In this document: piece by piece, positions 1 to 64,000 of the stretch
How positions within the stretch are numbered: the first letter of the stretch is position 1
How the letters are laid out: every line of letters starts with the position of its first letter
Source of the DNA: Candidatus Thorarchaeota archaeon
GTDB lineage: Archaea > Asgardarchaeota > Thorarchaeia > Thorarchaeales > Thorarchaeaceae
DNA: 64,000 nt
Assembly (NCBI GenBank): GCA_046758445.1
Contig: JBHIAE010000006.1
Span: forward strand, 1-64,000
Reading direction: 5' to 3'
The notes under the pieces: model-generated
What the model was told of the DNA's origin: nothing
What the model saw: only the letters and a program-made list of their open reading frames with translations
Database searches by the model: none
Program-made: the position numbers and the translations under genes

Positions 1-1009
1 GATCCTAGGGGAGTTCAGATTTCTCAACACCCGGAAGGGATTCACCAAGCTTCTCGGGGTCATTGGAGCAAGACCAGCCAAGGCGGTCATTGAGAGCACT
101 GGAAACCTGTGGCTCAGGCTGTTCCTGACTCTGGAGAAGAATGGTGTGGAGGTCATCCTCTCCAATCCCTCGAAGACGAAGGCGATTGCTGAGGCCAGAC
201 TGAAGAGTGACAAGGTTGATGCTGCCATGCTCGCAGACCTGTTGAGGGCTGACCTGGTGGCTCCGTGCTATGTGCCCCCTGCCGAATTGAGAGATGTCCG
301 TGAGCTGACTCGTGTGAGGATGAACCCGGTGAGGGATAGGGCTAGAGTCAAGAATCGAATCCACGCGCTCCTTGACAGGTGTGATGTTCCACGATATCCC
401 GGAAGCACTCTGTGGGGGAAGGCTGGCATCAAGTGGCTGAACGCCTTAGAGCTGCCCACAGCTGAAGGCTTCATCCTACAGACCTATCTCAGTCAGATCG
501 ATGCCCTCACCAGACTCGTAGAGGATGTGGAGGAAACCATTGCTCAGATTGCTGTGGAGGACGAGAGGGTCAGGCTCCTGATGACCATTCCCGGAGTCGA
601 CTACTATGTTGCCATGCTGTTTGTCAGTGAGATTGGTGACATAGACAGGTTCCCGAGATCAAGCAAGCTCACCAGTTGGCTTGGTCTTGCACCGAGGGTC
701 AGTCAGAGCGGGGAGAAGTGCTATAATGGAGCCATCACCAAGATGGGCTCTCCAAGGGTCAGATAGGCACTGGTTCAGGTGGCTCACTCAGGAGTGAGAT
801 ACGATGATCACTTCCAGAAGAATTCCAGGAGGATAAACGAGAGAAGAGGCAAGTCCAAGGTCTATGTGGCTGTCGCAAGAGAGATTGCTGTGGCGTGTTT
901 TCACATGCTGAAGAAGCGAGAGCCATACAGGTTCATGAAAGATGAGCTCGTGAAGACAAAGTATAAGAGATTGGAGAAGGTAGCAAATAGCCCTCTATGC
1001 GCTGGATAG
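1..1009 (+). pseudogene. IS110-family transposase (5' end outside window), interrupted by in-frame TAG at 764-766
   Basis: Frame open from nt 2 (VIESTG, KSDKVDA DEDD-type motifs), then TIPGVD, WLGLAP..SQSG, G.ITKMGS. ORFs 146-766 and 779-1009 share a frame: GSPRVR*ALVQVAH, where the family typically has W. Confidence 0.9.
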
Positions 1010-1060
1010 TTCCGACACATCTGGACCTTCGGTCCTGTGACTGTCAGCGGTTTTTCATGG
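1..1060 (+). mobile_element. IS110-family insertion sequence, right part
   Basis: Transposase plus short non-coding end with GGAC-cTTCG-GTCC hairpin (1023-1035) and TTTTTCATGG near 1051-1060. Exact end is inferred. Confidence 0.7.
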
Positions 1061-1092
1061 AAGCTTAAATCGTCCCTTCCAGACATAGGGGC

Positions 1093-1398
1093 ATGACAGC
1101 ACTACAAGATGTACGGAACCGCGTTCAGAGGGCTCTTGAGAGGGCCAAGAAACGCGATGGGCCACTTGATTTTCGCGGCATTTCGGTGAAGCAGATCACA
1201 GACCCCGATGACTTCTCCGTGAGGTTCCTCGTGACGAAGGACTCAGGCATCATTGATGATGAACTGAAGAGGGAGTTCGGCTCCGTGTTGGACATTGCCT
1301 GCTCTGAAACCGATGGTCTTCCAGAGGATGAGGGCGTCTGGTCTGACGAGAACGGCTTCCACGAGTACGCGGCAATCGTAGGACTTCTCTACTTTTAG
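1093..1398 (+). CDS. hypothetical protein
   Basis: 101-aa ATG ORF, protein-like composition, TATA-like CTTAAA upstream. Confidence 0.6.
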   Translation: MTALQDVRNRVQRALERAKKRDGPLDFRGISVKQITDPDDFSVRFLVTKDSGIIDDELKREFGSVLDIACSETDGLPEDEGVWSDENGFHEYAAIVGLLYF

Positions 1399-1536
1399 TC
1401 CTGATTAACAAAAATCGACGTAAAAACAACGAAAACCATGCAAGAAGCCGTCTTGGGTGCGAAGAGAGGAAAAGAAAGGAATGATGTCGACTGGTGTACG
1501 ACTCAACGTTACTAGGATTAGCCGCGAAGAGAGAGA

Positions 1537-1612
1537 TGGTAGCCCCGCCAGGACTCGAACCTGGGTCCAGCGGGCCAGAACCGCTGATGCTTGACCGCTA
1601 CACCACGGGGCT
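1537..1612 (-). tRNA. tRNA-Gln(CTG), CCA encoded
   Basis: Reverse complement AGCCCCG-TGGTGTAGCGGTCAAGCAT-CAGCGG-TTCTGGC-CCGCTG-GAC-CCAGG-TTCGAGT-CCTGG-CGGGGCT-A-CCA forms a cloverleaf with anticodon CTG. Confidence 0.97.
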
Positions 1613-1769
1613 TTTACTTCGAAACAACCGCCTCGAGTCTACGGCACTCTGGGAGCCCCAAATTACCTTTTCGGTCAAATTCCTGTTTCCTTGAGCAGCT
1701 TGAACGGTATAGATGACTGGCTAACCGGACGGACATAGCTCTGCGATTGATCCACTCTGCTTCTGTTCT

Positions 1770-2678
1770 CTATATACCAATCTTGAATATGATAGCATCG
1801 CGAAGCATTCTCTGCATCATCCGAAGGAGGTTCTTCCCCTCTGTGGCAATGGTTGGAAACACTGGATACCCTTCCAAATCCAGCATCTGAATCATACGAT
1901 CGACGGGCATGGCATTGGGAAGGTCTCTCTTGTTGAGCGACACAATGACTGGGAGTGTTGCCATTCTGTCCGTTCCCAACGCGATGCGTAGCTCCTGAAT
2001 GGAGGCCAAGTTCTCATTCATCATCTCAGGTGCAGAGTCAGCCATGAATATCAGGCCGTCAACACCTCTGAGGACATTGATTCGTTGTGTAGCATGTCTT
2101 CGCTGTCCAGCAACTGTAAAGACATCAAAGACAATTCGTTCGCCTGCAGAAACTGGAATGAAGTCGAAGTAGGTGGTTCGTCCGAGCTCATCAGATATCT
2201 CAACAATCCTACCTTTGGACAAGGCTCGAACGTTGGCAAACAACCATCTCAACGCGGTCGTCTTGCCAGAGAGAGACGGCCCGTAAAAGACAATCTTGAT
2301 GCGAATGCGACCTTCTTCGTCACGACGTAGGTCCACTCCGGGAACTATCTCAGTCACGCGTCTGGGATGTATCCGGGCAGCCTTCGCAATGTTGGAGGTT
2401 GCCTCCGCATCAATCCTTAGTTCAGCAGAGGATGCAATGAGGGTTCCTGCGGGGATCGGTTCACGCCTACCAACTCTGGGCGTTTCACGTGGGGCCCGAA
2501 ATGGCTCGCCAGGCTCGGTAGAAACAGCTTCGGGGGGCGTTGTTTCCCGCGGTAATGTTGTTACCTTGGCTGCATGCTCATCGCTAACGCCGGGGGCCGC
2601 TTCTGGACGCTCTTCTTTTTCAGGCTCTTCCTTCTTCGCTCGCCTAAATCGCGACCTTAGCCTCCTAAGCATCGGCAA
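1770..2678 (-). CDS. MglA-family small GTPase with N-terminal basic/low-complexity extension
   Basis: KIVFYGPSLSGKTT, GRTTYFDF, TVAGQ, LRGVDGLIFMADS, NKRDL are MglA signature motifs. Confidence 0.88.
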   Translation of the reverse strand: MPMLRRLRSRFRRAKKEEPEKEERPEAAPGVSDEHAAKVTTLPRETTPPEAVSTEPGEPFRAPRETPRVGRREPIPAGTLIASSAELRIDAEATSNIAKAARIHPRRVTEIVPGVDLRRDEEGRIRIKIVFYGPSLSGKTTALRWLFANVRALSKGRIVEISDELGRTTYFDFIPVSAGERIVFDVFTVAGQRRHATQRINVLRGVDGLIFMADSAPEMMNENLASIQELRIALGTDRMATLPVIVSLNKRDLPNAMPVDRMIQMLDLEGYPVFPTIATEGKNLLRMMQRMLRDAIIFKIGI

Positions 2679-2778
2679 CCGCTCTCTGAGGATTTAGGGA
2701 TATCTTGGCGGACTTAAATCTTGGGGGGATAATCTCCGCAGTGACCTTTATCTGATGGTGGTAGTTCGAGGGTCTACC

Positions 2779-3903
2779 ATGCCCGGAACCATAGATCACG
2801 ATTACATCCGACGAAACTTCCCCACACTTTCTGCGATGACGTATCTGAACAATGCGGCCACGGGTATCCCTCCCAAGTCAAGTGTTGATGCAATGACTCG
2901 ATTCCTGGATGACCGTATCAATGCACGAGGCGACATAGAGGACACAAACAGGACGCTAGATGAAGTTCGAGAACTACTCGCTAAGCTTCAGGGGGGTCAG
3001 GAAAGTGAGTACAGTCTACAGCCGAATACCTCCGCAGGAATCAACTCCTTTGCTCACAGCATAGAGTACCCGGAGCTCTCCAACGTTGTTCTCTGTGACC
3101 TAGAGTTTCCTGCAAACTACGTTCCATGGCAGAACGTCAGCAGACTAAATGGGGTTGAGCTGAGAATTGTCAAATCTAGGAATGGGGCTGCGTCGCTTGA
3201 TGCTTTCAGGGATCTCATTGATGAGAATACTAGAGTCCTTGTAGTCAGCCAAGTACAGTTCGGTTCGGGCTTCCGGGTGGATCTTGGTGAGCTCGCGCGC
3301 GCTGTCCATGAAGTCGGCGGTTATCTTGCCGCAGATGTGATTCAGGCCATCGGATGGGCAGAAACTGACTTCAAGAAGGATAAGGTAGACTTCGCCGCAG
3401 GACACGCCGCAAAATGGTTGCTTGGACCCATTGGGGCTGGTTATCTCTACGTGGACAACAAAGTGATCGACCAGCTCACTCCGAGATTCCTAGGCTGGTG
3501 GGGTGTGGAGAAGATGGAAGACTTCACCTACTTCGATAGAGAACCTTTGCCTGATGCAAAGAAGTTCCAGATTGGTTCTCCTTCCGTTATAGGCTATGTC
3601 GGAATGCTCGAGTCCTTGAAGACGATAATGGAAATGCCTGCTGAAGTGCGGGAACAAGTGGCCATGAACAATGGTGACTATCTGAGGAAGAGGCTATCAG
3701 AGGAAGGAATAGACCACTATGATTTTGGGAAGAAGCATAACTCACCAATTGTGTCATGTGAACCAAGGAATGCTGAAGAACTAAACAAGAAGCTGACAAA
3801 GGAGAAGATACATTGCTCAGTGCGGAACGGGAGGCTTAGGGTGTCGCCACACTTTTACAATACGACAGAGGAGATAGACAGGCTCATGGAGCATCTGAGG
3901 TGA
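2779..3903 (+). CDS. class V PLP-dependent aminotransferase / cysteine desulfurase-like
   Basis: YLNNAATG, DLEFPAN, DVIQAIG, AAKWLLGP.G.G, LRVSPHFYNT. Confidence 0.9.
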   Translation: MPGTIDHDYIRRNFPTLSAMTYLNNAATGIPPKSSVDAMTRFLDDRINARGDIEDTNRTLDEVRELLAKLQGGQESEYSLQPNTSAGINSFAHSIEYPELSNVVLCDLEFPANYVPWQNVSRLNGVELRIVKSRNGAASLDAFRDLIDENTRVLVVSQVQFGSGFRVDLGELARAVHEVGGYLAADVIQAIGWAETDFKKDKVDFAAGHAAKWLLGPIGAGYLYVDNKVIDQLTPRFLGWWGVEKMEDFTYFDREPLPDAKKFQIGSPSVIGYVGMLESLKTIMEMPAEVREQVAMNNGDYLRKRLSEEGIDHYDFGKKHNSPIVSCEPRNAEELNKKLTKEKIHCSVRNGRLRVSPHFYNTTEEIDRLMEHLR

Positions 3904-3907
3904 TTCA

Positions 3908-4591
3908 TTGTTTCAACAAATAACGCAAGGTCTGTATTTCCTAGTGAGTAGATCTTTTGATTCCAATGTCGTATACATGGATGCTGGGGAGAAGCAGCTT
4001 CTCATAGACACAGGCACTGGCATCTATTCGGACAACTTGAACAGAGACCTTGAGAAGGTCGGTTCCTCTCTCCAATCAATCACAGACATCATTCTTACGC
4101 ATAGTCACATAGACCACATCGGCGGAGTCGCTCCAATAATGAACCTCGGAAGTCCGACACTACACCTCCACAAGACTGAGGGGGACATGATCAACTCTGG
4201 CGATATGCTTCTGACACTCTCCAACACCTTTGGTGTTGAGCTTCCGGAGATGAAGGTTGAGGGACTCCTTGAGGAGGGCGACGTTGTGAGTTTTGGTGAT
4301 ATGGACTTCAAGGTCTATAGCACTCCGGGCCACTCAATTGGGAGCATTTGTCTTCACATTGAAGACAAGGGGATCCTCATCACAGGTGACACAATGTTTC
4401 CTGGAGGGAGTTTCGGAAGAGTTGATTTCCCCACTGGAAGTCCTGGACAGCTGGTTGAATCTCTACGGCGAATCACTGAATGGGAATTCGAGATCGCGCT
4501 TCCTGGCCACATGGGTGCCATAATTGGGAATGCCAAAAGATCAGCCCAGATGTCCTATGAGATGGCCCAGAGCATGTTCAGACACTACTAA
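3908..4591 (+). CDS. MBL-fold metallo-hydrolase (glyoxalase II-like)
   Basis: LIDTG, THSHIDHIGG, TPGHS, TGDTMF, LPGH. Confidence 0.92.
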   Translation: MFQQITQGLYFLVSRSFDSNVVYMDAGEKQLLIDTGTGIYSDNLNRDLEKVGSSLQSITDIILTHSHIDHIGGVAPIMNLGSPTLHLHKTEGDMINSGDMLLTLSNTFGVELPEMKVEGLLEEGDVVSFGDMDFKVYSTPGHSIGSICLHIEDKGILITGDTMFPGGSFGRVDFPTGSPGQLVESLRRITEWEFEIALPGHMGAIIGNAKRSAQMSYEMAQSMFRHY

Positions 4592-5567
4592 TGGCCCTCT
4601 CGATTTCATCCACAGACAGAGAGGCTAGTTGCTCGCCGTCGGCGCCTAGCTTCACGAGCTTGGATTCGAGTGCCTTGACAAGGGCATAGACTGAGTCGCT
4701 CAGGGGTGTTTCTATTCCAAGCTCTCGAGCCAAGCGGATTACCTCTCCGGTAATTGCATCAATCTCAGTCTGTTTGCATAGGCGAATATCTTGAAGCATA
4801 GAGTTGATATTGTCCCCGGTGGCCTTGGCCGTACCAAGTGCATAGCGGATTGGATCGTCAGTGGTAAGTTCTATGTTGAGTGCTGAAGCGACCTCAACTG
4901 CTTCCCGAATGAGTTTGATCACGAGTTTCCTTAGGCGTGGGTCGTTGTAGATCTCCCCGTTGGTCAGGCCTGTCAACGCACCAATCGGATTGATACCGCA
5001 GTTCACGATAGTCTTGGTCCAGACAACTCCCTCAATGTTGTCTGAGGAACGTGCATCGAATCCTGCCTTTCTCAGGATGGATGTGACTCTCTCCACCATT
5101 TCCATATTCTCAGGGTAGTGAGAACCAATCTCTGTGATTCCAATTCCTGTTACAGTGACTTCTCCGGGCCCCGTCATTATGGCCCCCATACAGGTTGTCC
5201 CTCTAAGCACTCGGTTCGTTCCAAGTACCTCTGCAACCTTCTTTTCGGTCCCGATTCCGTTCTGAAGCACAAGAACCGACGCACCATTGTCCACGAGATG
5301 TTGTATTCTGCTGGCCGCCTCCACGGAGTCATAGGCCTTGGTGGTGATTAGGACAAGTTCAGCCTCATCGACCTCAGAAGGATTCTGCGTGGCTTTCAAG
5401 TTTAGAGTGTGCTCACCTAGGACTCCCTTGATTTTCAAACCATTCCTGTTGACGGCGTCGACGTATGGCTTTCTGCCTACAAGCAGGACTACATCTTCTC
5501 CTGCATGGCTCAATAGTCCGCCATAGAGGCTGCCTATAGCCCCTGAGCCCATTATCACGATTCTCAT
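4578..5567 (-). CDS. panE: 2-dehydropantoate 2-reductase
   Basis: MGSGAIG, TKAYD, LQNG, WTKTIVNCGINP, NSMLQD, TEIDAITG; in operon with PPS and PoK. Confidence 0.95.
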   Translation of the reverse strand: MRIVIMGSGAIGSLYGGLLSHAGEDVVLLVGRKPYVDAVNRNGLKIKGVLGEHTLNLKATQNPSEVDEAELVLITTKAYDSVEAASRIQHLVDNGASVLVLQNGIGTEKKVAEVLGTNRVLRGTTCMGAIMTGPGEVTVTGIGITEIGSHYPENMEMVERVTSILRKAGFDARSSDNIEGVVWTKTIVNCGINPIGALTGLTNGEIYNDPRLRKLVIKLIREAVEVASALNIELTTDDPIRYALGTAKATGDNINSMLQDIRLCKQTEIDAITGEVIRLARELGIETPLSDSVYALVKALESKLVKLGADGEQLASLSVDEIERAISSV

Positions 5568-6343
5568 GCAATATCCCCCTTCATAGATTGAGATGAGAGA
5601 TGGTCAATCATCAGTGCAAGAGCCTGCTTCAGATTGACGATGTTGTCAAAGCTTGAGACTGTGTTGCGCAGCCTTTCTTTGGGCCACGTCTGCATCTCTC
5701 GGGAATATTCGACCATGAGAGGAAGGGTCCTGACAACGTTGTCAACAATTGTGATATTCGAGAAAATAGAAGTCCGCGACAATGGATTCAGATCAATTGT
5801 GACAACAAACTTGTCCATGGCTCTCAGCGCCTCTGTCCGATCGCCATCTTCAAGCGGAACCAGAACCAAATCGGCCTTGGCAATCCCTTCTGAGTCAACT
5901 TTTCTTCTGTTACTGCTTAGTTCGGGGATTGTTTCAGACGCTCTATCGCTTGTGCCAAGAATCTCTTCAGCTCCGGCCTCTCTGAGTGCCTCCGCGATCG
6001 CCCTCTCACGTTCGGGTCTATAATAGAACAGGTTGATCTCAAGAGGAGCCCCAGTCAATTCAGAGAGCATCACGAGGTCTTCTGGAACCAGAGCGCAAAC
6101 GTTCCCGTTGACGCTAATGACAGGGTGGTCGGCCAATAGGATTGCAGCAACTGCAGCTCTGCAGGCACTCTTCGCATGTTCGTTAGTCCGCTCACCAATC
6201 AGGTAGTCAAAGGCCTCTCCACGACCGTGGGCTAGAAGTCCTGCTGTTGCAACGACATTGGCTTCATGTCCCTCGATGATTCGCTCTCGGATGTCGAGTG
6301 AGTCCTTGCGCGGGTGATCAGCTGGCACATGAGTCTTAGTCAA
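5564..6343 (-). CDS. 4-phosphopantoate--beta-alanine ligase (phosphopantothenate synthetase)
   Basis: AHGRGEAFDYLIGE, VISVNGN, VPLEDGDR, IDLNPLSRT. Confidence 0.96.
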   Translation of the reverse strand: MTKTHVPADHPRKDSLDIRERIIEGHEANVVATAGLLAHGRGEAFDYLIGERTNEHAKSACRAAVAAILLADHPVISVNGNVCALVPEDLVMLSELTGAPLEINLFYYRPERERAIAEALREAGAEEILGTSDRASETIPELSSNRRKVDSEGIAKADLVLVPLEDGDRTEALRAMDKFVVTIDLNPLSRTSIFSNITIVDNVVRTLPLMVEYSREMQTWPKERLRNTVSSFDNIVNLKQALALMIDHLSSQSMKGDIA

Positions 6344-7282
6344 CTAGACCAGCCTCCCACCATTGTCAGAGATTGACGACAAGAGTATCTCAGATCGATC
6401 CCAACGCTCGGCAAGAATGTCCGCCGCCCGTTGCGAGGCCCCTGGTTCACTTAAGCAAAACACCGAATCGCCAATCATTACCATACTTGCATCGTTGAAA
6501 CCTTGCGACTCAAGGTCATCTAAAGAACTCCTGACACGAGGCGTCATGAGATTGGTCGCAAGCGCAAACTCTCTTGAACTTGAGATGAATCGTTCGACTG
6601 AGGGGTCTTGTATCAGTTCACTCATCAGACCGTCAGCAGCCTTGATTATCCTCTCTCGGTGAGTCTTGTCTGAAAGAACACTCCGAGTTTCTAGGCCAGG
6701 TGCTCCAGCAAGTACTACCTGAAGGTCTTCTGGAACTGGGATATTGACGACCTTCCCGATTCCCGGAGCGCCAGGACGGATACGTATCTCCATCCCTCCT
6801 GCAGTCTGAGCAATGACGTCTCCTAGCCCCGTACGATTCACGACCTCGGCATAGTGAGCATGCGATGCGGTACTTTGAATGTCATCGCTCCGACCCAGTA
6901 GATGCGACAATGCGAGAGCCGTACCCAGAGCACCAGCTCCTGAAGCACCAAATCCAACTCCAATCGGAAGAGAGGACTCATGCTTCACGTTAATCCTATA
7001 TTCTGAGTCTTTGCCTTCCAGCAATCTCCGAATCACCGTCACTGTTACTGGCGCATCTATCTTGGAATCGTTGTACTCTACCGAGATCTCGAGGAATGGG
7101 TTCTCCTCAAGTTTCACAGTTGTTGTAGTACCTGCGGCGAAGCAGAACCCGGCTCCTGTGGAACCACAGTGGAGTGGGTTTTCATGGCTGTCATGAATCC
7201 TAAAGATTCCCGTCACGTGTCCGGGCACATACGCACGAGCACTACGTGGCTTCTTCTCTACCTGTGAACTCAAGGTGTTCAT
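6344..7282 (-). CDS. pantoate kinase (GHMP family)
   Basis: PGHVTGIF, GSTGAG, LPIGVGFGASGA, AHYAEV..TGLGDV, PGAPG; start codon uncertain. Confidence 0.93.
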   Translation of the reverse strand: MNTLSSQVEKKPRSARAYVPGHVTGIFRIHDSHENPLHCGSTGAGFCFAAGTTTTVKLEENPFLEISVEYNDSKIDAPVTVTVIRRLLEGKDSEYRINVKHESSLPIGVGFGASGAGALGTALALSHLLGRSDDIQSTASHAHYAEVVNRTGLGDVIAQTAGGMEIRIRPGAPGIGKVVNIPVPEDLQVVLAGAPGLETRSVLSDKTHRERIIKAADGLMSELIQDPSVERFISSSREFALATNLMTPRVRSSLDDLESQGFNDASMVMIGDSVFCLSEPGASQRAADILAERWDRSEILLSSISDNGGRLV

Positions 7283-7345
7283 CCGTGAGGTCTTCTTCGT
7301 AGTTATATAAGCTTCCAACAAAAAATACGTATGCGTATATACAAG

Positions 7346-8593
7346 TCAAACTCGTGGGTCCTTCTGAAGTTGCGGGAGCCCTGTAACGAGATACTCGAGT
7401 TTATCGAGGATTGACAGTCCACGTTCCAAAGCGATGTCAAGAGCCAATTCCAAGGCATGAAATGAGGTAGTGCCCGACAGATAATGAAGCACAATGTCAC
7501 TGCGTTCGCTGTCTTCCCAGTATATGGAGTCGATGAAGTGTATGATGGCACGAGTTGCTGGCTCACTCTCATCCTCAGAAAGAGCCTTCAGGACCAATTC
7601 GTGGATTGGATGGAAGTATTCGTATTCTGAAACGTCGAAAAATGTCTGGAGCACTCTGACAAGCAGGTCAGTACGCTGAGGGAGTCTAGATTCAACAAGT
7701 GCCTTCACGGCCGAAGGATATAGCATGTAGAACTGAGACTCCTCTTCAATCTCTTCTATGAGAGGGGAGCTGGGTTTCTTACTAGTAGGGCTAGTTACGT
7801 GCTTTACTACTTCTTTGCAAGAGATAAACCCGGATGATAGAAGGACTTCAGCATCTTCTGGCCCTATCTGACTCATATAGAAACGCATTGCTGCTCTCGC
7901 AAGGTCAGCAAGTCTCTGCGACACTCTTGGGTACCAGTCATATGACCCATCAGGCGGGTCTTGGGGGTATTCTGGAACTTTGAAGGTCATGTCCTCTTCT
8001 AGCTCGGTCAAGGCAGGTAGAACATGGTTTTTCAAGTCTTGGTCATTGGCTAGAAAGCTCACCAAAGGCAGACTCCTAATGAGGGAGAACCCGTATGCTG
8101 TGAGTATCAGGGGCGACAGGTCTGTGAGTGTTCCGTCTACAAAGCCTCCACCATTCGCAATGGATGACAAGGCCGATTCAAGCTCAGATCGCCGGGCCTC
8201 TGCTATGTCTGAGATCAGAGTGCCTGTAGGACGAGTTTCCATTCTAGCTGTGTCTAGGAAGAGGGTCGAACCCCCGTTTTGCACCTGTTGGCGAACCTTG
8301 TCGATCATCGCCTTCTGTACAGCATTTGACAAGTTGACGGGATCTTTGGTGTCGTCAATCGAGTCAAGCACATCCAAGACATCTCCATCATATCCGATGA
8401 GCTCCTCAAGGTCGAAGAGTGAAAACACTGTCCGGTTGGTGTAATACCAACCAGAGCCTCGAGCTGCCTCCCTTAGCTTCTCTCGGGTTTCATTCCAACC
8501 CGAGCTCTGTACAGTGGATATGACGGCTTCTCGAAGCCTTGCAGAGTTCTGATACCAAAACAGAGTGACAAGGTCTTGAGAGATGTCCGTCAT
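7346..8593 (-). CDS. hypothetical protein, helical, possible C-terminal HEAT-like repeats
   Basis: 415-aa ATG ORF; no catalytic motif recognised. Confidence 0.7.
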   Translation of the reverse strand: MTDISQDLVTLFWYQNSARLREAVISTVQSSGWNETREKLREAARGSGWYYTNRTVFSLFDLEELIGYDGDVLDVLDSIDDTKDPVNLSNAVQKAMIDKVRQQVQNGGSTLFLDTARMETRPTGTLISDIAEARRSELESALSSIANGGGFVDGTLTDLSPLILTAYGFSLIRSLPLVSFLANDQDLKNHVLPALTELEEDMTFKVPEYPQDPPDGSYDWYPRVSQRLADLARAAMRFYMSQIGPEDAEVLLSSGFISCKEVVKHVTSPTSKKPSSPLIEEIEEESQFYMLYPSAVKALVESRLPQRTDLLVRVLQTFFDVSEYEYFHPIHELVLKALSEDESEPATRAIIHFIDSIYWEDSERSDIVLHYLSGTTSFHALELALDIALERGLSILDKLEYLVTGLPQLQKDPRV

Positions 8594-8881
8594 TGATACC
8601 CCAATAAATCATTGTTCTGACCAAGTGATTCAAGCACTTCTTGACCTTGTTTTTCAAGTCTGGTGCCTCAGCCAGCTCCTTCTATGAGAAGGTATTTGAT
8701 GCTGGATGACGTGTATCCAAATGTCCAAGAGCACTAGTTTGGCTCCTTTCAGCTTATGCGCTAGGATTGACCAAGTATATCTGATGTAAGTCTTCTCCAG
8801 CATATGGCCATGCTAAGGCCCCTGAATCGACTTTGAAAATCATTAAAATCCCTCAGCTTAGAGAGATAACTGAAAGCTAAC

Positions 8882-10864
8882 TTGGAGAGAAATCGTATTC
8901 AACTCAAATCTCAGGACTGGACAGCCAGAGAAGTCGTATACTTTTCGGTTTCACTTATCTTTGGTTTTGTTGGACTCGGAGTCGTCTTTGCGTTAGTTCT
9001 TAGGACACTCCATACTGGCTCAAGTCTTAGTGAGATTGAATCAATTGGGTTGCTAGCCGATATTCCTGCGCTCATAGCTTATTTCTACATTTTCCCAGAA
9101 CGTGTCAGAGATATGCGACGGGCTCGAATATCAATCGAGTCTGAGCTTGTGAATACATTTCTACCTCTTTCATCGCAACTTCGGAAACACTCAGTCTTAG
9201 TTCCACGGTTTTTCCGAGATGGAGGTCCACTTTGGATCGACTATCAGAAAGAGTATGTATATCGGGATTCTGAGGACACTCAGGTCTATGATGCTGTAAA
9301 GGAATCACCTCTTATACTCCTCATAGCGGAAGCAGGGAAGGGAAAGACAACACTAGCCTCTCTGACAGGGATAGAGGCTCTAAAGAGAAGTGTTTTCGAT
9401 AAAGTGTATTACGAAAGAGCTCCGTTCAGCGCGGAGTTTTCCGATGTCGGTTTGAACCGTACTGTTGGGTCCCGTCTGGCCCACATCTCCAAGCTGATGG
9501 ATGCTCATCCTACCTACAGCAAGAAAAGAGCTTTGGTTATTCTTGACGACATTCACCTCTTCAGCAAGAAGCAGGTAGAGAGCATTGGGTCGAATCTGCA
9601 TCTGTTTGAAGATAGGGTCGGAGTTCTCATGATTGCAAGGCCAAGAACTCCGTTTGTGAACGAAGAAATAGAGGACTACGCGAACACTCTTTTGCAGAGC
9701 AGTACCTTCGCCGACAAAACAAAAGGTCCGTACCAATACGGTTCACTTGACAAAGATGCAGATTGGATCTTGCAGGCCATTGAACGTAGAATATCCCACA
9801 AGACTGTTGAATCCATAGTACGGTGGTATGTTGGTCAACTAGGTTTGAAAGAGAGGATTGCAAAGGATTTCATTCAAAGCGTCGCAGAAACAGCAGATAG
9901 GAACCTAACTCTGCTTTCTCTATTGCTTCGAAGAATAGACACTGATAGGGCAAATCTAGCCTCTGACCTAGACATTTGCCAAGCCGCTGAAGACTACTTG
10001 AATGACCTCAGGAATAGGTGCGTCGCATCCATTATCGACAAAGAGAGGAGCTTCCTACCAGATGATGTATCTTATGTCTTCAACAGAATAACGGAAGTTC
10101 TCTTCACTTTTAGCAAGATGGAGGTATATCTCCCTCAAACACATCTTCTGAGTTTCTCGGAAATCAATGGTTCAGAACGTACTATAGCGGGACACATCAT
10201 CAATTACCTTGTAGATTGCGGAGAACTCCGCGAGGCAACGTTAGGTAGTAGGAGATTCAATCTATTCTCCAACCCAACAGTAGCTAATGTAGTTTCAGTG
10301 TGCAACAGACAAAAGGCGATTGCAGATGGCACATCCGATGAAGAATATTCTAAGCGCATCGATGATATGACGGTTGAACTGGTGAAGTCGCTGGTGGGAT
10401 TCGAAGTTATAGGCCCACTATACAGCATATTGTCTTACTGTCAAGAGAATGACATGGTCTTGCCTAGATTATTCGAATTCCTCAAATCAGAGGGGGCAGT
10501 GATGCTTGTTGACTTAGTTAAGGGCTGGCACCGCTCTTATAGACTCATCACTCTTCTTGAGGAACTGATCAGTAGCAAAACCATACTCCCCATGATTTGT
10601 CAGAAACTATCGGAAGATAAGGATGGCTGGACTCTCCTGAAGGCTATTGCTGATTCAAATGAATTGCTGGAAAACAAAGACATTCTGAATGCTATCGAAT
10701 CCTCTGCTCCGGCTATTGCGCAATCAATTGAGGTTTCAGATAATCCGAAAGAGATTATACGTGCGATAATTCCAATCGATAAGCTAAGGAGCAGTTCGTA
10801 CATTGTAAAGGCAGTTTCTCGTGCTGCAAAAAAACGATATGCCTCCCTTCGAAACTATTGGTGA
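8882..10864 (+). CDS. membrane-anchored STAND-like P-loop NTPase, N-terminal part (frameshifted)
   Basis: Two N-terminal hydrophobic helices, Walker A AEAGKGKTT, Walker B LVILDDIH; repeat region begins near the C-terminus. Confidence 0.75.
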   Translation: MERNRIQLKSQDWTAREVVYFSVSLIFGFVGLGVVFALVLRTLHTGSSLSEIESIGLLADIPALIAYFYIFPERVRDMRRARISIESELVNTFLPLSSQLRKHSVLVPRFFRDGGPLWIDYQKEYVYRDSEDTQVYDAVKESPLILLIAEAGKGKTTLASLTGIEALKRSVFDKVYYERAPFSAEFSDVGLNRTVGSRLAHISKLMDAHPTYSKKRALVILDDIHLFSKKQVESIGSNLHLFEDRVGVLMIARPRTPFVNEEIEDYANTLLQSSTFADKTKGPYQYGSLDKDADWILQAIERRISHKTVESIVRWYVGQLGLKERIAKDFIQSVAETADRNLTLLSLLLRRIDTDRANLASDLDICQAAEDYLNDLRNRCVASIIDKERSFLPDDVSYVFNRITEVLFTFSKMEVYLPQTHLLSFSEINGSERTIAGHIINYLVDCGELREATLGSRRFNLFSNPTVANVVSVCNRQKAIADGTSDEEYSKRIDDMTVELVKSLVGFEVIGPLYSILSYCQENDMVLPRLFEFLKSEGAVMLVDLVKGWHRSYRLITLLEELISSKTILPMICQKLSEDKDGWTLLKAIADSNELLENKDILNAIESSAPAIAQSIEVSDNPKEIIRAIIPIDKLRSSSYIVKAVSRAAKKRYASLRNYW

Positions 10865-12398
10865 AATAGGTTGGATATATGAATGGACTCAAATCGAGGA
10901 GTTTGAGAAATCCATAATCGAAATCGTACCCAGAATTGCTGAGGGGATAAGAGAATCACCCACTCCTTGGGTTATTCTGTCCAATCTGTCGGATCTACCT
11001 TTGCTGCAAAGACAGGAAGTGATACGAGAGGCAGTTCGAGATACCACAACCGAGTTTCTTGCTGGGATGATGAAGGCTCCTACTGACGTAGTATGGGTCC
11101 GAATCTCACCTCCTCCCTTGCTTAAGCCGGAGCAGAAACCGATGAAGAAAGCCGAGGAAACCTATGCCTTTTGGGAATTCCTAGGACCGATCTCACATTA
11201 TCCAGAATTGAATGGCAATCCTGAAGTCATCGCAAGCATGGACGGATATGTTCATGCATCTGAAACGCCATGGGAGGCCATCGCAATGATCTGGGGAGTT
11301 CCTTGGTTTCGAAACAATCCTACGATTCGTGAATCTATCATCAAAGTTGCGGAGCGGACGGTTAAGGCAATTGATTGCTCCCCAAATCCTTGGGAGATTC
11401 TGGATGACGTGGCACGGATTCCTCAACTCAAGTGTAGTATCTTGAAGACAGGAGTTTTGGAGAGAGTGATAGCTAACATGCCATCCAGCATTATAGAGAT
11501 TGATGACCTTGATGAATTCCTCCATGCTATCTCTAACTATAGCGAGATGCTTGAACACTCAAAGACAAGACACCTAATCTCTGAAGCAATGCCAATGATT
11601 ATGGACATCATAAGAAAGGATGGATATGGTCTGAAATCCTATCTTCTAGAGATAGAACAGATTCGTGAATCAGATGATGTGATTGGAGTCCTAGCTCAGA
11701 CTATTGATGATGCAAAGGATATTGTTGACCAACTCCGTAGGATTGGTTCGTACCCTAGTCTTTTGAATGAAACGCCGATTCAGGAATCTATTCAACGCAC
11801 CTTACCTAGGCTGCTAAACAAGATTCCTCAAACACCCGGCTGGAAGATAGGTGGAATCGCGTATATAACAAAGTTGGATGAAGGGAATGCTCTATTGGAC
11901 GCGATCTCAAATGCAATTGAGGAGTCTGAAACCCCATGGGACTGCCTTGAATCGATTACAGAAGCTTCACATCTCTTGACCAAGAAACCGATTCAGAAAG
12001 CAATACAAAGAGCAAAGCCCAAGATTCTTGATGCCTTGAGTGTTTCGTCAAAGCCTTGGGAGATTATGTGGTCACTTCGAGCTGTTCCTCAGATTGTTGA
12101 TTGTTCAGATGTTCTCGATTTGCTGGAGAAAAGGAAAGGCTTGTTATTTCATTCTGTCATCAGGCATCCCGAACCTTTGAGCATAGTCTGGTGTTTCTCA
12201 CTGATTCCGAACTCATCAAGAAACCTTGAGATTCTGAAAGTGTGTAATGATGAATTCGTTATAACCAGATGCTTGGAAGAATTCATCTTTGTCGGCTCGA
12301 GATTTCAAGCTGAGCTAGTTACATCTTTGAAGAAAGTGCTTTCCGACTCGCATCTAAGCAAATTCAGCGATATTCTGCTGGAAGGACAGGAAACTTAG
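10821..12398 (+). CDS. helical-repeat region, probable C-terminal continuation of 8882-10864
   Basis: Repeated xIxxSxxPWxIxxxIxxxPxL units; overlaps the upstream ORF at an A7 tract (10828-10834). Confidence 0.75.
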   Translation: MLQKNDMPPFETIGEIGWIYEWTQIEEFEKSIIEIVPRIAEGIRESPTPWVILSNLSDLPLLQRQEVIREAVRDTTTEFLAGMMKAPTDVVWVRISPPPLLKPEQKPMKKAEETYAFWEFLGPISHYPELNGNPEVIASMDGYVHASETPWEAIAMIWGVPWFRNNPTIRESIIKVAERTVKAIDCSPNPWEILDDVARIPQLKCSILKTGVLERVIANMPSSIIEIDDLDEFLHAISNYSEMLEHSKTRHLISEAMPMIMDIIRKDGYGLKSYLLEIEQIRESDDVIGVLAQTIDDAKDIVDQLRRIGSYPSLLNETPIQESIQRTLPRLLNKIPQTPGWKIGGIAYITKLDEGNALLDAISNAIEESETPWDCLESITEASHLLTKKPIQKAIQRAKPKILDALSVSSKPWEIMWSLRAVPQIVDCSDVLDLLEKRKGLLFHSVIRHPEPLSIVWCFSLIPNSSRNLEILKVCNDEFVITRCLEEFIFVGSRFQAELVTSLKKVLSDSHLSKFSDILLEGQET

Positions 12399-12489
12399 AA
12401 TCTCATTCGTTACTCCATACACTGTCAAAGAGATAAATCAGTGAAACAGATGTCATTATGCAAGACTCGTCGGGGGAGAAGAAGACAGC

Positions 12490-13332
12490 CTACTCCTTTC
12501 CAAGCGGCACCAGACTTGTGTACTGCTTCACACGCGGATCCTTCGAGGGAGGTGCTGGATAGCCCCATCGTGCGTCAATGTCACGTCCGCTGAGATCGTA
12601 GACTCTGAAGCTACCGGAGGACCATGTCAGAGGACTGAAACCGAGGAGAAGTGTCTGAGTCCGCCAGCTGGAGACCACCATGTGCTTGTTCATTCCTGCG
12701 GTAGGCACCACGAGGAAGACGTTTGAGAGCTCCATCAGGAGTGACGTGCTGATGCGGTAGAAGAAGCTGTAGGTCTTGCGGTGTTCCTCAGTTCCTTGTT
12801 CTCTCAGATCGTTGAGATACCTGACTATTGTTTCGTCGTGAACAGCTGGGTCCATCACATCCGACAGTTCTTCCACGTCCACGACTACAGCAGTTTCGAA
12901 GTAGTATGCGAGCGGAAACTCGGTTATGTGAAAGAGCAAGAACTTGTCCTGGGTTATGGTCTGGTAAAGATGTTGGAAGATGGCCTGCTTCGAGAACAAC
13001 ATGCCGGCGTCTAGCTTGGCAGGTTCGAACTCTGTAGCAGCGTCAGAGACCACCAACCGAAACATGTCGTCTAACATGTCTCCGTCGTAGCCGATTCTTA
13101 CCACATGATAGGGAAGGTCTCTGGGGTTTTCGCCCATGTGGCCCTTGTGATCTAGAAACTCGTTGAAGTCTCTCTGGAAAGTATCTACCTCGTTGTCGTT
13201 ATCAAGTACAAACATTGACTGGCTCGGAGTGCCAAATGATGATACAACATTGTCATATGTCAAGAAACGTGCTCTCTTCTCAGGGATGAACTCACTAAAC
13301 AAATCATCCGGATTCTCAGAAGAGTCAGCCAA
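12490..13332 (-). CDS. hypothetical protein
   Basis: 280-aa ORF, GGTG RBS-like sequence upstream of TTG. Confidence 0.7.
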   Translation of the reverse strand: MADSSENPDDLFSEFIPEKRARFLTYDNVVSSFGTPSQSMFVLDNDNEVDTFQRDFNEFLDHKGHMGENPRDLPYHVVRIGYDGDMLDDMFRLVVSDAATEFEPAKLDAGMLFSKQAIFQHLYQTITQDKFLLFHITEFPLAYYFETAVVVDVEELSDVMDPAVHDETIVRYLNDLREQGTEEHRKTYSFFYRISTSLLMELSNVFLVVPTAGMNKHMVVSSWRTQTLLLGFSPLTWSSGSFRVYDLSGRDIDARWGYPAPPSKDPRVKQYTSLVPLGKE

Positions 13333-13687
13333 ACATCAAGCACCTGCCAATGCACTATTCCTTGTTGTTTCTGTTCGCAGTTTCAAAGAGCTACGGCCCG
13401 ATTTAAACGATTGTGGCGTGCCTTTCAAGCTGATACCGAATAGACGGTCAACTCCGGCACCTTCGCTCATTCGACTCGACTCATATATTCTTTGCTTACA
13501 TTGGACTCACCAGACTCAGTAATACTGGAAGAATACGCAGAAAACAAGCTCACACCCTTTCCTTCTCACCAGAGACGCAGCCGTCGGCTCGAACGATTCG
13601 AAGATGTCGTTCAGTTTATCAGTGTGTGTTCAGAGGCTCAAACGGGTGAGTTAAATCACACACACGTCGAAACTCATCATTGGGAGC

Positions 13688-14884
13688 ATGAGCCAGACAT
13701 TGAAAGACAAATCCATAGCGCTCTGTGTTACTGGAAGTGTCGCAGCTGTCGAATGCGCTGCAATCTCGAGATTGCTGATGCGCCATGGGGCTGAAGTGTA
13801 CAGCGTCATGAGCCCGATGGCACACAAGATAATCCATCCTTACCTTCTGGAGTGGGCTACAGGAAACCCAGTTGTGGTTGAACTCACAGGACAAATCGAG
13901 CATATTGCATTGGCTGGGATGCACGATGAACATGTTGACCTTGTGCTTGTGGCTCCAGCAACTGCCAACACGATAGGAAAGATGGCAAACGGAATCGATG
14001 ACACACCGGTGACAACCACAGTATCTTCTGCAATTGGAGCAGGAATACCCGTTCTGGTCGTCCCGGCTATGCATGAGTCAATGTATGACCATCCCGCTGT
14101 GACTCAGAATATCGAGAAGCTCCAAGAAATCGGAGTCCGTGTCATGAGCCCGAAACTAGAGGAGGCCAAGGCGAAGATTCCAGACCCTCAAGAGATCGTC
14201 GAGAGGGTCATGTCTCTTCTATTGCCTCAAGATATGAGTGGGAAACACTTCGTTATCACGGCAGGACCCACACGTGGTTGGATCGACAGAGTGCGTTTTG
14301 TCACGACACCTTCGAGCGGAAAGATGGGAATAGAAATCGCGAGAGATGCAATCTTAAGGGGAGCTACAGTCGACCTAGTCCTTGGTCCGAGCAGTCTTGA
14401 TACTCCTCGTGAAGCAAATGTTCTGAAGGTGGAAACCCCGGAGGAGATGCTTGAGTCGGTCTTGATATTATTGGGCAAGTCGAGCACCGATTTCTTTGTA
14501 TCGGCCTCAGCGGTCTTGGACTACGTGCCCTCTGAGAAGCAAGACACAAAGATACCCTCTGGGTCGTCAGAACTCAGCGTAACTCTAAAGCCTACGCCAA
14601 AGATCATCGGCGAAGTTCGGAAGAAGCACAAGGGTCTCTTCATTGTTGGCTTCAAGTTAGAGTCAGGAATATCAGACAAAGAGCTCGAGAAGAGGGCCAT
14701 GGCCTATATCGACTCCGGAGTCTGCAACCTAGTGGTAGCAAATGATGCCTCACGAGAAGGAGTGGCATTTGGGACAGAAACAAATGAAGTGCTCATTGTT
14801 GGCAAGAAAGGCCTTGTCAAGAAGGTTCCATTATCCTCAAAGCGAGATGTGGCGAGGGAGATACTGGACACGATTATCAAGTAG
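13688..14884 (+). CDS. coaBC: bifunctional phosphopantothenoylcysteine decarboxylase/synthase
   Basis: VTGSVAA, APATANTIGK, PAMHESMY, TAGPT, SSGKMG, SAVLDY, VGFKLE, VVAND; true start may be ATC at 13655. Confidence 0.96.
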   Translation: MSQTLKDKSIALCVTGSVAAVECAAISRLLMRHGAEVYSVMSPMAHKIIHPYLLEWATGNPVVVELTGQIEHIALAGMHDEHVDLVLVAPATANTIGKMANGIDDTPVTTTVSSAIGAGIPVLVVPAMHESMYDHPAVTQNIEKLQEIGVRVMSPKLEEAKAKIPDPQEIVERVMSLLLPQDMSGKHFVITAGPTRGWIDRVRFVTTPSSGKMGIEIARDAILRGATVDLVLGPSSLDTPREANVLKVETPEEMLESVLILLGKSSTDFFVSASAVLDYVPSEKQDTKIPSGSSELSVTLKPTPKIIGEVRKKHKGLFIVGFKLESGISDKELEKRAMAYIDSGVCNLVVANDASREGVAFGTETNEVLIVGKKGLVKKVPLSSKRDVAREILDTIIK

Positions 14885-14906
14885 GTTCGCAGAAGAGATT
14901 CCCATC

Positions 14907-15269
14907 TCACAGTATCTCAAGAAGGCTATCAGCCATTCTTCTCATGTCAACGAATATGAGTCCAAGTTGTGCATCGGGTTTTGCTAGAACCAGAATCAGT
15001 GCGTGATCTCCAACCGAGGTCATCAATGTGTAGCCCTTGTCCCCCTTCACGTAGATCTCCAACAGATTCCCCCGTTCAAGCTCAGTTGTTGCTTTCTCGC
15101 CAAGGGATACAATCGCCGCACTGATAGCTGCGACAGTTTCTTGTTCACTTTCCGGAAGAGCAGAGGAGATTGGAAGACCGTCTAGTGAAACCAGAGCTGC
15201 ACCCTCGACGCCAGGTACCGTTTCGAAGTCACGAATAATCTTATTGATAGTATCAACACGGCTGGACAT
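14907..15269 (-). CDS. roadblock/LC7 (MglB-like) protein
   Basis: GVEGAALVSLDGLPISS, VAAISAAIVSLG, ELERG, LGLIFVDMRR. Confidence 0.93.
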   Translation of the reverse strand: MSSRVDTINKIIRDFETVPGVEGAALVSLDGLPISSALPESEQETVAAISAAIVSLGEKATTELERGNLLEIYVKGDKGYTLMTSVGDHALILVLAKPDAQLGLIFVDMRRMADSLLEIL

Positions 15270-15371
15270 CTCTCAGGCCTCAGCTCAGTCCTAACGGAGA
15301 TAGGTCGCCTGGTGCCACTATAAAACCTTGTTGTGCTAAAGGCGTAGCGAAGCACGGTTTTTGCGCATTTG

Positions 15372-18300
15372 TCAGACGCCAAAGTACTCCTTTGGATCAA
15401 AACGCTCGTCTTCCTCTCTCTGCCTCTGCCGCTCCTCCTTCGACTTCCCCTGATCGCGCTTCCATGAGACCACATCTTCGCCGCGTCTCCGTCTGAAGAT
15501 TACTGACCCAATCACGATGATGGAAACCACGCCACCTGCAAGCAGAACTGGTATCCAGGGGAATGACCTGATAGTCATGAAATCCTGCAGCAGCAGGGAG
15601 AGTGTATCATGACCGGACTTGATTGCCAGCAGTTTCAGATCGAAATCACCAACCCGACCCCGGGTCCAGTCTTCGGTAAGTGTTATCGTGTAGACCCCTG
15701 AACCGACTTCCTGCACAGGAACTCCTGTATCATTTATCCAAGCCTGCAGATTGATGAGGTCGATTCCGACTCCCACACGGTCGGTGACTTCAAGTGTGAC
15801 AATGACTCGGTCTCCCTCCCAGATTATCTGCTGATTTAGCGTAATATCTTTCAAGACTAGAGACGGCATGCTGTTCCACAAAGCCGCATTCTCTACGGTA
15901 GCGTTGCGTTCTGCAGCTGTCGGGTGTGTGGTCGTAAGGGCGAGCTTACCATTGCCAACTACACCAGCCACCATCACAGCATTGGTTCCATCTGTTGCCA
16001 ATATAGTCAGGTTCGCCCATACAGTTGAGATATGTCCTTGATAGTCGACATTCTCACTAAGAGTGTTGGGCGAAGAAACAAGAGGATGTCCGTCGTCCAC
16101 CATGTCAATGGTAGAACCAATTCCAGTAGCTTGATACTCGATATGCCATGGCATCCAGTCCAAGTTGCCCGAAACTCCCATCAGGACTAGAGTGCCTCCA
16201 TTCCTCACAAAGGCATCTAATTGTGAAGTTGCAGCTGACAGAAGAGATGAGAAAGTGGGCAGAGTTCCCGGTTCGAGAATGACAACCCGACTGAGTGGCA
16301 GCAGTCTTTCAAAGAGTGTGAAGTTTGACGCTTCATAGTAATCATGCTCGATTCCAAGCTCCATGAACGTGAGTGGAAGGTAGTCTGAAGAGCCAAGTCC
16401 AGTCACTCCAGGAACCCCCCTTCCAGGCACATGGCCGTCATAGCTGCTTGCAGCAGGATCAGCGGCCGTCACCCTTGGTGACGTGGACGGCGAGTACAGA
16501 TGAACCTCAGGATCTCCGAACAGAGTCTGTTGATTCCCATAGTCCACAGGATCGCCGGCAAGTGGATAAGAGTAGTCAGGAGCCATCATAACAAGAGCAT
16601 CGGAAAGGGCTTCACCCGTGGAATTTCCAGAAGCAAGTCCCTCAGCGAGCAAAATCGAGAGGAGGCCAGCGGGCTGGAAATAGACCGTTCTCGGAGATGC
16701 CACCACTCCAACGGCACCATGCTCCATGAGCATCATTGGCATCCTCGATCCGCCCAAAAGGCATGCTGTGATAATGACGATTGGCGAACCAATATTGTCT
16801 ATGGCCGCCCCCAATTCATCCGTAGTCTTAGTTACATGGTGAGCAATCTCTGCCTCATATGCAACAGGGTTCACGAGGCTGTCGATATCAGAAGGACTCT
16901 CTCTCACGGCGACAGACTCTTCAAATCCGTAAACCGCGTCAATATCTCTAAGCGAAAACAGCCCCGGTCCTCCAGGTCGGTGTGGAGGGTCTCTGGGTCC
17001 GCTAGTGAGTGTTCCGTGAGTGCTAATCGACCATAGGGCAACCTGCGATGCGACGCCGGCAAACACCTCGTTGAATCCGACGTGGGAATCAATTGAGAAT
17101 CCTGCTGCTGCAAGGGCAGAGGAGGTGTCTTCAATCTGGTTGATCGTGATAGTTCCTCCGAAGTTGTCTTGATATGACGAGCCATCGGTGTACGCGTACA
17201 TAGTTAGAAGCGCTTCATCTGCTGATTCCGCGGTACGGAACAAGAATCTGTGATGGAGTGCTCTGTTTACCATAACACTCGCCATAGCAGAATCACCTGC
17301 AGGAATCCTTCCAGCCTGAAAATGGCTCTGTAAAGACCGGTCAAAGCTCAGCTTAATCAAGTCTGGAGGTGAAAGGACCACTACAGACTGTGGACTGGTT
17401 GAATTGTATGCCCCCCGGTCACTAAGGAAGGTTTCAAACTCATCCACGGACTCCATCATTGAATACTTGTTTGGAATTCTCTCGTCATACCAACCATTCT
17501 CATGACGAGTCGTCCATCGGCTAGTGATGTAGATGTCAATCTCGGGACCAATCAGATAGGGAGCCCATGTTTCCTCGGCCCTAGTTGTCAAGAGGTTGTC
17601 ATCGCCGCACAAGGAGAACACTGGAGCGCCATGTGCTGCCGCAGAGAAAGCCGCCGGCGCAAACAACTCATCGCCGTTTCCCAGGGGGATGGTGACTACA
17701 ACATCATTCTCTTCGGAAATGCCTCTAATCTGCTGAGCTAACACCGAGTAGTTGTTCAGCGGAGTCAAAGTGGAGAAGCTACCAAGACTTACTTCAAGAG
17801 AACTTGAGTGAATATTGGCTGGGTCCACGAGGTAGCTGTTGTTCACACCCAGTTTCTGTGCGGTCCAGCTAGTGAACTCAGGAACGGTTGTTTCCGTAAC
17901 ATAGAGCAGGGGTGCGTTCATGAGAGATGCCAGCACAGCTCCATTTGCGGCTGACTCAAGGTAGGGTTGGAGGTCTGAAGGAAGCGCAGAGATTTCCCAA
18001 GACAGATTGACATTGTTCTGTTCATCTGTTGCGTCAATCCAAGCCATCAAGACTGTCCACTCACCTGGTATAGGATACGGAACCTCAATTGACTCAGTGT
18101 TTAGTCCAGCAAGAATGCTCCCTGCCGGGGCCCACTGGACGAGTCGTCCTGTTGGGTCAACTAGAGCGAGGTTCAAATCCGTGGCAATTTTGTCCCACGA
18201 TATGCTGACGTTTAGCCAATTGGCATTTGACGGCACCGTGACTGTCCTTGTGAAACCGGGATGGTATTTGACTTCACAGGTCATATCTGTGGAACCTGCA

Positions 18301-19280
18301 AACAGCCGCTCCACAGACATAGTCCAAGAGCCATCTAATGTTTTGGGATACCAAAAACGGAGTGGCACCCGTGACTCGACAAAATTAAGATTCCGCTCGA
18401 AGAATACTTGACTAAGTACCGAATAGTCCACGACATTTCCATTGGGATCCTTAAGCTCGTGCGTTTGGAGGTCCTGAGTTGCCCAATCAAATGCACCCTC
18501 CATCCATACTGCTGTCGATGGCGGCGTGAAAGTGATGTTCGCAATCGTCCCGAATGAAACAATCTCGTTCGTCGAGTAAGGAGTCAATGCTGAATTCTCA
18601 AACGTGTATGTTGCTTGATCAGATGTGATTGATGGTTGAGCGAAGCTGTCCTTCGCGAGTGCAAACACCGCAGTATCTGATGACTCCCAATCCATCAATG
18701 CCAACTGGGCTGCGATATCTGATGAATTGGAACCAGAGATTCGCGGATACATTGGCGTCCCAAAGCTCTCCTCAATGCTGTCGGCAATTGAAGGCGGCAA
18801 AGGCCCTATACCAATTAACTGTGCGGCACCACCGTCCGGCTCCATATACTCAGCCCAGTCCTCGACAAACCATTGCTCTGTATCAGAACCGCTTGTGAAG
18901 ATTAGAGGCGAAATGTATTGTGATCCCCCATGTAGAAAGACTGACGTCGGGACTGCGGCAATGTAGGCGAAGTCATCCATGTAGGATGTGGGATCATTGT
19001 GAACAAACGTAGCTCGGCGAAGAGGCGAGAATTCCCCAGGAAGACCTCCCTGTGAGGTCACTGCCCTATTGATCATCTTAGGGAAGTCCAGCCTCACAAC
19101 CATACCTGCTGGAATGATTGGAGCAACAAGAGGAGCTAGCAACAATATCATTAGCAGAACAGAGAGCGGTTTGTGGGTCTTAGATGTCAAATACTGGGCA
19201 CTCCTTGGTCGGATATCAAACCTGCAAAATCGATGCAAATCAAGCTTTCTCATGCGGTACTCTGTGTCTAGGTCAAGCAA
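15372..19280 (-). CDS. large surface protein: CWB2-like repeats, beta-sandwich domains, C25 (gingipain)-like peptidase, GATase-like domain, C-terminal TM anchor
   Basis: Signal/TM segment, AANGAVLASLMNAPLLYV-type repeats, STHG and ITACL dyad motifs, LFGDP, FVRNGGTLV, C-terminal TM with basic tail; start uncertain. Confidence 0.7.
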   Translation of the reverse strand: MLDLDTEYRMRKLDLHRFCRFDIRPRSAQYLTSKTHKPLSVLLMILLLAPLVAPIIPAGMVVRLDFPKMINRAVTSQGGLPGEFSPLRRATFVHNDPTSYMDDFAYIAAVPTSVFLHGGSQYISPLIFTSGSDTEQWFVEDWAEYMEPDGGAAQLIGIGPLPPSIADSIEESFGTPMYPRISGSNSSDIAAQLALMDWESSDTAVFALAKDSFAQPSITSDQATYTFENSALTPYSTNEIVSFGTIANITFTPPSTAVWMEGAFDWATQDLQTHELKDPNGNVVDYSVLSQVFFERNLNFVESRVPLRFWYPKTLDGSWTMSVERLFAGSTDMTCEVKYHPGFTRTVTVPSNANWLNVSISWDKIATDLNLALVDPTGRLVQWAPAGSILAGLNTESIEVPYPIPGEWTVLMAWIDATDEQNNVNLSWEISALPSDLQPYLESAANGAVLASLMNAPLLYVTETTVPEFTSWTAQKLGVNNSYLVDPANIHSSSLEVSLGSFSTLTPLNNYSVLAQQIRGISEENDVVVTIPLGNGDELFAPAAFSAAAHGAPVFSLCGDDNLLTTRAEETWAPYLIGPEIDIYITSRWTTRHENGWYDERIPNKYSMMESVDEFETFLSDRGAYNSTSPQSVVVLSPPDLIKLSFDRSLQSHFQAGRIPAGDSAMASVMVNRALHHRFLFRTAESADEALLTMYAYTDGSSYQDNFGGTITINQIEDTSSALAAAGFSIDSHVGFNEVFAGVASQVALWSISTHGTLTSGPRDPPHRPGGPGLFSLRDIDAVYGFEESVAVRESPSDIDSLVNPVAYEAEIAHHVTKTTDELGAAIDNIGSPIVIITACLLGGSRMPMMLMEHGAVGVVASPRTVYFQPAGLLSILLAEGLASGNSTGEALSDALVMMAPDYSYPLAGDPVDYGNQQTLFGDPEVHLYSPSTSPRVTAADPAASSYDGHVPGRGVPGVTGLGSSDYLPLTFMELGIEHDYYEASNFTLFERLLPLSRVVILEPGTLPTFSSLLSAATSQLDAFVRNGGTLVLMGVSGNLDWMPWHIEYQATGIGSTIDMVDDGHPLVSSPNTLSENVDYQGHISTVWANLTILATDGTNAVMVAGVVGNGKLALTTTHPTAAERNATVENAALWNSMPSLVLKDITLNQQIIWEGDRVIVTLEVTDRVGVGIDLINLQAWINDTGVPVQEVGSGVYTITLTEDWTRGRVGDFDLKLLAIKSGHDTLSLLLQDFMTIRSFPWIPVLLAGGVVSIIVIGSVIFRRRRGEDVVSWKRDQGKSKEERQRQREEDERFDPKEYFGV

Positions 19281-19324
19281 TATACTATGACAGGAACATG
19301 TACAGATCTAGAAGCTTGAGCCAC

Positions 19325-20194
19325 TTACGTCAGACCGAGCAGATCTTCGTCGATATCCTCTTCTGAGTCTTCAAGTTCTTCTGCCTCAGGAAGGGCATCA
19401 ACGATCTCGTCAATCACCTTTCTGAGTCTTCGGCGCGTCGATCTTGGAATGTCCCACATCTTCTGCTCTGCTCTCTCAACTACTTCTCGGGCAATATCAA
19501 AGATTTCAGCATCCATGTAGTTCTGTGCAGCTTCTACAAAGTACTCAGCAGACTTCTTCTGATTATCATTCATCTCAGCAATGTCGCCAAGAAGAGAGAG
19601 TGCGTCTGCTGAACCTGCTTTGTCATCAATCTCTCTGTATATCTTGAGAGCCTTCTTGAACTCCTTCTGCGCCGGTTCCCACTCCTCTTTGTCAGCATAT
19701 GCGTTGCCGACATCCATTATCGTGCTGGCCACGCCCTGCTGGTTGTCGACGGCCTTGTATGCCTTCTGAGCCTTCTTGAAGAAGCCCAGTGCCTCTTCAA
19801 ACTCACCGAGACCATGTTTCGCGAGAGCAAACGCATACATGGCGTCAGCCGCCCCGTCCTTATTGGATACCTTCTCGAAAAGCTTCATTGCCTTCTCACA
19901 GGTCACCGAGGCTTCCGTCCATTGCTCTAGATTGATCTGAGCGACCCCGAGGTTGTACAAAGCATCGCTTACGCCAGGCTCGTCTTTAATCTCTCTGTAA
20001 ATCTCAAGAGACTGTTCAAAGCTCTTCAGGGCTTCCTCATATTCAGCGACTGCCATGTAGATGTTTCCGACCGCGTTGAGGATCTTCGCTGAAACATCCA
20101 TTTCGCCAGCTTCGCGTGCCTTGGAAGCCTGCTCTAGCATCTCGGCTGGATCTAAGTCTTCAAATGACGCTTCTTCGTCGCTCAAGGGGCACAC
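19325..20194 (-). CDS. tetratricopeptide repeat protein
   Basis: About six 40-aa TPR units (e.g. LNAVGNIY..EEALKSFEQSLEIY). Confidence 0.92.
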   Translation of the reverse strand: MCPLSDEEASFEDLDPAEMLEQASKAREAGEMDVSAKILNAVGNIYMAVAEYEEALKSFEQSLEIYREIKDEPGVSDALYNLGVAQINLEQWTEASVTCEKAMKLFEKVSNKDGAADAMYAFALAKHGLGEFEEALGFFKKAQKAYKAVDNQQGVASTIMDVGNAYADKEEWEPAQKEFKKALKIYREIDDKAGSADALSLLGDIAEMNDNQKKSAEYFVEAAQNYMDAEIFDIAREVVERAEQKMWDIPRSTRRRLRKVIDEIVDALPEAEELEDSEEDIDEDLLGLT

Positions 20195-20251
20195 TTCTCC
20201 GATTGTCAGCTGTGGCGGTTCATCTCGCTTTTGAGCCTTTCTGCGTATACG

Positions 20252-20953
20252 TCATGGTCCCATTATCTGATTGGGATTCTCAAGTAGTGCTCTGACAGAA
20301 TCTTTCACAACGAACTGCTCGTCCCCTACTTGAACCTCAAGAAGCTTCCGAAGCTCGAATCTGCGAAGATACCCCACGGCCTGTTCACGCGTGACATTCA
20401 GGTCCTTCATGAGCTTCTTCAAACCATCGGAGGCGCCGCTGTGCTTCGCGAACTTGGAGAAGACAGAACTCCACTGCATCATTGATAGGAAGAGCAGAGT
20501 TCTCAGCACTCTATCAACATTCTCGCCGGTCTCGGCAGAGCATGGCATGACTGCCTGTCCTGCCAGAAAACGCATATTCTTTCTCAGCTGGTCCACAGGA
20601 CGCGCATTGGGAAGATCTAGCTTGTTGGCTGCAACAACACAAGGCACTCCCGGCAAGAAGAAGGCAATCTCTCGGAAGAACAGTTTGGCTCTTGCATCGG
20701 ACTCGGCGTCAGCCGAGTCTACCACAAAGATGATGCCATCGGCGCCTTCACTCAGGATCTTGCGGATCGTTCTAAACCTAAGAAGTCCAGGAGTCCCGAA
20801 AAGGAAGACACTCATACCACTGATGTTCGCCATTCCATGATCCATTGCAATCGTCGTGCCATTCCGTTCGATGTTGATGCATGCTCCGTCCGTTATTTGA
20901 TGTACCACTTGGCTCTTGCCAGACTCGTAAGGTCCTGTGACAATGATCTTCAT
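20252..20953 (-). CDS. small GTPase (MglA/Arf-related) with C-terminal wHTH-like domain
   Basis: VTGPYESGKS, TTIAMDHG, GTPG, GADGIIFVVDS, ANKLD, CSA; GGAGGTG RBS before ATG 20953. Confidence 0.88.
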   Translation of the reverse strand: MKIIVTGPYESGKSQVVHQITDGACINIERNGTTIAMDHGMANISGMSVFLFGTPGLLRFRTIRKILSEGADGIIFVVDSADAESDARAKLFFREIAFFLPGVPCVVAANKLDLPNARPVDQLRKNMRFLAGQAVMPCSAETGENVDRVLRTLLFLSMMQWSSVFSKFAKHSGASDGLKKLMKDLNVTREQAVGYLRRFELRKLLEVQVGDEQFVVKDSVRALLENPNQIMGP

Positions 20954-21033
20954 GCGATTGCACCTCCGTTCTTTGCAGCTGAGAGCTAAGTTCACTGTAA
21001 AACTCTGAGAGATAAATGGTTTGTCGTGTTCTA

Positions 21034-21042
21034 CTCTTCACA
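21034..21042. repeat. 9-bp direct repeat CTCTTCACA, copy 1 (probable target-site duplication)
   Basis: Identical to 22664-22672; abuts the terminal stem at 21043. Confidence 0.75.
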
Positions 21043-21098
21043 GTCGTTCATTGTAAGTTGGGCAAACTTGGACATCAAGCTGCCCGTCCAGGAACGAC
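21043..21098 (-). ncRNA. putative omega-RNA scaffold (3' part); guide would be the flank TGTGAAGAGTAGAAC...
   Basis: Minus strand GTCGTTC-CTGGAC-GGGCAGCTT-GATGTCC-AAGTTTGCCC-AACTTACAAT-GAACGAC: closing 7-bp stem, inner hairpin, possible GGAC/GTCC pseudoknot. Confidence 0.55.
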
Positions 21099-22661
21099 AC
21101 TGGATGCATTGTCTTGAACATGAATGATGTTTCCTGCCGCATTCACATCAGAATGGAAGTGTTTGTCGCACTGCTCGCAGTAGAAGTACTTGCCACCTCT
21201 CTTTTCAGTGGTCGAAGTCTTGCCCTCTACTCGAATCCCTCTCTCTCCACACACATGACAGGTCTGAGAGGTGTATCGTGGGTGCACGGTCCACACAGAG
21301 TAAGGACTGTGTCCTAATTGCTCTCGCATGTAGCGAACAGTATCAATTACCTTCCCCCAGAGGTTGGAACTGAGATTATAGGACATGTCCTTTGAACCTG
21401 CATGAGCCTGAAAGCTCCTGAGGTCTTCAAAGAACACCTTTCTCACTGCATGTTCCTCACAGAACCACACAGTGCGAGATGCAACTACTCGGGCAATCTC
21501 ACGATCAAGACGACGGACCTTTCTCCACAGGGCACTGACATGTCTTTCCTTCTTGAGGACATGCCCCGGATATGACAGTCCTGACCGTTTGCGTTCCCAG
21601 TTGTTCTTCCTTCTCTTTGACTCTGAGATGAGTCTGTAGGCATGCTTTCGAAGTCTCTCACGTTTCTCTACAAGGTGATCTACTGTGATGAGGAGGTCTG
21701 CAAAGGAATCTTGCTTCTCAACTGATATAGCAACAGGCGCCCGGAGACCCCTGTCAACTCCTGCTCTTGTTGTATACTCCTTCTCACCAGGAACCTGCGT
21801 GCTCACCTCTCCATTGGGTGACAGGAATGGTATCTGAAGAGTGGCTCGATGACCTCTCAAGAGAAGACGGGGAGGAGCACTCCGCCTACGCTCTTTGAGG
21901 TCCTTCACTTTGGCCTCTAGCCCTAGTGTCTGTTCAGAGTCACTTCCCTTCCTCCGTCTGAGTTGTGAGAGCCTATGGGCTGTATGTTGGATCTGGATAG
22001 TGTTCATGAGTTGTTGATGCATGTCTTCGAACTTTGCTGCTCGGAACTGCAATTGCTCCTTTCGATAGATCTCACTCTCTCGCCTGGCCTGGTCAGCCTT
22101 TCTCCCGTCTTCAGCTGCAGCTCGAGGCAACCAGTTGAGGAAGCGAAAGGTGAGGGTCTTTCTCTTATAGGGAGACCCTCCATGGTCTTTTCCATCTATT
22201 CCGGGAGGAAGTCTGAGATGAAGAAGTATCTCATTCTCACACTCAAGATCAAGGGAGAACCAGTATCCCTGTCCGGTGCTGTTCTCAGTTGATGCAGAGA
22301 AATCCAGACTATACCTCCTGAGCTGGGGGATTGAGAAGGGATACCCATTCTTCTTCCAATCCCTCAAGAGAGAGGTTACGAGGTCAGTGACTCGTTGGCA
22401 TTCAGAAGAGTTCTTCATGAGGGGAGAGGTGACCTTCTTTCGTTGGCGTCCTCTCCACTCAATCTGAAGTCTGAACGCATCAAGAATATGCCTATCAAAT
22501 GCTAGACGGACCTGCCTGAGAACTCCCATGGCATAGTGATATCCGGGTCCGTTGTTCTTGACAGGCTCACAGGAGTCACGGACTCTCCTGATAAGGACTG
22601 ACGGAATCCGTCTCGTCCTTAGGAGAAGTAATGCGTCATCCGTACAGATGCTCCTTGACAC
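21075..22661 (-). CDS. tnpB: TnpB/Cas12f-like RNA-guided endonuclease, possibly 5'-truncated
   Basis: RuvC I AGVDRG, RuvC II FFEDL, YTSQTCHVC..CEQC Zn ribbon, RuvC III HSDVNAA. Confidence 0.88.
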   Translation of the reverse strand: MSRSICTDDALLLLRTRRIPSVLIRRVRDSCEPVKNNGPGYHYAMGVLRQVRLAFDRHILDAFRLQIEWRGRQRKKVTSPLMKNSSECQRVTDLVTSLLRDWKKNGYPFSIPQLRRYSLDFSASTENSTGQGYWFSLDLECENEILLHLRLPPGIDGKDHGGSPYKRKTLTFRFLNWLPRAAAEDGRKADQARRESEIYRKEQLQFRAAKFEDMHQQLMNTIQIQHTAHRLSQLRRRKGSDSEQTLGLEAKVKDLKERRRSAPPRLLLRGHRATLQIPFLSPNGEVSTQVPGEKEYTTRAGVDRGLRAPVAISVEKQDSFADLLITVDHLVEKRERLRKHAYRLISESKRRKNNWERKRSGLSYPGHVLKKERHVSALWRKVRRLDREIARVVASRTVWFCEEHAVRKVFFEDLRSFQAHAGSKDMSYNLSSNLWGKVIDTVRYMREQLGHSPYSVWTVHPRYTSQTCHVCGERGIRVEGKTSTTEKRGGKYFYCEQCDKHFHSDVNAAGNIIHVQDNASSVVPGRAA

Positions 22662-22663
22662 CC

Positions 22664-22672
22664 CTCTTCACA
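22664..22672. repeat. 9-bp direct repeat CTCTTCACA, copy 2
   Basis: Identical to 21034-21042; 2 nt from the nuclease GTG. Confidence 0.75.
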
Positions 22673-22721
22673 ATCCTTATAGCCGGTGCCCAGATTCAAA
22701 CAACCTGTGGAGTGTTTTGCC

Positions 22722-24167
22722 TTGGAAATCAAGAAGTTAGCCGAGAACCTGCATGAGATCCCAATGGGTACAATCAATTGCATGAGTGTTCCAGTGAAGA
22801 TCTATGCCTCAGATGCTCTTGTCAAGAAGATGAAACAGGACAAGACGTTCGAGCAAGGCACGAATGTGGCCTGTCTTCCTGGAATCTACTCTCATAGTAC
22901 GATTCTTCCAGATGGACACCAAGGTTACGGATTCCCCATTGGAGGCGTCGCTGCAACTGACTACGAACACGGAGTCATATCTCCCGGCGGCGTAGGCTAC
23001 GACATCAACTGCGGAGTCCGTGTCCTGACAACCAATCTAGATGAGAAAGACGTGCGACCTAAGATTAGGGCCCTCATCGACCGCCTGTTTGAGGAAGTGC
23101 CAACTGGGGTGGGTCGCCGGGGCAAGATTCAGTTGAGTGGCAACAGAGGTGTTGATGAGGTTCTCAATAGAGGAGCAGAATGGGCTGTGGAGGGAGGCTA
23201 TGGTTGGGAGAAGGATCTCGACCATATCGAGGCTAGAGGGAGTCTTGATTTCGCTGATGCATCCAAGGTTTCACTTCATGCTAAGAAGAGGGGTATGGGG
23301 CAAGTAGGCACTCTGGGCTCAGGGAACCACTTTCTAGAGATACAGCTAGTTGATGCGATTTACGATGAGGTGGCCGCCAAGGCAATGGGCATAACACGGG
23401 CAGGGCAGGTCACCGTTATGATACACAGCGGGTCAAGGGGCCTGGGCCATCAAGTCTGCAGTGATTACATCAAAACAATGACGCAAGCTATGAGGAAATA
23501 CAACATTCAGGTGCCCGACAGAGAACTGTGTAGCGCGCCAACCACAACTCCGGAAGGGCAGGCGTATCTTGGAGCAATGAGTGCCGCCGCAAACTATGCC
23601 TGGGCGAATCGACAGGCGATGATGCATTGGACACGGAAGACCTTCTCGATGGTCATGGGTCAGTCTGCAGAAGACCTAGACATGCGACTGATATACGATG
23701 TCGCTCACAACATGGGTAAAGTTGAGGAGCATGACATAGATCAGAAGAGAAGAAAGGTCGTGGTTCATCGAAAGGGTGCAACGAGAGCGTTTCCGGCGGA
23801 CCATCCAGAAACTCCATCTGCCTACCGAAGCATCGGACAGCCAGTTCTAATTCCAGGCACAATGGGAACAGCCTCCTATATCCTTGTAGGAAACCCGAAG
23901 AGCATGGAGCTGACCTTTGGCTCAACCGCTCATGGTGCTGGAAGGTTCATGAGCAGGACAAGGGCGAAGAAGCAGTTCTTTGGAAAGGAGGTCCAAAGCC
24001 GATTGGCAAGAGAGGGCATAGTCGTCAAGTCAGCCAAGGCAGTGGTCATTGCGGAGGAAGCACCCGGGGCTTACAAGGATGTTGACGAAGTAGTGCGAGT
24101 TTCTGACGCCGTTGGCATTGCAACAAAGGCAGTCCGATTACGTCCCATCGGAGTCATCAAGGGATAG
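22722..24167 (+). CDS. rtcB: tRNA-splicing ligase RtcB
   Basis: PDGHQGYGFPIGGV, GYDINCG, GSGNHFLE, HSGSRG, HN, HRKGATRA, HGAGR, EEAPGAYK. Confidence 0.98.
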   Translation: MEIKKLAENLHEIPMGTINCMSVPVKIYASDALVKKMKQDKTFEQGTNVACLPGIYSHSTILPDGHQGYGFPIGGVAATDYEHGVISPGGVGYDINCGVRVLTTNLDEKDVRPKIRALIDRLFEEVPTGVGRRGKIQLSGNRGVDEVLNRGAEWAVEGGYGWEKDLDHIEARGSLDFADASKVSLHAKKRGMGQVGTLGSGNHFLEIQLVDAIYDEVAAKAMGITRAGQVTVMIHSGSRGLGHQVCSDYIKTMTQAMRKYNIQVPDRELCSAPTTTPEGQAYLGAMSAAANYAWANRQAMMHWTRKTFSMVMGQSAEDLDMRLIYDVAHNMGKVEEHDIDQKRRKVVVHRKGATRAFPADHPETPSAYRSIGQPVLIPGTMGTASYILVGNPKSMELTFGSTAHGAGRFMSRTRAKKQFFGKEVQSRLAREGIVVKSAKAVVIAEEAPGAYKDVDEVVRVSDAVGIATKAVRLRPIGVIKG

Positions 24168-25091
24168 TGCCGAAGAACGTTCCTTGGAGGCAATGTCTGC
24201 AAGGACAAGAGCAATGCCCACTAGAATCACGGCAAAGCCCACAAGTGTCATCATAGTAGGTATTTCTCCAAGGAATACCAGCGCCAGCAACGTGGCGCCT
24301 ATGGGTTCACCGAGTACTGCAGAAGATACGACATATGCCGGAACCAGAGTTAAGAGATAGTTGTTTACTGAGTGGCCGAGAGCAGTGGGAAAGATTGCTA
24401 AGGCCAAGTAGATTGCCACCTCTCTAGGGTCAAAGACCAATACATTTAGGCCCAATATGAAACAAAATGACAATGTGGTTGCTGCCGCTACTAGGTAGAT
24501 TACTGAAGTGTATACTGTGATTGGCAGACCTACAGCGTATTTCCGTCCGCCAATGAAGTAAATGGCCAGAAAGAGAGCGCTGAGGAGCGCAAGAAGGTCA
24601 CCCGTCAATGCGCCCGCACCGACCGTTTCGAAATCAGTCCAGGCCAAGAAGATTGCACCGCTTACGGCCGCCAACACACCAGCCCAGGATCTACGGCGCA
24701 GAGCTTCACCGAGGACCACGGTTGAGAGAATTGCCGTAAGAATTGGAGAAGTGTTGACTAGAACCACGCTAGCGGCAACCGTTGTCATGAACAATGACGT
24801 GAACCAAGTTGAAAAATGGAGAGAGAGGACAATTCCAATCAGAACAAGCCAGCCCCAAGTGCGTTTCAATTGTTGGCTGCGATAACTAGTGTGGTCCCCC
24901 TTTGCAAAACCAATGCCCGCCATGACTAATGCGCCATAGAGTGTTCTCCAGAACACAGTCACCAAAGGAGGTGATAGAACTGGATCGGTGATGCGAATTA
25001 GGATGCTGGCGCTTGAAACCATAGGAACAGAGAGGACTAGAAGCAGTACAACGCGAAGCCTATTGGATTCCCCATCCGTCTTCTGGTGCAT
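24138..25091 (-). CDS. DMT/EamA family transporter
   Basis: About 10 TM helices, GDLLAL, EPIGATLLA..LGE. Confidence 0.9.
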   Translation of the reverse strand: MHQKTDGESNRLRVVLLLVLSVPMVSSASILIRITDPVLSPPLVTVFWRTLYGALVMAGIGFAKGDHTSYRSQQLKRTWGWLVLIGIVLSLHFSTWFTSLFMTTVAASVVLVNTSPILTAILSTVVLGEALRRRSWAGVLAAVSGAIFLAWTDFETVGAGALTGDLLALLSALFLAIYFIGGRKYAVGLPITVYTSVIYLVAAATTLSFCFILGLNVLVFDPREVAIYLALAIFPTALGHSVNNYLLTLVPAYVVSSAVLGEPIGATLLALVFLGEIPTMMTLVGFAVILVGIALVLADIASKERSSALSLDDSDGT

Positions 25092-25095
25092 TATT

Positions 25096-25596
25096 CTACC
25101 TCGCCGAGCCCGTTGTAGTCGATCCACACAGTATGCACTTTGTGAGCTCCTTCTTCGTTGTCGCAACTTGAGAGTCACAAGATGGGCATTCGGTCACGAC
25201 AAGACTGCCCAGGTCATGGCCACGGAGAATCTCGACGACCTCCTCAAGATCCTCATACGTGAACAAAGCCTTGCCATCCGCACCAAGTACCATGCGGGAG
25301 ATGCTCCCACTGTTCCGATGGTGGAACATGAGAACAGGCTTTGAGAGCTCGATAGCCAGCATGATCTCCATTCCCACTCCGTGTGAAGGACTGGAAACCT
25401 CAGCAATCAGAAGGTCACACGACCTCACATAGTGCACGTCTCGTTCGTAGATCTCCTTTGCAGATGCAGGCGGGAGGAATTGCGGTGCAAACACTTCAAC
25501 ATCCTCTTCCGCAAGTGTTCTAATCACCAGCTTGTAGAAGTCGTCTCTTCTCTCGTGTGACTGAATTATCGGCCCGGACAAGTATGCTAGAACCAT
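25096..25596 (-). CDS. nucleoside 2-deoxyribosyltransferase/RCL-like N-glycosidase with C-terminal Zn ribbon
   Basis: AYLSGPI, IYERD, IAEVSSPSHGVGMEI; CPSC..CILC. Confidence 0.85.
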   Translation of the reverse strand: MVLAYLSGPIIQSHERRDDFYKLVIRTLAEEDVEVFAPQFLPPASAKEIYERDVHYVRSCDLLIAEVSSPSHGVGMEIMLAIELSKPVLMFHHRNSGSISRMVLGADGKALFTYEDLEEVVEILRGHDLGSLVVTECPSCDSQVATTKKELTKCILCGSTTTGSAR

Positions 25597-25630
25597 CTCT
25601 CTTCCTCAGTTCCTCTAGGACCTATGATTA

Positions 25631-25990
25631 TCACTCATCCAAGTCGAGCAGAGTTGTTTGGGTCTTGAGCTCCGTAATAGAAGGAACTGAGCCATCATCC
25701 TCGACTTTCTCGAGCGTTCCAGAGCGACCAAGTGAGAGTTGCATTCTCCCTTGCCATTCCTTCGCCCACCCATCCACTAGCTTGACGACCATTCCAGCCG
25801 ACAAGTCACGACCCTCTCCAAAGCCCCATAGGCTCATGATTGCGGTGCCTGTTTCATCTGCAACCAGCACCTCAGTCAGCTGGGTCTTTCGGCCACCTCT
25901 AGTCCGAACTATGCGAGGAGAAGCAACCGAAACAATGCGGACTACAACCTCTGGAACGTTCTTTCCCACCTCAACTTCGTTCAGTTTCAA
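25631..25990 (-). CDS. single OB-fold ssDNA-binding protein (SSB/RPA-like)
   Basis: VADETGTAIMSLW, KEWQGRMQLSLGRSG. Confidence 0.88.
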   Translation of the reverse strand: MKLNEVEVGKNVPEVVVRIVSVASPRIVRTRGGRKTQLTEVLVADETGTAIMSLWGFGEGRDLSAGMVVKLVDGWAKEWQGRMQLSLGRSGTLEKVEDDGSVPSITELKTQTTLLDLDE

Positions 25991-26124
25991 GGTTCTACCT
26001 CTATCGGTTATGGACTCTCTGCACTGTGCCTATTCCTGATATTACACATGCAAATCAGTCTTCCGTGCTAAGCAGAAGCGGTGTCGTAGTAGATGGGGGC
26101 TTCATTTTCCGTGAAGACCAGGTT

Positions 26125-27888
26125 TCATTCATCCTTGCCGTCTTTCGACTTCTTACCGGAAGCCTCCTGTGAGATACGCTCGAGAATATCATCAATCTCC
26201 GTAATAGCTTCTTGATCAATTACGTCAAGCGTAGCTGTAGTGCTTGGCTCTTCGTCAGGCCCCAATCTTTCAATCTCACCCAAGAATAGAGAGAGCTCTC
26301 TCATGGTTTCCTCGTCAAGTTCCGGCTCAATGTCAGGGTCGGCATCAGTTGCGACCACCTCGTTGTGGGAGAAGGCTTCCAGAGCCGTATCTAGATCTTC
26401 CTTTGACACCTTCTCAATCTCAGCGCCGACAAACTCGTCAGCCTCAAGCGCTTCAAATATCAACTCGATGGCCATCTTTCGTCCCCCATCTTCGGTCGAG
26501 AGTACTTCTATGTCGGCGGGTTCTTCCTCGGCTCCGTCAACTGATACTTCGACTGTTTCGACTTCCTCAGTCGAAACAGGTTCTTCGGGTTCATCGATGG
26601 CCTCTGCAACTACATCATACGCATCTGATTCGGCGACAACTGGTACTTCTGTTGTAATCTCAAACTCAGCAGATTCCTCTTCTACCTGAGCTGTAGCAAC
26701 TTGCTCTACTGTGGTGATCTCTTCAGAGACTTCGATGTCAACAAGCTCTTCTTCATCAGAACTCTCAACCGTTACCTCAACTTCCTCTGGTTCTGCCACA
26801 TCAGACTCCATTACGTCGCCAATCTCTTCGATTACTTCCTCTACAACCTCGTAGTCGCCGACATCTTCAATCACATTGCCATATTCATCAACAAGTACTT
26901 CTTCCACGACTTCGACTGTTTCATATTCTTCAGCAAGCTCTTCTTCACGTGCACGCGCCATTGCATCCACTTCTGCAATGGCCTCCTCGGTGGCTTTGTC
27001 GGTGAAACTCAGAAGCTGTGACGTCGGTAGATCTGGAAGAGCAACTCCGACATAGGTTGCGGCAGCATTCATCAGGATCCTCAACATCTCATCCCGACGA
27101 CCCTTGTCAATGGCAACCATCGGATAAGTAGGAACCCCAAGTATCTTCTGCACGACCTCTGGCTTCATCACGTTAGGCTTGTCTTGCTTGTTGGCAATTG
27201 CGAAGAGGGGCACCTTCGGAGCATCTCTTCTGATGAGCTTGAGAATGTCCTTGCTGATTATGACGTTGCGGAGTGAAGAATCGCATACAAGAAAGATAAC
27301 ATCCGCACCGTGGAAGTAGAATCGCCACAGTTTTCTGAATCGTTCCTGACCTGCGAAATCCCACAGGACTAGAGAGTAGTTCCCAAAACGAATGTTCTCA
27401 ACAGTCTCAAGATTCAGTGCAATAGTTGGCACATACTGAGTGGGAGGCGTTTCTCCAAGAAGGAGATGAAGTGTCGTGGTCTTCCCGACACCGCCCTCCC
27501 CGACAAGTGCTATCTTCAGCTTTGTAATCACGGAAGATTCAATGACGGCCTCATAATTGTCTAGCAAGCTCTCGAAGCCAGAGCTTGATATCTTTCTCTT
27601 GATGCTGGATGTGCCGTCCTTCAGCTTGTCAGCGAGGACTCTCTCGTCTTCGCCCATATCGCTAACATAGACCAAGAGAACGTCTTGAACCACCTCTCTG
27701 CTCATGAATTTGTCATCTTCAATCACAAGGGCTAGCTCGGCCGTATCGTTTCCGGAGGCTGACTGTATCTCACGACGTGTAGAAAGGAACTCCTCGACCG
27801 CCTCCCAAGGGACCTCAATAGGCCAGTATGAAGACGAGGCAAGAAGATCACCCGTAGATATGCGGACTAGATACGTCGCGATTATCAA
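26125..27888 (-). CDS. longin-like domain + Arf/Rab-like GTPase + long acidic tail
   Basis: GEGGVGKTT, YVPTI, WDFAGQERFRKLW, ANKQD; about 120-aa N-terminal alpha/beta domain; about 290-aa Glu/Val-rich tail. Confidence 0.88.
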   Translation of the reverse strand: MIIATYLVRISTGDLLASSSYWPIEVPWEAVEEFLSTRREIQSASGNDTAELALVIEDDKFMSREVVQDVLLVYVSDMGEDERVLADKLKDGTSSIKRKISSSGFESLLDNYEAVIESSVITKLKIALVGEGGVGKTTTLHLLLGETPPTQYVPTIALNLETVENIRFGNYSLVLWDFAGQERFRKLWRFYFHGADVIFLVCDSSLRNVIISKDILKLIRRDAPKVPLFAIANKQDKPNVMKPEVVQKILGVPTYPMVAIDKGRRDEMLRILMNAAATYVGVALPDLPTSQLLSFTDKATEEAIAEVDAMARAREEELAEEYETVEVVEEVLVDEYGNVIEDVGDYEVVEEVIEEIGDVMESDVAEPEEVEVTVESSDEEELVDIEVSEEITTVEQVATAQVEEESAEFEITTEVPVVAESDAYDVVAEAIDEPEEPVSTEEVETVEVSVDGAEEEPADIEVLSTEDGGRKMAIELIFEALEADEFVGAEIEKVSKEDLDTALEAFSHNEVVATDADPDIEPELDEETMRELSLFLGEIERLGPDEEPSTTATLDVIDQEAITEIDDILERISQEASGKKSKDGKDE

Positions 27889-28116
27889 GTGAAGCTCACC
27901 ATGATCATATGATTCAATAGCGTGATACCGTTGTTCTGGATGCAGGATTGTGAATCGGTTTGTTCACAGTCAAATCTTCGGTTTCAATGCTATTTACAAC
28001 ATTCTGTGACGGCAGGAATACTCACAATGACATATGAGACAATCTGTGATAAGACCGTACACTGCGCGTGATTGCAGAGAAATAGCGATGTCGTACACCA
28101 TGCTGACCAGGATGCT

Positions 28117-28478
28117 ATTTGGGACGCAGAGGTTCGCACAGGCGATCCTCCGCATCCGTCGGGCCTTCAAGCCGGACGCACGCAGAAATCGGTTTGCGCA
28201 AGTATTGTTTGCAAGGGGATTCATCCTCTCGGAAGCGAATGTTCCGAGAGTCCAATGCTAGAACTCGTAATAGGGACCGTGTGTTGTGAATGCGAGTTCT
28301 TGTGACGGGGAAGTCGTACGTCCTGCTCATTTACGAAGGCAGCCTACCCCGGGTGGGGTATGCAGGATGTCGAGAGCTCTTACGGCATATGAAGCTTTCT
28401 GGTTCCCGAAATTACGAAACGATACTTCATTGAGCGTTAACGCGGTCAAAAAAGAACCTCTGCGCAGTTCTACCAAAT
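28117..28478 (+). ncRNA. unassigned large structured RNA candidate (about 360 nt)
   Basis: Nested helices 28125-35/28454-64, 28200-10/28417-27, 28226-34/28242-50, 28260-69/28291-300, 28306-11/28403-08, 28319-26/28362-69, 28345-50/28355-60; G-U pairs favour the + strand. Confidence 0.7.
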
Positions 28479-28539
28479 TGCACAGAATCAACTACAGATA
28501 TCGCCCCGAGTCTTAGCTAATTGTGACCTGATTCCCGGT

Positions 28540-29679
28540 TTAGCGTGGGAAGTTGTCCCTCAAGAGTCGCAGATGGTTGTGAACCATCTCCAATTCCTTG
28601 GGGTCGTCTGGAGTCTTTTCAAGGTCTGTCACAAGTGTCTGTAGGAAGTATTCTGGGAAGAAGAGCCGCACTCTGATATCATTGAGAAGGAACAACCACT
28701 TGTCGTATTCTCCCGAAGGACCCTTCCTTCTTCTTTCAGAAACCACTCTGTACTTCTTCAGAGTTTGAACAGCCTGCTTGAGTTCTTTCGGTGGTATTCC
28801 AAGAGTGGCTTCAAGCTCTGATATGTTGACAGGTCTTCTGCGAAGCTCATTGAGAGTGTCATAGCAGTCTGGGTCTGCTAGGATGGAGGCCACTGAAACC
28901 GTGTCTTCAGGCGTCTTCTGCCATTCCGTCAGGAACTCTAGGACTTCGGACTTGTACTCTGCTGCCAGTTCAGGGTCAAGTATGGAGCTTGATGCCTCCA
29001 TGGCCATGAGCGGCGGTGCACGAAAGACCTCAAGGTCCTTTATCATGAAGATACATGTTCGACCAATCTCGTCGACCCACTCTGACTTTACGAGGCCTAG
29101 CTCTTCAAATGGCGCGATTATTGACTCCACACTTACACTGGGTAAACCGGTGACCATCTTCAGCCATTCCTCAAGATCCTCCTTAGAGATGCCGCCTTTC
29201 CAGAGCTTCGGAAACACCGCCCGCGATATCTCGTCAGAGAACAGACGAGCGAGTCGTGACTCGTCTGTCATGCCCGCCAGTCTTATGATTCGCCGATACG
29301 TATTTTCGAGCTCGGTCTGAAACTCAGCATCGGTCATAGAAACAACTGCATTTGTGAGTGGCGAAACAATCGAGGTTATCGCGGCCTCGTAGGCCTTTGG
29401 ATCTTCAGGGGGTCTGAGCAGGAGTGAAACGCAATACTGCTCCTCCTCTCTTACGATGCCAGTATAGTAGGATGCGACGAGGTATTCCTCGCCTCCGATG
29501 CGAACGCTAAGAGACGAGAAACCGGCGGTGGCATCACCCATGGCGTGTGACGTAAAGATCCTCATTATCTCTGTGTTGAGATCCTCTCGGTAGTAGTCAG
29601 CGAAGTCTGCAGGGACTTTCGCTTTGAGGACTGCACCGATCTTGCTATCCCAGTCAATCAAAAGCATTGCTTCTGGCAT
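28540..29679 (-). CDS. uDENN/longin-domain protein with C-terminal wHTH domains (NPRL2-like architecture)
   Basis: N-terminal LLIDWDSKIGAVLKAKVP resembles the uDENN F(H/D)xxxGPxxxxxxP hairpin; two wHTH-like segments. Confidence 0.65.
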   Translation of the reverse strand: MPEAMLLIDWDSKIGAVLKAKVPADFADYYREDLNTEIMRIFTSHAMGDATAGFSSLSVRIGGEEYLVASYYTGIVREEEQYCVSLLLRPPEDPKAYEAAITSIVSPLTNAVVSMTDAEFQTELENTYRRIIRLAGMTDESRLARLFSDEISRAVFPKLWKGGISKEDLEEWLKMVTGLPSVSVESIIAPFEELGLVKSEWVDEIGRTCIFMIKDLEVFRAPPLMAMEASSSILDPELAAEYKSEVLEFLTEWQKTPEDTVSVASILADPDCYDTLNELRRRPVNISELEATLGIPPKELKQAVQTLKKYRVVSERRRKGPSGEYDKWLFLLNDIRVRLFFPEYFLQTLVTDLEKTPDDPKELEMVHNHLRLLRDNFPR

Positions 29680-29808
29680 TCTTTTTCTCTCCGGTCCCAA
29701 ATGTGACTGGTCTACTGGAGCTGGTTGGAGACGTTGACCTGTGGGTGCTAAAAAAGCTTGTCACTAGGCGCTTCGCAAAACAGTCAAAATCGCCCAAAAA
29801 GCGCACTT

Positions 29809-30480
29809 TCAGGTTGAAGTATCCTGGGCTCTGTGCTTCCTTATAAAATCAACAACACGCGTGTACACTTCCGATACTACCTCTTCCAGCTCATTTGTAG
29901 CATCTATAACTGTGAAATTACCCAAATCTTCTGCTGCCATCTCAAGATATGCCTGCCTGACCTTTGCCAATCGATCATGTTTCTCGAATTGTACGTTCAA
30001 ACTGCCTTCACGTGCTGCAGCAATCCTTGCCAGTCCCACCTCTACTGGGACATTGAGCAAGAACACAATGTCCGGTTCTGGAGCGCCGATCTCTTCCCTG
30101 TTTCGCCGTACGATTTCACTCCAATGCAGCCCAGTGCTCGTTGATTGGTAGGCACCGGCGGCAAAGAAGTATCTGTCCATGAGAACTATCTTCCCTGCAG
30201 CAAGTGCTGGCTTAATCCTATTCCGAATATGCCATTCTCTGTCCCGCATGTACAACTCAAGTTCTTCGCTTGGCGTGAGCTCGCCACGCGGTGTACGCTC
30301 CCTTATCTCCTTGCCCCAAGGACTCTCGCTAGTTGGCTCTCTGAGGCGTACTACATCCCTGCCTTCGTCGGCTAGAAGCTCAATGAGTCTATCACAGACC
30401 ACCGTCTTGCCAGCACCATCGATCCCCTCTAGCACAAAGAGGAGACCGCTTCTCCGAGGACTCTCAGATACCAACTTCAC
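29809..30480 (-). CDS. tmk: thymidylate kinase
   Basis: EGIDGAGKT, REP, MDRY..AYQ, PDIVFLLNV. Confidence 0.95.
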   Translation of the reverse strand: MKLVSESPRRSGLLFVLEGIDGAGKTVVCDRLIELLADEGRDVVRLREPTSESPWGKEIRERTPRGELTPSEELELYMRDREWHIRNRIKPALAAGKIVLMDRYFFAAGAYQSTSTGLHWSEIVRRNREEIGAPEPDIVFLLNVPVEVGLARIAAAREGSLNVQFEKHDRLAKVRQAYLEMAAEDLGNFTVIDATNELEEVVSEVYTRVVDFIRKHRAQDTST

Positions 30481-30612
30481 TGTTCTCCTTCTGCGAGAGT
30501 CTAGAAGTTCCCCCTTCATATAGGTAATGGGTCATTCGCTCAGACAAGGATGAGAAACGACTGTGGAAGCATCGGAAAAGAGGTACGAAGAGAATCATAC
30601 AATGTTTATTAG

Positions 30613-30876
30613 GATGGGGCCACTCTGTTCAAACGAGGACCTCAAGGGGAAATCAAACCATCCCAGCGTGGACACGTGAGGCGATAAATCGGAAGGGCAT
30701 CCCCCTCCCATGTAACAAACTGCGATAGCGACTTGCGTCCATTCGGGTGAAGCTTGAGCGTCCCCGAGACGAAACCGCGTTCGTTCGTTCTTTGGGTCCC
30801 CTGTATAGGGGGGCCAAGGTCCCCTTGCAGAGTTCTCATGCCCCCGATTCGTTTAATCACGTGTCCCGGTCCCATC
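30613..30876 (+). ncRNA. unassigned structured RNA candidate (about 240-260 nt), rod with branched apex
   Basis: Helices 30613-21/30868-76, 30670-79/30857-66, 30687-92/30844-49, 30695-700/30838-43, plus apical hairpins; G-U pairs favour the + strand. Confidence 0.65.
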
Positions 30877-30912
30877 AGCTTGGACGGTAAGGCTTATTAC
30901 TTGGCGGAGTCG

Positions 30913-30934
30913 TAGGATAGGTTAACCTATCCTA
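30913..30934. promoter_or_regulatory. perfect 22-bp palindrome TAGGATAGGTTAACCTATCCTA, probable repressor operator
   Basis: Lies between TATA-like CTTATTA (about 30893-30899) and the ATG at 30950; resembles DtxR-type boxes. Confidence 0.7.
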
Positions 30935-30949
30935 GGACGTTGATGATGA

Positions 30950-31474
30950 ATGATGTCCTCGAGAATCCCGTTGTTGCTCGTGTTTCTCTTGGCAGTCATT
31001 CCCAATCATACGGTTGGACTGGTGACTCAGCCTCAGATGCAATTCACAAATGCTTCGAGTAACATCTCACTCGAGATCGACTTCGGCAACGGTACAACTA
31101 CTGAACACGTTGGTCTGACTGGAAACACGGTCCTCAACGTGACAGAGTCTGAGTTTGAAGTTGAGGTCAGTTGGTATGGAAACTTTGCTTTTGTGGAAAG
31201 TATCGCTGGGGTGACGAACGACCAGGGTGAAGGACTCTGGTGGCAGTATTGGGTGAATGATGAGTATGGACCCGTTGCAGCAAACGTATACGAGGTTCAA
31301 GACGGTGATGCAATTATCTGGCGGTACACCAGTTCACAGGTCGAGGGGCACGGAGGACAGAATCCAGACAGGTTTCCACTCTATGACCAATCTACCCTAT
31401 ATGGTGCCGCGATTCTGGCGGCCCTGGGATTTGGATTTCTAGGGATTCTCTACATGACGAGAAGAAAGAGTTGA
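30950..31474 (+). CDS. DUF4430 (transcobalamin C-terminal-like) membrane-anchored binding protein
   Basis: Signal peptide, IDFGNG, FVESIAGV.N, WWQYWVN, AANVYEVQDGD.I.WRY, C-terminal TM. Confidence 0.85.
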   Translation: MMSSRIPLLLVFLLAVIPNHTVGLVTQPQMQFTNASSNISLEIDFGNGTTTEHVGLTGNTVLNVTESEFEVEVSWYGNFAFVESIAGVTNDQGEGLWWQYWVNDEYGPVAANVYEVQDGDAIIWRYTSSQVEGHGGQNPDRFPLYDQSTLYGAAILAALGFGFLGILYMTRRKS

Positions 31475-32235
31475 AGATGACAATGAGAGGACGCTCAATG
31501 GCTGTAGCTTGCCTAATAGGTTGCCTGCTGGCCGCATTAGTGGTCGCATCTCCAGCAGGGTACAATGAGATAGTGGCACCAAAGGAATGGGGAAACACAG
31601 TAATAACTTGGACAGTCCTCGACAGTCCAGATGCGGCGTTCGCTCTCTGGTGGTCAGGAACAGGAGCATGGTTGGCAGACCAAGGAAGTGAGATGACCTT
31701 CAATGTGACAGGCGTGGGGGAAGATATCGAAGGTGTGCTGACGCTGGGAAACATGACATGGTCTGCTAATGACACATTCATCGCAATGGACTTGGCACTC
31801 AGTGTATGGGGACTCACTCCATGGCTGCCAGGTCTTGTGGTGGCAGTTGGAGTAACCAACCTTGATGAGCTAAACGCAACAGCCTACGAAGCTGCAGCGA
31901 GAGTACCTGGAAACTTTCTAAATGGCACAATCACATCATCCTATGAAACGGTGACTGTAAGTGAAGTTGCATATGACTGCCTAGTCTTTGAGTACGAACA
32001 GGACCCACCAGTGTTTGGAGAGCCTCAAATTACGTATCTTGCGTACGACACTGTAACTGGCGTTCTGGTGATGGCAAATACAAGCTTCTCCTTCGGAACT
32101 CCCTACATTCTAACACTTGAACTTGACTCGATTGTGATTCCTATGACTCCAATCAATGGGTTTCAAGTGTGGGTTGTATTAGTCGGTGCAGGGATTGTTA
32201 TGATTGTCGCAGTAATTGCTCTCAGAAGAAGGTAG
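31471..32235 (+). CDS. secreted, C-terminally anchored hypothetical protein
   Basis: Signal peptide, YDTVTGVLV, C-terminal TM followed by RRR. Confidence 0.75.
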   Translation: MKMTMRGRSMAVACLIGCLLAALVVASPAGYNEIVAPKEWGNTVITWTVLDSPDAAFALWWSGTGAWLADQGSEMTFNVTGVGEDIEGVLTLGNMTWSANDTFIAMDLALSVWGLTPWLPGLVVAVGVTNLDELNATAYEAAARVPGNFLNGTITSSYETVTVSEVAYDCLVFEYEQDPPVFGEPQITYLAYDTVTGVLVMANTSFSFGTPYILTLELDSIVIPMTPINGFQVWVVLVGAGIVMIVAVIALRRR

Positions 32236-32253
32236 GACAGACCCTAAGGTGAT

Positions 32254-32850
32254 TTGATGGATACTCATGGAGAGCTAAACATCAACCGTAGTAAGCGGGT
32301 ATCCATCATTGCGATGATGACGGCTCTCGCACTTGTCGGCAATTACACGTTGGTCATGATTCCTAACGTAGAGCTTGGCTCCAGTATTCTTTTCGTGACA
32401 TCCTATATCTTTGGCTTCAGCATCGGTGCGTCTTGCGCTGTAATCATGGCAATTGTCTTCGGCTCGATAAATCCATGGGGAATTCCTATTCCGGAGATCC
32501 TAATCACGCAGATCCTGGGATGGTTGTACATAGTAGCTGCAGGCAGTCTTATGGGAACCAACCAGAAACTAAGCAAGACAACGCATGTGGATGTCTTGCG
32601 ACTGGGTGCAGCAGGGGTCTTCCTGACGCTCTTCTTTGAACTGCTTACGAATTTCGGCTATGCCATAGCGTTTGGCCTTCCTTATTGGGTCACTATTCTT
32701 ACCGGCATCCCATTCACAGTCGTTCATGTTGTTTCAAATGCAATAATCTTTGCAGCAGCAACACCTCGACTGGACAATATCATAAAGACCCAGTTTGAAT
32801 CTTACATTTGGGAAACCAGCGTGGAAGTCGGGCTCTTGAGCGAAGAATAA
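32254..32850 (+). CDS. ECF transporter S component (CbrT-like, cobalamin)
   Basis: AMMTALA (AxxxA), IPNVE, GIPF..HVVSN. Confidence 0.8.
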   Translation: MMDTHGELNINRSKRVSIIAMMTALALVGNYTLVMIPNVELGSSILFVTSYIFGFSIGASCAVIMAIVFGSINPWGIPIPEILITQILGWLYIVAAGSLMGTNQKLSKTTHVDVLRLGAAGVFLTLFFELLTNFGYAIAFGLPYWVTILTGIPFTVVHVVSNAIIFAAATPRLDNIIKTQFESYIWETSVEVGLLSEE

Positions 32851-32890
32851 AAGGACACACTATGTAAAACATCGTGGAGCGTAGATTCGA

Positions 32891-33520
32891 TTGTCATGGA
32901 AGGACGAGTTCATCCAGCTCTCTGAAACCGCGGAAGGCAGAGTTGCCCCAGCCTTCAAACCGCATCATGCAGCAGTGGCGTTGGTTCTCATTGGACGAGA
33001 AGAGCCTCTTGGCAGATACGAACTGAATCAGAACTTGTCCGTGGGCGAGGGCAGTGCGCGAACTCTTCTCAAGCGACTCACTGATGCAGGATACATCTCA
33101 CCCGAAGGAAAACAAGGACAGAGGCTTACATCAAGGGGGCGCACTCTCTTTGAAGCCTTCTCCCGAGACGTTCCACTTGGCCTGTTTTTGGAGGTTCCTG
33201 GCCTCGTTATGTATCAAGAAGCCTTTGCAAACCTAGTCAAGAGTAAGGGTGCTTTCCTACGAGATGGAATCAGACAGCGAGATGAGGCCATAATTCAGGG
33301 GGGCTACGGCAAAGCAGGAGCTACTTCTCTGGTGATGAGGGACGGCCTTCTTGTCATGCCCCCGGACAACTTCCAGCCTCTTCCGGAGTACGAGAAAGAA
33401 ACACTCTTGATCCTTGACAGTCTGAGACCTGAGGAGAATGACGCAATTGTTCTCGGCTCGGCTGACAATCGAAACATGGCACGTGAAGTCTCAATGGCGG
33501 CCGTTATGACTCTCTTCTGA
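32891..33520 (+). CDS. wHTH / DUF4443-type putative regulator
   Basis: LGRYEL..L.VGEGSARTLLKRL, GIRQRDEAI..G..GAT. Confidence 0.8.
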   Translation: MSWKDEFIQLSETAEGRVAPAFKPHHAAVALVLIGREEPLGRYELNQNLSVGEGSARTLLKRLTDAGYISPEGKQGQRLTSRGRTLFEAFSRDVPLGLFLEVPGLVMYQEAFANLVKSKGAFLRDGIRQRDEAIIQGGYGKAGATSLVMRDGLLVMPPDNFQPLPEYEKETLLILDSLRPEENDAIVLGSADNRNMAREVSMAAVMTLF

Positions 33521-33531
33521 GATGAAAACTC

Positions 33532-34359
33532 ATGCAGATGGATTTGTTTGGTAATGTTCCAGAAGTTGTGGTTGACATACACGAAACTTCAGGGAAACGG
33601 CAGAACGCGGTAAAGCATCTTATGTCCATGATGGACAAGGAGAAGATCACCTATACTGTGCAGAAGATTCCCATTGGAGATGTTCTCGGGCCAGAAGGTG
33701 TGGCAATTGAAAGGAAGACTGTTTCAGATCTGGTAAGTACTCTGAAAGGCAGTGCGGCGGGTGTTCCAAGGTTTACGAAACAAATGGAGGCTCTCCTGGA
33801 ATATGAGAGACCTTGCCTTTTGATAGAAGATCTTTTGGCAATTAGAAGAGATCCACTGAAAGGATGCGTGCATATCCCTTTCAAGACGAAACCATCGAAG
33901 GGGAAGCCCTACGTAATCACTATGGAAAGAGTCAGCCACATTCATCCTAATTCCCTGGATGGGTTGATTGAAACCGTGAAAGAGAGCGGAATTGAGATTA
34001 TCGAGGGATTCAATGCCCTGCATTCAGCGGGACTGCTCTTTGGTGTTCTTTTCGGGGACAAGAATGAGAAGAGAGACAAGGAAAAGCGTCTGCCTGTAAT
34101 AAGAACAAGAAAGGGACTGGCATCAGTGGCCGATGAGCAAGAGTTCTTTGTGGCTGGATTCCCAGGCATCAATGTGGTTAGGGCCCGTAGTCTGCTCAAG
34201 AGATTTGGATCCCCGATTGAGGTCGTGACTCGCACTGACGAGTGGACGAAGCAGCCGGGGATTGGACCGAAAACAGTAGAGTCTGCTAAGAAGCTCCTAT
34301 ATTCAGGTTACCAGAGTTTGGATGATGAATCTGAAGAGTCCGAAGAGGATAAGGGCTAG
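33532..34359 (+). CDS. xpf: short XPF/ERCC4 structure-specific nuclease with HhH2
   Basis: VDIHE, GD..ERKTVSDL, PGI..PGIG HhH motifs. Confidence 0.88.
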   Translation: MQMDLFGNVPEVVVDIHETSGKRQNAVKHLMSMMDKEKITYTVQKIPIGDVLGPEGVAIERKTVSDLVSTLKGSAAGVPRFTKQMEALLEYERPCLLIEDLLAIRRDPLKGCVHIPFKTKPSKGKPYVITMERVSHIHPNSLDGLIETVKESGIEIIEGFNALHSAGLLFGVLFGDKNEKRDKEKRLPVIRTRKGLASVADEQEFFVAGFPGINVVRARSLLKRFGSPIEVVTRTDEWTKQPGIGPKTVESAKKLLYSGYQSLDDESEESEEDKG

Positions 34360-34425
34360 CTCGATAATCTTAAAAGACCACACTATTCTATGGCCAGAGA
34401 ATACCTGAAAGAGGGTGACATTCTC

Positions 34426-35514
34426 ATGGGAGATGTTAGAATAGCAATCGCCGGTCTGGGGAATTGTGCATCTGCACTTATTCAGGGAGTACATTACTAT
34501 AAGGATGCAAAGGCAGACGAAGAAATCCCGGGTCTCATGCACGTTGACTTTGGTGGCTACTTCCCCAGGGACTTGAAGTTTGTAGCTGCTTTTGAGGCAA
34601 ACCGCAAGAAGATAGGACTTGATATTTCGGATGCCATTTGGGTGGAACCCAATTGTTGTCGGGAGTTTTATCCAGATGTGCCAAAATCTGGTGTCAAAGT
34701 TCTCCCAGGCCCAGTCTCGGATGGAGTGGCTCCCCACATGAGAGAGTCATTCTTCGCCTACGATGAGAGCGAAATCGAGCCCGTTGACATTGCAGAGGAA
34801 CTCAAGAAGACAAGGGCAGACATGCTAGTCAGTTATCTTCCAGTTGGGAGTGCAGAGAGCTCCAGAATCTATGCTGAGGCTGCCCTTGAGGCTGAAGTAG
34901 GATTCATCAATGCGATACCGGAATTCATTGTTTCTGATCCCGAAGACCCCATTGCGAAAGGGTTCAAGGCCAAGGGCATTCCATGCGCTGGAGATGACGT
35001 CAAGAGCCAACTAGGTGCGACAATTCTGCATAGAGTCCTTGCTCAGCTCTTTGACAAGAGGGGACTCACACTTCAGAACACCTATCAGTTGAACATAGGT
35101 GGAAACACAGATTTTGAGAACATGCAGGTCGAGAATAGACTTCAGTCCAAACGGATAAGCAAGACAGAGGCAGTCACAAGTTGCGTGGAATACGAACTTC
35201 CCACAAAGATAGGACCCAGTGACTACGTGCCTTTCCTTGAGGACAACAAGGTCTGTTACATCAGCATGCGTTCCAAGGCGTTTGGAGATCTTCCCATTGA
35301 CCTAGACCTCAAACTCTCGGTTCAGGATTCACCCAATAGTGCTGGAGTCATCATCGATGTGGCTCGTGCAGTCAAGATTGCACTAGACCGCGGTATCGGC
35401 GGCGAGCTCTCTAGCATCAGCTCCTATTCCTTCAAGCATCCACGTTATCAGATAGACGACTTCGAGGCTAGAAAGCGTGTTGATGAGTTTATAGAAGGAA
35501 AGAGAGAACGCTAG
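34426..35514 (+). CDS. ino1: myo-inositol-1-phosphate synthase
   Basis: GLGNCAS, YLPVGS, GDDVKSQLGATILHR, YQLNIGGNTDF, DSPNSAG. Confidence 0.96.
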   Translation: MGDVRIAIAGLGNCASALIQGVHYYKDAKADEEIPGLMHVDFGGYFPRDLKFVAAFEANRKKIGLDISDAIWVEPNCCREFYPDVPKSGVKVLPGPVSDGVAPHMRESFFAYDESEIEPVDIAEELKKTRADMLVSYLPVGSAESSRIYAEAALEAEVGFINAIPEFIVSDPEDPIAKGFKAKGIPCAGDDVKSQLGATILHRVLAQLFDKRGLTLQNTYQLNIGGNTDFENMQVENRLQSKRISKTEAVTSCVEYELPTKIGPSDYVPFLEDNKVCYISMRSKAFGDLPIDLDLKLSVQDSPNSAGVIIDVARAVKIALDRGIGGELSSISSYSFKHPRYQIDDFEARKRVDEFIEGKRER

Positions 35515-35548
35515 TGGAGATCTCACCCCTCGCAGCGTTAGTTTCAAG

Positions 35549-36691
35549 CTAGAGCTCGGTGAAGCTCGCCACCGTCTTCTCGTCCAGCCGCCTTATGACT
35601 TCGACCAGAAGTCGGACTGCATCCTCTACATCACTGAGATCCAGAATCCCATGATGAGAGTGGATGTGGCGTGTTGGAACTCCTATGAACAACGAAGGCG
35701 CACCCATGCCAGTGATGTGTATGATGCCTGCATCAGTACCACCACCCTTGAGGAACGCAGGTTGATGTCGTACACCTATCTCTTCTGCAATATCCAAAAC
35801 GAATTGTCTGAACTTTGGATTGGGTATCATTGACCCATCACCTGCAGAGATGGACACGCCCTTGCCCATCTTCTGAACATAACCTTCCACACCAGGAACA
35901 TCGCCCGAAACGTCCACATCAAGTGCAAAACCGATGTCTGGCAAGAGCATCTGAGCTGAAGTCCTCGCTCCTCTGAGACCTATCTCCTCTTGGGTCGTGG
36001 ACACAAAGTAGACTATGTTTGGATGTTCCATCTTGTCTTCTGAAATCCTGCGTATGATTTCAAGTCCCATGAATACACCAATCCGGTCATCAAACGCCTT
36101 GGCGGCGGCAAGGGTGACCACGCGGGTTTCCTCCTTTGCATCCTTGTCGTCTTCGTCCTTCCTTTCCTTCCTAGTACGCTTCATGGTTCTGAATAGAGAA
36201 ACTGGAACAGCGGGGTTTCCAACACGAATCCCTAGATCCTTGACCTCCTTCTTTGAACTGGCGCCAATGTCAATGAACATCTTTTCCATCGTCACGACTT
36301 TGCTGCGAGCCTCTGCAGACAATACATGGGGTGGTGGTGCGCTGATAATACCGACTATCTTCTTGTCACTCTTGGACGGCTTGATTAGAACTTCCTGAGC
36401 AAGGAGAACCTGATCCCAGAAGCCACCTAGCTTGTGGAATCGTAGGAAGCCATTCTTGTCAATATCTGTGATGACAAAACCAATCTCATCGATGTGTCCA
36501 GCCAACATTATCTTGGGGCCTTTGTCACCATTCCGGAACACAACGGAACCCATTCGGTCATATAGCACTTCATCGGCATACTTCTTCCCATAGTCACGAG
36601 CGATTTTCTGAGCCTCATGCTCATGTCCGCTTGGGCCAAAAGCATTGCACAGCTCTTTCAGAAGTTTGAGGTCGAGTCGCTTGTCGGTCAT
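35549..36691 (-). CDS. M42 family (TET) aminopeptidase
   Basis: GPSGHE, GHIDEIG, KAFDDR, QEEIGLRGA, GGTDAG, RHIHS. Confidence 0.95.
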   Translation of the reverse strand: MTDKRLDLKLLKELCNAFGPSGHEHEAQKIARDYGKKYADEVLYDRMGSVVFRNGDKGPKIMLAGHIDEIGFVITDIDKNGFLRFHKLGGFWDQVLLAQEVLIKPSKSDKKIVGIISAPPPHVLSAEARSKVVTMEKMFIDIGASSKKEVKDLGIRVGNPAVPVSLFRTMKRTRKERKDEDDKDAKEETRVVTLAAAKAFDDRIGVFMGLEIIRRISEDKMEHPNIVYFVSTTQEEIGLRGARTSAQMLLPDIGFALDVDVSGDVPGVEGYVQKMGKGVSISAGDGSMIPNPKFRQFVLDIAEEIGVRHQPAFLKGGGTDAGIIHITGMGAPSLFIGVPTRHIHSHHGILDLSDVEDAVRLLVEVIRRLDEKTVASFTEL

Positions 36692-36774
36692 GGAATTCAC
36701 ATCGGTCTGACTAGTAAATGATAACGACTGGAGATTCATGTAGTGTGTATAGTCGTTTCGGTCTATGCAGGTGA

Positions 36775-37314
36775 CTACTGAATGCTTGATTTGGCAAGTA
36801 GACGAAAGGCTTCTTCAACGTTTTGCCCTGTCAGAGCACTTGTTTCCAGATATTCCACAAGATGATACGTTTCTTTGAACTGCCTTCCCATCTCCGAGGT
36901 TATGACTCGATCCTGTATTAGGTCGACCTTGTTTGCCAAGAGGATGATGGGAATCCGCTCTCCTAGTGCGTTCTCAGTTTCCTCGATCCACTTTGGTAGC
37001 TCTAGATAGGTGGACTTCCGAGTTGTATCATACACAAGGAGTGCACCCTTCGAGCCTCTATAGTAGCTCCCTCTGATGAAGTCAAAACGCTGTTGTCCTG
37101 CCAAGTCCCAGACCAGCAGCTTCACGACAACATCGCGCCCATTTGAATCAGGAACCCCGACAGTCTTCACGGCAAATTGAGATCCGATTGTCACTATATA
37201 TTGCTCGGAGAACTTCTGCGTCAAGAATCTATTCACGAGAGCCGTCTTTCCGCTACCGCCAGCACCAATCATGACGACTTTTCGCATGAAATCAAACTCT
37301 GACGTTCTAGCCAA
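36775..37314 (-). CDS. Rab-like small GTPase
   Basis: GAGGSGKT, YIVTIG, WDLAGQQRF, SYYRG, NKVD, ETSAL; no C-terminal Cys prenylation motif. Confidence 0.93.
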   Translation of the reverse strand: MARTSEFDFMRKVVMIGAGGSGKTALVNRFLTQKFSEQYIVTIGSQFAVKTVGVPDSNGRDVVVKLLVWDLAGQQRFDFIRGSYYRGSKGALLVYDTTRKSTYLELPKWIEETENALGERIPIILLANKVDLIQDRVITSEMGRQFKETYHLVEYLETSALTGQNVEEAFRLLAKSSIQ

Positions 37315-37579
37315 ATCGGTCCCTCGCACACCAGATACCGGTCTAGTGAGTGTCCTAGGGAGGACGCTCAACGCTGAAAGTCCTGCCCCACGAGTCACTA
37401 CTTGGGTTCATGGACAGGGGTGTCATGTCTGTATTTAGCCTTTTATGGCATAAAATGGGCGAACTGACTAGTCCAGATGCCTGAAGAGTTGGCGCCCATC
37501 TCATAAGGGAGGTGTGAAGACTAGAAGGTGTTATAACAGGACTTACCGGGGTCGTACCTTGCCGGGAGGACCTGATAGC

Positions 37580-37768
37580 ATGCGTCTCATCACGGTCAAG
37601 ATGAGTGATATCTACGTGAATGGCATCGACAGGCTTGTAGAACTAGGCATGTACCCATCGCGAAGTGAAGCTATCAGAGTGGCAATACGTGATCTGCTAC
37701 GCCGTGAGCTTTGGCCAAAAGAAGGCAGTCCACTATCGGCTTCCGAGAGTTCCAAAGACGAGGATTAG
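37580..37768 (+). CDS. ribbon-helix-helix (CopG-type) regulator
   Basis: MRLITVKM..IDRLVELGMYPSRSEAIRVAIRDLL. Confidence 0.9.
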   Translation: MRLITVKMSDIYVNGIDRLVELGMYPSRSEAIRVAIRDLLRRELWPKEGSPLSASESSKDED

Positions 37769-37895
37769 ACGCGGAACTTGAACCTGGCGTACTCCATTCT
37801 TCAGGCAAAGATGTCCAGTTGTACAAGAAACACACATTAGTGCAGCAAACGTGATTGATTTCACTGTGGGCCTGCAGTAAGGAGGTTTCACGCTA

Positions 37896-38417
37896 TTGAA
37901 TTGGAGAGTTCTTTTCAAGAGCATCAAATTCGCATTCCGTGCCAAGAGACGTGTCCTCACATTCATTGTCATCTATGCCTTTCTCATTGTGATGGTATCA
38001 CGTGGACTCACAACACCAGGAGAAGAGCTTCTCTGGCTGCTTGCTGCGTTCGTGTTAGCAACACTCTATGCCGTGCTGATATCACAGTCCAGAGCGAAGG
38101 ACATAGCTATTCTCAAGTGTGTGTCCTGGAACAATGCAGACATCCTCCTTGTCTTGGTTGGAGAAGTGGTATTGGTATCTATGACAGCATTCCTACTTGT
38201 GTTTCAAGTGAGCGTGGAGCTGCTGGGCTTGGCTGCGTATTTTCAGCCCTCATTCGATGTTGGTCTGCTAACTACGCTACAGGCGTGGCTCGCCGTTCCT
38301 GCTGCATCATTGTTTATCACTCTGATTGTCATTGTGGTGCTGCAATTGCCCGGGCTTTTCGTTGCACAGCGGAGAGCCATGATGATACCGCCGATGAGGG
38401 CACTCAGGGAGGAATGA
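37896..38417 (+). CDS. minimal FtsX/MacB-type ABC permease
   Basis: RAKDIAILK, 4 TM, PMRALREE C-terminus. Confidence 0.8.
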   Translation: MNWRVLFKSIKFAFRAKRRVLTFIVIYAFLIVMVSRGLTTPGEELLWLLAAFVLATLYAVLISQSRAKDIAILKCVSWNNADILLVLVGEVVLVSMTAFLLVFQVSVELLGLAAYFQPSFDVGLLTTLQAWLAVPAASLFITLIVIVVLQLPGLFVAQRRAMMIPPMRALREE

Positions 38418-38420
38418 TGC

Positions 38421-39098
38421 ATGGGGAATCCGATAATCCAGCTTGAAGACGTCAACAAGGAGTACGGGCGAGGGAAGAAGACAGTTGCTGCCCTCAGACA
38501 TATCAATCTCGGAATCGAGCAAGGCGAGTTCGTTGCAGTTCTAGGACCTTCTGGCTGTGGGAAGTCAACTCTTCTTCATGTCATGGCAGGACTCGAGGCA
38601 CCAACCTCGGGAAGAGTCTTGCTAGATGCTGTGGATGTCACGCTAATTGGTGAGCGGGATCTTCCAAAGGTCAGAGCACAGAAGATTGGTTTCGTCTTCC
38701 AGGCCTTTCTACTGATTGAAGACCTCACTGCCTACGAGAACGTAGAAGCAGTACTCTGGCCAAGTGAGGAGATCACCAAAGAGAAACAGGAGCAGATGAC
38801 ACTCGAAGTTCTGCGTGAGGTAGACATGCTTGAGAGACGCGATCATTTTCCACGACAGATGTCTGGCGGAGAACAGCAGAGAGTTGCCATCGCAAGGGCT
38901 CTTGTGAATAGGCCACCGATTTTATTCTGTGACGAACCAACCGGCAACTTGGACTCGAAGACTGGGGATACTGTGATGAGCTACATCGCCGACCTTGCAA
39001 GGAGGAAGGGCATGACCGTAGTACTCGTGACTCACAATGAAAGTCTGACCAAGTTTGCAAAACGTGTCCTTCACATGAAGGATGGTGTCATTCGCTAG
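38421..39098 (+). CDS. ABC transporter ATP-binding protein (LolD/MacB-like)
   Basis: [34 protein letters not shown]. Confidence 0.95.
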
Positions 39099-39201
39099 AC
39101 CGGGGCCCCTACGAAGGAGAGCGGCATTCCTCATTGGTAGAACAAACCTTTAGTATCGAGTCCTAACAGAGTTCTCCAGATTCTTCGGAGATTTAGAGGA
39201 G

Positions 39202-40032
39202 ATGCAAAAGTCCGACTGCAGCAGACAGGAGGAACTCGCAGAAGAGAAGGCCTCAGATGGAAAGCATAGAGAGGCGATGGATTCCTTCATGGCTGCGGCC
39301 AACTGCTGGAAGAGATGGGAGTATTTCGCAAAGGCCGCTATCTCCCTTGAGCGGGCGTACGAGCATGCAATGCTTGCCCAGGAGTATTCGAAGGCCGCTG
39401 AAGTAATGATAGAGGGAGGCCTCGCATGGATTAAGGAAGGGCAACATGACAAGTTTGAGATTGATTGCCAGATTGCTTCGGAGGCATATATACTGGCAGC
39501 AGAGAAAGAGAAGGACCCCAGATATTTCGTGGAAGGCTCGCTCTGTGCCATAACAGGAGGCGACCTTGAACTAGCAAGACAGCTCATTCAAGCAGCTGCC
39601 GAGATTAGTGAAACGGAATCAAACGATCAGATACTGTTCGTCCTCATGCTGAACGAGTATCGCTTCGGTGATGCAGACTTGTACATTGAAGAAGTTCTTG
39701 TCGAAGCATTGGATGTAAAGGCAATGAAGAGGACAAGACAGCATCTCTATCTAATTCTGACTGGTTTCATACGCACTTCTCTTGAGTCCGAAGCTGCCGT
39801 GACTATCGCTAGTCTCATTGAAAGCACAGGAATGAAGAGAGAGAGGCTTGTCAGACTAATCAGGAGAGGAATTGAAGAGGGGCTGATTCCCGCCTATCTT
39901 GACTCGGACTCAGAAGAGCTAGTCGTGGATACTGACCGCTATGACATCTCTGCGCTAGCAGAAAGAAAGGGGCCAATAATGAGTCGTGACCTCAAAGACC
40001 CCGGTGCTTGGGACATTGATCTTGAAGAATAG
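39202..40032 (+). CDS. alpha-SNAP/TPR-like helical protein with C-terminal PCI-like winged helix
   Basis: EAMDSFMAAANCWK..AKAA.SLERA; VTIASLIESTGM..LIRRGIEEGLIPAYLD. Confidence 0.65.
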   Translation: MQKSDCSRQEELAEEKASDGKHREAMDSFMAAANCWKRWEYFAKAAISLERAYEHAMLAQEYSKAAEVMIEGGLAWIKEGQHDKFEIDCQIASEAYILAAEKEKDPRYFVEGSLCAITGGDLELARQLIQAAAEISETESNDQILFVLMLNEYRFGDADLYIEEVLVEALDVKAMKRTRQHLYLILTGFIRTSLESEAAVTIASLIESTGMKRERLVRLIRRGIEEGLIPAYLDSDSEELVVDTDRYDISALAERKGPIMSRDLKDPGAWDIDLEE

Positions 40033-40218
40033 CGGCAAACTGAAGTAAGAGTCAAGATTCTTGCGGCTTCTTTTACTGTACCAGAACTGGCGAGCTGAAA
40101 CGGTGCGAATCTACCACCAGTTGGACCTTTGACCCACGGGATTCCGACTGGAAAACGTTTTTAGTACGATTGCTGAATCTCACAACCTGCCGACTCTCTC
40201 AAGGTAAAGGTGGTCTTG

Positions 40219-40437
40219 ATGGCTGAAAGCCTGAAGTGGTTGCAGTGCCCTGCCTGTAAGAAGACAATCTTCTGGGAGATTCCAGTCAAGGCGCTCAAGA
40301 AAGTCAAACGCTTTCCAGTGGCCGTCATAGTCAAACACCTTGACCACCATGTTGTATGTTATGTGGACAGCCATCAGCAGCTCGCTGACACAGAGGTGGC
40401 TGCTGCATACATAGAGGGCAAAGCCAAAGAAGACTAG
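40219..40437 (+). CDS. small Zn-binding protein
   Basis: CPAC...HLDH, YVD. Confidence 0.75.
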   Translation: MAESLKWLQCPACKKTIFWEIPVKALKKVKRFPVAVIVKHLDHHVVCYVDSHQQLADTEVAAAYIEGKAKED

Positions 40438-40446
40438 CTAACGTTC

Positions 40447-41016
40447 TCATTTGATGCCATTGTCCATTGCCCACTCGAGTACTCTAGAGGCTTGAGCGCT
40501 TGCCATGCCCCAGGACTTGAGTTTTGCAACCAGACTGCGTATCCCTGAAACCCAATCAGTCAGCAATTCCTGTATTCTCTTATCCAAGCCCGAGTCTTCT
40601 ACCTGTCTGAGGACAGGCAGTAGCTTGTCTACCCACGTTTGTGATAGAACAAGCAGGGTTTCTAGTCGTGCAATCCATTCCTCTCTTGGAAGACCGGTCA
40701 GTGTCTGTGCTACGGCTAGGTGATAATCATATTGTGCCGTCAGGTATCTTAGCCGCCAACTTAGAATCTCAATCAGAAGTGTCCTATAGTCATTACTTGG
40801 AGCGGTCTTCATGAGAAGAGTCAGAAAGCGTTCACACATCTCATCTGCAGACTGGCTGGCCTCGTAGTAGAGGGCCATTGCTTGCTGAAACTGCTCAGAC
40901 TCCAGGAGCTCGTCGGCCTCTTTCACTGCATCCTTGAAACGCTTCAGCAAAGTGCGCGTAGCTCCACTTGCTTTCGTTTCCCGTTTCTTCTTTCGACGCG
41001 AGCTCACCAGTTTCAC
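40447..41016 (-). CDS. hypothetical all-helical protein
   Basis: 189-aa ORF with GTGA RBS-like sequence. Confidence 0.75.
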   Translation of the reverse strand: MKLVSSRRKKKRETKASGATRTLLKRFKDAVKEADELLESEQFQQAMALYYEASQSADEMCERFLTLLMKTAPSNDYRTLLIEILSWRLRYLTAQYDYHLAVAQTLTGLPREEWIARLETLLVLSQTWVDKLLPVLRQVEDSGLDKRIQELLTDWVSGIRSLVAKLKSWGMASAQASRVLEWAMDNGIK

Positions 41017-41188
41017 CGACTAATCACACTCACTAGGCTTCTAGGACTCCTTTTCACACGATCCGACTCGCGCTTCAAATCCATGGACATAGTGGTGTGC
41101 GATATCCAGATTATCACATTGTCTGGAGTCCACCACAACAGGAACACCCTAAAAGGTGTCTATGATGTCCTCACTTACTAGGGTCAGT

Positions 41189-42184
41189 TTAGTCAGTGGT
41201 ATCTGGTCGATCCATTGGGGGGAGATTCCCGGACTTATACTCATCGGTGGCCTTCACCCAGTTCATGAATTCTGCGCCAGGAGGATGCATTGAGTACAGT
41301 TCCTTCCTCTTGGCCTCCAGACACGATACTTCTACGCCTGCTATCTCGGCCATTGTCTTCAACTCATTTCCGGTCTTACTTGCTTCTGCCATCACCGGAT
41401 AGAGCCAGGCTTCCCAGTTGTCCGATCGCATTAAGTGGTGGTCCACAATCAGCAGTGAAACACGAGAGGCCAAGAGCTTGAGGGACGAGAGTGCAGACTG
41501 CTTCTGCGATTTCCTGAATCGGTTCAAGTACATTGGCGGACCTCCGACAATTGCCACATCAGAGTTCTGGGATAGCATGTATTCCAGTGTGTCTTTTACT
41601 AGTGGACCTTGGACATCTGGAGCAAAGAGTATCCGTGTATCCGAGTGCTCAATTGTTGTCGCAATAACATAGCCAAGACTTGTGTCCACAGGTCCGTGCG
41701 GGAGCGGATGTGAATGGAGTACATTGGTTTCACCAAATGAATACGCCTTTCCGTCTGACCACCTAATCTCCTCAACAACCCCCTTGGTATCCCTTTCAAA
41801 GTAGAATCCCCTTTTCCTCTGAGATGCATTAACATGCTCTCTGTTGTCTTTGGCAAAGACCAGTTTATCTTCAAAGATTCGTTGGAGTTCTTCTCGTGAG
41901 CTTAGATTGTACCGAAAGTCAGTGAATCCAGGACGTACATGATCATAATGGTAGTGTGACACAGACAAGATATCTGAATTCCGGGCCTCGACGAATATGC
42001 GTTCTAGACTCTTCATGAGAGCACGATATTCTTGTGGATGTGGCTCTAGACCTCCACGCATTGCCAAGGCGGCCGAGGGGTCCAGCATGATTGTGATGTC
42101 CGGAGTCGACACTTTGGTACAAAGGGACCGCACCCCAATACTCTCGGCAGCAATAGGGACAACGTCAATCTCGCCGATTCTCAA
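41189..42184 (-). CDS. UPF0282-family MBL-fold hydrolase
   Basis: AAESIGVRS, SHYHYDH, DVQGP, GGPP.YL, DHHLMR. Confidence 0.9.
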   Translation of the reverse strand: MRIGEIDVVPIAAESIGVRSLCTKVSTPDITIMLDPSAALAMRGGLEPHPQEYRALMKSLERIFVEARNSDILSVSHYHYDHVRPGFTDFRYNLSSREELQRIFEDKLVFAKDNREHVNASQRKRGFYFERDTKGVVEEIRWSDGKAYSFGETNVLHSHPLPHGPVDTSLGYVIATTIEHSDTRILFAPDVQGPLVKDTLEYMLSQNSDVAIVGGPPMYLNRFRKSQKQSALSSLKLLASRVSLLIVDHHLMRSDNWEAWLYPVMAEASKTGNELKTMAEIAGVEVSCLEAKRKELYSMHPPGAEFMNWVKATDEYKSGNLPPMDRPDTTD

Positions 42185-42675
42185 TCTAAGGCCTTCCTGT
42201 AGTATCTAAGTTTGTAAGTACCATTGTCATGTTCCAGCTCTGCCTCATAAAGCTGTGACGAAACACTTCTTTCTCTGAAGCAGTTGAACATATGCAAATC
42301 AGAGGGAAGGAACTGCTCACTAAGGTCAGTCACCTCTTCGGCAGAGAAGAGCGCTAGCTCGCCTTCTCGGTGATTCCCCTGAAAATCACTTATCTCCGCT
42401 GAACCGACGAAAATCAGAAAATGATTTGAGAGTGCACCATCAACCCCGACAAGTCTCTCAGAAACTATGCCCCTATACTGGTAGCTGTCTACGTGCTGGG
42501 TGCCTGTTTCTTCAATGATCTCTCGAATTGCGGCTTCCCGTACGTGCTCTCCAAGGTTGACCTTGCCACCGATCATGCTCCATAGATTCTCATAAGGCGG
42601 GTTTCTCCGCTTCAGAAACAGGTAGCGGTCGTCACAACGGATGATGGCTATTGCGATTGGAACAAGAGTAGGCAT
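42181..42675 (-). CDS. NUDIX hydrolase
   Basis: GGKVNLGEHVREAAIREIIEETG Nudix box. Confidence 0.92.
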   Translation of the reverse strand: MPTLVPIAIAIIRCDDRYLFLKRRNPPYENLWSMIGGKVNLGEHVREAAIREIIEETGTQHVDSYQYRGIVSERLVGVDGALSNHFLIFVGSAEISDFQGNHREGELALFSAEEVTDLSEQFLPSDLHMFNCFRERSVSSQLYEAELEHDNGTYKLRYYRKALD

Positions 42676-42803
42676 GATGGAAACCTCATGATGTTGATCA
42701 GAACGACGTTGGTCATCTATCAAGCCCTCCTCCCGCTTTAAAGATAGAGTAGAAGCGAACATTCAAAGCAGGCTGGCAAGTCCTTTCTGAATGGGTATCG
42801 GAC

Positions 42804-44261
42804 GTGAGCAAGATTCTCTCCCACGAAGTCAGAACATCGGTCTTAGCAGAGCTCACTCCAACTGTGAGTGAGATTGAGATGCAGGCGGCTGTCATTGGCA
42901 AACTGAAAGAGGCACTTGAGAATCATGCTGGGTCCGGCGACTTCCCCTATTCCTTCATAGCAGCCCAGGGTTCAACAGGAAAGAAGCAAACCCAGCTAAG
43001 GGGTGCATCCGACCTAGACGTCTTTGTGGCGTTAAAGAAGAGGGATTTCGAAGAGATACTGGAATTGGACGTAAAAAGGAGGACGCAGGCTATTGACCAG
43101 CTGATGGAAGATATGGTTGACAACTGGTTTGCTCCAGCGCTTGACAGTATTGGGGCGAAATCACTTCAGAAGGCGTTCTCGCAGCACCCATATCTATCCC
43201 TTGTGATGGACGGTTTCGACGTAGACATTGTATCCTGCTTCGATCTAACTTTCAATGAACTAGCAGAAGATGGACCCATTACTGTGATGGACCGCACTAT
43301 CCATCATACAGAGTATGTTGCGAATCATCTAAACAGCAATCTCAGAGAAGACGTGAGGATGCTCAAATCATTTGTAAGAGCCAGTCACTCCTACGGAGAT
43401 ACCTGCGCAGTTGGCCGAATGGGATTCACAGGCTATGCGATTGAACTACTTGTCATACTCAAGGGAGGCTTCGACGACGCGTTAGAAGCTCTCCTGCGAC
43501 TCGACCTAGAACCTGTCGACCCCTTGGAGCGGAGCCTCAACACTCTTAGGCAGATTCCTACGTTCAAGGATGACCACATCTTCATAATCGATCCGACTGA
43601 TACAAGCAGGAATGTCGCATCTAGCTTCGACGCCAGAGCCTATCGACTTCTCAATGCTCTGGGGAAGCTCGTTGTCGATCTATCGCACAGGGGCGATACC
43701 AGTCAAGTGATGAACCTTCTCCTTGAGAAGCCAATCCCGAAAACGCCCCTACCGCTCTGGTTCACAAAGCAAGCCCTAGTTCATGAGTTTGTGTCAGATG
43801 GAGAAGTTCATTACACAGTCCTCAGAGACAAGCTTCACAGTCTTGCGAAGAGGATAGTGAGTGAGCTTCAGCGTGAACCCACAGGCGAAGACCGATTCGG
43901 CGAAGCACTGTCTGAGGTCTACTTCGAGGGCACTAGGTTTGCTGTTGGATTCCTTGTTGAAAAGACAGCCATCTCTGACGATTATGAAAGAAGAGGACCA
44001 CCACTCGACTTACCGATAGCGGTCGATAGTTTTACAGAAGCGCATCCTAACGCGTTTGAGAGAGATGGTCATCTCTGGGTACTGGAACGCAGGAAATGGA
44101 CAAGAGCCAAGAGTCTAGTAGATTCATTGATTGAAGAGAATTCGATAGAGGGACTGTCACCGGTCGCTCTGAGTGATACTTCTGTCAGGCTACAGTACGT
44201 CATGCAGGAATATGTCCTTGCTGTGGAAAACGAGTTCCCCATCTCGCCTGTGCAAGGGTAG
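42804..44261 (+). CDS. cca: class I (archaeal) CCA-adding enzyme
   Basis: GS..K.T.LRG.SDLDVF, HPY, VDIV, DRT.HHT, GFTGY.IELL, IIDP.D..RNVA. Confidence 0.9.
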   Translation: MSKILSHEVRTSVLAELTPTVSEIEMQAAVIGKLKEALENHAGSGDFPYSFIAAQGSTGKKQTQLRGASDLDVFVALKKRDFEEILELDVKRRTQAIDQLMEDMVDNWFAPALDSIGAKSLQKAFSQHPYLSLVMDGFDVDIVSCFDLTFNELAEDGPITVMDRTIHHTEYVANHLNSNLREDVRMLKSFVRASHSYGDTCAVGRMGFTGYAIELLVILKGGFDDALEALLRLDLEPVDPLERSLNTLRQIPTFKDDHIFIIDPTDTSRNVASSFDARAYRLLNALGKLVVDLSHRGDTSQVMNLLLEKPIPKTPLPLWFTKQALVHEFVSDGEVHYTVLRDKLHSLAKRIVSELQREPTGEDRFGEALSEVYFEGTRFAVGFLVEKTAISDDYERRGPPLDLPIAVDSFTEAHPNAFERDGHLWVLERRKWTRAKSLVDSLIEENSIEGLSPVALSDTSVRLQYVMQEYVLAVENEFPISPVQG

Positions 44262-44298
44262 AAAAGGGAACCGTGCTGCTTCCTGCTCGTGAGCTTCT

Positions 44299-45372
44299 TT
44301 GCCGGCCGACAACATCAAGCTGATCCATCAGCCCACAACTGATAAACACGTCCATCCCTTCCCGAAACCCAATCTAGGAGCTTTTGAAACGCCACTCAGG
44401 ATACAGATGGCTTTACGTTACTTGCAGAATGAAGGAGTCTTGAAGAATCTCGTGAAGTCCAGCGCTCCAAAAGCGAAGCTAGAGGAGGCCCTCCATGTCC
44501 ATTCTTCGTATCTAGTTCACACGGTCGAGATAATGTCTGAACTTGGTGGTGGAGAATTGGGAGAGTATGCTTATGCGAGTCCAGACCTGCTTCGTTCAGT
44601 GCTGCACGCTTTGGGGGGAGCTCTGCGGGCAGCGAGTTTGGTGGTGATGGACAAGGCAAAGCATGCATTCGCACTTGTTCGTCCTCCAGGACATCACGCT
44701 ACTTCATCGTCCCCAATGGGACTCTGCTATTTCAATAACGTCGCCGTTGCTGTCAGATCACTGATAAGGAATCATGGAGTCGAGCGCGTTTCCATTCTGG
44801 ATATTGATAGCCATCATGGGAACGGCACTGCAGAAATCTTCTACAGTGACCCAAATGTTCAGTATATCTCGGTACACGAGTATGACTATGAGAACTTCGG
44901 GATAGGACATTATGATGAAATTGGGCATGGAGATGGATTGGGCACGAATGTGAATATACCCCTCGTAGAGTCCTCACCAGATATTTCCTATCGTATGGCA
45001 ATTGAACAAGTGATGGCCCCTGCTGTAGAGAATTTCAGACCGGACATTGTGGCAGTATCAGCCGGGTACGACGCACACTATGCAGATCCTGTGGGAAATA
45101 TGGATGTCGACTCCAGAACCTTCTGGCTACTTGGAAGTACTGTGGAGAAACTTGTTCAAACATTAGGTCTAAAGGGCTCATTCTGGGTCTTAGAGGGAGG
45201 GTACAATCCCCTTGCTCTGGGACCGTGTGTTCATGGAACTGTTGAGGGTCTCCTGGGCAAACGACAACCCACACTCGATGATCAAACAGAAAGAAAAGAA
45301 CACAAGCTACTAATGAACGCAAACAAGCAGGTGATTGAGCAGGTACTAGAAACTCACTCACCCTTTCTTTAA
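44299..45372 (+). CDS. histone deacetylase family protein
   Basis: RPPGHHA, GLCYFNN, DIDSHHGNGT, SAGYDAH..DP, LEGGY. Confidence 0.95.
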   Translation: MPADNIKLIHQPTTDKHVHPFPKPNLGAFETPLRIQMALRYLQNEGVLKNLVKSSAPKAKLEEALHVHSSYLVHTVEIMSELGGGELGEYAYASPDLLRSVLHALGGALRAASLVVMDKAKHAFALVRPPGHHATSSSPMGLCYFNNVAVAVRSLIRNHGVERVSILDIDSHHGNGTAEIFYSDPNVQYISVHEYDYENFGIGHYDEIGHGDGLGTNVNIPLVESSPDISYRMAIEQVMAPAVENFRPDIVAVSAGYDAHYADPVGNMDVDSRTFWLLGSTVEKLVQTLGLKGSFWVLEGGYNPLALGPCVHGTVEGLLGKRQPTLDDQTERKEHKLLMNANKQVIEQVLETHSPFL

Positions 45373-45473
45373 CGCGAATGCAGTCATTTCTCTTAACAAC
45401 ACCGCCCTTTATGCACAACGTTTTAAGGCCATAGAACTTGGGCGACTCCAGTACCAGTAGTGGTGAAGAACAA

Positions 45474-45761
45474 GTGGGAAAGAAAAGGAAATCCGGCGGA
45501 CGCAGCAAAGGCAGCTCTGGCAAGAGTGGGACAGTGCAGTGCTCGAAGTGCGGCCGTATCGTACCGACTGACAAGGCCAAGAGACACACTAGACGAGTGT
45601 CAGCAGTCGATCCGCAGTTGGCTCGCGAGTTAAGGCAGCAAGGCAGCTTCATACAGACACGTAAAGTCACGCAGTACTACTGCGTTAGTTGTGCCGTACA
45701 CTCAGGCAGAGTCCAGATAAGGCAGGCCTCCCAGAGAAGGGACAGGCGAAAGCGTCGTTAA
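45474..45761 (+). CDS. rps26e: 30S ribosomal protein eS26
   Basis: KKRKSGGRSKG, CSKCGR.VP.DKA, YCVSCAVH. Confidence 0.95.
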   Translation: MGKKRKSGGRSKGSSGKSGTVQCSKCGRIVPTDKAKRHTRRVSAVDPQLARELRQQGSFIQTRKVTQYYCVSCAVHSGRVQIRQASQRRDRRKRR

Positions 45762-45823
45762 CATAACTGTAACATGATCGATCTCTTGTACCAACCGAGT
45801 CGTAGAAGCACCCACAACCTTAG

Positions 45824-46444
45824 TTGGTCCTCCAAATGGTGAATGATGAAGCCATACTGAGGTTCATTCTCGTTCTTCCAAGAATACCTGAAACGGGACA
45901 GTTCAGGCTAAAGGATCTACCAGGGTCAGGAGGAAGGGTGGACATTCTCTGCAGGTCACTTGCGGCTTGTTTTGATTGGGGTCCAGCCACTTGGTCACTA
46001 TCAAGACTTGAACTAGTAGCAGTTGTAGGGGGGAATGTCACGCTACGATTTGAGAGCCCTGACAAGGTGCTTCGAAGAGGCGAAACGCATTGGGCACGTG
46101 TGATTAGAGGCGTCCTAGAAGGAGAGACGTCGCCAGCAGTTTCTTATGAGAGCAGGAGCCTAGACGAGCTTCTAACGGACATCTTATCCAGTCCGCATGA
46201 GAAGGTTTGGGCTCTTGAAGAGTCAGGAGAATCTCTAGATCTGCGTACAGACCTAGTCCCTAGAGGAAAGAACAGTTTTATGCTTGGAGACCATCGAGGC
46301 TTCGATTCCACAGCTATTCGGGCAATAGATGACCACAGCATTTATCGTCTGACGCTCGGAAATACTAGCTACCCTACTAGCCATTGCGTAGCCGCGATTA
46401 TCTCACGGTTCGAAGGAATGGTTGATGATGACGCAGGCAGATGA
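45824..46444 (+). CDS. trmY: tRNA pseudouridine(54)-N1 methyltransferase (SPOUT)
   Basis: KDLPGSGGRVDILCR, LEESG, FMLGDHRG. Confidence 0.88.
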   Translation: MVLQMVNDEAILRFILVLPRIPETGQFRLKDLPGSGGRVDILCRSLAACFDWGPATWSLSRLELVAVVGGNVTLRFESPDKVLRRGETHWARVIRGVLEGETSPAVSYESRSLDELLTDILSSPHEKVWALEESGESLDLRTDLVPRGKNSFMLGDHRGFDSTAIRAIDDHSIYRLTLGNTSYPTSHCVAAIISRFEGMVDDDAGR

Positions 46445-46784
46445 TGACCGATCTTCTAAGGATCCAAAGGCCATGACAAGGCTGGTCAATAAACTCACAA
46501 AAGAGGTTCTTTGGATATACATACTCCGTCTACTCCAAGAGAGACCCCTTTATGGATATGAAATAAAGGAGCTAGTCACCAAGAGGTTCGGATTCTCTCC
46601 CGCAGTCGTCAGTGGCTATGCTATCATATATCGATTGACAAAGGATGGTCTAATCCAGGGGCAGACGTCCAGTGACTCCACTCGCAAGTATTATGAGATA
46701 ACTGAGAAGGGTCGCGAGGCAATGCAGATGGCAAAGCAGTTCCTTTCGACAACCATTTCCAGTGTGTTCGACTTGACAGAATAA
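46422..46784 (+). CDS. PadR-family transcriptional regulator
   Basis: YILRLL.ERPLYGYEI, RKYYEITEKG. Confidence 0.92.
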   Translation: MMMTQADDDRSSKDPKAMTRLVNKLTKEVLWIYILRLLQERPLYGYEIKELVTKRFGFSPAVVSGYAIIYRLTKDGLIQGQTSSDSTRKYYEITEKGREAMQMAKQFLSTTISSVFDLTE

Positions 46785-46857
46785 CACTTCCTTATCGTCA
46801 TTGTCTGTCAACCAAACACTGCGAGAACCCGATTCGTCATGGTGACTTGGCCACGCT

Positions 46858-47580
46858 TTACCTCTCCGATGCCATGATGACTTTCCGGGCGTATGCAAGT
46901 CTCTGTACGACTGTAATATGTGACAACACACCTACAATCACGATGCAAACAGTGAGCACGTTGGTTACCTGAATGAGTGTGAACCACTCAGCTACCGAAG
47001 ACGGGAAGAATGACAGAAAGTCCATCCAGAGGTTGGTTGGGAACAGTGCAAGGAGCAGAATGCCCGCGAACGTCAGGATGAGTTTCTCTTGTCGTTCTGC
47101 AATACCCACACTACAGCTATCCATCCCGCCAACGGACTCGGCCTTTGCTCTTGCGAAGCTTGCCATTATCATCCCAAAAAGCGAGAAGATACCCCAGGAC
47201 CAAGGCAGAAATGCGCCACCAGGAGATAGAGGCCACCATGGGACTGATACGACTGTTGTAGGGCCCAGCATTAGCCCAAACAGGAAGAAGAACTCGGCGT
47301 ACCTGTCAAGAGTATGATCAAACGTTGCACCAAACTTCGAACCAAGATTCGCGGCTCGGGCCACAGCCCCATCAAACATATCCATTACGACAGTCAGCAA
47401 CATAAGTCCGAAGCCCAGTAATAGGTCCCCCAGATAGAAGACATAGGCTGTAAGTATGGCCACGAGAAGTGTCAGGCCGGTTATCATGTTAGGAGTGATT
47501 CCAGTCTTGGCCAAAATGCGTCCGACGGGCATCATTGCCTTTTGATATCTTTCTCGCAATTCGCCAAGCATGAGATTCAC
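46858..47580 (-). CDS. CDP-alcohol phosphatidyltransferase (archaetidylinositol phosphate synthase-like)
   Basis: TPNMIT, DMFDGAVAR..G..FDHTLDR, RAKAE, ERQE. Confidence 0.9.
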   Translation of the reverse strand: MNLMLGELRERYQKAMMPVGRILAKTGITPNMITGLTLLVAILTAYVFYLGDLLLGFGLMLLTVVMDMFDGAVARAANLGSKFGATFDHTLDRYAEFFFLFGLMLGPTTVVSVPWWPLSPGGAFLPWSWGIFSLFGMIMASFARAKAESVGGMDSCSVGIAERQEKLILTFAGILLLALFPTNLWMDFLSFFPSSVAEWFTLIQVTNVLTVCIVIVGVLSHITVVQRLAYARKVIMASER

Positions 47581-47645
47581 TTTTCCAGGACCCGGGGTCG
47601 GGCTTCGCCCACTTGAATTGCGTTAATAAACGTGTTGTGGGATGC

Positions 47646-49313
47646 TCACAATACACTCATAATGCGCTCGAGGACCCATTCATTTCCCAGAAGGTTCAGC
47701 AACCCACCTAATCTTGGACCTGATTCTCTGGATATCAGGACTCGATAGAAAACGATGAACGCTCTCTTATCTTTGAGGCCCACTGAGCGAGCAGTTTCAA
47801 AGACCTTGCTCTGCAATTCCTCATCATCAAGAGATTCGTCCTTCAAGACTTCAACGAACATTCGGAGGAATTCACGGTCATTATCTGTCAATGTATCGAT
47901 AATTCCACTTGGCACAGATTCGGGGATCTCAACCTTGTCTCGTTCAGTTCCATAGTCATGGGCCCAAGTCTTTGCTCTATAGAGTCTTATTGGAATCAGT
48001 TCTTTTGCTTCAGGTGAAGCAGTATCAAGTCCAAACTGCTTCTTGAGAACCTGTTCGCATCGTTCTAGAATCGTCGTCTTGCCAAGAATGTCCTCCATCT
48101 GTGAGGTTATGACCGCGAATTTGAACGGTAGTTTTGGAATGTGTTTCTCCGGGACATCACCGGCTAGACAAAGAGGGTACAACAGCTGAACGAATTCCAT
48201 TCGCTCCTCAGGAGCATCCTCAAGCCCGTAAAAAGTTCTCTCGAATCTATCGAACTCATCCACCATGTCAGGCATTCTTTCAGGCTGTAAGTCAATTGCA
48301 CGTTCAAGAGGTGGTCTTAGTACTATGTACCGATATAGCTCAGGAGGCGCGATAGATAGCCAGACCTTTGGACTGAGAACTATGCCTTCAGAGGTTGACA
48401 TATCACGACCTCCAACACGTACCCACTCAAAAGGAACCTTCACTGGACCATCCCAGCCAAAGACACGCCGAGATATCTCTAGACCAGTGTCAAATGAACC
48501 CCCTTTCACAGAATGGTCTTTTCCTGCAGGCTCGCATATCACGTTTAGTACGTACCATTTAGCCGGCCAATCAATTCTCCAAGAGAGTTTCACACGAAGT
48601 CGATCTAGAGGGGCTTCATCACTATGACCACATGATGGGCAAGAAAAGGAAACCTCGTCAGAAGTAGGATCGTAGCCTGTAATTCTATTTGGGACAATTT
48701 CCCCCTTCGCACCTGCTTGAATACGTCCACAAGAGGGGCAGAATACAGAGCCTGGAAACCAATTCTTCATGGATTCGATATAAGCTGCTTTCTGCTCATC
48801 ATTGAAGTCACGAGCCACATATTCAATCAGTATCTCACGAATAGTTTCCGTGTTCTTCAGACATATCCTAGTGGCTTCCAGCATCTCTGGAGTTTCGTAT
48901 AGTCTGCTCTGCCATATCACCTCGGGATTGACACCAAACTTTGGAAATGATTCTATGAACTCGTTTGCCACATGTGCTCCAAAACTCTCACAGCAGCCAA
49001 ACTCATCTGGAACCTTAGAATATGGTATTCCTAGCCACTCATCAAGAGGGAGTGACACACTTGAAGGAAATGAACGCACTGGGTCTAGATCGTCTACCAC
49101 GAAGAGCGTGCGTGCTTTTTTTCCAGCTTCTAGCAGTTTTCGCTTGATAACATCAGCTATGATGAGTTCACGATAGAAACTGATGGGAATGTTACCGCTT
49201 GTGCTCTTCCCGGTAGAAACTAAGTACTCATCAACATCGCGTTCTAGTACACTGTCAACTACGTCTCTTATCCAGTGGATACTATACTCCTCTTCTTGAG
49301 GTCCTTTGGCCAC
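47646..49313 (-). CDS. lysS: class I lysyl-tRNA synthetase-like protein (HIGH and KMSKS degenerate)
   Basis: HW, DDLD..R, CPSCG..CPSCG, KLSWRIDWPAKW, EPAGKDH, GPRLG; HIGH site reads SGNIPISF. Confidence 0.88.
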   Translation of the reverse strand: MAKGPQEEEYSIHWIRDVVDSVLERDVDEYLVSTGKSTSGNIPISFYRELIIADVIKRKLLEAGKKARTLFVVDDLDPVRSFPSSVSLPLDEWLGIPYSKVPDEFGCCESFGAHVANEFIESFPKFGVNPEVIWQSRLYETPEMLEATRICLKNTETIREILIEYVARDFNDEQKAAYIESMKNWFPGSVFCPSCGRIQAGAKGEIVPNRITGYDPTSDEVSFSCPSCGHSDEAPLDRLRVKLSWRIDWPAKWYVLNVICEPAGKDHSVKGGSFDTGLEISRRVFGWDGPVKVPFEWVRVGGRDMSTSEGIVLSPKVWLSIAPPELYRYIVLRPPLERAIDLQPERMPDMVDEFDRFERTFYGLEDAPEERMEFVQLLYPLCLAGDVPEKHIPKLPFKFAVITSQMEDILGKTTILERCEQVLKKQFGLDTASPEAKELIPIRLYRAKTWAHDYGTERDKVEIPESVPSGIIDTLTDNDREFLRMFVEVLKDESLDDEELQSKVFETARSVGLKDKRAFIVFYRVLISRESGPRLGGLLNLLGNEWVLERIMSVL

Positions 49314-49361
49314 CTGACAGTCACCAGTTTCACGCTCGGGCGGACTCTAAAGAACGTTGCT

Positions 49362-51212
49362 CTAGACTGAGAACTCGGACACTCTTAGTTCAGCTCTACT
49401 GCTGAAAATGAGGTAAGCTGGAACAGCGGCCAAGACCACAACCACAAGGAGCGCAGCAAGTGTGATCGTGATTGCCATTGGCAGATACAACAGAGATGGA
49501 ACTGCAGCCTCAGGAATGAGGAAGTAGATGCTGAAGAAGGTTGCAACCAAGACTCCCGGTATTCCAGACTTGAGACCCATGTCCACTCCTTCTGCAACTA
49601 TCGTTTTTGCGATGAAGCTCGGTGTGGCCCCCAGAGAGCGCATTATCACGTAATCTCTGAGTCTTCCAAAGACCGAAACCAAAAGATAGTTCACTAAGCT
49701 GAGGAAAGCACTTAGTAGCGCCATTAATGGAAGTGGCTGCAAAAGCGTCCAGAAAGCGCCTATGGTGCTTAGATTGTCTTCTAGCACTTCTTGCTGTAGG
49801 AAGATGTCCATCCCATAATCACTTGCGAGTGTTTCGATCTGCGCGATGACTGAAGAGTCGTATTCGTCAAGCTGAACAAGGACCAAGTTGGCCCCAGCGA
49901 TTCCGTAGAGGCTCTGCATTCGGTCGATGCTCATGTAAGCCACCGTTCCACCATTTAAGATGTCGAACGCTACTGCTTGGACCTCAAGCGAGGCTCCCTG
50001 TACCTCGAGACTCTGGACGAGAGGGTCTACGTAAAGGTCATTCGCCATTTGCCCACCTATCCAGACTTGAAGCGATGAATTGATCTCTCCGCCTTCGTAG
50101 TACCAGTCTGATATCGTGCGGTCCCAATCGATTCCAACGACAAGTGCAAATCCGCTCCGATTCTCACCAATGAACTCATACTCTTCAAGAGTAGGATTCC
50201 ATATGATTCCAGGCATTTCGCGGATAGCTGCGTAGCAGAGAAACCGTTGGTCAAGACCTCGAACACCTGCAAGTTCAGTCAAGTTGCCAATGAGATCTGC
50301 AGACACCATGAAAGATTCATCGGTGAAGTTGAACGACTCATCGAGCTTGGATCCTGTCAGAGAGTATGCACCATAGTACTGATTCAAGAGGTCGGTGTTT
50401 CCAACCGCCACGATGTTGGAGCCCATGGATCGGATTACATAGGCATTGGTAGTTGACTCAACAACGCCCCCCCCAATCCAAAGCAGTGAAGCCAATGAAA
50501 TACTGAGGAATAACGAAAGAAGAGTTCTTCGAGACCCTCTGAAGCGACGGCCAGTGGCCTTTGTCGCAATTCGGAAAGACAAACCGAACGTGTCCAAGTA
50601 TCCAACCTTGCGGACCTTGGTGCCAACATCGGGGTTCAGAGCGGCAATCGGAGACTCGTGTACCGTGTCGTAGATTGGCTTCTGTGCTGCGAAATACCCA
50701 ACCAATACATAGATTGTTCCAAGGCCAGCAATTTGAAGCAGAGGGAAGTTTGCTGAGAAGGAGAGTGTGGGAACCACTGATGCCAGCCAGAAGAGACCAA
50801 TCAAGTAGAGAATTGCTCCTATGGCGATGCCAAGTATCACACTTGAACCAAGCATTATGACTGCTTGAGCCATGAAGTGATCGAATATCGTATCCATCAA
50901 AGTGCCTATAGACTTCATCAACCCAATGTCCTTTCTGCGAGTTACCATCTCAAGGGACACTGTACTTGACACCACTACAACGCCCAGGATTAGAACAAGA
51001 AGGAGCGTGGCCCAGATGAAAGTTTCAAAGAACACTCCAAGCGATGCAGTTGTATCACTTGCAGTGACAAAGGAGGTCACATCAAGCAGAACATTGCCGA
51101 ACAGGAGTAGGAACGTAGTGGCAGCGACAACGCTAGTCATCGATATGAGAATCAGAGTGCTCCGGAAAGGTCTACGTTTCAAGTCCTTTGAGGCGTAGTC
51201 CTGCTCAGACAT
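49362..51212 (-). CDS. FtsX/MacB-type ABC permease
   Basis: Two FtsX domains (RRKDIGLMKSIG; RDYVIMRSLGA) plus extracellular domain. Confidence 0.9.
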   Translation of the reverse strand: MSEQDYASKDLKRRPFRSTLILISMTSVVAATTFLLLFGNVLLDVTSFVTASDTTASLGVFFETFIWATLLLVLILGVVVVSSTVSLEMVTRRKDIGLMKSIGTLMDTIFDHFMAQAVIMLGSSVILGIAIGAILYLIGLFWLASVVPTLSFSANFPLLQIAGLGTIYVLVGYFAAQKPIYDTVHESPIAALNPDVGTKVRKVGYLDTFGLSFRIATKATGRRFRGSRRTLLSLFLSISLASLLWIGGGVVESTTNAYVIRSMGSNIVAVGNTDLLNQYYGAYSLTGSKLDESFNFTDESFMVSADLIGNLTELAGVRGLDQRFLCYAAIREMPGIIWNPTLEEYEFIGENRSGFALVVGIDWDRTISDWYYEGGEINSSLQVWIGGQMANDLYVDPLVQSLEVQGASLEVQAVAFDILNGGTVAYMSIDRMQSLYGIAGANLVLVQLDEYDSSVIAQIETLASDYGMDIFLQQEVLEDNLSTIGAFWTLLQPLPLMALLSAFLSLVNYLLVSVFGRLRDYVIMRSLGATPSFIAKTIVAEGVDMGLKSGIPGVLVATFFSIYFLIPEAAVPSLLYLPMAITITLAALLVVVVLAAVPAYLIFSSRAELRVSEFSV

Positions 51213-51957
51213 CTGTGGTTAACTCTCCGTCAGCCATTTTGAGATGACGTGCACGCGGGGTGTCAATGATATGTTCGTCGTGTGTCATCACAATGACAGC
51301 CTTACCTTGACTATGAAGTTCTCGCAGGAGGCCACGGACCATCTTAGCGCTCACGGAGTCTAAGTTCGCCGTGGGCTCGTCTGCTAGAATGATTGGGGGG
51401 TCGTTTGCCATTGCTCTGGCAATTGCCACTCTCTGCTGTTCGCCTGAGCTCAGTTGCCACGGAAGATGGTCTGTGCGGTCATCAAGACCTATCTTCTTGA
51501 GTAGTTTCAATGCGTCAGCATTTATCTCAGCGAGAGGCTTCTCAGAAAGTTGCATTGGAAACATGACATTCTCCAGGGCAGTCAGTGTTGAAACAAGGTT
51601 ATAGCTTTGAAAGATGAAACCAGTGTTCACAAGCCGAAAGGTCGCCCGGAACGACTCATCGTAGTCTCCAATTGGCACATCCATTACGAATACGCGGCCT
51701 TCGGACGCGTAGTCTATTGCTCCTATCAGGTTGAGTAGTGTCGTCTTTCCGGAACCAGACGGCCCTGATATTGCCACGAAATCATCCATCTTGACTTCGA
51801 GCGAAACATCATGGAGTGCCTCTATCTCTCGCACTCCAATGTTGTATCTCCTGGAAACGTTCACTAGACGCACTGCATTAGTCACAACTTCCGGTTCATC
51901 GCTGTCGATTTCATCATAGGTGTCATCAGCAGTCCAGACATCCTCATCAGCCATCAA
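51205..51957 (-). CDS. ABC transporter ATP-binding protein
   Basis: [30 protein letters not shown]. Confidence 0.95.
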   Translation of the reverse strand: MMADEDVWTADDTYDEIDSDEPEVVTNAVRLVNVSRRYNIGVREIEALHDVSLEVKMDDFVAISGPSGSGKTTLLNLIGAIDYASEGRVFVMDVPIGDYDESFRATFRLVNTGFIFQSYNLVSTLTALENVMFPMQLSEKPLAEINADALKLLKKIGLDDRTDHLPWQLSSGEQQRVAIARAMANDPPIILADEPTANLDSVSAKMVRGLLRELHSQGKAVIVMTHDEHIIDTPRARHLKMADGELTTDV

Positions 51958-52060
51958 ACGGGCCTCCTGGAGTAGTCATTATGGGTGGTCAGGCAGTTTC
52001 GGCTGACAACCCTGACTCCAGCTTCACATCCATTGAAAGATAAAGGTAGAGGTACTTCAA

Positions 52061-52894
52061 CTATTGTACCAGCAGCCCGAAGCTGCCAAGAGATACTCGT
52101 GCCCAGTCACTTAGGATTAACGGTCGTTCTCTTCCAAACACTCTGACTACTTCCAGAACGCCTGCCTTCACTAGCGCACTAACATAGTAGGAGACCAAGC
52201 TCTTGTCGAGTGATAGAGTTCTGCTCAGTTCAGCCTGAGTGATTCTACCATTGGCCATACACTCTCTAAGCACTGACTGGATTGTGGGATTCCTAGCTAG
52301 GGATGATAGTCGAAGGACTTGTTCATCTTCGCAATAGCCCTTTGGATACAGATGCCGTGTGTTGCCATTTCGCATAGAGAAGATTACTTCAGCATCCTCA
52401 AGATTGTTTAGATGGTATTGGAGAGCACCCATCGCGCAGCCGATGCTTCGGTGGAGTTCTCTCAGGTGTATCCCGGGATTTGCGGCGATCACATCCAGTA
52501 CTCTATCTCTTAGCTTCTGAGGATGCTCATGCTCTTTGCGGTCTATCGAAACTGTACCAATCATGATGAAGAGTGAGCCTGCAACAATTGACTGTGTCAA
52601 TCCCTCAGGAAGTATCACAGATGTTCCAGACTCGACAACCAGCGACTCTAGCTCGACCCCAAGGAATGTTGTGTTCTTGAACCAGCCTAGCCCCAAGTCG
52701 AGTTCTGACAACACGGGGGCTGAAAATGAAGAATGAGAGTTATCTTGAACAACCAGGGGTTCACCACCAGTACCGAATCCAAACAGGACTAGCCCTGCAA
52801 GACCCGATCCCAGAATGAGTAGGGAGAGTCCGATGATGGCTTTGCTGGTTCTTGCTGAGACCATATGGTCTGTCCACCGTTCTGACTTGCTCAT
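52061..52894 (-). CDS. membrane-anchored double-wHTH transcriptional regulator
   Basis: Two TM segments; NPGIHLREL..LQYHL; ITQAEL..KSLVSYYV. Confidence 0.85.
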   Translation of the reverse strand: MSKSERWTDHMVSARTSKAIIGLSLLILGSGLAGLVLFGFGTGGEPLVVQDNSHSSFSAPVLSELDLGLGWFKNTTFLGVELESLVVESGTSVILPEGLTQSIVAGSLFIMIGTVSIDRKEHEHPQKLRDRVLDVIAANPGIHLRELHRSIGCAMGALQYHLNNLEDAEVIFSMRNGNTRHLYPKGYCEDEQVLRLSSLARNPTIQSVLRECMANGRITQAELSRTLSLDKSLVSYYVSALVKAGVLEVVRVFGRERPLILSDWARVSLGSFGLLVQ

Positions 52895-52943
52895 CTAGCT
52901 AGTTAAGCGATATGTATGGTTAATGGACGTACTATTAATGCAT

Positions 52944-53492
52944 CTATTCGGGAGAAGGATGGGACAGCGTAATCTTGAATCTGCAGGCGTCCGCACCAGC
53001 AGACATGCACGTGTCCTCAATGACATCCAACTTCTCATACTCGATTCTGTTGAAGTCAACCAAGTATTCTACTACCGCCTCTATGAAGCCCTTGAGAAAG
53101 AAACAGGAGGGCTCGTTGGACTCATAACCAGATGCATAAGAGTTGTTTTGGACCTGAATCACCCCTTCCTCATCGCGAGCGGCCTTGCTGACATTCTCTA
53201 TCGCAATGTCACCAAATGGGACAATGAGAAAAGTAAGAACAGTATTGATGAACTCGACGATTCCTTTGAAATCTGCGGGAGGCTTCTGCTTGCCAATCTT
53301 GAAGTACTCCCGTTGTGCCTCGAGGCCGGCCAGACGACCAGCGCTATAGAACAAGTCTCTAACACGGTCAGGAAACATAAAGGCGATTCGGTTTGCGATT
53401 TTGTTCCAAGTCTTCGAGAAAAAGGCCCGCATTAGGTCTCTTTCTTTCAGCCTTCCCGCCCACCAAGGGACCACTTCTTCTCGTTTCGCCAT
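52944..53492 (-). CDS. V4R-domain protein
   Basis: FYSAGRLAG, SCFFLKG, EDTCMSAGADACRF. Confidence 0.88.
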   Translation of the reverse strand: MAKREEVVPWWAGRLKERDLMRAFFSKTWNKIANRIAFMFPDRVRDLFYSAGRLAGLEAQREYFKIGKQKPPADFKGIVEFINTVLTFLIVPFGDIAIENVSKAARDEEGVIQVQNNSYASGYESNEPSCFFLKGFIEAVVEYLVDFNRIEYEKLDVIEDTCMSAGADACRFKITLSHPSPE

Positions 53493-53551
53493 CGCAGCGT
53501 CTCCATTCAACCGAGTGAAGCAACACGTGTTAAGTGCTTTGTGCTGACATT

Positions 53552-54022
53552 TCACGGAACACGTATGTTCCAAGTGCAAGTTTCGGCTCCCGTGGCTCGG
53601 CAGAGTTCTTGAAACACCTTAGCTTCAACTCCCTTGAACTCCAGAATCGACTCAAGAATACCACTGAGACCTTCACAATAGCTAAAACCTCTCATTCCTT
53701 CCAAGGTGATATCTTGGCACCAGATGCAGTCCTTGTCCGTCACCCTTACTGAACCTTTGGAGGTCCTGTCAATACTTGTAGGCCTCTTATTGTAGAGTGC
53801 TCGAAAGATGGAATCAACCAGCTTTGAGATATCCTCGTCGGATGTTGCCGTCTCTTTTGTCTTTTCAGCCAGTTCTGTTGACAGATAGATATGGTATCCC
53901 ATTTCTCGGCCAAGATCGCGCAGTTTTTGGTTGGCTTCTTCAATGTTGTTGGTTTCAGAGAGAACTCTGCCGACCATTTGCGAATAGAGACTCACAAACA
54001 AGGGATTTTCTAGTTTTGGCAT
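53552..54022 (-). CDS. V4R / TRAPP Bet3-family-like protein (Trs31-like N-terminus)
   Basis: LFVSLYSQMV..NQKLRDLGREMG; CIWC, YCEGLSG, CRATGAETC. Confidence 0.8.
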   Translation of the reverse strand: MPKLENPLFVSLYSQMVGRVLSETNNIEEANQKLRDLGREMGYHIYLSTELAEKTKETATSDEDISKLVDSIFRALYNKRPTSIDRTSKGSVRVTDKDCIWCQDITLEGMRGFSYCEGLSGILESILEFKGVEAKVFQELCRATGAETCTWNIRVP

Positions 54023-54050
54023 AGTATCAGAACCTCATGACTCCTATCAA

Positions 54051-55043
54051 TTAGACGGTCTTTCCTATCATCTTGATGCCGTGTTTCTTATTCCTCGCAA
54101 TTGTTTCGACCACTTTGGGATGTGGAATACGTGTCAGTTCGGCAATCTCTTCGGTCGTCCGAGTACCATTGCACAACCTAAGAATCTCAATGTCGCCATT
54201 CTTCACCTTGGAGAGATCACCTTCGAATCGTGGGTACTTGACTAACTTGCCCATGATCGATTCTGCAACTGGAACTTCCTCCTCGGCTTCCGGCACGTCA
54301 ACGATCCACTTCGAGGCCGCCCATTTGAGAAGCTCTATGACCCTCTCATTTGACTGAAACATGGAGTCGGCGATTTGGGAAGCACTCATAATGCCGTCAA
54401 CTAGCATAAGGACGTCGAACCCGAAGTGCCTGTGTGTTTCTCTCATTTCATTATGAAGGTTCGACTCCAACGAGAGAGCAGTCTGGTATGCCGTTCCCCT
54501 CTTGGGTATCGTTTCCGGCTTTACACTGAACGACTCAGGAGGTCGGTCCGGCACGGCTGAGAAAGGCGTTGTTTCAGGCGCCGTTCCGTCCAAACTTCCT
54601 ACCAATGTGTCTGATTCTGCATCTGGAGATGCCTGTGAGGTCGATGCAGCTTGGAGTGCAATACTCTCAAGGACCTTCAGATTGGACTCCGCAGAGTCCT
54701 CGAAGTCCTCTGGAGGAGGAGGTAATGCGATACCTTCCAGCAGCCTCAACACGTTTTTCGTTTTGGCAATCGCCAGACCTAGCTGCAGGTCCTTGACGTA
54801 GAGCACTGTGAGAATCCAGTTGTCGTCGACAGGAGAAAGAACCACGAGGCCCTCATCGGCGTCGGTTGTCATGAGACGCAGTTCGGACTTGTACAGGTTT
54901 ATGCTGTCTTTCACGCGCGGGAATAGCTCATTGGGAATTGAGAAGCTGACGAACGGTCGCCCTCCTCTGGTCAACAATGAGTAACCTAGCACTTGATCGT
55001 CAAACCTCAGCCTCGAGAGTGCGCGCTCCAAGTCGCCATTCAT
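54051..55043 (-). CDS. roadblock/longin-like N-domain + linker + two wHTH-like domains (paralog of 57005-57961)
   Basis: LERALSRLRFD..GY.L.T..G.PF.SFS; DLQLG.A; P.FEGD..KVK; CNG.RT. Confidence 0.75.
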   Translation of the reverse strand: MNGDLERALSRLRFDDQVLGYSLLTRGGRPFVSFSIPNELFPRVKDSINLYKSELRLMTTDADEGLVVLSPVDDNWILTVLYVKDLQLGLAIAKTKNVLRLLEGIALPPPPEDFEDSAESNLKVLESIALQAASTSQASPDAESDTLVGSLDGTAPETTPFSAVPDRPPESFSVKPETIPKRGTAYQTALSLESNLHNEMRETHRHFGFDVLMLVDGIMSASQIADSMFQSNERVIELLKWAASKWIVDVPEAEEEVPVAESIMGKLVKYPRFEGDLSKVKNGDIEILRLCNGTRTTEEIAELTRIPHPKVVETIARNKKHGIKMIGKTV

Positions 55044-55268
55044 CTAACTGCACCTATTTGCCGCTCTGGACTGCCCTAGACTTGCATGTACGTGAGTCAG
55101 ACCAAAAGTGGTCTGAAAAGGATTGTGGTAGCAGGAGACGGCTCCTTGTGATTGATTCGACAAACCTACGTAAGGAAAGGCTCTCCTCTGGTACGAATAG
55201 ATGTGGAAAGCGTTAAGAGGTCTGAAAGTACGCTGTGGCAGGACTTCAGTCGATGAGGAAACCGCAGC

Positions 55269-55832
55269 ATGAGGAATCTATTGGGTGGGCTTGTGGGAGC
55301 TCTCGTCGGAGCATGGCTACTGGTGACACTCTTAGCATTGGAACCCACATCCTATCCGGCCCCCTTTGACAGTGTTTGGATCCTTCTCGATGGGGCTGCC
55401 GAACTTCAGCAAGTCATCCGGCATATTCTGAATTCGGCTACCGTTGGTGCATATCTGGTATCCTGGTTGGTGGTTGGGATAGTCACTGGCCTCTTCTCCA
55501 AGTCGTCTTGGAATGCAGTAAGAACTTCAGTGTGGGCCGGCATTGTGATGTTCCTTCTGGCCCTGACCTCAAATCTAGTGCTAGACCCTCTCTTTTGGAC
55601 GAGCCCCAATCGAAATTGGGACTTAGTCTTCCTTTTTGCCTCCTCGATAATCATCGCAGGCCTTTCACTGCCATCTTCGGTACCCACTGTCAGGATAGTC
55701 AATATCCTTCAAAGGGGAAAGACTTTGCCCCCACCCGGGAAGATTCAGACAGTCTGCGAATGTGGTGCCGTCTTCAAATCTAGACCCTTGCTATGCTCAA
55801 ATTGCGGACGACGACTTGCTGAGAGCAAATGA
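55269..55832 (+). CDS. 4-TM membrane protein with C-terminal Zn ribbon
   Basis: Hydrophobic helices; CECG..CSNCG. Confidence 0.8.
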   Translation: MRNLLGGLVGALVGAWLLVTLLALEPTSYPAPFDSVWILLDGAAELQQVIRHILNSATVGAYLVSWLVVGIVTGLFSKSSWNAVRTSVWAGIVMFLLALTSNLVLDPLFWTSPNRNWDLVFLFASSIIIAGLSLPSSVPTVRIVNILQRGKTLPPPGKIQTVCECGAVFKSRPLLCSNCGRRLAESK

Positions 55833-55849
55833 CTAGACGTCGCAATCAC

Positions 55850-56365
55850 TCAGCGTTCTCTAGTGATCCCGCCGCCGAGAATGCCTCCTATTACGGCCGC
55901 TATTGCTGGGTAAAGAGAGCCATAGAGTATTGCTTCCAGAAGAACCATCGACGGTCCCCCAAAGAGAGCAAGGAAGTCAGGAGTCTGAATTACGAAAACC
56001 AAGATCCAAGTAAGAAAGGCACCCATGACAACCGCGAAGAGTGAAGCAAGAATCCCTGAAAGAATGTCTCTTGCCAATAGACCAGCCACTAGACCACCCG
56101 TGCCCCATGCAAGTGCCATCAAGACCGTGCCGCCCTGAGCCCCAGTACCGAGAATTGCCCCCAGGCCAGAGAATCCAACAGGTCCGGGATAGAGAACCGT
56201 GCCGACAATGGCGAGTCGCATCTCTAGATCAGTGTGAAGGAAGAAGTCATTTACTATTGTTGCAGAGATGAGATCTTCGGGCATGATCCCTCCAAGTGTT
56301 AGGATTACAAAAGCAATCGCAAATGCCATAATCAGTCCTGCGAAAGTTCCAAGCGTCTGACCCAA
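55850..56365 (-). CDS. Gly-rich 4-TM membrane protein
   Basis: AWGTGGLVAGLLAR; GGILGGG. Confidence 0.8.
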   Translation of the reverse strand: MGQTLGTFAGLIMAFAIAFVILTLGGIMPEDLISATIVNDFFLHTDLEMRLAIVGTVLYPGPVGFSGLGAILGTGAQGGTVLMALAWGTGGLVAGLLARDILSGILASLFAVVMGAFLTWILVFVIQTPDFLALFGGPSMVLLEAILYGSLYPAIAAVIGGILGGGITRER

Positions 56366-56495
56366 AGGCGGTCCTCCGACAAGTGATACTGTTGTCTTCT
56401 TGGATTGTGCTTATTTATACATATGCGCGACGGCCGTGGCAAATAGCAGTCCGAGCAACCACTAGACCGTCGTCACATCAGTTTTGCTTCTTCTC

Positions 56496-56999
56496 TTACC
56501 TGAGCCTCAGAGTCCAAGTACAGACATCGTCGCCCAGAGCACGACATGATTCTTGGTAGCTGTCCGCCTCGAAGCCACGGAGGTCCATTACGGCGTCAAA
56601 TACACCGCTGACAATTGCGCAGTACTGCAATCCAGGCATGTCCGTGATCACAACACCGGCGCAGACAGGACAGTCAGCATCAGTGAACTTGATTGTGCGT
56701 TTATCATCACTTATCCAGATGTCTGAGAACTCCTGTCCCGAGTTCACTTTGTAGGCCAGCCCTAGTGTGCTTGAGAACTCTGCGAACGCCGCTGCATGCT
56801 CTCTGATTCTATCAGCATAGTCCATCAATAGCGTTTCACCGACTCTGAAGCCTATCGCTTGCATCTTGCGATTGATTTCGTCAACACTGCCGCTCGTTGT
56901 CATGAGCAGATTCATTAGCTCTCGGTAGCTAGCCTGAAATAACACTCTCGACACCTTGTCGATTCTGAATGTCCAAGCCAGCTTTCCTTTTATTCCCAC
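56496..56999 (-). CDS. TRAPP Bet3/TRAPPC3-like V4R protein
   Basis: KVSRVLFQASY..EINRKMQAIGFRVGETLLMDY resembles the Bet3 N-terminus; CPVC, YC..SG, CRALGDDVC. Confidence 0.8.
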   Translation of the reverse strand: MGIKGKLAWTFRIDKVSRVLFQASYRELMNLLMTTSGSVDEINRKMQAIGFRVGETLLMDYADRIREHAAAFAEFSSTLGLAYKVNSGQEFSDIWISDDKRTIKFTDADCPVCAGVVITDMPGLQYCAIVSGVFDAVMDLRGFEADSYQESCRALGDDVCTWTLRLR

Positions 57000-57004
57000 T
57001 TACA

Positions 57005-57961
57005 TCACACCTCAGTTCTTGATACAGATTTCATTCCTTTGCGTATGAACGTTAGAGTCTTTCCTCGATAGTGTATAATGCTTTGTAATGCCTTGAAATA
57101 CGGAATGTCTAGGAGCTTTGAGATGTCTTGAAGCGTGCGTTCACCATTACACATCGCCAAGAGCTCTCTGTGCTCTTTCTTGACCTTGTTAATGTCACCT
57201 TCGAATAGAGGTAATTCCACAATCTCGATGTCCCCGGCTTCCTGTTCCTCGGGACACTCGATGGAAATGATCTGCTTCTGGACACACCATTTGATGACCT
57301 CAAAAACCTGCTCGATTCTCCTGCCAAGACTCTCGAATATCTTGAAGGCAGTCCGCTTCTCGTTAACCATGAGTAGAACATCGATGCCTAAATTAGAGAA
57401 CTTCGCCTTGAGCTCGTTGTTCAGGGTGGCATCGAGGGTCATCGCTTCATTGAACATTGCACCTTGATGTACAACGCATCCATGTCGGACCTCTACGACC
57501 AAAGGAGGAGCCTCTACCGGTGGAGTTTCAACTGCCACCCCCGGTTCAACAGAAGGTGCTTCCAGCACTGAATCCTCCGAAACCATTCCTGTTGTCCCCG
57601 CGCTTTGGGTCACAACTGGTTCAGAAACAGGCTTGGGTGGAGGAGGCAGTACTACAGTTCCCATTAGATCGACGACTTCCTTGGTCTTCTGCAAGGCAAC
57701 TCCGAGTTGGAGGTCAGGAGAAAAGAGTACAGCCAGAACCCAATTGCTATCAACTCTTGCAAGAATGACGATACCCCTATCTGTCATTACATTGATCAGA
57801 TTGAAGGATTCCCCATGGATTCTCAGAGCTCCCTGAACCATTGGTAGGACGTCATCCGGCAAGGAGAAGGACAGGAATGGCTGACCATCGTTTGTTATGA
57901 GAGCGTATCCACTAACGGCCTCATCGAACTTCAGTTTGCTGAGGACACGCTCTAGCTCCAA
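57005..57961 (-). CDS. roadblock/longin-like N-domain + linker + two wHTH-like domains (paralog of 54051-55043)
   Basis: Colinear similarity to 54051-55043. Confidence 0.75.
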   Translation of the reverse strand: MELERVLSKLKFDEAVSGYALITNDGQPFLSFSLPDDVLPMVQGALRIHGESFNLINVMTDRGIVILARVDSNWVLAVLFSPDLQLGVALQKTKEVVDLMGTVVLPPPPKPVSEPVVTQSAGTTGMVSEDSVLEAPSVEPGVAVETPPVEAPPLVVEVRHGCVVHQGAMFNEAMTLDATLNNELKAKFSNLGIDVLLMVNEKRTAFKIFESLGRRIEQVFEVIKWCVQKQIISIECPEEQEAGDIEIVELPLFEGDINKVKKEHRELLAMCNGERTLQDISKLLDIPYFKALQSIIHYRGKTLTFIRKGMKSVSRTEV

Positions 57962-58007
57962 AGTACTGACGCACCTAGACTTTCCATGAGTAGCAGTCCA
58001 TCAATTA

Positions 58008-59123
58008 TCATTTGCGTCTAACAAGTCTTTCGCCGATTTCCTCAAACGAAGGTTCCGTAGAGAGATGCTCAACGACGTCAGGTAGCGACGGATGAGATGC
58101 AGAAGCAGACGACACATATAAAGCCGCAACAGAGTTCGCCAAGGTCAGTCGGTCAGTGTCAGGAAGGTGTAGAAGAGTCCCAAGTATGTCCCCTGCATTC
58201 CACGCATCTCCTGCTCCAAGGGCAACTCTACAGTCCGCTTGGAAGGTAGGTACGACCATGCAATCACCTTCTGCTATCGTTGCGACAAAGTATTGGGTAT
58301 GCAAATCCACCCTTACACCAGTTTCCTTGGAGGTTAGCTCCGCTGCAGATAGCCAATCTTCATGTTTTGAGGACAGGGTCTTCCATCTGTCTTGTCTACC
58401 GGTCAGAGTCCATGCGAACCATCTTGCCTCATTCTCATTCAAGCTTATGATGTCAACAAGCCCGTCCGACAGCACCTGTCGTGCAAGTGGCTCAATGATT
58501 CCTTGATTTCCCGAGGGGTCTCCAATGTCGATGAACTTCGTTGCGTGCGAAGACTCCGAAACCACCTCGAACAATTCCACAGCTAGCCTTGGTGCGTCGG
58601 CATTATGATTCAGATTCAGTAGTGCAACAAGGCTGCTCTCCTGAATTGCATTCAAATCATCACTGGTGAGATCGGAGAAAGCAAAATCAGATGCCGAACC
58701 ACTGTCACTAACCATCAGGTTTACCCGTCTTCCCTCGTAGTCTGCTTCAATTGAAACTGTTGAGGAGAGCCTACCATCCTTATGGACGTGAGAGAGGTCG
58801 AGGTCCGGATGGACAAGAGTAGGTAGTATCCTAGCACCATAGTCATCGGTAGTGACAATCAGAACTGGATCCACGCCCAGTGAGAGAAGGGCGGAAGCCG
58901 TGTTTACAGCATTACCACCCCTGCGGATGAACTGTGTGTTGTCAAGGAGGTTTCCACCTCCTTGTTCAGCCAGTCTACGGAGTTCCCGGATGAAGTCTTC
59001 GAAACTGCCATTGATCACGAAATGGTCAACAAAGAAATCTGGCATAATGACGGGACGGCCTACGTCGAAAGGTTCCTGTAAGACGCCGATGAGCCGGGAG
59101 TAGTCCAGCTCGATTACCCCCAT
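58008..59123 (-). CDS. PfkB-family carbohydrate kinase
   Basis: GGNAVNTA, NENE, GAGDAWNAG. Confidence 0.9.
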   Translation of the reverse strand: MGVIELDYSRLIGVLQEPFDVGRPVIMPDFFVDHFVINGSFEDFIRELRRLAEQGGGNLLDNTQFIRRGGNAVNTASALLSLGVDPVLIVTTDDYGARILPTLVHPDLDLSHVHKDGRLSSTVSIEADYEGRRVNLMVSDSGSASDFAFSDLTSDDLNAIQESSLVALLNLNHNADAPRLAVELFEVVSESSHATKFIDIGDPSGNQGIIEPLARQVLSDGLVDIISLNENEARWFAWTLTGRQDRWKTLSSKHEDWLSAAELTSKETGVRVDLHTQYFVATIAEGDCMVVPTFQADCRVALGAGDAWNAGDILGTLLHLPDTDRLTLANSVAALYVSSASASHPSLPDVVEHLSTEPSFEEIGERLVRRK

Positions 59124-59139
59124 CCATTCTAGATGCCAA

Positions 59140-59610
59140 CTAGATCTTCTTCAGGGCCGCCTTGACCATCGCAACGATTCTGTCCTCATCGATGCCCGTC
59201 TTCTTGGCAACCTTGTCAATGTCACAATAGGCGAGGTCAGAAAGAGTTGCAATGCCTGCTGCCACGAGTCTCTTAGCTTCTGCCTTCTTCACTGCTCTCA
59301 AAGAAGACAACTCTGAAACTGCGGCCTCTGACGCGTTCGGACGCTTCTCTTTGGGAGGTCTAGGTTCAGGCTTGGGCTTGGAAGCCTCCACAGCTAGCGC
59401 CTTCATCTCCTTTACATATCGCTTCAGGGCTAGAACATTCTCCTCGTGGACTGTCTTCCGTCTTAGATCGATAATCAGCCCCATCTGGCGTGCTTCGGTG
59501 ATATCTACTCCGGCCTGCCTAGCTTCCTTAATGCTGAAACCTCGACCTGGTCGAGTACGAACGCTGTTCGGTGATTTCACCTGAGGTTCTGGGAATACAT
59601 CGAAGCTCAT
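59140..59610 (-). CDS. rpl13e: 50S ribosomal protein eL13 with C-terminal HhH (DUF4332-like) extension
   Basis: R.GRGFS..E...AG, DLRRKTVHEENV; then AKRLVAAGI.T..DLA..VAKKTGI. Confidence 0.88.
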   Translation of the reverse strand: MSFDVFPEPQVKSPNSVRTRPGRGFSIKEARQAGVDITEARQMGLIIDLRRKTVHEENVLALKRYVKEMKALAVEASKPKPEPRPPKEKRPNASEAAVSELSSLRAVKKAEAKRLVAAGIATLSDLAYCDIDKVAKKTGIDEDRIVAMVKAALKKI

Positions 59611-60080
59611 TGTCACAATCACCTACTTCGGCACTCAACCCTTAGGCGCGCTTATTAGGCTTTCGAGGTGGAGATGTTCAAGAACTGATGCTTCAATTAG
59701 GTCACTCAGAAACGCTTAGTGATGACAATTCACTTTGGCTGTATACCTTGACCGAACAATCAGGAAATAGCAAGGCCTTTCGTCAGAATCAAAACAAGCT
59801 TAACACCCAGTTCCCGTTCCTAGCTATTTAACCTCACATTGGAACCCTTCAACAGAATGGTAGCGCTTCTGCAAGAAATGGACACTTTGACCCACTTCTA
59901 GCGTACAGATTTCTCAATAGGTGGTCCCAATACTTGGAACTCCATACAATTCTGAACAACAATGAAGTCAAAGAATCCAGCCCACTATCCCGGTAGACCT
60001 TGGTGAGCTTCTGCTCCTCGGAGCGTTGCTTGAGCACCCAAGTCCCAGTCTCCTTCTCTTTTAATTTCACTCAGGACTCA

Positions 60081-60902
60081 TCAGAAGTCCTCAAGCGAAG
60101 TCTGTTCAACAGACATGTGACTTAGCATCTTCTCGAGCTTTTGTGTTTGCCGCTCGTCTATTGTGCCCATCAGACTGAGCATCTGTAGAGCGTTGAGCGG
60201 CGCATTTCCACTGAAGTGGTTGTTGAAGTAGCCCAAGACAGATTCAGCCCGATCCATGATATTCTCGATACGTGGTTTCCATTTCTCAAGCTCATCTACA
60301 GAGTAACGATAGTTGTACCACGGTCTTGTGCCGTGACCGTGCCATCTTACGTAGGCAAAGTCTGCAGTCACACGGAGATCAATGGGAAGCTTTGGCTCAT
60401 CAACGATAACATATGCAGTACCATAGTCCTCAATCAACCTATACACCGAGTTGGATAACCAGCTCTCATTGCGAAACTCGATTGCAAAGCGAAACGAAGG
60501 ATCCAGCTCTGCCAAGAATGCTTCCAGATTGGCCATCTTGGAGACTTCCCATGGAGGTAGCTGAATGAGGAGTGCCGCTACTCGGTCCTCCACAGGTTTC
60601 ATCAGTGTGAAGAACTGGCTCAAGACCTCTCCCCCTTCCCCCTTGAGTTCAAGACGATGGTCGTGAGTCACCTTCCGCGGGATCTTCGCTGTGAAGAACT
60701 TGTCACCTTTCAGAGTTGCGAGGTGTTTTACAAATGTGGGTCTTGGGAGTGAGTAGAACGTCGAGTTGATTTCAGCTGTCTGGAAGACTGCTAGATACTG
60801 TTTCAGAAGCGACTTTCTTGAGTGATAGAACACATCCAACCAGCCAGTCTTGTCAACGTAAGACCAACCACTTGTGCCAATATGCAGACCCTTTCTCATC
60901 AT
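60081..60902 (-). CDS. DUF72 family protein
   Basis: IGTSGWSY, EINSTFY, QLPP, EFRN.SW, YVRWHG, YFNNH. Confidence 0.93.
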   Translation of the reverse strand: MMRKGLHIGTSGWSYVDKTGWLDVFYHSRKSLLKQYLAVFQTAEINSTFYSLPRPTFVKHLATLKGDKFFTAKIPRKVTHDHRLELKGEGGEVLSQFFTLMKPVEDRVAALLIQLPPWEVSKMANLEAFLAELDPSFRFAIEFRNESWLSNSVYRLIEDYGTAYVIVDEPKLPIDLRVTADFAYVRWHGHGTRPWYNYRYSVDELEKWKPRIENIMDRAESVLGYFNNHFSGNAPLNALQMLSLMGTIDERQTQKLEKMLSHMSVEQTSLEDF

Positions 60903-61044
60903 CTTTACATATAGACTATGACCCTTAAGGCTTCTATTTTGTGCCTTTGTTGGGACATAGAGCTGAAGCCAAACCCCATTTCACGGAACACCTTTAAGAC
61001 TGGGGCCTCTGCGAAGCTTCGTGGACCGCACAGAGGTGAGAAGC

Positions 61045-62352
61045 ATGTCTGAACAGATCGAGTACGTGGAACTAAGGTTTGTGGACATCCTAGGGTGTCT
61101 GAAGGGAATGACGGTGCCCTGCCAGCCAGCTGATACTCTCAAGGACGTAGCAAAGGACCCCATCCTCGTTGAGGGCACCAGCATTGACGGCAGTTCTATT
61201 GTGGGCATGTCAGCAGTAGAGGCCTCTGACTTGCGACTAGTCCCAGACCCAAGTTCTCTGATGGAGCTCCCCTACTCGGCACAGAGGATTGCAGCCGCAA
61301 TGTGCTTCGTCCGGGAAAAAGAAGAGGACTTGGGACACGCCACTTGGTATCCATTAGATTCGAGAGGTGTTCTTCACTCAGTCTGTGAAAGATACCTTAC
61401 GGAAAACAAGCAGCTGAGGGTGAAAGTGGAGCCTGAGTTCCATTTCATTACAGCAGAGGGCGAACGAATTGACGGCGCTGGCTATGCAGACACGTATCCA
61501 CAGAGCCCGGGGTCAGACGTCTTACTGGAGATAGCAACAGCAATACAAAGCATGGGAATGAAACCTAGAGTATTCCATCATGAAGTCGGCGAAGCTCAGC
61601 AGGAGATTGAGATTGCCTACGACGAAGTCCGAAGAATGGCCGATTTCATCCTTGTCTTCAAGAACCTTGCGAGAACCGTTGCCAGGAGTCAGGATATGGA
61701 CGTGACATTTATGCCGAAACCCTTCGAAAGCGCCGCTGGAAACGGTCTTCATTGTCATCTACAGCTCTGGGATCGGAGCCGTAATCTCTTTGGCAAGGAA
61801 GATGGCGACCTTCTCTCTGACACAGCGCGCCACTTCATAGCAGGGATTCTTGAACATGCTCCCGCTTTGACTGCATTGGCAAACCCCACAGTGAATTCAT
61901 ACAAGAGAATGGTTCCTCGCCATGAAGCGCCTGTGTATATCACCTGGGGCTTTGTGAATCGAATTGCCCTAGTCAGAATCCCTCTCCTCGAAGACTCTAA
62001 CGGGGCTGCAGCCGAGTTCCGATCGCCTGATGCCATGACAAATCCATACCTCCTATTCTCAGCTATCATTGCCACAGGAATGGACGGTGTCAATCGCGGC
62101 TTGTCACCTCCGGAGCCTCATAGCGAGAATATCTTCAGCCTTACTGACAAACAGCTGAAGAAGTCTGGAATCAAGATGCTTCCCACCTCTCTGCAGGAGG
62201 CCCTTAGTCACCTCAGGAAGAACACTGTGATTCGGGACGCCATCGGATCTCCACTCCTAGACACATTCATCACTGTCAAGCAGGAAGAATGGAGAGAGTA
62301 CGCCAATGAAACAGTTACTGAATGGGAATGGTGGAAGTACCATTCATTCTAG
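61045..62352 (+). CDS. glutamine synthetase type I family protein
   Basis: DGSS, EPEF, HHEV..QQEI, FMPKP..GNGLHCH, NSYKR..EAP, EFRSPD. Confidence 0.92.
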   Translation: MSEQIEYVELRFVDILGCLKGMTVPCQPADTLKDVAKDPILVEGTSIDGSSIVGMSAVEASDLRLVPDPSSLMELPYSAQRIAAAMCFVREKEEDLGHATWYPLDSRGVLHSVCERYLTENKQLRVKVEPEFHFITAEGERIDGAGYADTYPQSPGSDVLLEIATAIQSMGMKPRVFHHEVGEAQQEIEIAYDEVRRMADFILVFKNLARTVARSQDMDVTFMPKPFESAAGNGLHCHLQLWDRSRNLFGKEDGDLLSDTARHFIAGILEHAPALTALANPTVNSYKRMVPRHEAPVYITWGFVNRIALVRIPLLEDSNGAAAEFRSPDAMTNPYLLFSAIIATGMDGVNRGLSPPEPHSENIFSLTDKQLKKSGIKMLPTSLQEALSHLRKNTVIRDAIGSPLLDTFITVKQEEWREYANETVTEWEWWKYHSF

Positions 62353-63506
62353 CCGTTTCGGAAGTAGCTAGCAAGTCTGTCAAAGGCCTCATCCACAGCT
62401 TCAGGAGTTAGTGGTCCTATTGAAATACGAATGTGGCCCTCGCCAGAGTCTCCGAAGATGCTTCCTGGGAGCACCAACATCTTGGACTTCTTGAGAATAT
62501 CAAGAACAAGGGAGCGAGAGTCCGAACACCCCTTCACTCGTGGGAAGACGTAGAAAGTCCCTGCCGTTCGATAAGTTTCGAATGCTTCGATCTCTCGAAT
62601 TCGTAGATAGGCTAGGTTTCTCAAGTGGCTCATGCGTTCGATTTCCGACTCGATCGCGTCAAGACTGTGTTTCAGGACCTCTAAAGCCAGCATCTGTCCC
62701 GCTGTGGGTGCACAGATAGTAATAGTGTCTTGTACCTTTAGGAACTCCTGCGTGAAGTCTGGCGGACCGACAACGAAGCCGACACGCCACCCGCTCATGC
62801 CGAAGTCTTTGGAGAAGCTGCCAAGTGTTACGACCCGGTCAGCAGCATCGCCCCTTGAACGTGGGCTATAGTGAGATGTGTCGTCAAACACGAGCCTTGC
62901 ATACGTTTCATCTGAGATAAGAACCAGATCTCGGTCAACACACAAGTCTACAATTGCATCGACAGTGTTTCGCTTGTACACCGCCCCTGTTGGGTTGTTT
63001 GGCGATATTAGGTATACAGCACATGTCTGCTCGTCAATGGCTGCCTCGATTGTTTCGGGTATAGGCTGGAACTCCTCGTTCACGTGCACCTCTTTCACGT
63101 GGCCCCCTGCAAGTCGAACCCCCATTACAGAGTTGAAGTAATACGGCGTAGGCATGATGATATTCTGACCGTGTGCCAGAACGGTGAATATTGCTCCCGC
63201 AAATGCGTGGTTTGCGCCAGCTGTTATCACCACTTCGCTCTCTGGATCAGCTGGAATGCTCCAATTCTGCCGCAGGTAGATGGCAAGCTCCTCCCTCAAC
63301 TCCAGGTGTCCTTGATCTGGTGTATACCTGTGTGTTGTGGGGTGGAGGAGCCGGCTCCCTAAGGCATTGAGTGCCGCTGTTGGAGGAATATGACCAGGAA
63401 GGCCCTGACCCAAGTTGAGAAAGTCTGGAGAATCAACATATCTTTGAGCCGATTCAATCAGTTTCACGATGGGCGGAGGCATGATTCCTTCAGTACGGAA
63501 CTTCAT
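62349..63506 (-). CDS. class I/II PLP-dependent aminotransferase
   Basis: LGQGLP, SPNNPTG, SDETY, SFSKDFGMSGWRVG. Confidence 0.94.
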   Translation of the reverse strand: MKFRTEGIMPPPIVKLIESAQRYVDSPDFLNLGQGLPGHIPPTAALNALGSRLLHPTTHRYTPDQGHLELREELAIYLRQNWSIPADPESEVVITAGANHAFAGAIFTVLAHGQNIIMPTPYYFNSVMGVRLAGGHVKEVHVNEEFQPIPETIEAAIDEQTCAVYLISPNNPTGAVYKRNTVDAIVDLCVDRDLVLISDETYARLVFDDTSHYSPRSRGDAADRVVTLGSFSKDFGMSGWRVGFVVGPPDFTQEFLKVQDTITICAPTAGQMLALEVLKHSLDAIESEIERMSHLRNLAYLRIREIEAFETYRTAGTFYVFPRVKGCSDSRSLVLDILKKSKMLVLPGSIFGDSGEGHIRISIGPLTPEAVDEAFDRLASYFRNG

Positions 63507-63675
63507 CTGACACACCATTCTAGTGAACTGCACTCAGCTCTCCGCTCAGCACCCGACCTGATAAAGACATATTGGCGGCCCCTCTGGGAAGCCATGTCGC
63601 CTAGCGGTGATAAAGGCCTGTCTATCTGAAGCTTAATATTGACGCAGACTCTTGGTACCGCGAGGTTCTTGGCGC

Positions 63676-64000
63676 ATGAGTGAACCGTGTGATGCATTGG
63701 TACTGGGCGCTCCTGAGGCGCAGGTTGTCCAGACAAAGGATATTGAGATGGATAAGCCACTGCTTGTCTGTTGCTTCCCATCGGCTGGCGTGATTGGGAC
63801 GATTGCGGCCAATACACTGATTGAACAATTCGACATGGATGAGATCGCTCATATCAGGTCAAGGTATATGCCGTCCGCAGCTATCTTCATGGATGGTAGA
63901 CTGCGACATCCTTTCAGAATCTACGGGAAGAAGGAGAAGAACTTGCTCGTGGTTACTGCAGAACTGCCTGTTGCTGAAGATGGCCTCTATGTTGTGAGCT
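63676..64000 (+). CDS. PAC2-family proteasome assembly chaperone-like protein (runs off window)
   Basis: MSEPCD..PLLVCCFPSAGVIGTIAANTLIEQ..HPFRIY..AELP; not in the ORF track because it has no stop inside the window. Confidence 0.85.
   Translation, partial: MSEPCDALVLGAPEAQVVQTKDIEMDKPLLVCCFPSAGVIGTIAANTLIEQFDMDEIAHIRSRYMPSAAIFMDGRLRHPFRIYGKKEKNLLVVTAELPVAEDGLYVVS

Follow-up and report, generated by a model that had tools for sequence, protein, structure and literature searches.

Evidence for a conserved, structured non-coding RNA gene beside genes for a longin-like protein and a small GTPase in one family of Asgard archaea

The 64,000-nucleotide stretch of Candidatus Thorarchaeota DNA analysed here, hereafter the window, almost certainly contains a gene for a structured non-coding RNA, positioned between the gene for a longin-like protein (p386) and an Arf/Roc-type small GTPase gene. 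The RNA is uncatalogued and about 245 nt long, shorter than the element of about 360 nt proposed in a first-pass annotation of the same DNA, and its features suggest a regulatory RNA, not a ribozyme. It is very probably encoded on the minus strand; this, together with the transcript ends and the expression of the RNA, we infer from the features collected in Table 1 and discussed below. We put at roughly 0.4 the probability that the RNA is an independently transcribed regulator which pairs with the p386 leader and controls its translation or stability.

Table 1. Features of the RNA locus and the adjoining genes, with positions in the window, in the order in which the minus strand is read
Feature	Positions	Strand	Basis and remarks
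p386 promoter, GACAAGC-TTTTTTAG	29748..29762	-	Retained in most genera, some 70 nt before the ATG
GGGACCGGAG in p386 leader	29689..29698	-	Directly next to the GGAG ribosome-binding site, 9 nt ahead of the ATG
p386 gene, longin-like domain plus two winged-helix domains	28540..29679	-	Immediately upstream of the RNA in every case
Hairpin AGAAC/GUUCU plus U6, probable p386 terminator	28448..28471	-	Sequence; A6/T6 run kept in the genus
BRE/TATA-like promoter of the RNA (motif M3'), predicted	28386..28402	-	Minus strand reads CCAGAAAGC-TTCATATG; same as the unpaired region of the first-pass annotation
Predicted ncRNA, about 245 nt	28117..28362	-	Conserved block, match of model R2 and promoter spacing
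5' hairpin UACCCC-ACCC-GGGGUA	28342..28362	-	Minus-strand fold; variable or optional in other genera
Long-range helix, 5' strand	28315..28340	-	P-a 28315-28323, extension P-b 28325-28340
C-rich junction CCCCGUC	28304..28310	-	0-1 mismatch in all anchored sequences
Hairpin H5'	28262..28299	-	Stem 28293-28299 with 28262-28268; 24-nt loop bears box A
Box A, GGUCCC, in H5' loop	28273..28278	-	Same alignment column in 68/72 RNAs
Box B position	28248..28253	-	GGACUC here (degenerate in the genus); UUGGUCCCC in most other genera
Genus-specific hairpin CUCUCGGAA / UUCCGAGAG	28226..28250	-	Compensatory replacement of CG by UA inside the genus
Conserved junction ACUUGCGCAA (ACUUGCGCAU in other genera)	28194..28203	-	Alignments
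Long-range helix, 3' strand	28163..28182	-	P-a 28174-28182, P-b 28163-28172
3' terminal hairpin H1'	28123..28156	-	Double changes at 10/10 outer pairs
Arf/Roc-type small GTPase gene	26125..27888	-	Pfam Arf, E = 7e-21; downstream neighbour in most genera

Searches against Rfam 15 yielded zero families, both for the whole window at gathering score and for 27850-28600 at E <= 10, both strands being covered in each case, and no description of the RNA was found in the literature as far as this could be searched. The element occurs once in the 3.25-Mb assembly. With the strong covariation described below, these results bear out the earlier proposal of a novel non-coding RNA. A MITE or other mobile element, which the first-pass annotation had named as a competing explanation, is ruled out by the single copy per genome, in relatives as well as here, and by the constant syntenic place. 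No conserved reading frame exists, which agrees with the earlier finding of no credible ORF; a conserved frame is excluded because single-base indels occur within the genus. The RsaE family proper was likewise rejected, neither strand of the element matching any Rfam family. A second candidate structured RNA of the first-pass annotation, at 30613-30876 in the window, also had no Rfam match in the whole-window scan.

The archaeal RNase P RNA (RF00373) and SRP RNA (RF01857) share with the element their size range, single copy and multi-branched covarying fold, but the element matches neither model (for RF00373 not even at E <= 10 in 27850-28600) and both RNAs are present elsewhere in the genome. 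The first reading of the sequence had not found the RNase P CR-I/P4 or SRP helix-8 signatures either. The canonical RNase P RNA lies at C1:76870-77208, with a score of 175 bits. The SRP RNA, at C20:50319-50630, matches the archaeal Rfam model over its full length at 83.7 bits (E = 4e-19), a value below the gathering score of 96.5 bits, so that standard annotation would overlook it. A multi-branched covarying fold with invariant single-stranded segments would also suit a catalytic or otherwise novel large RNA, whether a ribozyme or a divergent RNase P/MRP-like RNA. Such an identity is highly improbable, given that no Rfam ribozyme or RNase P family is matched even at E = 10, that the canonical RNase P and SRP RNAs are accounted for, that neither a supported pseudoknot nor a conserved motif resembling a catalytic core was found, and that the RNA is limited to one family. 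Nothing points to catalysis, and the ribozyme part of the earlier proposal is not upheld; nor, with zero Rfam matches, is a divergent RNase P indicated.

The distribution of the element was followed with blastn and with two covariance models (genera are labelled g1-g14 etc. and the source genome G000). Within the genus, blastn recovers a single copy from each of 15 genomes out of 16, at 76-97% identity, and the edge of the conserved block is sharp near 28117. The core model, R1, searched against 86 family genomes, found one full-length copy in each of 70, representing 13 of 16 genera. R2, a minus-strand model shorter than the full-length RNA, found the element in 31 of the 32 family genomes of a phylum-wide draw and also recovered diverged copies in g12, g14 and g2, the three genera missed by R1; its match in the source genome spans 28122-28326 on the minus strand (136 bits). 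The two models combined thus place the element in all 16 genera of one Thorarchaeota-type Asgard family, and among 119 genomes from 25 other Asgard families neither detected it once.

A single genome from the sister family provides the comparison with the state outside this family. It carries a p386 orthologue (65% identity) with the GTPase gene 124 AT-rich bases further on, and no element. This gap is likely to be the ancestral arrangement. Since the sister family has both genes 124 bases apart without the element, the RNA arose in, or was inserted into, the p386-GTPase spacer in the family ancestor and has been kept since. The sister-family spacer itself (L096:2641-2764, genome G037) holds a TATA-like TTTATATATA and no structured RNA.

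Evidence for the fold comes from a model-fitted alignment of 72 sequences (A6), in which 86.6% of cells form standard pairs and double changes, affecting both sides, are seen at 29 of the 30 modelled pairs. The covariation score of A6 is 0.427, as against 0.207 for shuffled alignments; none of 500 shuffles reached it, and sliding the partners brought it to 0.115 or less. An alignment of the core on the plus strand gives the same covariation picture. Among the individual helices, P-a shows changes on both sides at all nine of its pairs, and the long-range helix of which it is part extends outward to 15-25 bp in most genera. Hairpin H5' is paired in 96.9% of cells, with double changes at six of its seven pairs. 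Single-stranded segments are conserved as well: CUUGCGCA, within the junction at 28194-28203, is invariant or nearly so. The collection of homologues and their covariation, proposed as a check in the first-pass annotation, therefore sustains a conserved, covarying, single-copy RNA between the two genes; the strand, the size and the closing stems attributed to it are not supported.

The closing stems in question were two long-range pairings of 11 bp each. Their component sequences are all present, CGCAGAGGTTC at 28125-28135 and GAACCTCTGCG at 28454-28464 for the first, AAGTATTGTTT at 28200-28210 and AAACGATACTT at 28417-28427 for the second, and the plus-strand MFE fold of 28117-28478 does use them (-135.5 kcal/mol, z = -3.3; z for the minus strand is -3.9). 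As real helices they are contradicted by the position of their 3' partners (28417-28464), which lie upstream of the predicted promoter and outside the family-wide RNA. Neither stem is conserved; the first is lost already in the closest relative (94% identical, GAACAGAATTGG), and it competes with the covarying local terminal hairpin. The conserved set of helices consists of the terminal hairpin H1', helix P-a with its extensions and the H5' hairpin.

Two further pairings were considered and rejected. A candidate pseudoknot of AUGCGCAAGU with the H5 loop UUGCG is missing in g5 and becomes A-C on the minus strand, and a pairing of M3 with the CUAGAA junction is inconsistent between genera and competes with H5. 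Less guided approaches were uninformative: a raw mutual-information scan of the segment-wise alignment gave no usable helices, clade structure and misalignment dominating the signal, and the structures from RNAalifold were poor when raw MAFFT alignments of distant genera were used.

The assignment to the minus strand rests on the helices with compensatory support, the whole-segment MFE comparison of the two strands being mixed. The first reading had held that wobble pairs favour the plus strand, antisense to both neighbours, but the counts point the other way. The plus-fitted alignment contains 86 A-C against 45 G-U combinations (81 against 26 in the three covarying helices), whereas the minus-strand alignment contains 211 G-U against 53 A-C. 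Among 59 distinct sequences, 52 form a stabler P-a/P-b duplex on minus than on plus; G-U pairs number 146 on minus against 26 on plus, and on the minus strand the duplex often forms one continuous helix of 13-18 bp; the few sequences in which the long-range helix is more stable on plus count against this reading. For the terminal hairpin, energies summed over 62 sequences are -1406 kcal/mol on minus and -1208 on plus; A-C mismatches number 2 on minus and 19 on plus. Single cases follow the same direction: an internal G-U of the g7-type H5' stem is A-C on the plus strand, as is a minus-strand G-U in the genus-specific hairpin (28226-28250) of genome G015. At the position of the 5' hairpin, 52 of 62 sequences have the stabler hairpin on minus, a preference to which base composition may contribute.

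Were the RNA instead read from the plus strand, its boxes would be GGGACC, mimicking the p386 leader, and could titrate a factor that binds GGGACCGGAG. Several observations lean this way: the core has the better MFE on plus in 59 of 61 sequences, G-U combinations arise on plus at some candidate pairs (helices 2 and 3; CUGG/CUGG), a few long-range helices favour that strand, and some g5 genomes have TATA-like words roughly 30 nt ahead of the hairpin. We nevertheless consider a plus-strand RNA very unlikely. Every helix with compensatory support favours minus; the MFE advantage of the core is discounted because the core is G/U-rich on plus, so that base composition explains it; no promoter or terminator is consistent on that strand; and the conserved unpaired M3, without a role on plus, makes a good promoter on minus. 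The compensatory helices and this promoter together argue against the orientation antisense to the neighbours.

Motif M3' is kept in all genera, the most diverged included, and has no pairing partner. It closely parallels promoter sequences elsewhere in the genome, the RNA having AGAAAGC-TTCATATG where the tRNA-Arg gene has GGAAAGC-TTTATGTC, and similar sequences precede the genes for RNase P RNA (TC-TTTTTATG), SRP RNA (GGAACG-TTTTTACG) and p386 (Table 1). A T-rich word upstream of it had been considered as the TATA box until this comparison with known promoters led to its replacement by M3'. At the tRNA-Arg, RNase P and SRP genes the promoter-like sequences are located 31-34 nt upstream of the RNAs, and it is because of this spacing that the 5' end of the new RNA is placed at about 28359-28363. 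In 10 representative sequences from 8 genera the first helix starts 19-25 nt past the ...ATG of M3', the offsets having been read by eye from printed folds, as a scripted offset statistic proved too noisy. We predict that M3' drives independent transcription of the RNA. In L022 the stop codon of p386 and this promoter are 31 nt apart.

The 3' end would lie just beyond the terminal hairpin, at about 28110-28121. Downstream of H1' the sequence is CCAAAU in this genome and CAACAUUUYU in most genera; a run of four or more U residues occurs within 30 nt downstream of H1' in 25 of 62 sequences, and no U-tract follows the 3' hairpin in G000. The approximately 360 nt of the first-pass annotation are thus reduced to about 245 nt. 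Part of the difference is taken up by the probable p386 terminator hairpin (28448-28471), which is upstream of the RNA promoter and outside the family-wide RNA and includes one arm of the formerly proposed outer stem.

This terminator and promoter bear on the possibility that the element has no gene of its own and acts in cis within the p386 transcript, as a structured 3' UTR or a p386-GTPase read-through spacer, with roles that could include control of stability, processing or read-through. The arrangement of the genes suits such an element, which without exception follows p386 directly and in the same orientation, the gap after the stop codon being just 23-31 nt in some genomes; the GTPase gene is next in the same orientation in most genera, and the two genes stand close together (124 nt) in the sister family. 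We judge this quite unlikely, since in the present genus the hairpin with its U6 tract separates p386 from the element, since a BRE/TATA-like motif precedes the first helix at constant spacing in all genera, and since a role as GTPase leader is impossible in g6, g10 and g4, where a convergent plus-strand gene stands in place of the GTPase gene. The same replacement disposes of a riboswitch or other cis-acting 5' leader on the minus strand; a leader on the plus strand would have a convergent gene next to it.

The constant companion of the RNA, p386, was called as 28540-29700 (386 aa), its conserved start being the ATG at 29679. In tblastn searches it is 84-95% identical in amino-acid sequence across genera and always adjoins the RNA. 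Pfam has no family for it, and a protein atlas groups the neighbouring protein with those of Thorarchaeota and other Asgard archaea. In the AlphaFold model (pLDDT 81) an N-terminal alpha/beta domain is followed by two winged-helix-like modules, and Foldseek returns weak matches only, to FLCN-FNIP2, GATOR1 subunits, the AP5 longin subunit and ArsR-type winged helices. On the strength of the model, the N-terminal domain appears longin/roadblock-like and 'longin-like plus winged helices' seems a fair description of the protein. The label 'NPRL2-like' was considered and is not established, the fold matches being weak. Paralogues of p386 at about 25% identity number two to three per genome (in G000, C17:32678-33724 and C56:1883-2941). 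One orthologue, L093 (G017:C12:44251-45399), contains a single in-frame TGA within a match that is otherwise 86% identical.

The C-rich segments are the most conserved single strands of the minus-strand RNA. Each RNA carries one to three GGUCCC boxes, in loop and junction; in the count over 72 RNAs the range is 0-3 for exact boxes and up to 4 for relaxed ones. Box A is mostly unpaired in the G000 fold, and the junction column of box B reads GGUCCC in 43 of 72 RNAs. Within GGGACCGGAG of the p386 leader, the portion GGGACC(G) is complementary to the CGGUCCC of box A. The ten bases of this leader element are invariant in g1, g3, g7, g6, g9 and g2, and its flanks vary. The element, with its GGGACC, is missing from the p386 leader of g4, g13, g12 and g14, all of which keep the boxes, and GGGACCGGAG is missing from the leader in the sister family, which also has no RNA. 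Sites of the GGGACCGGAG type number two in the genome, the p386 leader being one of them. At G000:C7:84117-84146 (plus strand), a gene for a 193-aa small GTPase (MIIDYG...GPAMSGKTT) has GGGGGACC 26 nt before its ATG and upstream of GGAGGAG, which may be a second site to which the boxes are complementary.

From these data we infer a pairing between the RNA and the p386 leader, with an effect on p386 as sketched here. A minus-strand transcript from about 28362 to 28117 would start from the BRE/TATA promoter, and its long closing helix P-a/P-b would hold the multiloop on a rigid scaffold. The multiloop would thereby display C-rich single strands, namely GGUCCC in the H5' loop, the second box in the junction, and CCCCGUC; the stable 3' hairpin would terminate the transcript. 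The boxes could then pair with GGGACC(G) beside the GGAG ribosome-binding site of the p386 leader, and this pairing would control p386 translation or stability. Several findings speak against this reading. The complementarity between RNA and leader is a seed of 6-8 nt only. Shuffled leaders gave duplex energies as good as those of the real whole leaders (z from -1.65 to +1.4). Genome-wide, GGGACC occurs 8 times before start codons, against a median of 11 in 60 permutations, and because it is not enriched there no regulon is visible. The four genera that keep the boxes without GGGACC in the p386 leader, the degenerate box B of the present genus and the missing U-tract after the 3' hairpin of G000 weigh on the same side.

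The same boxes might instead be protein sites on a sponge or RNP scaffold, the GGGACC of the p386 leader being unrelated or linked indirectly. The repeated short motif in loops of a structured RNA is shared with the sponge RNAs CsrB/RsmZ, whose GGA loops bind CsrA, but the thorarchaeal RNA has 1-4 motifs, no known binding protein, and GGUCCC rather than GGA. A protein-binding role would agree with the number of boxes and their frequent location in small hairpin loops (g3 CAAAU-GGUCCCC-AUUUG; g8 UCCCCG), with a covarying scaffold more elaborate than a simple antisense RNA needs, with the four genera (g4, g13, g12 and g14) that keep the boxes and have no complementary p386 site, and with pairing energies that lend no support to the duplex. 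Set against this, no candidate partner is known, and CsrA is not known from archaea; most of the RNAs have just one or two exact boxes; and it would have to be a coincidence, roughly estimated at a few per cent, that the boxes exactly complement a conserved element at the ribosome-binding site of p386, the linked gene. Protein binding as the role of the boxes is on balance rather unlikely.

For a regulator that pairs with the p386 leader, the nearest parallels are the C-rich-seed sRNAs of Firmicutes (RsaE/RoxS, RNAIII and LhrC; PMC2790875, PMC4132741), which likewise have conserved unpaired C-rich motifs, often in several copies. RsaE and RNAIII use unpaired UCCC motifs to bind Shine-Dalgarno regions, and initiation is thereby blocked (PMC2790875). 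The shared UCCC, contained in the GGUCCC/UCCCC of the thorarchaeal RNA, sits in the most conserved loops in both cases; and both have a stable 3' hairpin. A complementary G-rich site at the ribosome-binding site of a target has a candidate counterpart here in the p386 leader of six genera, and none there in four others that keep the RNA. The differences are equally plain. There is no homology of sequence or structure and the host is an archaeon; at about 245 nt the thorarchaeal RNA exceeds them in size, and it has a multiloop closed by a long helix; and it is strictly linked to one neighbouring gene, with which its pairing is predicted. The most economical reading would make it a functional analogue of the UCCC-motif RNAs of Firmicutes and not a member of their family. 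Among archaea, the trans-acting sRNAs of Methanosarcina mazei are intergenic and have been proposed to pair near ribosome-binding sites. They show no homology to the thorarchaeal RNA, which is far more structured, family-wide and fixed in its synteny.

In Asgard archaea very few structured non-coding RNAs are known besides the universal ones. The present RNA is family-wide, covarying and fixed beside the gene for a longin-like protein, with an Arf/Roc-type GTPase gene on its other side in most genera, both of them eukaryote-signature genes. If its boxes do control p386, sRNA-type translational control would extend to a proto-eukaryotic GTPase module, and a defined RNA-mRNA pair would be available for testing. 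In the most far-reaching reading, the RNA would belong to an Asgard longin-domain/small-GTPase module, made up of a GATOR1- or FLCN-like protein together with an Arf/Rag-like GTPase, either as its dedicated controller or as an RNA subunit, and would have been inserted between the two genes in the family ancestor and retained. We regard this as decidedly unlikely; were it correct, it would offer an archaeal precedent for regulation by RNA of a GTPase switch of the eukaryotic membrane or nutrient-signalling type. For annotation, the strand and borders of the element are corrected, and a model is supplied by which the gene can be detected in all genera of the family.

Two minor observations concern the surrounding genome. 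ARAGORN detects just 16 tRNA genes in the source genome, which is 92.7% complete, and many of its tRNA genes are probably intron-containing, split or unassembled. Between the 3' end of the RNA and the start of the GTPase gene, a block at 27983-28050 of the window (minus strand GTAAATAGC) is kept in part of the genus and, judged by its sequence, may be the GTPase promoter.

What the first reader, a model, noticed from the sequence alone, without database searches (positions are those of the whole stretch)
30613..30876. Second unannotated structured RNA, upstream of a putative cobalamin-uptake operon, with alternative pairings
Seen: a long rod (four stacked helices) with a C-rich bubble (CCCCCTCCC) and a three-hairpin apex. 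The 5' segment CAAGGGGA (30643-50) can alternatively pair with TCCCCTTG (30820-27), and GGACCT with AGGTCC. The canonical B12-box and SRP helix-8 motifs are not evident. Inference: either a new archaeal riboswitch-like leader or an independent ncRNA, since the operon appears to have its own TATA at about 30893.
Basis: partly seen in the sequence, partly recalled or inferred. Interest (0 to 1): 0.7.

Follow-up and report, generated by a model that had tools for sequence, protein, structure and literature searches.

The report
New structured RNA in Thorarchaeota
This is a real, previously undescribed folded RNA of about 200-235 bases, found in only a few genera of Thorarchaeota (Asgard archaea); it has its own promoter and sits just upstream of a nutrient-uptake operon, and it looks like a sensor-type regulatory RNA whose ligand and mode of action are still unknown.

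Summary
Window 30635-30866 (+) encodes a structured RNA. A rod of four helices covaries strongly: 22 of 38 tested pairs show compensatory changes, 90.7% of cells are paired against 26-42% in slid controls, and 0 of 500 shuffles reach this. The rod closes a nearly invariant multi-branch core, and a 5' GGGGA motif is complementary to an invariant junction motif (a candidate pseudoknot).

It is not a known family. It matches nothing in Rfam 15, here or in 11 homologous loci. The genome's SRP RNA and RNase P RNA lie on other contigs.

A conserved TATA box sits about 25-30 nt upstream of the conserved 5' end.

The RNA is single-copy. It was found in 27 of 86 genomes (6 of 16 genera) of one Thorarchaeota family and in none of 125 other Asgard genomes. 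It always lies between tmk and the operon's own promoter (TATA plus a palindromic operator).

The operon occurs without the RNA in ten genera. In three genomes the RNA persists where the transporter genes lie elsewhere.

First-stage notes of this scan flagged the same element in at least six other genomes.

The parts
30600..30611 (+). Promoter of the RNA: conserved CAATG followed by the TATA box TTTATTA (30605-30611)
   Evidence: Homology with relatives begins here. Every lineage has a TATA-like box about 22-30 nt upstream of the conserved 5' end, although the spacer sequences differ.
30635..30866 (+). Predicted structured ncRNA (232 nt here; about 200 nt in relatives). The 3' end is not mapped and may lie up to about 30 nt further.
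   Evidence: CM hits R1 30634-30869 and R2 core 30680-30853. Covariation. The G-U pairs in the helices would be A-C mismatches on the other strand, and the + strand folds better.
30644..30650 (+). 5' strand of the candidate pseudoknot (AAGGGGA)
   Evidence: A GGGA core is conserved near the 5' end in all lineages. Contiguous complementarity to the junction motif is 7-10 nt in most lineages. In g7 and g9 the motif lies in a hairpin loop.
30670..30684 (+). 5' strands of helices P1 (30670-79) and P1b (30680-84); partners are 30857-66 and 30849-53
   Evidence: Compensatory changes at most pairs.
30688..30700 (+). 5' strands of helices P2 (30688-92) and P3 (30695-700); partners are 30844-48 and 30838-43
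   Evidence: 97.5% of cells paired and 8 of 11 pairs with changes on both sides, across all six genera.
30701..30719 (+). C-rich conserved joining region ending in the CCCAUGU motif
   Evidence: Invariant in g1, g9 and g15. UCCCAUGU is kept in g7 and replaced in g6.
30720..30788 (+). Inner arm: CUGCGA, two GCGA/UCGU segments and a UUGCG/CGCG hairpin. It includes the genome-specific 32-nt hairpin insertion at 30741-30772.
   Evidence: Nearly invariant, so the pairing register is unresolved. The hairpin tip varies in length and sequence in g7. The insertion is absent from all 26 other copies and folds as an extension of the arm.
30794..30815 (+). Variable GC-rich hairpin (P6)
   Evidence: The sequence differs between genera while a hairpin is kept; it is absent in g6.
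30817..30837 (+). Most conserved motif of the RNA: the 3' strand of the pseudoknot (30820-26) followed by UUGCAG and AGUUCU
   Evidence: Nearly invariant in all 27 copies. It was used as the search pattern.
30838..30866 (+). 3' strands of P3, P2, P1b and P1
30893..30934 (+). The operon's own promoter: TATA-like CTTATTA (30893-99) and a perfect 22-bp palindrome (30913-34), probably an operator
   Evidence: Conserved in genomes with and without the RNA, at the same place before the DUF4430 gene. The perfect palindrome is unique in this genome.
30950..33520 (+). Downstream operon: DUF4430 surface protein, 254-aa surface protein, ECF-type S component, and a wHTH/DUF4443 (PH0730-like) putative regulator
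   Evidence: Pfam; signal peptide and C-terminal anchor; PH0730 relative; conserved gene order.

Best explanation
A genuine, previously undescribed structured RNA is transcribed on the + strand from its own TATA promoter (TATA 30605-11, start near 30635) and ends shortly after 30866.

Its fold is a long rod of four covarying helices. The rod closes an almost invariant multi-branch core. A 5' GGGGA motif that pairs with the invariant junction motif locks the core as a pseudoknot. Peripheral helices that drift by compensation around a frozen core are the signature of an RNA that binds a small ligand or a protein.

The proposed mechanism is inferred, not shown. The RNA and its promoter form a second, upstream control module placed in tandem before the operator-controlled promoter of the uptake operon.
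- When the folded state forms, transcripts end in the T-rich stretch that follows the rod.
- Otherwise RNA polymerase reads through the second TATA and the operator into the downstream genes, which adds an RNA-sensed input to the protein repressor.

The ligand is unknown. A corrinoid is suggested only by the DUF4430 domain and the ECF S component.
For: Shown:
- Fold better than shuffles.
- Covariation: 22 of 38 pairs compensatory, 0 of 500 shuffles as good, and slid controls at 26-42% paired against 90.7%.
- Strand: G-U pairs fit only the + strand.
- A TATA box at a conserved distance upstream of the conserved 5' end in every lineage.
- The core is nearly invariant while the neighbouring proteins are only 40-65% identical.
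- The 5' motif has 7-10 nt of complementarity to the invariant junction motif in most lineages.
- Single copy at a fixed place and in the same orientation as the downstream genes in 27 genomes.

Consistent with action in cis:
- The upstream neighbour changes in two genomes, yet a same-strand gene follows the RNA in every locus examined.
- In G012 an SBP_bac_5 gene follows the RNA with no clear TATA between them.
- In three g7 genomes the wHTH/DUF4443 gene follows the RNA directly.
- The g1 copies have no T-run of 4 or more between the RNA and the second TATA, so read-through is likely there.
Against: - A complete, conserved promoter plus operator lies between the RNA and the first start codon. 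It is the ancestral operon promoter, present in RNA-less genera. The RNA is therefore not in the 5' UTR of transcripts started there.
- The operon works without the RNA in ten genera.
- Three genomes have a second copy of the transporter operon with the operator but no RNA.
- No conserved alternative structure (expression platform) was found downstream of the rod.
- The rod is long and stable, unlike a typical switching P1.
- T-runs of 4-5 follow the RNA in the g7, g9 and g6 loci, which fits a stand-alone RNA gene equally well.
Confidence: 0.4

Rival explanations
1. It is a stand-alone, lineage-specific ncRNA gene. The RNA is made from its own promoter, ends at the T-rich stretch before the second TATA, and acts in trans, for example as a ligand-sensing small RNA or as a partner or decoy of a protein such as the neighbouring wHTH/DUF4443 regulator. 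Under this reading its position next to the operon is inherited synteny.
For: - It has its own TATA at the right distance.
- The operon keeps its own promoter and operator.
- T4-T5 runs lie shortly after the RNA in g7, g9 and g6.
- The RNA is retained and well conserved (103-129 bits) in three genomes where the transporter genes are at another locus that lacks the RNA.
- The operon is present without the RNA in ten genera.
Against: - g1 copies have no clear terminator before the second TATA.
- No target or protein partner was identified.
- The RNA never moved away from this one locus or changed orientation in any genome.
Confidence: 0.35
2. It is a self-cleaving or otherwise catalytic RNA. The 5' strand pairs with an internal junction while the rod pairs with the 3' end, giving a nested double-pseudoknot topology that loosely recalls HDV-like ribozymes. 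Cleavage would occur just 5' of the GGGGA helix.
For: The topology is inferred. The extreme conservation of the junction nucleotides would fit a catalytic core.
Against: - No Rfam ribozyme model matches at E up to 10 or in 11 homologues at E up to 1.
- The helix sizes and the two hairpins before the pseudoknot's 3' strand do not fit the HDV-like layout.
- The predicted leader 5' of the helix is only about 10 nt, so cleavage would have little to remove.
Confidence: 0.05
3. It is a highly divergent cobalamin riboswitch.
For: The context is a DUF4430 domain protein plus an ECF S component, families that from my own knowledge are often under B12 riboswitch control in bacteria. The RNA also has a multi-helix junction with a long-range loop contact.
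Against: - No match to the cobalamin or AdoCbl-variant models, even at E up to 10 or in 11 homologues.
- No B12 box is visible.
- The helix layout is different.
Confidence: 0.05
4. It is not an RNA: either a protein-coding gene (the 77-aa ORF at 30642-30875 on the minus strand) or only protein-binding DNA.
For: An ORF of 77 aa spans the region on the minus strand.
Against: - The ORF has no Pfam match.
- It is split into different frames in relatives, and the 32-nt indel breaks it.
- Substitutions are compensatory for RNA pairing, with G-U pairs on the + strand only.
Confidence: 0.02

Closest known systems
Cobalamin riboswitch (Rfam RF00174; AdoCbl-variant RF01689)
   Same: It lies upstream of and on the same strand as genes of a putative corrinoid uptake system (DUF4430, ECF S component). 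It is a multi-helix junction with highly conserved joining nucleotides and a long-range loop or pseudoknot contact.
   Different: No covariance-model match, even at E up to 10. No B12 box. The helix arrangement is different. A full promoter and operator lie between it and the first gene. It occurs in Asgard archaea only.
Orphan riboswitch candidates and structured leader motifs found by comparative genomics (e.g. Weinberg et al. 2017, PMC5737381)
   Same: Covarying peripheral stems surround an invariant core. It is intergenic, upstream of transporter genes, narrowly distributed, and has no known ligand.
   Different: It is not in Rfam 15 and is archaeal. It has its own promoter in tandem with the operon promoter, and it is retained where the transporter genes have moved away.
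Riboswitch-containing trans-acting small RNAs (the EutX/Rli55 type of Enterococcus and Listeria; recalled from my own knowledge, not tested)
   Same: This would be the model if the RNA is a stand-alone sensor RNA encoded next to the genes it influences.
   Different: There is no sequence or structural relation, and no ANTAR-type or other partner was identified here.
HDV-like self-cleaving ribozymes
   Same: A nested double-pseudoknot topology: a 5'-terminal strand of about 7 nt pairs with an internal strand, and an outer helix pairs with the 3' end.
   Different: It is much larger, with two hairpins before the internal strand and no P4 equivalent. There is no model match, and catalysis was not tested.
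Archaeal SRP RNA and RNase P RNA
   Same: Similar size class (200-300 nt), rod-like parts, and its own promoter.
   Different: Both are present elsewhere in this genome: SRP RNA at C20:50319-50630 and RNase P RNA at C1:76870-77208. This RNA matches neither model and is missing from most genera of the family.

Membership tests
Archaea_SRP (RF01857) | Match to the covariance model (helix 5 rod, helices 6 and 8, Alu domain) | tested here: not met
   No match in the window. The genome's only match (83.7 bits, E 4e-19) is on another contig, C20:50319-50630.
RNaseP_arch (RF00373) | Match to the covariance model (the CR-I to CR-V core) | tested here: not met
   No match in the window. The genome's RNase P RNA is at C1:76870-77208, 175 bits.
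Cobalamin riboswitch (RF00174 / RF01689) | Match to the covariance model, including the B12 box | tested here: not met
   No hit at E up to 10 on 30450-31000, nor at E up to 1 in 11 homologous loci.
Cobalamin riboswitch (RF00174 / RF01689) | Binds a corrinoid | not testable with these tools
   Needs in-line probing or ITC.
Riboswitch (generic) | Conserved structured domain with covarying helices and conserved junction nucleotides | tested here: met
Riboswitch (generic) | Lies in the 5' UTR of the regulated gene, between its promoter and its start codon | tested here: inconclusive
   It lies between an upstream TATA (30605-11) and the genes. However, a second conserved TATA plus operator (30893-934) intervenes, and that is the only promoter in RNA-less relatives.
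Riboswitch (generic) | Expression platform with mutually exclusive structures | tested here: inconclusive
   The 5' GGGGA/junction pairing is compatible with the rod as a pseudoknot. A GUCC/GGAC hairpin after the rod is kept only in one subclade of g1. T-runs follow the RNA in some genera only.
Riboswitch (generic) | Ligand binding that changes gene expression | not testable with these tools
Independent archaeal ncRNA gene | Own BRE/TATA promoter at about -24 to -30 from the 5' end | tested here: met
   TATA-like boxes sit at a conserved distance in g1, g9, g15, g7 and g6, despite unrelated spacer sequences. This is a sequence inference only.
Independent archaeal ncRNA gene | Defined 3' end or terminator (T-run) before the next promoter | tested here: inconclusive
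   T4-T5 runs are present in g7, g9 and g6 loci. They are absent in g1 apart from the T-rich second TATA itself.
Protein-coding gene (ORF 30642-30875, minus strand) | Reading frame conserved in relatives | tested here: not met
   tblastn matches are split between frames, and a 32-nt indel breaks the ORF. No Pfam family matches.

The most novel reading that the evidence does not exclude
This would be a new riboswitch class specific to Asgard archaea: an RNA that senses the substrate of the DUF4430/ECF uptake system (possibly a corrinoid or another cofactor). By read-through from its own promoter it would override or supplement the protein repressor at the operon's operator.
Probability: 0.25. 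Interest if true: 0.8.

Novelty: new variant of a known kind. Interest (0 to 1): 0.6.

Why it matters
Few structured regulatory RNAs are known in Archaea, and my searches of Rfam 15 and of the paper library turned up none described as specific to Asgard archaea. Here a roughly 140-nt core is nearly invariant across genera whose neighbouring proteins are only 40-65% identical, so the selection acts on the RNA itself.

If it binds a metabolite, it would be a new aptamer class. It would also be an example of RNA control and protein-repressor control stacked at tandem archaeal promoters. If it acts in trans or with a protein, it would be a new archaeal RNP or regulatory RNA.

Either way it supplies a defined target for experiment: 5' and 3' ends to map, a short list of ligands to try, and a neighbouring wHTH protein to test. 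It also gives a covariance-model seed for annotating Thorarchaeota genomes.

The value is limited by the narrow distribution (27 uncultured genomes) and by the lack of expression data.

Tried and rejected
- **Rfam at gathering thresholds** on the whole window: 0 hits.
- **Rfam at E up to 10** on 30450-31000: only three chance-level hits, namely CRISPR-DR10 on the minus strand over the GC hairpin, a Tetrahymena snoRNA and a frameshift element.
- **Rfam at E up to 1** on 11 homologous loci: nothing at the RNA.
- **SRP RNA and RNase P RNA**: rejected because both are elsewhere in the genome.
- **Minus-strand 77-aa ORF**: rejected.
- **tRNA or tmRNA**: none here.
- **Mobile or viral origin**: the conserved 17-mer has one chance hit in viral contigs, and that hit does not match the model. 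The RNA is single-copy in every genome.
- **Metagenome scan**: five more g1-like copies and four chance hits, so it added little diversity.
- **Whole-collection pattern scan**: found the same Thorarchaeota genomes plus chance hits in bacteria.
- **Tree of tmk + DUF4430 + p254**, built to ask whether RNA-bearing genera form one clade: the deep branches are unresolved. One origin is neither shown nor excluded.
- **Regulon of the palindrome**: only this one perfect site in the genome; weaker matches are below the control count (one search used the wrong spacing).
- **Inner-core pairing**: CUGCGA with UUGCAG, GCGA with UCGU, and UGUAA with UUGCA all remain possible, because the sequences are almost invariant and the g6 variants point in different directions.
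- **Literature searches** found no description of this RNA.

Full report
**1. What is there**

The region 30613-30876 lies between a divergently transcribed thymidylate kinase gene (29809-30519, minus strand) and a plus-strand operon. The operon encodes:
- a DUF4430 protein (30950-31474);
- a 254-aa protein with no family (31471-32235);
- an ECF-type S component (32254-32850);
- a PH0730-like wHTH/DUF4443 protein (32891-33520).

The first two proteins have a signal peptide and a C-terminal membrane anchor.

The stretch folds better than shuffles on the + strand (-105.4 kcal/mol, z = -3.76, 0 of 200 shuffles) and less well on the minus strand (z = -2.29).

**2. It is not a known RNA**

- Rfam 15 gives no hit at gathering thresholds in the whole window.
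- At E up to 10 on the region it gives only three chance-level hits.
- At E up to 1 it gives nothing at the element in 11 homologous loci from five genera.
- The genome's SRP RNA is on contig 20, and its RNase P RNA is on contig 1.
- The 77-aa ORF on the minus strand has no family. It is broken into different frames in relatives, and a 32-nt indel disrupts it.

**3. Relatives and distribution**

DNA search, then two covariance models, found the element as a single copy in 27 of 86 species-level genomes of the window's family, in 6 of 16 genera.
- R1 is the full-length model.
- R2 models the 139-position core and includes the most divergent copies.
- The four genomes of the same genus without a hit are 62-81% complete.

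None was found in 125 genomes from 26 other families of the phylum. Record titles of the matching public contigs name Candidatus Thorarchaeota, which are Asgard archaea. A metagenome scan added five copies of the same genus. Viral contigs hold none.

**4. Ends and promoter**

Homology starts at about 30595 and includes CAATG followed by TTTATTA (30605-11). The next 23 nt are not conserved. Conservation resumes at a pyrimidine-G step followed by AGGAC at 30634-40.

The other genera have different TATA-like boxes, but at the same distance from the conserved 5' block. From general knowledge of archaeal promoters (TATA centred near -27), the transcript should start near 30635.

The last conserved pairing ends at 30866. 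The true 3' end is unknown.

**5. Structure**

Four stacked helices form a rod:
- P1: 30670-79 with 30857-66
- P1b: 30680-84 with 30849-53
- P2: 30688-92 with 30844-48
- P3: 30695-700 with 30838-43

On a 26-sequence alignment:
- 90.7% of cells are standard pairs, against 26-42% when partners are slid by 1-3 columns;
- 22 of 38 pairs have changes on both sides;
- no shuffle of 500 reaches the observed covariation score.

P2 and P3 covary across all six genera. P1 covaries within g1 and g9 and is replaced by other arrangements in g7. Frequent G-U pairs fix the strand as +.

Inside the rod lies a core of about 100 nt that is almost invariant:
- a C-rich joining strand ending in CCCAUGU;
- CUGCGA;
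- an arm built from two GCGA/UCGU segments and a terminal hairpin;
- a variable GC hairpin;
- the motif GGUCCCCUUGCAGAGUUCU, the most conserved part of the RNA.

Because these sequences hardly vary, the pairing of CUGCGA is unresolved. It could pair with UUGCAG or within the arm.

The 5' GGGGA motif (30646-50) is complementary to UCCCC (30820-24), giving 7-10 contiguous pairs in most lineages. The flanking C/U changes opposite G are compatible with pairing. In g7 and g9 the motif sits in the loop of a small hairpin. I read this as a pseudoknot, supported by conservation but not by true covariation.

This genome alone carries a 32-nt insertion (30741-72) that extends the arm hairpin.

**6. Context, and the test of whether it tracks with the uptake genes**

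In all loci the RNA points the same way as the downstream genes. Between the RNA and the first gene lie a second TATA-like box (30893-99) and a perfect 22-bp palindrome (30913-34).

The same TATA-plus-palindrome unit stands directly upstream of the DUF4430 gene in genera that lack the RNA. There the tmk-DUF4430 spacer is only about 110-330 nt. The operon is present in 76 of 86 genomes and in all 16 genera.

The operon promoter and operator are therefore ancestral, and the RNA with its promoter is an add-on upstream of them, or was lost many times. A tree of three neighbouring proteins is unresolved at depth and cannot decide between these. The perfect palindrome is unique in the genome, which suggests a local, probably autoregulatory, operator for the wHTH protein.

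Rearrangements are informative:
- **Three g7 genomes.** The DUF4430-p254-ECF genes lie at a second locus that has the TATA and the palindrome but no RNA. The RNA stays at the old locus, in front of a degenerate palindrome and the wHTH/DUF4443 gene, and it remains well conserved there.
- **G012.** An SBP_bac_5 solute-binding protein gene is inserted between the RNA and the second TATA, with no clear TATA of its own.
- **G024.** A PAS histidine kinase gene is inserted there.
- **G023.** The copy lacks its 5' half and looks like a relic.

**7. How it most likely works**

Shown: a conserved, structured, + strand element with a promoter-like signal, a frozen core and a drifting periphery. That pattern indicates specific binding of a ligand or protein.

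Inferred: I favour, narrowly (0.4), a sensor module that acts in cis. Transcripts from the upstream promoter would either stop in the T-rich stretch after the rod or read through the second promoter and the operator into the downstream genes.

In favour of this:
- orientation and adjacency to a downstream gene are kept through several rearrangements;
- g1 has no T-run between the RNA and the second TATA;
- the G012 arrangement fits it.

Against it:
- the operon promoter is intact;
- the operon exists without the RNA in ten genera and at the second locus in g7;
- no conserved expression platform was found;
- T4-T5 runs follow the RNA in g7, g9 and g6.

All four points against fit a stand-alone RNA gene (0.35). 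A ribozyme reading and a divergent cobalamin riboswitch are each unlikely (about 0.05).

The decisive data are transcript ends and ligand tests.

**8. Novelty**

No paper found in the library describes this RNA, and Rfam 15 has no model for it. First-stage notes of this scan flagged the same element in at least six other genomes, all unchecked. Their leads were examined here: the CUGCGA/UUGCAG helix, the GGGGAC/GUCCCC complementarity, and identical promoter 12-mers on both sides in some species.

It is a new RNA family of a familiar general kind: a structured, probably regulatory RNA beside a transporter operon. The setting is unusual, with tandem archaeal promoters in Asgard archaea.

Noticed in passing
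window 30913-30934: A perfect 22-bp palindrome lies just downstream of the operon's TATA. It is conserved before the DUF4430 gene in genomes with and without the RNA, is the only perfect copy in this genome, and occurs as two tandem copies in one g7 genome. It is probably the operator of the wHTH/DUF4443 protein encoded at 32891-33520.
   Followed up: partly
window 30741-30772: A 32-nt insertion found only in this genome extends the arm hairpin of the RNA. It partly repeats the preceding GCGUCC, so it may have arisen by local duplication.
   Followed up: partly
L139 (G012:C12) 725-2767, minus strand: In one species of the same genus, a 680-aa SBP_bac_5 solute-binding protein gene is inserted between the RNA and the operon promoter, in the same orientation and without an obvious TATA of its own.
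   Followed up: partly
L140 (G024:C1:349600-353000) 426-2636: In a g9 genome, a PAS-PAS-PAS histidine kinase gene is inserted between the RNA and the DUF4430 operon.
   Followed up: no
L145, L146, L147 (G022, G066, G070): Three g7 genomes carry the DUF4430-p254-ECF S genes at a second locus, two of them with a DUF4443 paralogue as well. That locus has the TATA and the palindrome but no RNA.
   Followed up: partly
L144 (G023:C1:93450-93850): The g8 copy of the RNA lacks the 5' half (the pseudoknot strand and the 5' strands of the rod) and has an internal duplication in the arm. It is probably a decaying copy.
   Followed up: no
G000:C20:50319-50630: This genome's SRP RNA scores 83.7 bits, below Rfam's gathering score of 96.5, so automatic annotation would miss it.
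   Followed up: no
window 28117-28478: Another first-stage note reports a second unannotated structured RNA of about 360 nt here. It gave no Rfam hit at gathering thresholds and does not match the models built for the present RNA.
   Followed up: no
L032, L028, L030, L027, L026 (g1 species G009, G015, G011, G005, G014): In these species the same 12-mer containing the TATA box (CAATGTTTATTA) stands both upstream of the RNA and upstream of the operon. The RNA's promoter therefore looks like a duplicate of the operon's promoter.
   Followed up: partly
window 26125-27888, minus strand: A 587-aa protein with an Arf/Roc/Ras-type small GTPase domain, a eukaryote-like signature typical of Asgard archaea.
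   Followed up: no
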